This document shows positions 1 through 34,749 of a stretch of DNA of 34,749 bases, piece by piece (position 1 is the first letter of the stretch; every line of letters starts with the position of its first letter). Origin of the DNA: Catajapyx aquilonaris (Eukaryota). Location: the NCBI GenBank assembly GCA_000934665.2, contig JYFJ02004101.1, positions 1-34,749 of the forward strand. Reading direction: 5' to 3'. The notes under the pieces are model-generated. The model searched no databases. It worked only from the letters and a program-made list of their open reading frames with translations, and was not told the DNA's origin. The translations under genes were made by a program, and so were the position numbers.

Positions 1-197
1 TAATTAATGGGTAAATAGGTAAATATGTCTGAGGATAAGGTGATGTCTGAGGTGGGCAGGGGTGGGGGGTGGGACAGGTTGTTTTTAGGTTTATTCTTAT
101 GAGTTTTATTAGTTCATATGTTGGGTTAGCTTGCGTCTCCCTTCATCGCTGACTACCCCTCATAGGGAAATGTCGTGATGATGTTGTTGTTGTTGTT
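1..197 (+). mobile_element. Probable 3' end of a non-LTR retroelement (LINE or SINE)
   Basis: Imperfect stem-loop at 144-180 (catcgc/gtgatg, gac/gtc, ccct/aggg) followed directly by a (TTG)n tail ending at 197. The element is cut by the window edge. Confidence 0.45.
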
Positions 198-407
198 ACC
201 CTTTTGTCTGATTAACGATGATAGGCCTATGTAATCGTTGGCATTGTGGAAAGATTTATGATAATGTGGATAACATTTGAATAGAGTTTTGAATTTGGAA
301 AAATTAACTTGAGGAATACCGTATTCAGTTTCTTGGACTTCTCCCCATGTCTGCAGCTAAATGACTTGGCAACTGCTGGCAGGCAACCATCACATCAAGG
401 CACACTG

Positions 408-649
408 CAGTGGTGGAACTAGCCTCGTGGGGCCCAAGTTCGAAAGTATCACAAGCGCCTCCCCCCCTCCCCACTTGGTGACTTGAGCTGGCATCCCTGG
501 CTCCGACGTCAGATCTGACCCGGAATGCCATTTACACAGAAGGTTCGATGGTCGAATCCAGTCGAAGTCGGATCGGCTGTGTAGAGCCCACCTAACCTCA
601 GGGGCCTTAGTTCAGCCGAACCGTCTGAACTACCCTAGTTCCGCCACTG
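408..649. mobile_element. hAT-type MITE (242 bp)
   Basis: 15-bp TIRs cagtggtggaactag (408-422) and ctagttccgccactg (635-649), one mismatch; 8-bp TSD gcacactg (400-407) and gcacattg (650-657). Confidence 0.85.
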
Positions 650-1034
650 GCACATTGTAACCACATTTCAAGATGACAAGCTCCCACTTTTCAAAATCCA
701 AAAAGTTATGAATTCCCATAAGTGTCATGTCTCAAAGAGTTTTGGATTAGATATTATTTGTTCACATATTGAGAAATTTATTACAAATCAAAAACCTGTT
801 GGCACCAAACTAAAAAGTACATGACAGTAGTATCAGTAGAATTCAGACTTATTGACATGAAATCATATCAACAATCTGGATTGGCAACACTGTGCCTAGC
901 AACCAGTACGACCAGCACAGTTCCATTTCCTCTGTGCTGTATAAATGCCCCTATGGTAACCATGGTCACCCATGGCTTATTACTCATGTCGTGCAACTCC
1001 CTCCCCCTATGCGTGAGCTTAGGTGTGCACGGAC

Positions 1035-1208
1035 TTGGCGCTGCCGTCCTCCACAGAGCCCTACTTTGGGCCTTGGTTCGGGTGGCTGGCTCTGCGACTT
1101 TCCCTACTGACCCAGCTGCATTGGAAAGAATGGTTCATGTTGGTTCAGAAAAGCGTCCGCCCGAACGTGCGGTCAAAGTCGTGCTCTGTGGAGCGACGCC
1201 AGCGCCAA
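1035..1208. repeat. Degenerate fold-back inverted repeat (MITE-like)
   Basis: ttggcgctgccgtcctccacagagccctacttt (1035-1067) closely matches the reverse complement of 1175-1208, with weaker pairing further inward. No TSD recognised. Confidence 0.6.
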
Positions 1209-2011
1209 ATAGAACATTCTACCATTGGGGGGGGGGGGGGGGGGGGGTGGGGGAGGTGTGNACGCTCACGCCCTCCCCGTATGGCTAGATAGTGAGTTGC
1301 GGAGGGGCTGGTCACTGCCATGTTGATTGATAGGCAACAAGGAATGCCTACCCACTGAGGTCGTTGACCTTGGTTATATGTATTCATAAAATAGTTTTAT
1401 GAATGCAAATACCAAAGTGGGATAAGATATCCAGGTGACATTTTCTAAGGAAGATTTGCAGCAGTGCAATATGCATGTGTGGGTTTACCCTAGTTATCAA
1501 ATGTCCGCAACAATGAAGTAACAAGTCATAACAATGGTAGACCCATTCCTTGACCTGAATCTTGGCTGGTGCAACCAGCCCTGAGCCCTGATAATTTTGC
1601 AAGGGGTTATGAGCCGGCAATGACGTTCTAAATCGACATATTGGTGTGGGTACTACTGCGCCCTCATTCCGCTTCCACTGAAATAAGTGGAATTAATTGA
1701 ACATTTTATTCCACTTATTTGAGTACCGGTAGTAGACGTGATGGGAGGCCCCGGGGGGGGGGGGGGGGGGGGGTTCNCTACTTAAAAGTAGCTGGCATAA
1801 TAATTATCCAAGCTAAGTGCAAAATCCAGATGGTTGTGTAGCTCCATGATAAGTCGGGCCAAACCTTTTATTGATTTGCTAGGGTGTCAAGGAGGTCACG
1901 GAGGAAGATTCAACACGATGCCATGGTAACGGCTGCAGAACAAGATATTGGGGGTCAATGACCTTTAGAAAAATAATTAATTCCTAACACACTTGATCTC
2001 AATGTCCCAAA

Positions 2012-2154
2012 GGTGAGTTTACATGCGAGCGATTTGATCAGCAATGTTGCAGTGATGTCATCGCCGAGCGAAGGTAACAATTGTGGAATATTGGTCTCAT
2101 CGCTCAGCAATGACAACATCTCGCTGAGCAAAAATGCTTGCATGTAAACGCAGC
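2012..2154. mobile_element. PIF/Harbinger-like MITE family, copy 1
   Basis: TIRs ggtgagtttacatgcgagcgattt and aaaatgcttgcatgtaaacgcagc, followed by tta; same termini as the copies at 10855 and 15159. Confidence 0.75.
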
Positions 2155-2171
2155 TTACTGTTTGAAACATA

Positions 2172-2316
2172 GGGGCCGTGCAGACGGGCCAAGCCCAGCC
2201 GCGTCCGCGACGGTTCACACCTGGCAAGCCACGGCCAGGCCACGGCTTACAAGGTAGGCCAACTTCCTGGAAGTTGGCCAGGGCCGCGGCCAAGCCCGGC
2301 CCGTCTGCACGGCCCC
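2172..2316. mobile_element. GC-rich PIF/Harbinger-like MITE (145 bp), apparently young
   Basis: Perfect 19-bp TIRs ggggccgtgcagacgggcc (2172-2190 and 2298-2316), 3-bp TSD ata/ata, internal 11-bp-arm palindrome at 2257-2279. Confidence 0.9.
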
Positions 2317-3198
2317 ATAATTATTTTTCTAAAGGTCGAGGTTCTGCAGCATTCTCAACCGTGGTTTGCAGTGGTTGGTTGGCCATTACCGTGGCAACCA
2401 GTTCATACAAGCTTGATCTCAATGTCGTAATGTTTGGAATCTAATTTGTTCCCCCCCTAAAGGTCATTGACCTCCAACATCTTGTTCTGTGGCTTGCCTT
2501 TACCATGGCAACCTGTTGAATCTTCATCAGTGAAAGGTCATTTACCGTGTCAGCTGCTGAAATAATCGTGACAATACCCTACTGCATATGCGACCAAAAA
2601 ATGATACCATCCTGCAGTCAGTTGTACGACAATGTGGATCTATTTGGTGTTGCATTAATATGCAGAGAAGTGGCAGCAACAAGTGTAGCCGCAAGAAATG
2701 TTCCATCCGCCCTTACCTTTGAATAGTATCGGCGGCAGTTCTGCCGAACGCGGCGCCGGCCGCTCCCGTGACCCAGTCAGCGCGGTACAAAGCCCCCCCA
2801 AAAATTCACTGTCGAACTTCAGCCTCGGGATCGAACCAAAACGCACATCCGAACTGGACCACTGCCTAGTTTCGAATAACCCGGGAGCGATTCGAACCAC
2901 AATTCGAACAGTCCATATTTCTACTTCTGTGGACCCCGAATGGCGCCCAAAAAAATAAATAAAAAAATAAAATAAAAAATAATATCCAACATCCGGGACT
3001 TGGACCAATCGACCAATCAGAGCAATTCTAATTTCGGGGGGGAAGGCGGGAATTTAAAATGTTCTTATTGGCCAGCCCATAAGCAGTTATATTAAGTGGT
3101 TATCAATTAAGTATCACGAAAATAACTGCTGCTAGCAATATTAGTGATAATGACCAATGAACTTTTACTGACTAATTATTATTTTTTCCTGTTTTCAG

Positions 3199-4210
3199 AT
3201 CTCATGGAGCACAGAGATGGCCCAATCTTAACCTTTTAAACTGCAGGACATCTCAACACCTCAATCATGTGAAATAAAATTCAAACTACTGTTGCATAAC
3301 CCCCCCCCCCCCAAAAAAAAAAAAAATGTAGTATACCATACCATCTAGTGCGAACATATAGTTTCATGGGAACTGCTTTTCAATTGTTGATATGACGTCC
3401 ATTATTGTGGTCATTTTCGTCCACATCTATTTAAGGGTGATGGATGTACAGTTGCATTGAAGGTGTGAAGTGTGGTTTCAAACAACCTTTTTTTCTCAGT
3501 CATGTCATTGTGATATTTAAAAAACAAAATGTGTGTAATTAAGTGTACAGTAATTTGAGTGGGTTGTTGCAATCTTGAAGGCTCCTGCCCTCTTTTATTG
3601 GTGTTTTCGTATATTCTTCAATTAATTTTGATTGGAAGATACTATGCGGTACTATGTGTCAAGGAAAGTTTCAGCCAAACATATCTTGCTCTATACAACT
3701 ATTCATTTTTTCCCCATGGGCAAATGCTGATAGTTGCATAACATCATGTTTAGCATAAACTTTTTGGGATGTGCAGTACATGACCACTGCGAATGGTACC
3801 GGTAATTTTGAACCATTGCATAAATTGCAGGATTTATTTGTGTCCATACATTTGCCTTTGTTACTTTCACAAGCAGCTGATGTGTGCGGCTAATGTTTTT
3901 GTGATGTGCATTTCACGGGGGGAAAAATTGGGTTTTTTTTACTCATTAATTGCGTTGTTCAGTGTCCTGGTGTACTTGGTTGCGTTATTGTTGCATAATA
4001 CCTACGCTGTGATATGGTACAAATTGCTATGTTTGCAGATCTGGCCACACATTGTAATTGTCAACATTTCGTGTGATGGAACTTGGGATGAATCATGAAC
4101 CTCTCAGTTTCACTATTCCTGTTGCAACATTAATATATCAACAATTTGACACTAGGAACACCATTCAACTGCAGCTTTAGTGTTATTTTTTATTGTCTTT
4201 CTGTAATAAA
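3199..4210 (+). other. Possible terminal exon and 3' UTR of an unidentified plus-strand gene starting left of the window
   Basis: Strong acceptor ttttttcctgttttcag (AG at 3197-3198), early stops in all frames, T-rich tract, AATAAA at 4205-4210. No recognisable protein motif. Confidence 0.3.
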
Positions 4211-4360
4211 GGCATTATTTTTCATTGCAGGTTGTTATTTCTGCTGAGTTCTTAATCAAAGAAAGAAATGCTTACTTGCCCTTGTGTAAGGCAATGTGCA
4301 TACAGAAAGCAGCAGATTGCAGTTTCAGGTGCTGGTAACAGACAATTGGTTTAGAATAAA

Positions 4361-4504
4361 GGCCAAAACACAAAAAGATTTTGCGTCAAGCGGCAAACGC
4401 GTGCCCCGCCAACTATTATTAATTATTGGCAATAATATGCCCCGCGACAAATATGCCGCAACGCGCGCCTTTTGCCGCGCGATTTTTTTTTTTGTGAAAT
4501 GGCC
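4361..4504. mobile_element. Small degenerate MITE with GGCC termini (Harbinger-like)
   Basis: ggccaaaacacaaaaa ... tttttgtgaaatggcc followed by tta; inner inverted gcggcaaa/tttgccgc; CpG-rich relative to its flanks. Confidence 0.55.
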
Positions 4505-5099
4505 TTAATCCTGCATGAGAGTAGGGTATGATGCATACAGAGCAAAGGAACAGGTTGCAAATCGCGCTTCCAGGCAAGAGCATGAATGTGCATTCTAAAT
4601 CGCTCACACACTTTGTGATCAGCCCCATTTGGCATTGCAAATAACACGTACAGTACAGAGGGAAGAAGGCAAAGGAAAGCGTCAGATTGTGTTGTCCGAG
4701 TCCGAGGTGAGAGATAACTAATCGCCAGTGCCAGCACCAGCATTCGAGCACTTTCTTTGTGCAAAATGCCTGAGTTGGAGGGCATCAAGGTGACAATCAC
4801 TGTGTCTTGCATAATACGCATGTATGATACATACAAACACTAGTACTGTAGATGTTTAGGATGGCCCATGTAGGCTTTGATATTTAATCTGCTACAAACT
4901 TCCACATTATAATAGATTATTTGTTGATGACATTACTTTTCTAATAAAGAATTTATGGTTATTTTCTGTAAAGCACCACCTTATTGAAAATAACTGATAT
5001 TTCCGTTGTAGTATTTTTTTATCAGTGGCTTTTGTGTACACCAGTATGATTTAATTTCTAAAGTCAATTGTTGAAACTCTTCAAGTGTAGATGCATGTT

Positions 5100-6831
5100 T
5101 TACATTTTTGTGGGATTATAGATATGTTTCAAAGGTGTGAGCCAATCCCCCAATTTTTGCAGGTAGAAGTCTGGGACTTGCTTGCGTTGTTCTGGGTCTG
5201 GTGACATCTTCCAAGTATTCACTTCTTGCATGGTGGTGATTCCAGAAAGAACCAAGATAGTTCTCAAGCCGCAGTTGGCTCCAAACAATATGTCAGTGTT
5301 ACCTCTGGAAGAAGAGAAGTAAAAAATCATGAAATGAATGCTCTCATTAATCAAGCAATATTTAGAAGGGTGCCTTGCCTGTCACCAATCATTATTGTCC
5401 TCTCTGGAACAACATCCTCATGGTCATGCTGAATTGACTTGAATATTTCTGGTGATGGTTTTCCCATTACAATTGGCTTTCTTCCAGTTGCATATTGCAC
5501 GGCAGCCACTATACTTCCACAGTCTGCCAATTAAAATGTGCTTTATGAAACTTATGCAAATTCATGTGCACACAATGGATGTACCAGGAATAGTCAAGCC
5601 TCTCCTGGTTGGCATCACTTCATCTGTGTTTGTGGCTATGAAGAGACATGACTTGTCCATCAGGTAGGACGATGCCTTCAGAAGCTTCACGTAACTCAAG
5701 GTCCAATCTAGCCCAACCACCACTGCACCTACGTCTGGTTCCAGGTGCATCTTGGAGAACCACTCATAGAAATTAGGAGGATGGATCATTGGGTCAGGCT
5801 GTTGGCAAACCATACACATTATTACAGGTGTGCACTTGTGTCATTTAGGTAGCAGAGCATTAACACGGAATAAAAAAATATACCCCACTCCCAAAGTGTC
5901 GAATATCCATCAAGTCCAGTTCATCTCCCAGCCCCTCAGTTGCAACCAAATATGCTTTTTTATTCTCCATGTTTTGCTTGCGTAGATATTTAGCAGTCAT
6001 GTATGCAGAGCTGTACAATTCGTGCTGAAAATATAAGGCCATTGTTAATAGCTTTGTCAAAGCATAAATACACTGCTTTAATAGATATGACGACAGGAAG
6101 ATTTGTCAAGGATTCAGTGATAATGCACATGATGGGTGGGTGGAAGAAGTAGATGCTTTATGGATATTGTAAAGTGATTTTTATTTTAGTGCTTGTCATT
6201 GTTTCTTACATGATGCAATATGATATATGGACTTGCAACAAACATAGACCTTTCAATGCCAATTGCTATTTACTCCAAAGTCTAAGTAAAAGGCAACTTC
6301 ATATAATATGGGAAGTATAGAACTATCAGTTTTCAATACCACCATTTTTATTTTGTTTACTACACGCAGATATAAAAATTGCTTATTATTCCTACTGACG
6401 CAATTACACTGATGTCTCTACTGTAGGCTACACTTAAGAAACAGCACGGGAAATAGGTTCCCACAGCAGTGCAATCTTAATTAGAAAATTTTAATTTCCA
6501 ATAGCACTTACCTCTTCTATAGGAAAATCCAATTTTTTAAATTTCTCGAAAAACTGTGGCGTAGATTTGGTGGCATTGTTGGTGATGTAGAAGACTTTCT
6601 TACCGTTCGATTTCAACATATGAATTACTTCCAGCGAACCATCGATAAGCTGCATGTCATCCCATAAAACCCCTAAAAATAAATAACAACACCATTATTA
6701 CCCCTTCTCCCGAATGCAAAAAAAAGACAATGCAGTACGTCACCATCACAGTCAGTCAAAACCGTGTCGAAAGATTCCAAAAACTTCCTCATTTCTGGAC
6801 GGCGATATGATGTGAGGAGTCGGGCTGCCAT
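5100..6831 (-). CDS. PGP: HAD-superfamily IIA phosphatase: phosphoglycolate / glycerol-3-phosphate phosphatase (PGP, 4-nitrophenylphosphatase-like), 317 aa, 6 exons
   Basis: Exons 6831-6744, 6672-6512, 6024-5884, 5798-5585, 5523-5379 and 5304-5100 join in phase (954 nt). HAD motifs present: I FDTVLTDCDGVLW, II YITNNATK, III MGKPS, IV IGDRGNTDILFG, plus FIATNTD and C-terminal LVLSGIT...PDFY. The last intron has a GC donor. Confidence 0.93.
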
Positions 6832-7628
6832 TGCTAAAACTTTGGCCGTGGCTTTTTCCTCTGTCGTAACACACGATTTTACATAACTATACCGGCTATC
6901 CCACACGGTAAGACTAGCAATTTTGGGTGATCTATTTGGGACAAGCACTGCTGATTACTTGGATTTCAGTTTCGAAGTGTGATGCAAATAGAAACGATTT
7001 TTGCTCAATTACCTTTGCTGACGGAAATCCTGATTACAAGGGCGCTAATAAATTCAGGGGGGTCTGCTGGGGACGTACGTTACGTAGTCCAATCAGGCGA
7101 CAGGATGTCCCTGGCGTGCAAATTTTGACATCGTGTCCATTTTGATTTGAATAACCGCGTCAGTTTTTTTTTTCAAGGGTCCTATAATGTGTGTTTGAAT
7201 CTGAGTGTTTCCAAGGCTATGATTGTTTGTTTACTCCAGGTTGGACGGTACGTCCAACACTATTGCCTGGAGCAGGCGACACTGCAGAAATTATAGTGTG
7301 TCGTTAAAATTCACACGTCAGAACTATTGCTTCAGTAGTTAGTATAGGGAGAGCCATAAACCAATGGATATGGGGAGAAAAATAATTGTTTCACAGGCAA
7401 TTAACTTTATTACCGATTGTGTGTGGAGAAAAATGAGAAGCAGCTCAGGAGTATTTAGTAGGCTACCTAATTATTGGTTATGTAGTGTTGGAAATTTTTT
7501 ATATTGCACAATACAGCAGGCTTCAAATCGCCGAGATAATAATGGTCGCAAATTGGCCCTCACACATTGGAAATATATTTTGTTAAAATGGCAACAATTT
7601 TGACCGTTTTCTAGCGACAGTCACAACA
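6832..7628. promoter_or_regulatory. Divergent (probably bidirectional) promoter and 5' UTR region between PGP and TSSK
   Basis: The start codons face away from each other 797 bp apart. CpG-richer patch with CCAAT at 7089-7093; acceptor-like ttttctag just before the TSSK ATG. Transcription starts not determined. Confidence 0.5.
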
Positions 7629-9975
7629 ATGGCAGACTCTATATTTCGGCCCCAAAATTCCCGTGAAGACCACAGCTGACCATGCGGAGTTCAAAATTTC
7701 AAGTGAGATCACACGGATAAGTTCGTAACATAAAAAATATGTACTCTCCTCATAGCTCTGCATCGAGAATCCTTCAACATAAAGGATTCTCGATATGCCA
7801 CTTAATAGGAGAAGGCTCATATTCCAAAATCTATTACGCAGAGCAGATCGACGCATTTGGAGAGACGCACAAACTAGCTTGCAAGGTAGTTTATTTTCAT
7901 AACCCACTCAATATTGCATTAAATTTCGCAATACAAATAATATTTCTTCGCAGGTGGTGAACACGGTTACAGCCCCGCAAGAGTATGTGAACAAATTTTT
8001 GGAGAGGGAAATAGAAATTTTGAACAAATTGAATCATCCGCGTGTCGTCTATATGACTGCAATACTTGAGCGAAGGAGCATGTATTACATGTTTATGACG
8101 TATGCAAGTAAAGGCGACCTCTTGGATTACCTTAAAATTGAGGGGCCTGTAGCAGAAGGAAGGGCAAGAAAATGGTTCGGTCAAATGGTGGAGGTGTGAT
8201 ATTTTATAATAACAACATCAATAATAATAATCGCTGGTGGTTTTAATGGATTGTAATATTTTTCGCAGGGTGTACAATATTTACATGCCATAGATGTTGC
8301 ACATAGGGACCTCAAGTGTGACAATATGCTCCTCACACAAAATTATGATATTATAATCACTGATTTCGGATTTTCCCGGATGTGCAGCGTTGGGGTAAGG
8401 ATGTGTGGAAGTTTAATTTAAACCTTGGTTGTCTCAAGATCATCCAAAGTTATAGGTGTATGTCAGCTTTGCTGTGAATATGTGAAATTATGGTGTAACT
8501 TTAGCATCCATTATTTTCAAATAATATAAAGAGTTTGGCAATATTCTAGCTTATGCAAAGAGGAGGTAAATTACTTAAACTTATTTTGAAGCAATTTGCA
8601 AAAAAAAACTACATTTTTATGTGAATTCAGGCATATCATCAAGTAGTCAGGTGGTATGAGTACCGGTACACTGCAGTACATGAAGCACCGGACAAAACAC
8701 TCAGTACAGTACTTTTTTTAAAAAATTCACTCTAAAGTAATTGTTTTTCTTGTAAATAAAGTTTGGGTTCATTTCACTTTCAAGGATTATATTTCTAAAC
8801 TAAGCAAACACAAGTGCCTAATCTTTTGATGTGTAATTATAAGTTTTGGTGAGTAATCTATTTTAGTATACATTACATAACACATTTCTCAGGGTTCTCC
8901 TGTTTCAAGCGAAACCTTCTGCGGATCTCTGACTTATGTGCCTCCAGAAATCCTCATGTGCAAGCCTTACGACCCTAAAAAGGTGGATGTGTGGGCCCTT
9001 GGTGTTACACTCTATGCAATGTTCAACAAGGCCTTGCCCTTTGATGGGGCCAACCTCAGGCAGCTTCTGGCAGCACAGATGACAAGGGGATGGAGATTTC
9101 TTGCTGGGGATAGGGTCAGCTCTCTTGCTCGAGATGTAGTCCAGCGCCTGCTGGAACCACAGGCTGGGTCGCGGCCTGACATTAATGCGGTATGTTGTGG
9201 ATGAAGTAGCACATGCAGTGGGGTGAAATGTTAGAATGTTCTTACTTGAAGCATTAATACATGTGAATTCCTTTTTAACCCTGAACTACTTAGGTGGCCG
9301 AAACACGGCTCCAACGATACATTTAAATCTCTGCTTATCAGCTAAATTGTTATATTGGACTTTTCATATACAGAAAGTGCAGTTCAGATAATTATGCTTC
9401 CAAAAAAAGTAAAACTCACACTGGTTTTTTTGACTACAAATTCATGGAAGGACAGGGGAAAAAATTTTAATTAACAAGTTACATCACTTTTAAATAGTGG
9501 TTCAAGCCGCTCAAGCTCCACCTAAGTAGTTAAGGGTTAACATAAATATATTCTTGACCTCTGACTCAATACTCCTTATCGTGTGATAATAATCAATTCA
9601 TGAACACACACAGACAAATATTTTAACACACACAAAAATACAAGCACTTATAAAATAATGCTGTGTGGTAACTAGCAGGTTTGGAACATGGCTTGGTTGG
9701 CCCCCTATCGGGAGGCAGCAGCCAAGAGAGAGAAGAGGGCACAAGAACAGGCGGATAGCAATCCTATATCAGAAAATCTTCTAGCAACAGATGACAGGCC
9801 AGGTCCATCCAGTAGAAGGACGAACGCAGAGTTGAAATTTGAAAAGGAGTCTCCAAAACCCAACACTATAGCAAGTCTAAAAATGTCAAAATCTGATGTG
9901 ACATTACAAATGGCAACTAGAGAGAGCCAAACTGATGCAACTTACAGAACTAGCACTTCTAAAACTGCCCTATAG
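7629..9975 (+). CDS. TSSK: Testis-specific serine/threonine protein kinase family member (CAMK group), about 387 aa, 6 exons
   Basis: Exons 7629-7702, 7756-7885, 7954-8193, 8269-8394, 8893-9189 and 9679-9975 join in phase. Motifs: IGEGSYS, LACK, KFLERE, HRDLKCDN, TDFGFSR, SETFCGSLTYVPPE, PYDPKKVDVWALGV. Exon 1 is the least certain; the alternative start is the ATG at 7739. Confidence 0.9.
9279..9536. mobile_element. piggyBac-type MITE (258 bp) in TSSK intron 5
   Basis: TTAA TSD at 9275-9278 and 9537-9540; 19-bp TIRs ccctgaactacttaggtgg and ccacctaagtagttaaggg, one mismatch. Confidence 0.9.
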
Positions 9976-10072
9976 GCTCAAAGCAGGAAGCCCTCTTAAA
10001 TAATGCAGGTGAGAAAATTGCAATGTATTACTGTACTGTTTAAGTGAAATTAGCATTTCAGATGCATTGTAC

Positions 10073-10651
10073 GAATGGTTCCCAAACCTTTTCACCTTCA
10101 CACACAACTGGGACTGTTGCATATTTTACTTTTAGGCTCGCTTGCAACACTTTGAGGGCATCTGATCCACCAAAGTTTAAAAGATGCAATTCACTGCTGC
10201 CTACAATAACTAATCGCCAATAATATCAGTTCAATCCTCAATAGATCATATAACCTCCATCGGTGTAACCAGCCCTTCATAAAAATCTGCAGGAAATATA
10301 ACATGTGGCAAGAGTTTGCACAAACTTTCCTTCAGGCGATTCTGCTCTCAATGGGGGGGCACAAAGCAGGCCATGTGCAATTAGATCTCTCCCTGGGAAT
10401 AGAATATGAGGAAGGAATCCATGACAAAGAAGCTGCAGTTCGTGTATACATCAGGAACTGGACAAATGTGCAACGCAGGATGCATGTGCATTAGTCACTC
10501 ATGGCGCCCTTCCCCTCCCACGCTTGAGAATTGAATCGGATGGAAGGATGCTCGTCCGTTCTCAAGCTCACGTGCTGTGCAGCAGCCTAATTCCCATCAG
10601 GAAAACCCATGCAATCTGTTTCAATTGCAACCCCTGGTTTTTGAACTACTG
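10073..10651. mobile_element. Possible old hAT-like non-autonomous element
   Basis: Ends gaatggttcccaaacc and ggtttttgaactactg resemble hAT termini (11 of 16 complementary); no convincing TSD. Confidence 0.3.
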
Positions 10652-10854
10652 CACTGATTGATGTTTGGAAAGTTTCTCCCCTATAAGAGTATATAACTAA
10701 ATATCACAACACTATTTTCAACTATGAATAGCATGCAGTTTTTGTTCAAGGTTCAGTCAAAGTACAGTCCAGACTCATCACATGTGGACTTGATTAGAAT
10801 TGTAAAACTCTCATCTCTCATTAATGAGACTTTCCTACATCACACCCCTGTTAA

Positions 10855-11150
10855 GCTGCGTTTAAAGTGCGGAAAACTGAACAATGATCTGATGTCATCA
10901 AAATTTCCATGGAAATATTCTCACAGAACAATATGAGTGAGCAGTGTCAACAAAATGCAACAATGTAAGAAACACTGACGTCAGATCGTCGTTTGGTTTT
11001 CCGCACAATACATGTGAATGATTCGACGAGTGCAATATTTCCCGAGGCTGAGTAACCCAAGCAACCGATATTGTGTGAGGCGAAAATTGATTGTTCATTT
11101 CAGCCTCGGCTAAGATTTCAGTCGTCAAATTGCTCACATGTAAACGCAGC
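10855..11150. mobile_element. PIF/Harbinger-like MITE family, copy 2 (left TIR interrupted)
   Basis: Left TIR gctgcgttta resumes as catgtgaatgattcgacga at 11011; right TIR tcgtcaaattgctcacatgtaaacgcagc. The interior matches copy 3 in reverse orientation. Confidence 0.8.
10865..11008. mobile_element. MITE inserted into the TIR of copy 2 (TA duplication, Tc1/mariner-like)
   Basis: About 32-bp inverted repeats gtgcggaaaactgaacaatgatctgatgtca and tgacgtcagatcgtcgtttggttttccgcac; TA at 10863-10864 and 11009-11010. Confidence 0.75.
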
Positions 11151-12208
11151 TTGGCTGTTGTGGCAAAACTCTTACCAACACATTTATTCTTGCCCCAAAC
11201 CCATCATTTACTGACCTAATAATGCACTTCTCTTGCAATATAACATCTGCTGTCCCTATAGTAATGTGAGTGGATACACACTCGAATATGTATAGGAAGA
11301 GGGACGTCATACTGACATGTGCTATTTATATTGTAGGTGTCAAAAATCCTCAATTTCTTCCAAGAGGAAGGCGAGAACAGCACATCACCATCATTAATAG
11401 TCATTTTGCAGCAGGACTCACACATTTTATTGAAACAATTACATAACAAGTTCATAAACTGGAAGTAGTTATTTCAATATTGCTCTGTAAGGCACGTAAG
11501 AGCATGGAAGATTTCTACCCCAAGGCCACAGAGCCTTACAGCTAGTAGAGTGTTAACCTATGCTACTCTTCATCTTGAAGATGACACTATACAAGTTAAC
11601 ACAATTATGAGAGAAATAGTTGCAATTATTATTTCCCTTGATCTGGGTTTTGATCTAAGCTTAATTTGTATTACTTTTGTGCCTTGTTTTAGAAATTGCA
11701 CTGAGCACCAAGCCAAAGAAATGGTAAAAGGTACAAGTGAGTTAACATTTCAATGATATACTCATGCAGAGAGTGGCATAAGCTACAAGATGCTAATACT
11801 ACAAGAATTCAGAGATTGTACAATATGGTAAACAGGAATTAATTGCCATACATTGTAATAGTTTAAATTCATATCATTAAATGTCTTATCATACACAACA
11901 GCAAACTAGTGTTCAGCTGTGATGCTTATTGTCTTAACTTGTTAGCTACTTTGTAAATTATAAAATTGTAATACACTGCAAAATGCATAAGTTTCTTTAA
12001 AATAGACCAACTGTGTCAGTTAATAGCTGCATTCTGTCATAAAACCATAAATAACTGCCATAAAACATTTTCCCTTTGAGTGAATAATATAAAAACAAGT
12101 GTTAGCTAAGTGAAAAGAAAGGTAAAATATGCCTTCTAAAGTGTGACAAATTCATAGGTGTCGTTGAAATTATACTGGTGCACCTCAAGATGGAATGATA
12201 CAGGCAAT

Positions 12209-15200
12209 CTAACTGCTTCTGTCGGTACTCTGAAATGGATTAGAATAATTTCAGTAAATTGTCCAAGTTACCCTGAAATTAAATAGCATAAATGACCACT
12301 CACTGTGAAAGAACTGCCTCTTAGCGAGCTTTGACTGGCCTGGTATGCCAGCAAGCTCTTATCCTGAAATACACCCTTAGTTAGATCCATAACTGATTAT
12401 TATCACAAGCATATGTTAAGAGTGTATCTCACTAACTTGTCCTTCTTGGCCCCTCCTTCCATAACTGGGATCCTCCTCGTCATCCAGTGGACAGACAAGG
12501 TCATCATAGTCGAACTCAGATTTGGATTTCTTCCTCCTCAGGGTGAACTGGCTCTTCTTTGCAACCTTATAGCACAAGAAGTCGGCCGGTACAGTCTTCA
12601 TTGTCGGTTTGGGGGGATGGCGCATGTGAATGGGAATCACTCAACTTTCTTCCTCTCAGAGAGTGGGTGCATGAGTTAGTCAACAGTTAGTTATTACATT
12701 TCAGCGATCACTACAACGCATAGCAGAAAAAGAGGCACCGTTTAAGCAAGGAATTAAGGAGGAAATTAGTCGAGTAATTCACATTTATGCAGAACTGGGG
12801 GGCAGTTTGGGACAGCAACTCACAAGTACAAAAATGCACAGAGGCTTTGATATTTAGAGTTATGCTAAGCAGCCACAATTATAATAACTTGGAATGTAAA
12901 CGCAAGGTGTAAGTGAAGTCACCTTGAGAACTAATACTTGTTTTGAATACACGTGGACGATTTTAAAGTCAGAGTTGTTCTTTCTGCGACTGTGGAGTGT
13001 AAGATGCTAGACACTATTACATTATGTGCCACCTATTGCAATAAAACATGCAGCATGCAATAAACTAGCAAATTCAAAAATTTATGTCACCATGTAATTC
13101 AAACTTCAACCCCTCACAGTATCCTATGTAATCGCATTCTAAACAATACCGCCACACGTTTAAAAATATTGCATCTGCACAAGCAGTAAAGTCAACTTTC
13201 TATGCGTTGCCTGGACACTCAGCCTTACCGCTATGGGCAGATACATCATTTTTTGAATAACTTACTTCAGCAGCCAGTTTCAATCTCTGAAACTTCATAT
13301 CTACCATTTCGAGTCTCAATAATTATTTTGACTTTCATCAGCATAGGCCTACTTATTGATGGTCATGTGATGCTATAACAACATGATTTCAAGATTTAAT
13401 TTTTGTGACAGATGCTCTTTGAGGAACATGCGCTTACTCTAAATAAAGAAAGAAATAATGTTTTGGTGAGATCAATAGCAACATTAGGGTAAGGAGTTTG
13501 TTTTTAAAATGCGGAGACCATTTTACTACAAATACCGTAATCTATCTCTCGCTGACCCTGACAATGATCCTGGAATCTGCATATTCCAACATCTTTAGGC
13601 ATTGTCACCCTAACTGAAAGCAGGAAGCATCAAAAGCTATTGTTACCCTATTCACATCCCAATTATATTCTACTAATTTTGAGAGATAGGTTAAGTTTTA
13701 CAACAGTAATGGAAAGTACCTGAGAGTTTTTTCCTCCCCAATATGGCAGCATCAAGCAGTCATATTGCTTCCAAACAAGCTTTTGTAAGCCTGAATACTT
13801 CCGAGATAAAAGTCTGCTTGATTGTTATTACATGGCACACTGGGGCTAATCAATTATACTCGTATCATAAGCACTGCTATAATGTAGTGATATCCCTGCC
13901 CATTTATGAAACACATGCAGCACTTTTGCTTAGCAGATGTGACACAATCTACAAGTGGCACTTAAAAACTATTTTGTCACTCACAAATTCCTTGCATCAT
14001 TCAATTTTGAATGTATTTGAAAACTTTTATTTATGTTATGTGAAAATTGAAAATAAGAAAACGACCCAAGCACAGCAAAAATGGTCACCTCATTGACACA
14101 ATATCATCACTGCTACAAAATTGACCCATCTTTACCTCTTCTGTACAGCAATACTATTAACTACAGCTTAACATTTAATTAAAACTGCCAAAACTGCTTG
14201 CCTGCTCTCAAAAGACGTGTTTCACAATTGAATGGGTTAGTGCCATAACGTGCTAAGCCACAAAACCTTCATTCTGAGATATGGGCTTTCAAAAGTTTGG
14301 CTTAACATGGCAAATCATACAAAACAAGGAACATTATTCGTGATTTTCTCGTGATCTATGGGGAATTTTTCTAACTACGTGATGCCCACTTGTGAAGCAC
14401 GATGGTGGGACTTTCAGACACGTGCAAGCTCAAAAAACACAAAAGTGTGGCTTAGCACGTTATGGCACTAACCCCTTCAATTGCATGACTACAAAGCTCA
14501 ATTCAGCTGAGAGATAGCCCGAAGCATGTCATTATATCCCAACAAACAATACCAACCTTGAGCTTGGCCATGGGTGTCAATGGAGTATATCCAGCAACCA
14601 GCTCTGCATCTCTCTTTGCTTGCATCACCTGGCTACCTAGCAACTGCTTAAAGTGGGTGTGCAGGTGGCGTCGTAGAAGAGTCTTGCTGGTTGGGATGGA
14701 CAGTAGTGAAGCCAACAAGTCAGATGTGAAGCGAGTCTCGAATACCAACAAGGCTCCATGAACACCTGAACAAAATGCATTAATTTGTTATTGTCATCAA
14801 ATACCAAATATTTATAACAAGCACTAACAAATTGCTTCTCTATCTCAACCGTCATCAACGGTAATAACTTAAACTATGTAACAACACTCCCCAAGGGGAT
14901 CAGAAAAACATAAAGAACATACCTGATCCCCTGAGATTGGGAGCATATTCAGCTAGATCAACTGATCGTAGCCACTCCATGACCCTATGATTGGTCCATA
15001 GGGCAACTTCCAGAGTCACAGGGGGATTACGCTGCTCTTCAGGTAAAGACCGACGTCGAAGGCAGTCAGGATTGAAGTTGTGCAAACGCAAAACCTAGTT
15101 ACAAGAAAATATGGCACAATTATTTCAATATGCTTTCCTCAAGTAAAATAAGAGTAAAGGTGCATTTACATATGAGCGATTTGACGAGCAAAGTCATCGC

Positions 15201-18200
15201 GGAGCGAAGTAACCAATATTGTTTGAGGTGAAAGTAACTATTGATTTTCACCTCCAACAATACTGGTTACTTGGGTTACTCAGAGTTGTTATCACTCGGT
15301 GATGACATCACGTGATCCAATCACTCACATGTAAACGCCGCTTAAGAATGTGTTGCATTCAGTCCTCTCAGTTCTGTACTTGATTTATGCTAGTCCCAGA
15401 GAGCTTTCAAAACATCCTTACGGCATGAGGTCAACATTTCTCACCCAAAAATTGTGCACAGTTTTAATTCCAAAACTAATGATAAGCCCATACTTGAATC
15501 CCCCTGCGCAGACTGGCCATGTGTAGCAAACTTCCAACTCCCAGGACCCTGGCATCATCCACAGTAAGTGCGTGCAGCATGCGCCCATCCATGCGTGCCT
15601 CCAAGAAACTCTCCTTATGCTGTGGGAGGCCAATGTCATCCAGCCAGCGAATCACCCATGGGGTATCCAACTGGAAGCCAGCCTCCAACACCCACCCCTG
15701 CTGCTTGCCACCTTTCGCCTGGGCAGCCATCATTAGCTTTTTACGATGGAGAGGATGCTGAAATATAAATGTGCCACACATGTAGTGCATGTACCTGCAG
15801 ATTGCATGACTTCATAGTTAATGCACACCAACATGCAGCCATAGAATAATTGGCTCTCTACCAATGTCCATATCTGATGTACCTTAATGGCTAGTTCTTT
15901 TTCCAATTCCTGTGATGTGGCACTCAATAGGTGCTCTCCATTCTTGATCCAGTGCTTCGCTGCAACAACATAGAGCCCCAGACCCAAGTCTTGCATCCAA
16001 GCACAAATGGCACTTGTGTCCCACATTGTGAAGGGCAGGTTGGGCTCTCTGTTGATCTTAAAATCTGTGGACCAACCCAGGCGAGGCTGAGCAGTAGCCC
16101 TCAGTCCCCCTCGCCGGAATTCACCTTCTGGGGCGAATTCAGTCTCCAAGCAGTCAGTGCTGCTACCTTTGAACCTGCAAGTTACAAAATTTTCACCATT
16201 GACTAAAAACTTCGCCCAGCACTGCACACTCACTTTCCAAAGAGTCGTCTCAACCCTCTGCGCTTGTGTAGCTGCTGTGAGGGTGAAGATCCACAAAGCG
16301 GGGTGGGAGATCTCTCCCGCATGCCCAGACTCTGATCATCCAGTAGTTTTTCTGTTTCAGCTATTTGTCGACATACAATACAATTAGAAAAACAATACCT
16401 GATATATAATTAGACTGATATCTACTGTTTTATCAAGGCTGAACCCATGCAAATTAATATAATGAGATTTCATGTTGTGTCACAAATGGAATGGTTCATC
16501 AAAGGAAGCATAATTATCATGCTTGAATGGTAATTCACAATCTTAATTACCATTCCTTTCATTCATATTATTAATCAGTTGTAAGTGTCTCTTCCAAACA
16601 ATCAGCCAACCCAACTTATTGTAATCAAATTGAAGATATGGAAAGCTTTGCCATCAAGTGACCTTTTGAACTGGATTATAAAGAATTTCTGTCATACCCT
16701 TAAGGTTACACATCTCATGATTGAAGAATTTCTACATTCCTGAATTTGTTACATAAATATGTCGCAATCAACTCCAAGTGTTAACAACACAAAGACCTGA
16801 ATGAACTACATGCATTAGGCCCAAACTAAATAAAAAAAACATGATCAGCCATTGTAATGTATCATGCTCACACAACATAAGAAAATAAATCTGCCTAAGA
16901 GCAACCGAAGTAATAATTTGCACTACTTGGCATTCACAAAAAAATTTTAAAAATATGAAAATGTCCTGCATATTCATTTAACTACATAAAAATTATAATA
17001 ATGGTTCTTCGTTTCAACATTAATTAATAAGTGAGACAACCTACTGCACCAGAAAAAAAGTATCAGGCAAAGTTACGATGCATAGGCTACGTCTCTGCTG
17101 TTTGATATTTATAAAATAAGGTTGCCTAAGGGGCACCTACTGCAAGATTGTACTAAAAGTTGGTAGAATGTTCTACAAGAACCAGTCACAAAGAGAAAAC
17201 TTCAACACTTCTTTTGTGTGGCAGGTCCACTCTGTACTTCCCCATAAACTTCTCTGGCAATCTCAGTGTATTCGTTGTTCAACACATAAAAATATGTGCT
17301 ATACTTGTTTCCCTCAAGGTACAAACTGCAAAGTTTGAGAGCTCCTGAACATGTATCCCCGAGGGATTTTTCAAAGACTTGGAGTAGCAAAGCAAAGAAT
17401 GCTGCACAACTCATATCCTTTGAATAAGAGACCCTTCCTCTTGCACTTGGCTGCTAGCAATAAATCTCTCCCTGTCAAATTCTTTTTTGCAGATCAAAAC
17501 ATCAGTTGCAAACGTAAGTAAAATAAACCGCAGTCAAAAAAGCCATATATGAATTAAAATGATGATGATAAACTGTTTAGGCAGAATTCTTGTGCAATGT
17601 GTGATGTTCTCAAAAGGAAAACATTGTGACCCCAACAACAAATACCATAACTCAAATGTGCCGCATCAAGTAAAATCATTGAATACGAGACACATTTTAA
17701 GTGAAGAATTTATTGCTTGTGGCCACAGCATGTTTCCTCTTAAACAGAAAAATGCAGGAAACAATCAACCACCACAAAATAGTTACCAAGACCATCCAGA
17801 GCCATGCTAGGTAATAAAGCTAGGATAGGCAATAGTTACTTGATTATGGTCACGATGCGAATCCACATTCACTGCAGAGCTTGAGTCAGCAGCCCAATTA
17901 CAAACGGGGGCATGAGAGAGAGAAAGAGAGTGAAACCCGTCACCTAAGTTTGGAGCAGAGGAGCTCCGTTTACCGGCTGCCCGGAAGGGGAGGAAGGAAA
18001 GGCTTTTACCAAAAACCACCCCTTTTCTGTTGGGCTGGAAACTGTCCAATTCCGGAGTGCTTGTTCCTGAGATGTACTGGCGTGGGAGGGTGCCAAAGTG
18101 AGCCTGGACCTTGCGCTGCGCATTTGGAGGTGGTGTCTGCATAGGTGCAAGGTGAAATCAGTGGTTAACATCCAAAGAGTTACTACCTTCATACAGGGAT

Positions 18201-21200
18201 GACATTCTGGGGATCATCTCACGTACTCGTGGGGGAGGGACATGCTTCACGTTTTCCATGCTGCCGTGGGCTGTCTTGCGAAGGTTGGATGATGAAAATG
18301 ACAAGGTGGATGACATTGGAGGCGAGCCTTTTCCTAGAGCCTGGGAGTTTGGACAGAACAGGACATGACAGGCATGAACAAATACCCAGCATGAACTAAA
18401 CTTCAATCAAGAGGAATCAGATTTCCTGTATCAACATGATGCAGTATTAGTCTGTTGCCCCACTTTAAAATATTTTGAAGTTGTTGTCTCACCAATTAAA
18501 AATAAATAAATTAAGCAGTACATCAGGGAAGAGCGATGGGTTCTCCTTTCAAGATGTTTAAAAAAATGTTTTGGTGAAAACAAGGGATGCACCAATACTA
18601 CATGTTAGCGAGGGTAATATTAACTGGCATATACTATATATATGAACTGGATACCAAAACAGTACCCTATAAAATGTATTAGAATAATGTGCTTAGTTAA
18701 TTATTCCATATGAATTTTGAATCCTGCATGAGATGGATCAGGTAGGCAACTCTGCAGGACACAGGCTTATTGTAGATGTAGACATGCTGATTGACACAAA
18801 ACTTCACTATGCTTGCAATTATAGCGTCGCACACTGGTCATTCACTATTACATTGACATTCTACTGTTCAAGTTTTGGAGTTCAAGTGTGTCGCCAAAAA
18901 ATATCCCAGACGCATATTTGAGCAATAAAATAATTTCAACAACTTTTTTACACTCAAACTCAATTCAGCTCATATTTCTTAACATTGCATTGGTGAATTC
19001 CTAAATTAGTATGTAAGTTACACCACTCAAACGGGCAAAATACTTGCATCCCACAAACTGTTACAATATGTACGAAAAGAACACCATCCACTTAAATATA
19101 GCATGGTTAAAAAGTTTCTCCTGATGACTCCCAGTTTTTCAGATAAAAGGTTAGCAATCTTGAAATATTAATGTGGTTCTTTTTTAACTTAAATCTGCTT
19201 GAATCACAGTGGCCATACTTTTATGTAAGTGCTATAACATGAGAAAAAGACGAGAGAGAAAAAACAAAACCATCGCACCAGACTATCAGGATCTCTAGTG
19301 ATTTTGAAAGTGTCAAGCCTACCATTTTTTATATACAGTAGCATTATTTCTAATACGTTTTAATCAACATCAATTATAGTATGCCACACAAAAATACAGA
19401 AAAAAGTGAAAAAAGCATCTGCCCAATACTGCAATCAAGCTGAAGACACAAAATGCCGCTGTGAGTGGGGAGAAACTTTCCTGCCATGCTGCAAACAGGA
19501 AATCCACAATCATTCATATTTTACTTTTCTATTCTATTCCTGAGGGTATGATGTTAGCTTTTACTAATCAGAGTGACTCTAGATTTTGAGAACCGCCATT
19601 ATTTAAACAAATACAGTAAAACTTCTATAAGTCGAACCTCCATGGGACCGGAAAAAAACTTTGAGTTAGAGAAGTTTGGATTTTTTAAAGCACAGAACTC
19701 TTTAAGGAAGCCTATCTTTATATCCAGCGACGAAAGATGTTCAAAACTTTAAAATAACTATCACTATCACACTTACAAGGTTCCTCATTGTTTTGTTGTA
19801 AAAAAACCTCCGTTATGGACATTTGCCTACTCTTAGATTCAAGGATTCAATTGTCACAATATTGAGTCAAACACTTCTTTCGCTCATCTGATAGACTGAG
19901 ATCAGGAAATTGAGCATTTCTGTACATGTGGCCTACTCTTGACCCTTCGGCTGGAAAATGAGAACATTTTCTCTACTCGCCAACATGAGTCATGAACTTC
20001 GACTTAGGGAGACTGAAAATGCATTGATATCCCATCGTAAGGCCCTGCCAGCACTTCAAGTTATGGAGAACTTCGGGTTATAGAAATTCGAGTTAGGGAA
20101 GTTTATTTCCTATTGTGACTAACCAAGCTCATCATTTTCTTCAAGTTATAAAGAACTTCGACTTAGGGAAGTTCGACTTATGGAAGTTTTACTGTATTAA
20201 CACGCATGAATCAAGTTTACATTCACTTCTCTTGTCAGACTCTCACATTCAAAATGCATACCTGAACACTTTTTGACGACATATCAAACCCTTGAGGAGA
20301 CCCTATTGGAGTTGATGTTGCTGTTGGGAACGGTGAGTTGCGAGGTATCATTGGTGGTTTTTCACACAACTTGCGCCTCTCTTCTGCTACCTAAAAGACA
20401 ATGCAATCATGTAGTGTTAACTTTTTAAATGCAACATCATGAGCAAAAAAGATGGGCATGACTGGTCACAAATGTTACACATTCCCTGGAATGCTAAAAA
20501 AAAAAAAAAAACTGGCAAAAGGATGATGCTGTACAATATCCAAAGTCAGTTATTACACCTCATGACTTTAGTTGCCTCAGATCTTCCAATAAAACAAAGA
20601 AAACCTGCAACCAGTTGTTTCCATTTTGTTGCTCACAATAGTACAAAAGGCAGTTGCTTAATTACCAACCTGGGAAATGACACATGACATTTCCAGCTCA
20701 GATTTTTTCAGCCTGTCTTTCATCTCAATGTTTTCTCTTTCCAAAGTTGTCTGCCTCAGCTTCAAATTGGAGATCTCAGTCAGCAATTCTAATTTCTGAG
20801 TCTCCAGCGATGATCGAGTCAGCAATTCCTGTAAGTAAACAGGTTGTCAGTGCTGCTGCACAATTAAACGACAACATTAAAAATGACTTACTCTCTGTAA
20901 TACATTCTCTGCCTTGACTAATTGCTCCTTTTTATCTCCCAGCATTTTATCCAGATCTCGTATTTTCTCTGTTTGTGCATCTATTTGCTCCGTTAAGACT
21001 GAAACCTGCATCTGAAGTGATTCCTTATCACCTTCCAAACGGTTCAGCCGTTCTTCAAACTCCAATGATGGACCCTAGAAAATTAAAAAATGCATTATTA
21101 TAGCACACCTTTAAAATTTTAATGTTGCCTCTAATCAGTCCAGTACATATTCCTCACAATTTACAATATGGTCCCAAAGTTTCATTGGGTGGGGGGAAGC

Positions 21201-24200
21201 TACTGAATTTTTATTTGGTATTTATGTAATTTATGTAGTCAACCAAATTGTTCAAAGGACCCATGAGACTTGTCCATATTTTTAACATATTTGTTCCCGG
21301 ACATATCCATAACTAAGTCAGTGCTAAGTTCACTGGTTGGATTTCATTTGAATATCCAAGGACAATATGAAAAAAAAAATCTACTGTTCCAATTTCCTGT
21401 TGTACCTTGAACATATTCCAAAGGTAACACTAAAAGCAGTTATTCAGTGCTGAGAGACACGCCAAACTTGGCTACAGCTTACTAAGAAAATACATCACAC
21501 GTCTACACTCGCATATCCTTATCACATCACTATGTACAAATGGCAATTTGGGCGATGCCATTATTTTTGAACAATGCAAAATTATTTTGATACTGTCATT
21601 TGTGTGCGCTTCCAGGGGGCGCTTCTGCTGATTACTGATTATCCCTTTCACCAAAAAATTGTTGCAATCATTACTTGGCAAAGCCACTGAAAATTACGGT
21701 ACACTATAGGCACATTTTAATTAAAAGATTATTGCATTAAAACTTAACACTACGGAAAATGTTCCCAAACAACTTTTTAGAATGTCGTATATACATTGGG
21801 TTGAGGCAGTAATTATTAATACTAATAGTGAATTTTGTGCTTCTAAAATACCGTGAATTATTTTTCAAATTTTAATGGATGTGATGAATAAAAATAACAA
21901 TGATGAGGCATAAAAAATCATTATGGGGGTACGAGGTAGTAACATACATCTTTAAAATGTTACTTTGATGCCGTAACATCAAGCAAAATGTTAGTGAAAT
22001 CTAATGTTAACGTGCTCAAGAAGTTGCGCTGACCCTACTCTGTGCACACGTGAGCTTCTGTGAGTTGAAAACGAAATGTCCTGATCTGTACATAACACAA
22101 GACCGACAACAGTGGCATACTCTATACTGTATATGTCTTACTAAACATAAAAAGGAATGCATTTGTGCAAACATTGGACTACCTTGAGGAAGTACTTCCA
22201 CTGGCAAAGTTCGGGCGAACCTGCCACATCTCCACAGCAGTAACACGGTGGAACAGGGGCATGAAAACTGTATCGATCACAACCTCGATGTCTATAAAAA
22301 TCCCTGGAGAAGAGACACATCTCCTCCCTGGGCAGCATGTGACAGGCCATGCTCCGTCTATGCCCAGATCCTTGGTATGAACACCTATCCCATGGTGTAT
22401 GCTCATCGCACTCATAGCCTGCCTCACCACAAGAGTCATCCTGTGCAAATTCAGCGTCTCCACTATAACAAAAGCTGTGGCATACAGCTGCTGTGGTGCG
22501 AAGAGGAAGCGAGAGAGAGTGGCGCTGATCCGCTGGAGACTGGGCTCTCCTAACTGGTGATTTGTACCTAGGTGTTTGTGTGTTGCACTCCCGTACATGT
22601 GCTTGCTTCACTTTGGTGGCACAGGGTGACGTACGATGCTTTGGTTGCTGATTCCATTTCTGTGGTGTGTTACGGTCTGGGGTGCGTTTTGCATTGGAAG
22701 CCAGTTCACGTCCATCAGCTTCCCTACGCGGGGTGTAGAGAGGTGTCCCATGATTCCCATGGATTTCAGTATTCTCTGCTCCTTCGGGAGGTATGTTCAG
22801 GTCCCGCCGACTTGCCATTGCTTTGCTCACCCATCGGAAATCCCGGCCGCACGCTTTTCCTGCAGAAGAATTATGGCAGTGGCCCCTTGCGGCATTGCTT
22901 TTTGGGGGCGCAAGTGACATGTAACAAATTATTTCTGGAAGCCGTAAAAAGGGACCATTTCGCACTGTGATGAAATCAGTGTGGCTCTATTTCTGGGTTA
23001 GAGTCACAGACCTGGATGTTGGACCTATGCCCAGTGTTTTGGCAACACTTGAAAATTCATGCTAATGGCCTCTCTTGACTGCCTATCTGGAAACACTTAC
23101 GCGGCTACGAACTGAGTGAATTAGTATCAAACCTTCCATAGATGAGGTGATTCCTACTTTCCCTTTCGAATTGGATGTGGTAGTAGACGAAGGTGTATTA
23201 TTGCTTGGAGCTTCCATGCTCAAGAGATCACTGGCATCGCTGGAATCTGAGCCAACTGAACCTGAGGGAGGTGCTTTGAGAGTAGACTCATCCTCACTGC
23301 TGGATGCACTAGTGTCGCCATCACCTTTCGGAACAGCTAGGAGGCAAAAGTAGCCCAACTTTTTGACAAGATGTTGCCAATGTTTACATGCCATGTACTA
23401 CTATAATTAACGATACAAATTTTGATAAGTTAATGCAATTAGCAATTTAGCATGAATGGCATCCGCAAACATGGAAATTAGCCATGAGTGAAAATATTAA
23501 TAAATATCAATAATATCAAGACATGGCATATTACTACTCCCATATGCTCCCAGCCAGAACAATGTGGCCTAATAAAGTATAGAACATGACCCTGAATTCG
23601 TCTGTCATACTGGATCTCTCCACAATTCTGGGGATAGGAGTGAAGCTGCTATGACCCTCTTGAGAAATGATGCTAACCTTTGGTCCCAGCCTCTACTCCC
23701 TGGCTACACTTGAACCTCTCCTTCTTGGCACCATCCCGGAAGTAGCAGTTGGGAATGCCTTGTTCATTTTCTTGTTCTTCCTCCTCCTCCTCCTCCTCCT
23801 CCTCCTCTTCCTCTTCTCCTTCCTCTTCCTCATCTTCTACCTCTTCTTCTTCCTCATCTAGTGAGTCAGCGCTGTTGCTATCTTCGCTGGAGCATGAAAT
23901 TGGGCCTTTCGTGCCAATCCTCTTGGAAACCTTCGATATTGATGGGGGAGGGGGAGGGGGTATGGGAGGGAGACGACGACCTCCAATGTGTGATGATGGA
24001 GGTGGTGGAGGGGGATCAGGTGGGGGGGCATGTAAGGGGCGTGGACCACCACCCACGACTGGCCCCTTTGCCAGAGACTGCCCTCCTCCACTGCCTCCCC
24101 TCCCACCCAGGATTATTTTAGAAGCAGTCGCCATTCAAACCAAGCACCACAATCTTTCTTCTCTTCATCCCTTTACTACACCTCTGATGTCCCCAAATGT

Positions 24201-27200
24201 CACTTGCTGGGTTAGCCGTACAAGGAACTTGAGGCACTTGTGTTGTCAACAGCAAGCTGCACTGTACTGCACTATGGTGGTAATGTGATCTGGTTTCTTC
24301 ATTAAGTAATCAAGGGGTAGTCCATAAAATGTGACAAGATTGTCAGATGCATGTCTAACCAGAAAGGCAAAATACCACAATGCACGCTACTATCTGAAAT
24401 ATCTCCCAAGTGACTGCAAATCGATGAAATTTTAAAACAGCCTATTGTATCACTTCAGTACCACGAAGCACATCATAAAATGTGTAAGCAATATTCACTT
24501 AAACACACACCAGTCATGTACGCACGACTGTACTGTGTTCTCCATATTTAATATTTGACTAATATATTAGTTTTTAGAATTAATATGAGCTTATCATTAA
24601 TGATGCACACTTCTAGTACTCAATGCTTGTCACACATTATGGACAACTCCACTGACAATGCGACTACCGCCTGATTGAAAAATCCACCAAAATCTTCCGG
24701 TCCAGTCAAATCACACGCGCAGCAGACACATTGCCAACAAGCAAATTCCGTAACAGCAAGGGTGTCTGGACCCTCCCCCTCCCCTTTTCAAAGTGTCCCG
24801 ACCACCAGGTGGTGCTGGAACCAGGCCGGTAGGAAGTGATGCACAAACAAGATGTCCACCTGCCTCACTCCTCTACACACTTCCACTACCCTAAGACCAT
24901 CCCCCAATGGTCTAGTTCTCCTTTCCTTGCCAGTCAGTGCACTGTTATATATTTAGGTTTTCCCCTTTTCCAGATGAGGGAGCCAGGCTCTGCCTTGGCT
25001 CTCTGTCGCCATTCCAAAAAGGAACATGTTGGTGGGAGGAGACTCATGCTTCTTTACAAAAAAAAATAAAGGTTATAAAAAAAAAGGAAGAAATCTCTTG
25101 GCTACCCTCCATGACTCAGGCTCATAAGGGCTTTTCTCAATGAGCTTCTGTTCCTTGCAAGTTCAGCTTGAAATGTCTCTCCAGCAGTTGTTCTGAGGCC
25201 GCATTAATAGAGTGGGAGGGCAATTAGAATGATGGCGTCAGTCGGGTAGCATTATAAGTGAACTAATGACCTAGTGCCATTGGCCATCGCTCATACACCT
25301 TGAACCTACTTCAAGTCAGTTAGCTAAATGAGGTCATTAACTCTCTCATGCACAAGCCCTATCAATTATCTTCAATAAAAGCCAATCCACCATGTGTTTA
25401 GTTTTAAAAAATATCTCCAGATATTATGTGATATAAAACGCATTTAAGTGCAAATGCACCATCAGTGCACATACATGTGCTTTTGATTGAATTTATTGCA
25501 TGTTACAAGTTCCTGCTACTAGAGCATTTAACTGAAATGATAGGAAAACCCCAAACACCAGTGCTGCTTAAAATAGCCATCCCTAGGGATGAAACATTAA
25601 TGCTCACTAAAAGGTCATTTTTAGCATTAACGAAGTGCTAGTTATGCCTGTTGGAAGCATTTCAAAGCACAGCCTCTAAAACAGCTGCAAAAATTATGTC
25701 CCCGACTATTTACTCTACAAATACACACCCTCTTTTATATGTGGAGAGGGATGTATCCTCGTGCTCCATTCATGACAATTTGCCAACGATTGGCATCAGA
25801 GCAGCATATCACCTTTGGAACAAGGATATATAGACTACTTCCCTGTTGTTTTCTTAACTTCTTGTAAGGAATGGACGAAAATAGATTGGGTGTCATGTGT
25901 CAGTTTGGGGTAAAGGACATGCAAAAACTTGGGTGCATAGGTTGTCAACCTTTCATCCCCCCCTAGAAAAGAGTATCATTCTCACCTCTGATGGAAAAAA
26001 ATATCCGTTTGTGCCTTGATTCCTACAACACACTGAATCATAGCTGGGACTCCTCACTATCGATGACACTTGTTTTGGAAGTGGAGGTCTTGGTGGCAAC
26101 CCTTGAGGTCCGAGTGAGGGCAGGCTTCCCCATGGGTCACTCTTGGACTTTGAGTTCGGCAGGGGAGGCCTTGGAGGCAAATCCCATTGCCTGTCATCTT
26201 CCACCTGGTAAGCAACCCAAGGGTCACTCTCACCGTTGGCACCTTGCCACCCCTCCTTATTGTTGTCATACACTGACAGAGGTCTGCTGGCAACCCACTC
26301 TTGCGGATTTGGTGATTCCACTGGGTGCACCGCACAGTCCCATTGTGAACCTCGTCTTCTGCGTGGAGTTGGTGATGGTCTCAGTGTCAGCAGAAATGTC
26401 ACTTCCTCGTCACTAGAATCCCAATTGTTGGTGTTCCGTGCATTCCCTTCTCCCCGCATTGTTCCAGCCACGTCCAACTCTCCTTGAGCTATGTGCAAGG
26501 CATGCCTTAATTGCCTTTCTTACACTTAAGTGGCAATTGGGAACAGGCTCTGGAGTGAGCACCACTTTTCATCTGGGTTAGCAGTGTGTCAGTATGCATG
26601 TGTGGGAGTAACAACAGATTTGTCTCCACTCTCCCAGAATGACGTCTGCCTTGTTTAGACTATTACCCCTCACTTTTTGTACAGTGTGTTTTTTTTTTTT
26701 GTCACATCCTGTACCACTCAGCAAGCCAACAATTCTCTGATCTTTTTTGCACAACACATCATCACTTCCTCACTACCAGTACAGTATTAGACGAACTTGG
26801 AACAAAAAGGGTTCTTCCACCAGTGGGCAATTTTTTGTCCACCAAGGCTGCCCTGTCCACAAATGTTCAACATGAGTCACCAACTCGCCACATGCACTGC
26901 CGACTTAGCTCCCTTCCACTGCTGTCATTGTCTTTTGCCAAACAAGACTGAAGTTCGGTTTAGTGTGAAACTGCGTGTATAGGTGAATGGTGTGTGTGTG
27001 TGTGCAGGCTTGTGTGTGTCTGTGCAGAGAGAGAGGGAGCTCAGGGGAAACTCCCTTGTCTCTCATACATCACATGGGTCTAATCCTAGACTCCCCCTCC
27101 TACCAAAAATCCAGGCAGTTTCTGACGACAATTTCAAGAGTTGGAAACACCAATTCCTGCCACCAATAACTTATTTCCAATTGTCCCTCAGGGTGCAATT

Positions 27201-29338
27201 ATCAAACTGTGTAGCATGTGCTAATTAACTTCAGTGTGAACTGCTCATGACGATGCATTACGGATGTTAATCCTGCAACACTACTTCATTCATTTTGATG
27301 ATGATAACAATTTTTGACTCCTGCTATTTTGACTAATAAGCCTCTTCCTTGCCAACTGACAACTCATTCATATTTCCAAGCCCTAAAAATACCAGCTTGC
27401 AGTTGAAGAAACCTGCCAACCTGCCAAAAGCACCGGCCTTTTTAAACCTTTGCACTTTCTTGGCTTCATTTCATTTCCTCCTGCAGACAAGTGCAGGAAA
27501 TTCCACAAACCACACCTCACGTCCTGCATTCTGAGTGGTAACTTTGAAGTAATTCCAGAAATGCAGCTGCCTCATTAACGTCACTTGTGTCCCATTTACC
27601 TACCACATAACTTTTCTTTCTTTTAAAAGTGGTGAGAAACCTACCTGCTTAATCTCTTCATCCTCCTTGGCAGATTTGATCCACTGGCTCAGCATTGCCA
27701 CTGTATCTTCATCCAAATCTGGGGTACTTCTACCTTGCGATGACAGTGCAGATTTCAACATCTGAACTGCTTCCTCGATGGACATCACGTTTGTGTCAAC
27801 AGCTGCTCCCAACTCCGATTTGGTACCTGAAATGTGGGATTATCCACTTGACTCACTCATTTCACCATACTGTAGATGTGCCAACTGCAACCTTACTAAC
27901 GATCAGTAGAATATGGAAACATGCATGCTTAGTTTATACTCTAGAAATTCAGGCAATACCTCCCTTTTTAAATAACAACATTCAATGTGCTCTGAAGTTA
28001 ATACTGATGTCACAAATTCCCTAAAAGTGGATGCAAAGAAGTGGCACTATAACTAAACCCTGCTATGAAACTCTTTTTATTTTTTACCTTTAGAAATAAT
28101 TTTAGCTTTACAGTTGGTTACTGCTAATTAGAAAAATTCATTCTGGTGTAGACGAGATTCATGATACAATAATACCCCTCATTACTAACATTTAAAAATG
28201 AGCGAGAGAATACCAAAATACCATACAACACCATAAAAATTAAAATTCAGGTGGAAAAATTCTATTATTGGACAGTTTTAAAGTTTAATTAAATAAGGAG
28301 ATTCAAATGAAGTCATCAAATCAATTCACCTGCATTATTCGTAAATATTAGAGAATGATGCTTTTCAAGCTTATGGTAATACTTATTTATTTATTTATTT
28401 ATTTAATTAATTAATTTACCCCATTGGGAGAATCGGCGCTCCATTAGGGGGGTGGAATACCACCATTTCACAGCTCAATTTTTTAATGCAATTTATTCTT
28501 CACACATGGATGGGGCTAAGGATAGGAAGAGAAGGAAGTGGCTGTGGCCTATTATACGGAAGCGACCCCGGAATTATCCTAGGAAGACCGTGGAAAACCA
28601 CAGAAAACCACGGTCAGGGTCACCGGCCCCAGGACCTCCCGATTAGCAGTCGGACCCCTTAACCACCCCACCAACCTGCTTCGATAGCTTATGGTAATAC
28701 TTCATAAGCAGTGTAAATTCATACTATGGCAATTTTTACGCATTTTGTTGGGGTTGTAATAAAATCAATATCACAATACAGGTTTCCTTATATAAGGCAT
28801 CTCTTTTTTGCATTCTTTCAGTTGAACTTCACAAGAAATAAAATCAATATCATATACAGCTTCCCTTACGTAATGCATCTCTGAACGGTCTAGATTCATG
28901 ACTAATAAGACTTAACAGCTCAGCTCTTTGCTAGTACTCCAGTAATTTTCCTTTTTCAGTCACATGAGTAATATGGGCATGGAAACCACAATGACATCAC
29001 ATGCCAAAATCACAGATGTAACCCTGGTGTTCCAAAAGTTACTTGGAGCTGCCTCCCAATCGAATCTGATGTGACCTACGCTGACATAATTATCCAATAG
29101 CAAGCATTACTGCGGGCTGTAAATCAGCAGCATAATTTGGCCACAACGTTCATGTCACTACTTTATTTGTGAGTGTCAACATAATTCCACATTGCAGGCC
29201 CATGATATGTATACCTGCAATGATTCCGTCCATCTGTTGCAGGGCGGCCTCGAGAAGCCTGCTGGCCTCGGCGTGGGCCGACCTCACTTGCTCTTCCGGC
29301 TGCTGCTGGTGGACCACCTCCTCCTCCGCATTGCCCAT
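12209..29338 (-). CDS. Liprin-beta: Liprin-beta (PPFIBP family): N-terminal coiled coil plus three SAM domains, about 785 aa, 15 coding exons (canonical isoform)
   Basis: Exons 29338-29215, 27826-27645, 21074-20892, 20828-20670, 20390-20262, 18340-18227, 18136-17944, 16360-16234, 16174-15883, 15757-15494, 15094-14923, 14765-14557, 12565-12437, 12363-12304 and 12229-12209, all GT-AG and phase-consistent. Motifs: ASRLLEAALQQMDGIIAG, RLEGDKESLQMQVSVLTEQ, LLTRSSLETQKLEL, SSAPNLAETEK, FRRGGLRATAQPRLGWS, and SAM segments HPLHRKKL, RWLDDIGLPQH, WTNHRVMEWLRSVDLAEYAPNLRGSGVHG. The last two small exons are less certain; the alternative stop is at 12416. Confidence 0.92.
14230..14478. mobile_element. 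MITE with 33-bp TIRs and AATT TSD (Sola-like) in a liprin-beta intron
   Basis: gaatgggttagtgccataacgtgctaagccaca (14230-14262) versus 14446-14478, one mismatch; aatt at 14226-14229 and 14479-14482. The superfamily is inferred from the 4-bp AWWT TSD only. Confidence 0.88.
15159..15341. mobile_element. PIF/Harbinger-like MITE family, copy 3
   Basis: TIRs ggtgcatttacatatgagcgatttga and tccaatcactcacatgtaaacgccgc, flanked by taaa and ttaa; internal palindrome. Confidence 0.8.
19614..20194. mobile_element. Tc1/mariner (pogo/Tigger-like) non-autonomous element, 581 bp
   Basis: TA TSD; 27-bp TIRs cagtaaaacttctataagtcgaacctc and gaagttcgacttatggaagttttactg (two mismatches); several subterminal gaacttcgacttaggga-like direct repeats. 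Confidence 0.9.
22183..22934 (-). CDS. Candidate alternative N-terminal exon C of liprin-beta (basic, then Cys/His-rich, PPCYCCG)
   Basis: About 250 open codons in an otherwise AT-rich intron. Phase-1 acceptor tttttacggcttccag or its own ATG at 22920; phase-0 donor AAG|gtagtc joins exon 21074 in frame. Confidence 0.6.
23101..23336 (-). CDS. Candidate alternative exon B2 of liprin-beta (Ser/Asp-rich)
   Basis: Acceptor ttttgcctcctag (phase 1), open frame AVPKGDGDTSASSSEDE..., consensus donor CGC|gtaagt (phase 0) compatible with exon 21074. Confidence 0.65.
23678..24134 (-). CDS. Candidate alternative first exon B1 of liprin-beta (Gly/Pro-rich, poly-Glu)
   Basis: ATG 24134, 152 codons plus 1 nt, ending at phase-1 donor AAAG|gttagc. 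This matches the phase-1 acceptor at 23337-23338. Confidence 0.65.
23770..23860. repeat. (TCC/TTC)n trinucleotide tract encoding poly-Glu on the minus strand
   Basis: Read directly from the sequence; lies within candidate exon B1. Confidence 0.9.
25986..26459 (-). CDS. Candidate alternative N-terminal exon A of liprin-beta (SVYDN motif, two copies of SDPW...LPPRPPLP)
   Basis: 158 codons from ATG 26459 to a phase-0 donor GAG|gtgaga (25985), in frame with the coiled-coil exon at 21074. The two LPPRPPLP copies differ only at synonymous third positions. A possible phase-1 acceptor lies at 26489-26490. Confidence 0.7.
28385..28685 (-). mobile_element. tRNA-derived SINE (about 300 bp) in liprin-beta intron 1
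   Basis: Perfect 17-bp TSD agcttatggtaatactt (28368-28384 and 28686-28702). On the minus strand: A-box-like tggtggggtggttaag, anticodon-arm-like tccga-ctGCTaa-tcggg, and a (TAAA)n tail. Confidence 0.9.
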
Positions 29339-31933
29339 CACTCGAACCACCCGTCTCTCAGCTTAGAAGAAAAAAGGATGGGGCAGAGCAGCACCCGGTC
29401 ATCTCATCCCCACAGTATACGTTCAGAGAGGAGGAGATCCCCTTTTGGGGCTGTCAACCTATCCTCAAGATGGACATTCTCGACTCGTTCCACGGCCAAA
29501 GATGGCTGAAAAATGCAGGAAGCTGGATCACCAATGATAAACAATTTTGATGCCATTTCGATACTATACTCGCGCGGGAAACGGGGAGGGGAAAAAAAAG
29601 TGCGCCATCTCAAGTGAGGTCACTGCTTGGCTGCACTAAATGAGGCTCGACAATTCATTTGAAGTTATGTGCACTCAGCAAGTGCTTCCCACCCTGTCAA
29701 CATACATGTCAAAAAAGCAAAGGGAGAATCAGGCTCCACATGACTGCGTAGCATGAAAAGGTCGGTGTCAACACATGCTGACCTTATGAACGCAAGTCAC
29801 TTTCTCAAAAAAGTAATTATTCAGGCACCTTCCTCAATACACCTGCAACCAAAAATATCACGGTTCCTAGAGTGCAATGAAAGAGATCATTTTTTTTGGA
29901 AGTTCCCTGGTAACTTTGAGATTTTCAGATTGTGTACACTAATGAGTAGAGTGACTAATATGCACAAACTATAAATTCATTTCCAGACACAACTGTAGGT
30001 CATCATTACATTTAGTACAGATGTCCCAAATATCATAATTGTGTAAACTTATTCACCTCAACCTTGAACACATCATGAATAAATATTGTACATATTTACT
30101 GGGCAGTAGTAGCTTCCGCTAAATACTGGCTTCAAAACATAATTATTTCTGCGAACAAAATATGAAAAACTAAATCCTTGGCTAGAAGTACATTACAAAC
30201 AATAAACCCATCTGAAAAAAAACAACCATACTGTTATTATTTTATGAGCCCAAAAATATCTAAACCCTACGGAAGGGAGCACCACAGGATAGCACATACA
30301 AAATATTGAAACCATGAGATTCTATTACAATAAATAAAACGAAGTACCTGACACCTACTTTGAAAGCCCAGAGTAATAAATTGACACTAATGAGATTCAA
30401 TCCCTGAAAGGCTTGGGGGGATAGATAAAAAGAGTATCTCCAAGTGGCAGTGGAAGCATGGAGAATTATGAACAAACAAATTATTTCTTCTCGTCGCTGC
30501 ACAATTTTCTGCAATAAGATTGGCGCATTATGCTCGACATAGAGAATAGTAACGTAGGTTATTAATAACACAAAAAAACTTTTACAACCTCTCAAACTTT
30601 TCTCAGCTATTTACAGCACAAGTGTCATGTAAATTGTGAACATGCTCACAGCAACATACTGTACTTCTCATGTCATGTGTAAAGTGTGACAAAGGTGCCT
30701 ACCAGTGCACATTTGATAATTCATAACATTGTTACTCAAAGGCACCAAAACAATAAGGCTACCTTTAAGTCACAAGTGGAATGGATTGAAACAAAACCCA
30801 GTGAAATGCTACCATTTTCTATTGTGAAATCAGCATAAGGTCAACAAAAAAATAGTATAGGAGATATTGTCCTCATGAGCAGCACTTAAAAACACCCCCT
30901 CTATTATTGTGACCACATTTATTTCAGCCATTTGTGACCATAGCTGTTATTGACTGCCAGGAAAAAAAAAGATGTGGTATGTTAATTAATGCAATTTTCA
31001 ACTAATAATACACTCATAATATGAATGTTAGACTCTTAATTGCAAAATAACTAATAGAAGCCTGATGCTGATAGTCAATGTAACAAAAATTATTCGTTGC
31101 TTATCATATTGCGATTAGTGATGGGCCAATCATCCACAGAACTTTCAAGGCTGCAAAAACTATGACACAATGCAGTTAAAACATTTTGTACATTTCATAC
31201 GCAATTTCCAATGAGTTCGAAAATTAACAGCTTGCAAAACCAAGTAGCCTGAAAACTGCTTAAAGTATTTCTTGTCACACTTCTGAGATAGTATTTATAG
31301 CTTCAAAATAACCCAAGCCCACTACTAATTACAACATAAGTACATGTGGTATTATTGCAACTGTTAGCTGCTCATAAATAGGAAAATTCACTGAAGATAA
31401 TTCATTGCCTTATACACACACCACCTGGCTAAATGGGCTTCACTTATCCAGGTAATTACACAATAATTATTCAAAGAGCATAGCAACATCCCGAGCTGAG
31501 TGAAATCATGAAATGTGTCGAATAGTAAAAAATATTTTGATATCAACGGAAAGAGACTTGTTTCTGTCCCTTATAAAAAAGTAGCACAGGAAGATTAACA
31601 CCACTTGTCAAAATAATCATCAGAAACAATTACCCAATATACATTCACGGAACTATAATAAAATTCAAAATTACATGGCTTTCCATTTCCATTCACATTC
31701 AAGTGAAAACTTAGAGATCATGACTGTGCTGTTAATACATGGCTACAGTGGCAACTCAATAACTGCAGGAGTAATCATTTATGATGTACAACATACTATC
31801 TCAAAGGTAGCATCAGCACTGGAACGAAATGGTACAATGTTGGTAAAATGGCATGCTGATGTGCAGAGCAAAATTGTACTTGTACTTAAATGGTAAGTGC
31901 TGTCAATGTATAACAGCAAGTTCTCCATAATTA

Positions 31934-32096
31934 CAGTAACACCACAATATAACACTCCCTTATATCTCTTTCCCACTTTTAGCACCCTTTGTTTCCGGCC
32001 CCTTGATAAGGTAAATTTTCCCGAATATAATGCTATCCCGCTTATAGTGCTGCTTTTGGGTGGTTCCTTGAAGAGCCTTATATCGAGGTTTTACTG
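31934..32096. mobile_element. Older pogo/Tigger-like MITE
   Basis: cagtaacaccacaatataa and ttatatcgaggttttactg (16 of 19 complementary), flanked by ta and tg. Confidence 0.6.
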
Positions 32097-33563
32097 TGTT
32101 ATGTTGACAGCAACAAAAACTTACGAATAACTTATTTCCATAAAAACAACAGCAAAATAAACTTCATATATGCATAAGAAGAGCACTCAGCAAAATAACT
32201 TGCAATTTCCTTAAAAAATATGAATGTGTTACTTGTGAAACTGACAAGAACCCTTGGTCACTGCAAAAGATGGATGGCACTCACACAAAAAGTGACTCAA
32301 TTCCTACGAAACAGTGTTTGTAGTAAAGCACAGACGCTGCTGAAAATGTCATGTTAGTTTGCAGCCATTCCTACTGCATGAGCCTATATCTGTTTGTTAA
32401 AAGATGCAGTCACTTAGGCAAATTCTAGAGTAAGAGCCATTATCAAGTGAGAGCTAGTTCCTACTAACAAGGGTATCAAATAACAATTTTTTAATTATTA
32501 AAAGTGGTTTTGGAATTAAATTGCTATTCTACAGAAAAGCAGCTCACAATGACTTAATGTCAGACACAGTGAGGGTAAAAATTACCCTGATGCATGTATC
32601 CACAATGGATGTTCACTTTCGATGCGTATAGAGATGTGCTAACACATTAAAACAAACGTTTGGCCTAAAATTTTGTAAACCTAACTATGTACCTGGCAAG
32701 AAATAGACCCTCAGCATAATTATCCCACTCTCCTTTCAAGGATACCTTTCATGGCCTAGTCATGTATCTCCATTAATATAAAGATGTTATCCTACCACAC
32801 ATGCACACACACACACACCCACACAAAATCACAAAAATATATCTTTCATTCTATAAATCAGGGTATTATTTTTTCTCTCCAACAATTGTGATAATTCCCA
32901 CAACTCACACTTCTCATGTATTGCAGAATGTAACCAGAAAAGAAAATGATGGAATATTTCAAAATATGCTTGCATTGTAACGCAGAAAGCTGAAGTTGAA
33001 GTGATGAATTCAATGAACCCAGTTCTTAGCCTAACTCATTATTGCTAAAGTCATGAGATTATGTTGTCCATGTGTAAAATCATGCAGCATCCCTGTCAGA
33101 GCTTCACTGCACAAAAATCATGTTCAGTAATTATGCATGGGAATATTGTTTGTTAATATTCTCTGCTAATGATGAAAGTATCATCAGTGATGCTCACAGA
33201 TTGAGGGCAGTCAGGGAATGCAATGCTCTTCCCCTTTTCAGGTTTATTCAACATGGAGCCTGAATTTCATTTTTATGCACTTTTGTATGTCACGGTGAAA
33301 GAATAACACACTCTATTGTTCACCTCCATATTTTGATCACTGGGGTCACACTATGACAGTTCTACATACGGGCATACATAGGTAGGAATTGTCACAATTG
33401 CCTGGCAATTAAAATTACCTGAACATACTATATTTTGTTACCTCTCCACTTGCCTGATCACTAAACACTCTTTAAGTCTTACTGAGCAACTAACTTGTTC
33501 CCTATCTTGTCTCTGCACTGGTACAGTATATGTTGCTGAGCATATCAGCAATTCCATGACTCT

Positions 33564-34580
33564 TCATTCATGAGTCTTGCTGAGCAGATGTGAGTTAAAG
33601 TCATACAGGTTGGAGCATTGCTCCCCACATATGTTGCACTTCCAAGGGTTGCTTTCTGAGTGACATCCCTTATGCAGGAAGTAGAGAGTCTGGTCTGGAA
33701 AGATGATGCCACAATAGATGCACTGAAGCATGCGCTTGTGGACTGGGGGTGGAGCAGGGTAAGTCTCCTGATTCGTGGACGTTATAGAGTCCAATGGTGA
33801 ACAGTCAGATAGCTGCCGACGCTGCTGTTGGGGTGGTGGATGATGTTGGTGATGTCGGTGATGATGCCTCCTCAGATCATCCCTCAGGAGGGACTTGAGT
33901 GGTGAGACCTTGATGAGTGATATGGATGAGGAGCACCTGTCACGAGCTGCATTGTCTGGTGCCTGCTCCAGTGTGGACTGGAGCAGTGAGTGGGATGAGG
34001 ATGGTACAGGTGCAGTAGCACTGGGACCACCATCACCAGCATCGTCAAACTCCTTGTCCTCTGGCTCCTGTTTCACTGTGGCACTGCCAGCAGCTTCCTC
34101 ATCTACCCTCTTCTCATTGCTGCTGCTGGGTAGATTCGAGTTTGAATCTGAAGGTGGTGATCCTGCATTGGACGGTGACCTAGTCCCAGATGATCCCATG
34201 TGATGATGTATCACCAGGTCTTCTGGATGCATGTTATCATCGTTCATGTGGTGATGGTGGTGATGATGGTGATGGTGGTTGCGGATGGGGGAGTCGGCCT
34301 TAGCAGCCAAGAAGTGTGATGTGATTGGGTAGGAGGCATAGTAGGCAGGATTGGTAGGAGGAGGAGGGCTCTGGCCACCACCACCGACTGCGCTGCTGCT
34401 GCTGCCTCCGGGTATGTATGGCCCACCACCACTGGTAGCCATAGAGATCTCAATGTGAGGAGCCAAAAAGTGTGGAGGGACACTCAGGGTGGCAGAGTCT
34501 GACTGGGGTTTGCAATCTTCATCCATTGGAGCACTGCCACCATCACTGGTACCTCCGCAGTGGTTGCTTGGAGAGTGAAC
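33564..34580 (-). CDS. Terminal exon of an Ikaros/Hunchback-family (Pegasus-like) C2H2 zinc-finger protein; gene continues beyond the window
   Basis: Acceptor atatctcttcag|GTT at 34581-34582, then 339 codons including the stop. It ends in the paired fingers CIYCGIIFPDQTLYFLHKGCH...PWKCNICGEQC...FNSHLLSKTHE, the arrangement of the Ikaros/Hunchback C-terminal dimerisation fingers. The linker has poly-His tracts. Confidence 0.85.
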   Translation of the reverse strand, partial: VHSPSNHCGGTSDGGSAPMDEDCKPQSDSATLSVPPHFLAPHIEISMATSGGGPYIPGGSSSSAVGGGGQSPPPPTNPAYYASYPITSHFLAAKADSPIRNHHHHHHHHHHMNDDNMHPEDLVIHHHMGSSGTRSPSNAGSPPSDSNSNLPSSSNEKRVDEEAAGSATVKQEPEDKEFDDAGDGGPSATAPVPSSSHSLLQSTLEQAPDNAARDRCSSSISLIKVSPLKSLLRDDLRRHHHRHHQHHPPPQQQRRQLSDCSPLDSITSTNQETYPAPPPVHKRMLQCIYCGIIFPDQTLYFLHKGCHSESNPWKCNICGEQCSNLYDFNSHLLSKTHE

Positions 34581-34749
34581 CTGAAGAGATATGATTAAGT
34601 AAATATGCAAACCACGCAAGAATAAGCAATAAAGAGTCCAGTCAATCTATCAGGGTCATTCCATGTCAATTCACCGAGCTTTTAAGGAAAATTGACCCTT
34701 GGGTTGTCAGATTTTGACGAAAATCGGCGAATCGCTTTAATTACGTCTT

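Follow-up and report, generated by a model that had tools for sequence, protein, structure and literature searches.

The second intron of a liprin-beta gene in Catajapyx aquilonaris appears, with slightly more confidence than doubt on our part, to hold extra coding exons that would replace the canonical N-terminus encoded by exons 1 and 2. The exchanged N-terminus would then sit on the common coiled-coil and triple-SAM body of the protein. The candidate exons, here called modules A, B (consisting of B1 and B2) and C, were examined within the window, meaning the whole 34,749-nucleotide stretch of contig JYFJ02004101.1. The original prediction had placed these modules between exon 2 and the coiled-coil exon that begins at 21074, and its coordinates, frames, ATGs, splice dinucleotides and phases for exons 1 and 2, A, B1, B2, C and exon 21074 were all reproduced on the minus strand (Table 1). 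Overall, the modules have the look of exons and not of chance ORFs.

Table 1. Exons of the host gene and candidate modules of its second intron (a slash marks the splice junction)
Feature	Coordinates	Strand	Boundaries and features
Exon 1, coding part	29215..29338	-	ATG 29338; donor CAG/GTATAC after 29215, phase 1; tblastn match 29272-29213
Exon 2	27645..27826	-	acceptor ...tttcag/G, in at phase 1; donor CAG/GTAGGT, out at phase 0
Module A	25986..26459	-	ATG 26459; 158 codons; donor GAG/GTGAGA after 25986, phase 0
Module B1	23678..24134	-	ATG 24134 right behind in-frame stop; donor AAG/GTTAGC after 23678, phase 1
Module B2, Ser-rich putative cassette	23101..23336	-	acceptor ...gcctcctag/C, phase 1; donor CGC/GTAAGT, phase 0
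Module C	22183..22934	-	putative 250-codon cassette; acceptor ...cttccag/A, phase 1; donor AAG/GTAGTC, phase 0
First coiled-coil exon (common to all candidate heads)	20892..21074	-	phase-0 acceptor; tblastn match 21059-20697

The host gene and its large intron

Liprin-beta is a conserved adhesion and synapse scaffold whose N-terminus is poorly understood. Judged by its sequence, the host of the modules is a minus-strand liprin-beta (PPFIBP) gene. In tblastn searches with liprin-beta-2 from Pogona and Centropristis, the coiled coil was matched at 40-44% identity (E ~2e-19 to 4e-19), the N-terminal peptide at 70% identity over 20 aa, and the SAM region (16125-14557) at 50-63% identity. Two exon ORFs of the gene match Pfam SAM_1/SAM_2, and the best match among solved structures is liprin-beta-1 (3TAD chain C, 1.6e-23), with liprin-alpha-2 at 4.7e-12. 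The gene has the three tandem C-terminal SAM domains of the family, nearer to those of liprin-beta than of liprin-alpha, and an N-terminal coiled coil homologous to that of liprin-beta.

Intron 2 spans 6,570 nt (21075-27644). The exon 2 donor that opens it has the top score of the donor scan (6.08), and the acceptor of the coiled-coil exon that closes it scores 5.35; the two exons have period-3 signals of 3.10 and 3.82, respectively. Within this AT-rich intron, the modules stand out as GC-rich blocks, with a GC fraction of 0.50-0.62 inside modules versus 0.26-0.45 between them. Splice-site scores here and below come from a simple matrix, and ranks are given among the 494 AGs or 407 GTs of the intron.

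Coding signals in the modules

The period-3 signals of B1, B2 and C were each equalled by at most 1 of 500 shuffles and are as strong as those of known exons. When 223 sliding 450-nt windows were ranked by this measure, the top 12 fell in B, C, the coiled-coil exons, an upstream zinc-finger ORF, and ORFs near 5251-5700 that we take for exons of a neighbouring gene. The zinc-finger ORF is a large one.

It is possible that the modules are instead non-coding, as GC-rich intronic islands that represent a decayed insert, regulatory DNA, or non-coding or 5'-UTR exons. In that case, base composition and the choice among many candidate sites would account for the open frames and the splice-like motifs. 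We regard this as unlikely, if still worth serious weight. As this alternative would have it, several further frames in the islands, on either strand, stay open for 120-180 codons, and the longest ORF in shuffled islands has a median of about 100 codons. Codon-usage scores of the modules are likewise near zero or negative, whereas most known exons score 0.08-0.23; this log-odds measure, trained on 1,254 codons of the window itself, is of low power, and 4 of its own 15 training exons come out negative. Judged on ORF length, C is the only module that clearly exceeds chance. Its 281-codon ORF was equalled in 0 of 300 dinucleotide shuffles, whether these were made from the intron or from the GC island around C, which argues against a non-coding origin, as do the period-3 signals of B2 and C, which arise without any tandem repeat.

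Module A is rich in Pro, Ser and Trp and includes two SDPW...LPPRPPLP units. Its ORF of 188 codons was equalled in 3 of 300 dinucleotide shuffles and is hence borderline by length, and its period-3 signal (1.49) is not significant, being equalled by 16% of shuffles. The codon-usage score (0.033) is about zero, yet the best of the six frames, and Pro makes up 15% of residues versus 6% expected from random translation. A more specific sign comes from the LPPRPPLP motif, whose two coding copies form the best frame-blind 24-nt self-match of the module and lie 27 codons apart in register. All five base differences between the copies fall at third positions and are synonymous, with a chance of C(8,5)/C(24,5), or ~0.0013; differences confined to synonymous positions speak against the non-coding alternative. 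With an ATG of its own and a donor whose frame continues into the shared coiled-coil exon, A is probably an alternative first exon, as far as its sequence can tell.

Module B has two parts. B1 encodes a poly-Pro tract followed by a poly-Glu tract (Glu codons: 13 GAA and 16 GAG), and its frame shuts one codon past its donor, which ranks 13/407. Its period-3 signal is 4.65, much of it from a GAR/TCC-type trinucleotide array at 23775-23859; its 153 codons are barely over the 95th percentile (143) for shuffles of its own island, and its codon-usage score (0.028) is about zero, yet the best of six frames. The strand antisense to B1 carries a longer ORF of 180 codons. B1 offers no usable acceptor (best score, -9.08) and is probably also an alternative first exon.

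B2 is bounded by an acceptor of rank 25/494 and a donor of rank 15/407. The period-3 signal of this module (3.75) was equalled by 0 of 500 shuffles. Serine accounts for 21 of its 78 residues (27%; P ~2e-5 against the expectation from random translation) and is drawn from both codon families (8 AGY and 13 TCN codons), a pattern that the non-coding alternative does not readily explain. The codon-usage score of 0.026 is exceeded by two other frames. B1 supplies an ATG and a phase-1 donor that fits the phase-1 acceptor of B2, which in turn ends in a phase-0 donor, and B2 looks like an internal cassette that would link the coiled-coil exon to B1 or else to exon 1.

Module C is the weakest and least certain of the modules and is doubtful as a protein-coding exon. 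Its first half is basic and rich in S/T-P, its second half is rich in Cys and His, and in-frame ATGs occur at 22920 and 22818. The acceptor ranks 2/494 and the donor is middling (43/407). A period-3 signal of 3.37 (p ~0.002) is carried by the 3' half, and the 5' half has none (1.20). The codon-usage score is -0.048, with another frame scoring better. Amino acid composition is near that of a random translation of C's own bases, with the exception of Cys (7% versus 3%), and AlphaFold without an alignment gave no predicted fold (mean pLDDT 35), a result that is uninformative. This resemblance to random translation and the missing fold are in keeping with non-coding DNA. If C is an exon, then it looks like an internal cassette and not a first exon.

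Given this unevenness among the modules, one possibility is that only B is a real alternative head, with A and C either non-functional or exonised only now and then. Anatomically, B is the most coherent module, with an ATG after a stop, closure at the donor, the phase-1 fit of B1 to B2, and period-3 signals in both parts, while C has the weakest coding signs and A has no period-3 signal. However, the donor of A is the best one within the intron (rank 2/407 in the scan) and A also has the motif pair with synonymous differences, and C has both the longest ORF and the second-best acceptor of the intron. We consider a lone B head distinctly improbable and continue to favour the broader proposal that the intron holds extra coding exons outside B as well.

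Reading phases and candidate joins

As originally predicted, A, B2 and C end in phase-0 donors that are in frame with exon 21074. We also chose the best splice sites at the ORF boundaries blind to phase. At the ORF ends of A, B2 and C, the best donors all turned out to be phase 0, and that of B1 phase 1; at the ORF starts of A, B2 and C, the best acceptors are all phase 1, matching the donors of exon 1 and B1. Six-for-six agreement of this kind in A, B2 and C has a probability of ~(1/3)^6 if the sites are independent, and it is difficult to reconcile with non-coding islands. In every module, the ORF closes 1-13 codons past the donor. Against the weight of such donors, a donor score of 2 or more close to the ORF end is also seen in 5 of the 33 other ORFs that reach 100 codons, one or more of these five being a real exon.

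Exon 2, A (if entered at 26488), B2 and C form one phase class, in at 1 and out at 0, and no stop codon is created when exon 1 or B1 is joined in phase 1 to any of them. The phases proposed for entry into exon 2, A, B2 and C are correct, but the acceptor proposed for A at 26488 is poor (rank 173/494), and because of this weakness, entry into A from exon 1 is unlikely. The only in-frame joins between modules are B1-B2 and B1-C. Serial inclusion of exon 2 followed by A, B or C was considered and rejected: the good acceptors in the frame of C are in phase 1 or 2 and never 0, and the sole phase-0 AG ahead of the ATG of A is without a pyrimidine tract.

These joins also bear on whether the modules might be one or more nested genes on the same strand, lineage-specific and disordered, with ends of their own and unjoined to liprin-beta. 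A and B1 start with their own ATGs, the unspliced frames stop so soon past their donors that short stand-alone proteins are possible, and the heads have no likeness to liprin-beta. However, the modules end at donor-like sites and not merely at stops, and the donors that close A, B2 and C all match the next liprin exon in phase. A single multi-exon gene running from A through B to C fails on the limited set of in-frame joins noted above, and the protein databases yielded no stand-alone relative of C, whatever the length. We consider nested genes rather improbable.

Searches for relatives

Protein-level searches found no homologues of A, B1 or C, as would be expected of non-coding DNA. These blank results say little, because the closest liprin-beta in the databases is only ~55% identical to the host. 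The protein-database searches with A and B1 covered longer proteins, and B2 was compared with Pfam only. A had no match among longer proteins. The lone match of B1 among them is a low-complexity plant protein, and the lone match of C among 1.84 billion representatives (E = 1e-4) comes down to a short repeat within an unrelated protein of 2,131 aa; we rejected both. Pfam contains no family matching A or C, and B1, B2 and exon 2 gave sub-threshold, low-complexity matches only. Neither metagenome contigs nor the ESM Atlas gave a usable match to A or C, and the Atlas "recognition" values (A, 1212; C, 1353) are low, within the range typical of shuffled sequences, which again suits a non-coding origin. 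No solved structure matched A.

Rfam and ARAGORN reported nothing in the whole window. Intron 2 (21075-27644) has no flanking direct or inverted repeats, Pfam found no transposon domain, and no second copies of the modules occur within the window. As far as the window shows, the modules are not a mobile element. The original claim that the modules are dissimilar to one another also held up, as the only hits in all-against-all blastp were low-complexity, proline-rich ones linking A with B1.

Proposed layout

We propose that A and B1 serve as alternative first exons, each of which would need an internal promoter because it has its own ATG and no usable acceptor. B2 and C would be internal cassettes of the phase class of exon 2, entered from B1 or exon 1. 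No more than one member of the set exon 2, A, B2 and C would fit in frame before the coiled-coil exon, so that the heads would be mutually exclusive by construction, given their phase-0 exits and phase-1 acceptors. The predicted products are exon 1-exon 2-body, A-body and B1-B2-body, and possibly B1-C-body or exon 1-C-body. If translated, the heads would be disordered, motif-bearing arms, with two DPW and two LPPRPPLP motifs in A and poly-Pro, poly-Glu and Ser-rich tracts in B. Such arms could recruit different partners to one dimerising scaffold. The anatomy, phases and coding-like statistics described above for A, B and, in part, C are the basis of this scheme; what it would presume is that internal promoters exist, that the modules are spliced to exon 21074, and that the products are translated and have a function.

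Comparison with known arrangements

In alternative-first-exon genes, several 5' exons with their own start codons are spliced to a common body. A and B1 resemble these in having their own ATGs, whereas B2 and C are cassette-like, with good acceptors. Protocadherin and UGT1A clusters place large, paralogous variable 5' exons before constant exons, with one used per transcript. The array of large 5' candidate exons before shared ones is similar here, but the modules are unrelated, save for the proline-rich matches of A and B1. Classical mutually exclusive exons of the Dscam type are tandem duplicates that are homologous and similar in length. As in those clusters, a single phase class unites exon 2, A, B2 and C, and double inclusion would break the frame; however, these exons measure 182, 474, 236 and 752 nt and are unrelated, and thus lack the homology and common size of that type.

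The closest comparison comes from predicted liprin-beta-2 isoforms of Pogona vitticeps (e.g., XP_078240111.1 and XP_078240110.1), which carry two short alternative first exons; such exons are found in 6 + 1 of the 28 Pogona and Centropristis models examined. As proposed here, heads with their own ATGs take the place of the canonical N-terminal region (~93 aa) and splice in immediately ahead of the corresponding first coiled-coil exon. The Pogona heads, which are automatic predictions, have only 15-17 residues and for this reason are probably incidental ATGs of alternative promoters. In contrast, the candidates described here have 158, 230 and 250 residues, are rich in motifs, and have no sequence similarity to the Pogona heads. 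The gene layout is of an ordinary kind, and alternative first exons at this junction are already predicted for the lizard protein. Among the papers listed by full-text literature search, we found no description of liprin-beta N-terminal heads, and the liprin-beta passages of PMC13311821 are silent on isoforms.

Significance and a wider reading

If the extra exons are real, then a conserved adhesion and synapse scaffold would gain three sizeable, unannotated N-termini, showing how lineage-specific disordered arms can be attached to an old body by one phase rule. This would bear on the annotation of this genome and on the role of the liprin-beta N-terminus. It would leave the understanding of alternative promoters and splicing unchanged, as predicted vertebrate isoforms already have alternative first exons at the same junction.

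The original prediction went further, proposing at least four dissimilar heads on one scaffold. The modules do behave like exons on the liprin-beta strand, but a count of four is the upper reading, given the doubts about C. We offer the corresponding wider proposal only tentatively, as a conjecture more apt to fail than to stand: at least three long, unrelated heads would accompany the canonical one, made interchangeable and mutually exclusive by the common rule of entry in phase 1 and exit in phase 0, with the scaffold re-addressed by the choice of promoter or splice site. The A head, with its DPW and PxxP motifs, would resemble an endocytic adaptor, the B head would contribute poly-Pro, Glu and Ser tracts, and the C head would be basic and rich in Cys. 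The locus would then be a variable-head cluster built of unrelated modules and not of paralogues. Within C, there is also an internal phase-0 donor (TGG/GTGAGC; last exon base 22831; score 3.32), and its use would permit a short form of this module of 104 nt.

Candidate alternative N-terminal exons in a liprin-beta intron

The minus strand of the window carries a liprin-beta gene. The N-terminal peptide, both coiled-coil exons and the SAM-domain exons show 40-70% identity to the liprin-beta-2 proteins of Pogona vitticeps and Centropristis striata, which are the nearest among the matches returned from the protein database (~55% identity in the SAM region). SAM_1/SAM_2 domains are detected by Pfam, and among solved structures liprin-beta-1 (3TAD chain C, 1.6e-23) is the best match, scoring far better than liprin-alpha. 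Intron 1 spans 1,388 nt and intron 2 spans 6,570 nt. The latter, which bears modules A, B1, B2 and C, is a size outlier within the gene; the two coiled-coil exons are separated by an intron of only 63 nt (20829-20891, minus strand).

The original prediction held that alternative promoters and/or mutually exclusive splicing place at least four dissimilar disordered heads, or alternative N termini, on one coiled-coil/SAM scaffold. Re-reading of the minus strand showed its coordinates, frames and phases to be correct throughout. The modules are also mutually unrelated as claimed, except for proline-rich matches between A and B1. Intrinsic sequence evidence for exon-like, phase-matched modules partly supports reading them as putative alternative heads.

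Exons and candidate modules of the liprin-beta gene, with splice phases
Feature	Position	Strand	Entry	Exit
Exon 1	ATG 29338	-		after 29215, phase 1
Exon 2	27826-27645	-	phase 1	phase 0
A	26459-25986, own ATG 26459	-	weak phase 1, AG 26488	GAG/GTGAGA after 25986, phase 0
B1	24134-23678, ATG 24134 directly preceded by in-frame stop	-	no usable entry	AAG/GTTAGC after 23678, phase 1
B2	23336-23101	-	phase 1	phase 0
C	22934-22183	-	phase 1	phase 0
Coiled-coil exon	21074-20892	-	phase 0	

Splice signals and phase

Splice sites were scored with a simple matrix for donors and a measure of the pyrimidine tract, built on general consensus frequencies. On this scale, the donors of A, B1, B2 and C rank 2, 13, 15 and 43 among the 407 GTs of the intron (scores 5.5, 2.6, 2.2 and 0.0; known donors of the gene, 0.25-6.08), with first place held by the donor of exon 2 itself. 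Acceptors of C, B2 and A rank 2, 25 and 173 among 494, and the best acceptor scores for A and B1 are -1.1 and -9.1. A good donor by itself is weak evidence, because 5 of 33 other ORFs in the table described next also score at least 2.

More telling is a phase-blind check that took in every ORF of 100 codons or more across the window (37 in all), choosing the strongest donor among the final 15 codons and the strongest acceptor among the first 25. The best donors of A, B2 and C proved to be phase 0, the same as the coiled-coil exon, and their best acceptors phase 1; the best donor of B1 is phase 1. Phases matched in six of six cases, or ~1 in 700 assuming independence. Every junction codon created by the phase-1 joins is a sense codon, and the B1 frame meets a stop one codon past its donor.

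Coding evidence

Only in part do the modules exceed chance on ORF length alone. Among 300 dinucleotide-preserving shuffles, the 281-codon frame of C was matched by none, whether the intron or its own GC island was shuffled, and the 188-codon frame of A was matched by three. The 153 codons of B1 barely pass the 95th percentile (143) for shuffles of its island. GC content is 0.50-0.62 in the modules and 0.26-0.45 between them, and these GC-rich islands have few stops in several frames. Antisense to B1, an open frame of 180 codons (23746-24288, plus strand) exceeds that of B1 itself, and only 5 of 300 shuffles matched it. This frame probably arises as a by-product of poly-Glu/poly-Pro coding repeats, although an antisense product is conceivable.

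Other intrinsic signs point to exons. The period-3 signals of B1 (4.65), B2 (3.75) and C (3.37) fall within the span of known exons in the window (0.6 to 4.7), and in each case no more than 1 of 500 shuffles did as well; B1 owes part of its signal to a trinucleotide repeat (23775-23859). All top 12 of 223 sliding windows for periodicity lie on B, C, the coiled-coil exons, the ORF at 33564-34646 or ORFs at ~5251-5700. The signal was not significant for A (1.49) or the 5′ half of C (1.20). A codon-usage score of little power, trained on 1,254 window codons, gave 0.033 for A and 0.028 for B1, both the best of six frames, and 0.026 for B2 and -0.048 for C, neither the best; known exons mostly score 0.08-0.23, with 4 of 15 negative.

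Two protein-level signatures do not depend on how ORFs were picked. First, the top ungapped 24-nt DNA self-match in A, found without regard to frame, consists of copies exactly 27 codons apart that both encode LPPRPPLP. All five differences between them are third-position and synonymous (chance ~0.0013), and a single synonymous base separates the two copies of an adjoining SDPW. Second, serine accounts for 21 of the 78 residues of B2, from 8 AGY and 13 TCN codons without a tandem repeat, compared to 10% expected from random translation (P ~2e-5).

A contains DPW and PxxP-type motifs and B a poly-proline tract, sequences that resemble short linear motifs recognised by AP-2 appendage, SH3, WW or profilin domains and may act as such. 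When folded without an alignment, C gave a mean pLDDT of 35. No real homologue of A, B1 or C was found across Pfam, two protein collections, metagenome contigs, the ESM Atlas and solved structures. These blanks weigh little either way because the nearest liprin-beta is only ~55% identical and the heads are of low complexity. The modules have no flanking terminal repeats, transposon domain or second copy within the window, and the whole window has no Rfam family or tRNA.

Proposed layout and comparison with known systems

A and B1 each have their own ATG but lack a usable acceptor. The most fitting reading is that they are alternative first exons, which would be driven by promoters inside intron 2. 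A GC-rich block (0.49-0.54) lies at 24700-25000 (minus strand), ~0.6 kb upstream of the B1 ATG, and the CpG ratio rises locally at 24500-24800; the block is a candidate B1 promoter or 5′-UTR region. B2 and C, which share the phase class of exon 2 and have good acceptors, would serve as cassettes able to follow B1 or exon 1. Two modules cannot be joined in series because the exit is always phase 0 and the entry must be phase 1, and this layout would enforce a single head per transcript. Each head would substitute for the canonical N-terminal region (exons 1 and 2) ahead of the dimerising coiled coil.

Within module C, two sites resembling donors outscore the terminal one: TGG/GTGAGC with last exon base 22831 (phase 0, 3.32) and 22428 (phase 1, 4.44), both on the minus strand. 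Several good phase-1 acceptors also occur (22859, 22490 and 22487). The module may undergo internal splicing or occur as a short form; the donor at 22831 would permit a 104-nt version.

As a rough estimate, B is likely to be a real coding exon and A fairly likely, while for C the case is evenly balanced. That at least two modules are real and joined to the coiled-coil exon is somewhat favored.

The finding is probably another case of alternative N termini, a familiar arrangement. The modules are not paralogues of one another, which sets the arrangement apart from clusters of the protocadherin/UGT1A type and from classical mutually exclusive exons. Predicted vertebrate liprin-beta-2 isoforms already have alternative first exons at the same junction. 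Among 28 Pogona and Centropristis models, all automatic predictions, 16 have the canonical head and 7 start downstream; 6 carry a head of 16-17 aa and 1 a different head of 15 aa, both joining just before the coiled-coil exon. These vertebrate heads are short (15-17 aa), and the review passages and full-text search results consulted held no description of long liprin-beta heads.

Neighboring features

Intron 1 contains a GC-rich block (0.54) at ~28400-28700 (minus strand) with an (AAAT)n-like tail after it. The block resembles a short interspersed element but has no match with ARAGORN or Rfam. The longest ORF in the window (33564-34646, minus strand; 360 codons) is strongly periodic (period-3 signal 5.35), contains tracts of poly-His and poly-Gly/Ser, and matches no Pfam family at E <= 0.01. 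It ends in two C2H2-like zinc-finger motifs, reminiscent of the C-terminal pair in Ikaros/hunchback-type factors, and is probably the last exon of an upstream same-strand neighbor. Downstream on the opposite strand lies a protein-kinase gene (7903-9204, plus strand) with at least three exon ORFs and Pfam Pkinase matches at 7e-11 and 1.6e-15.
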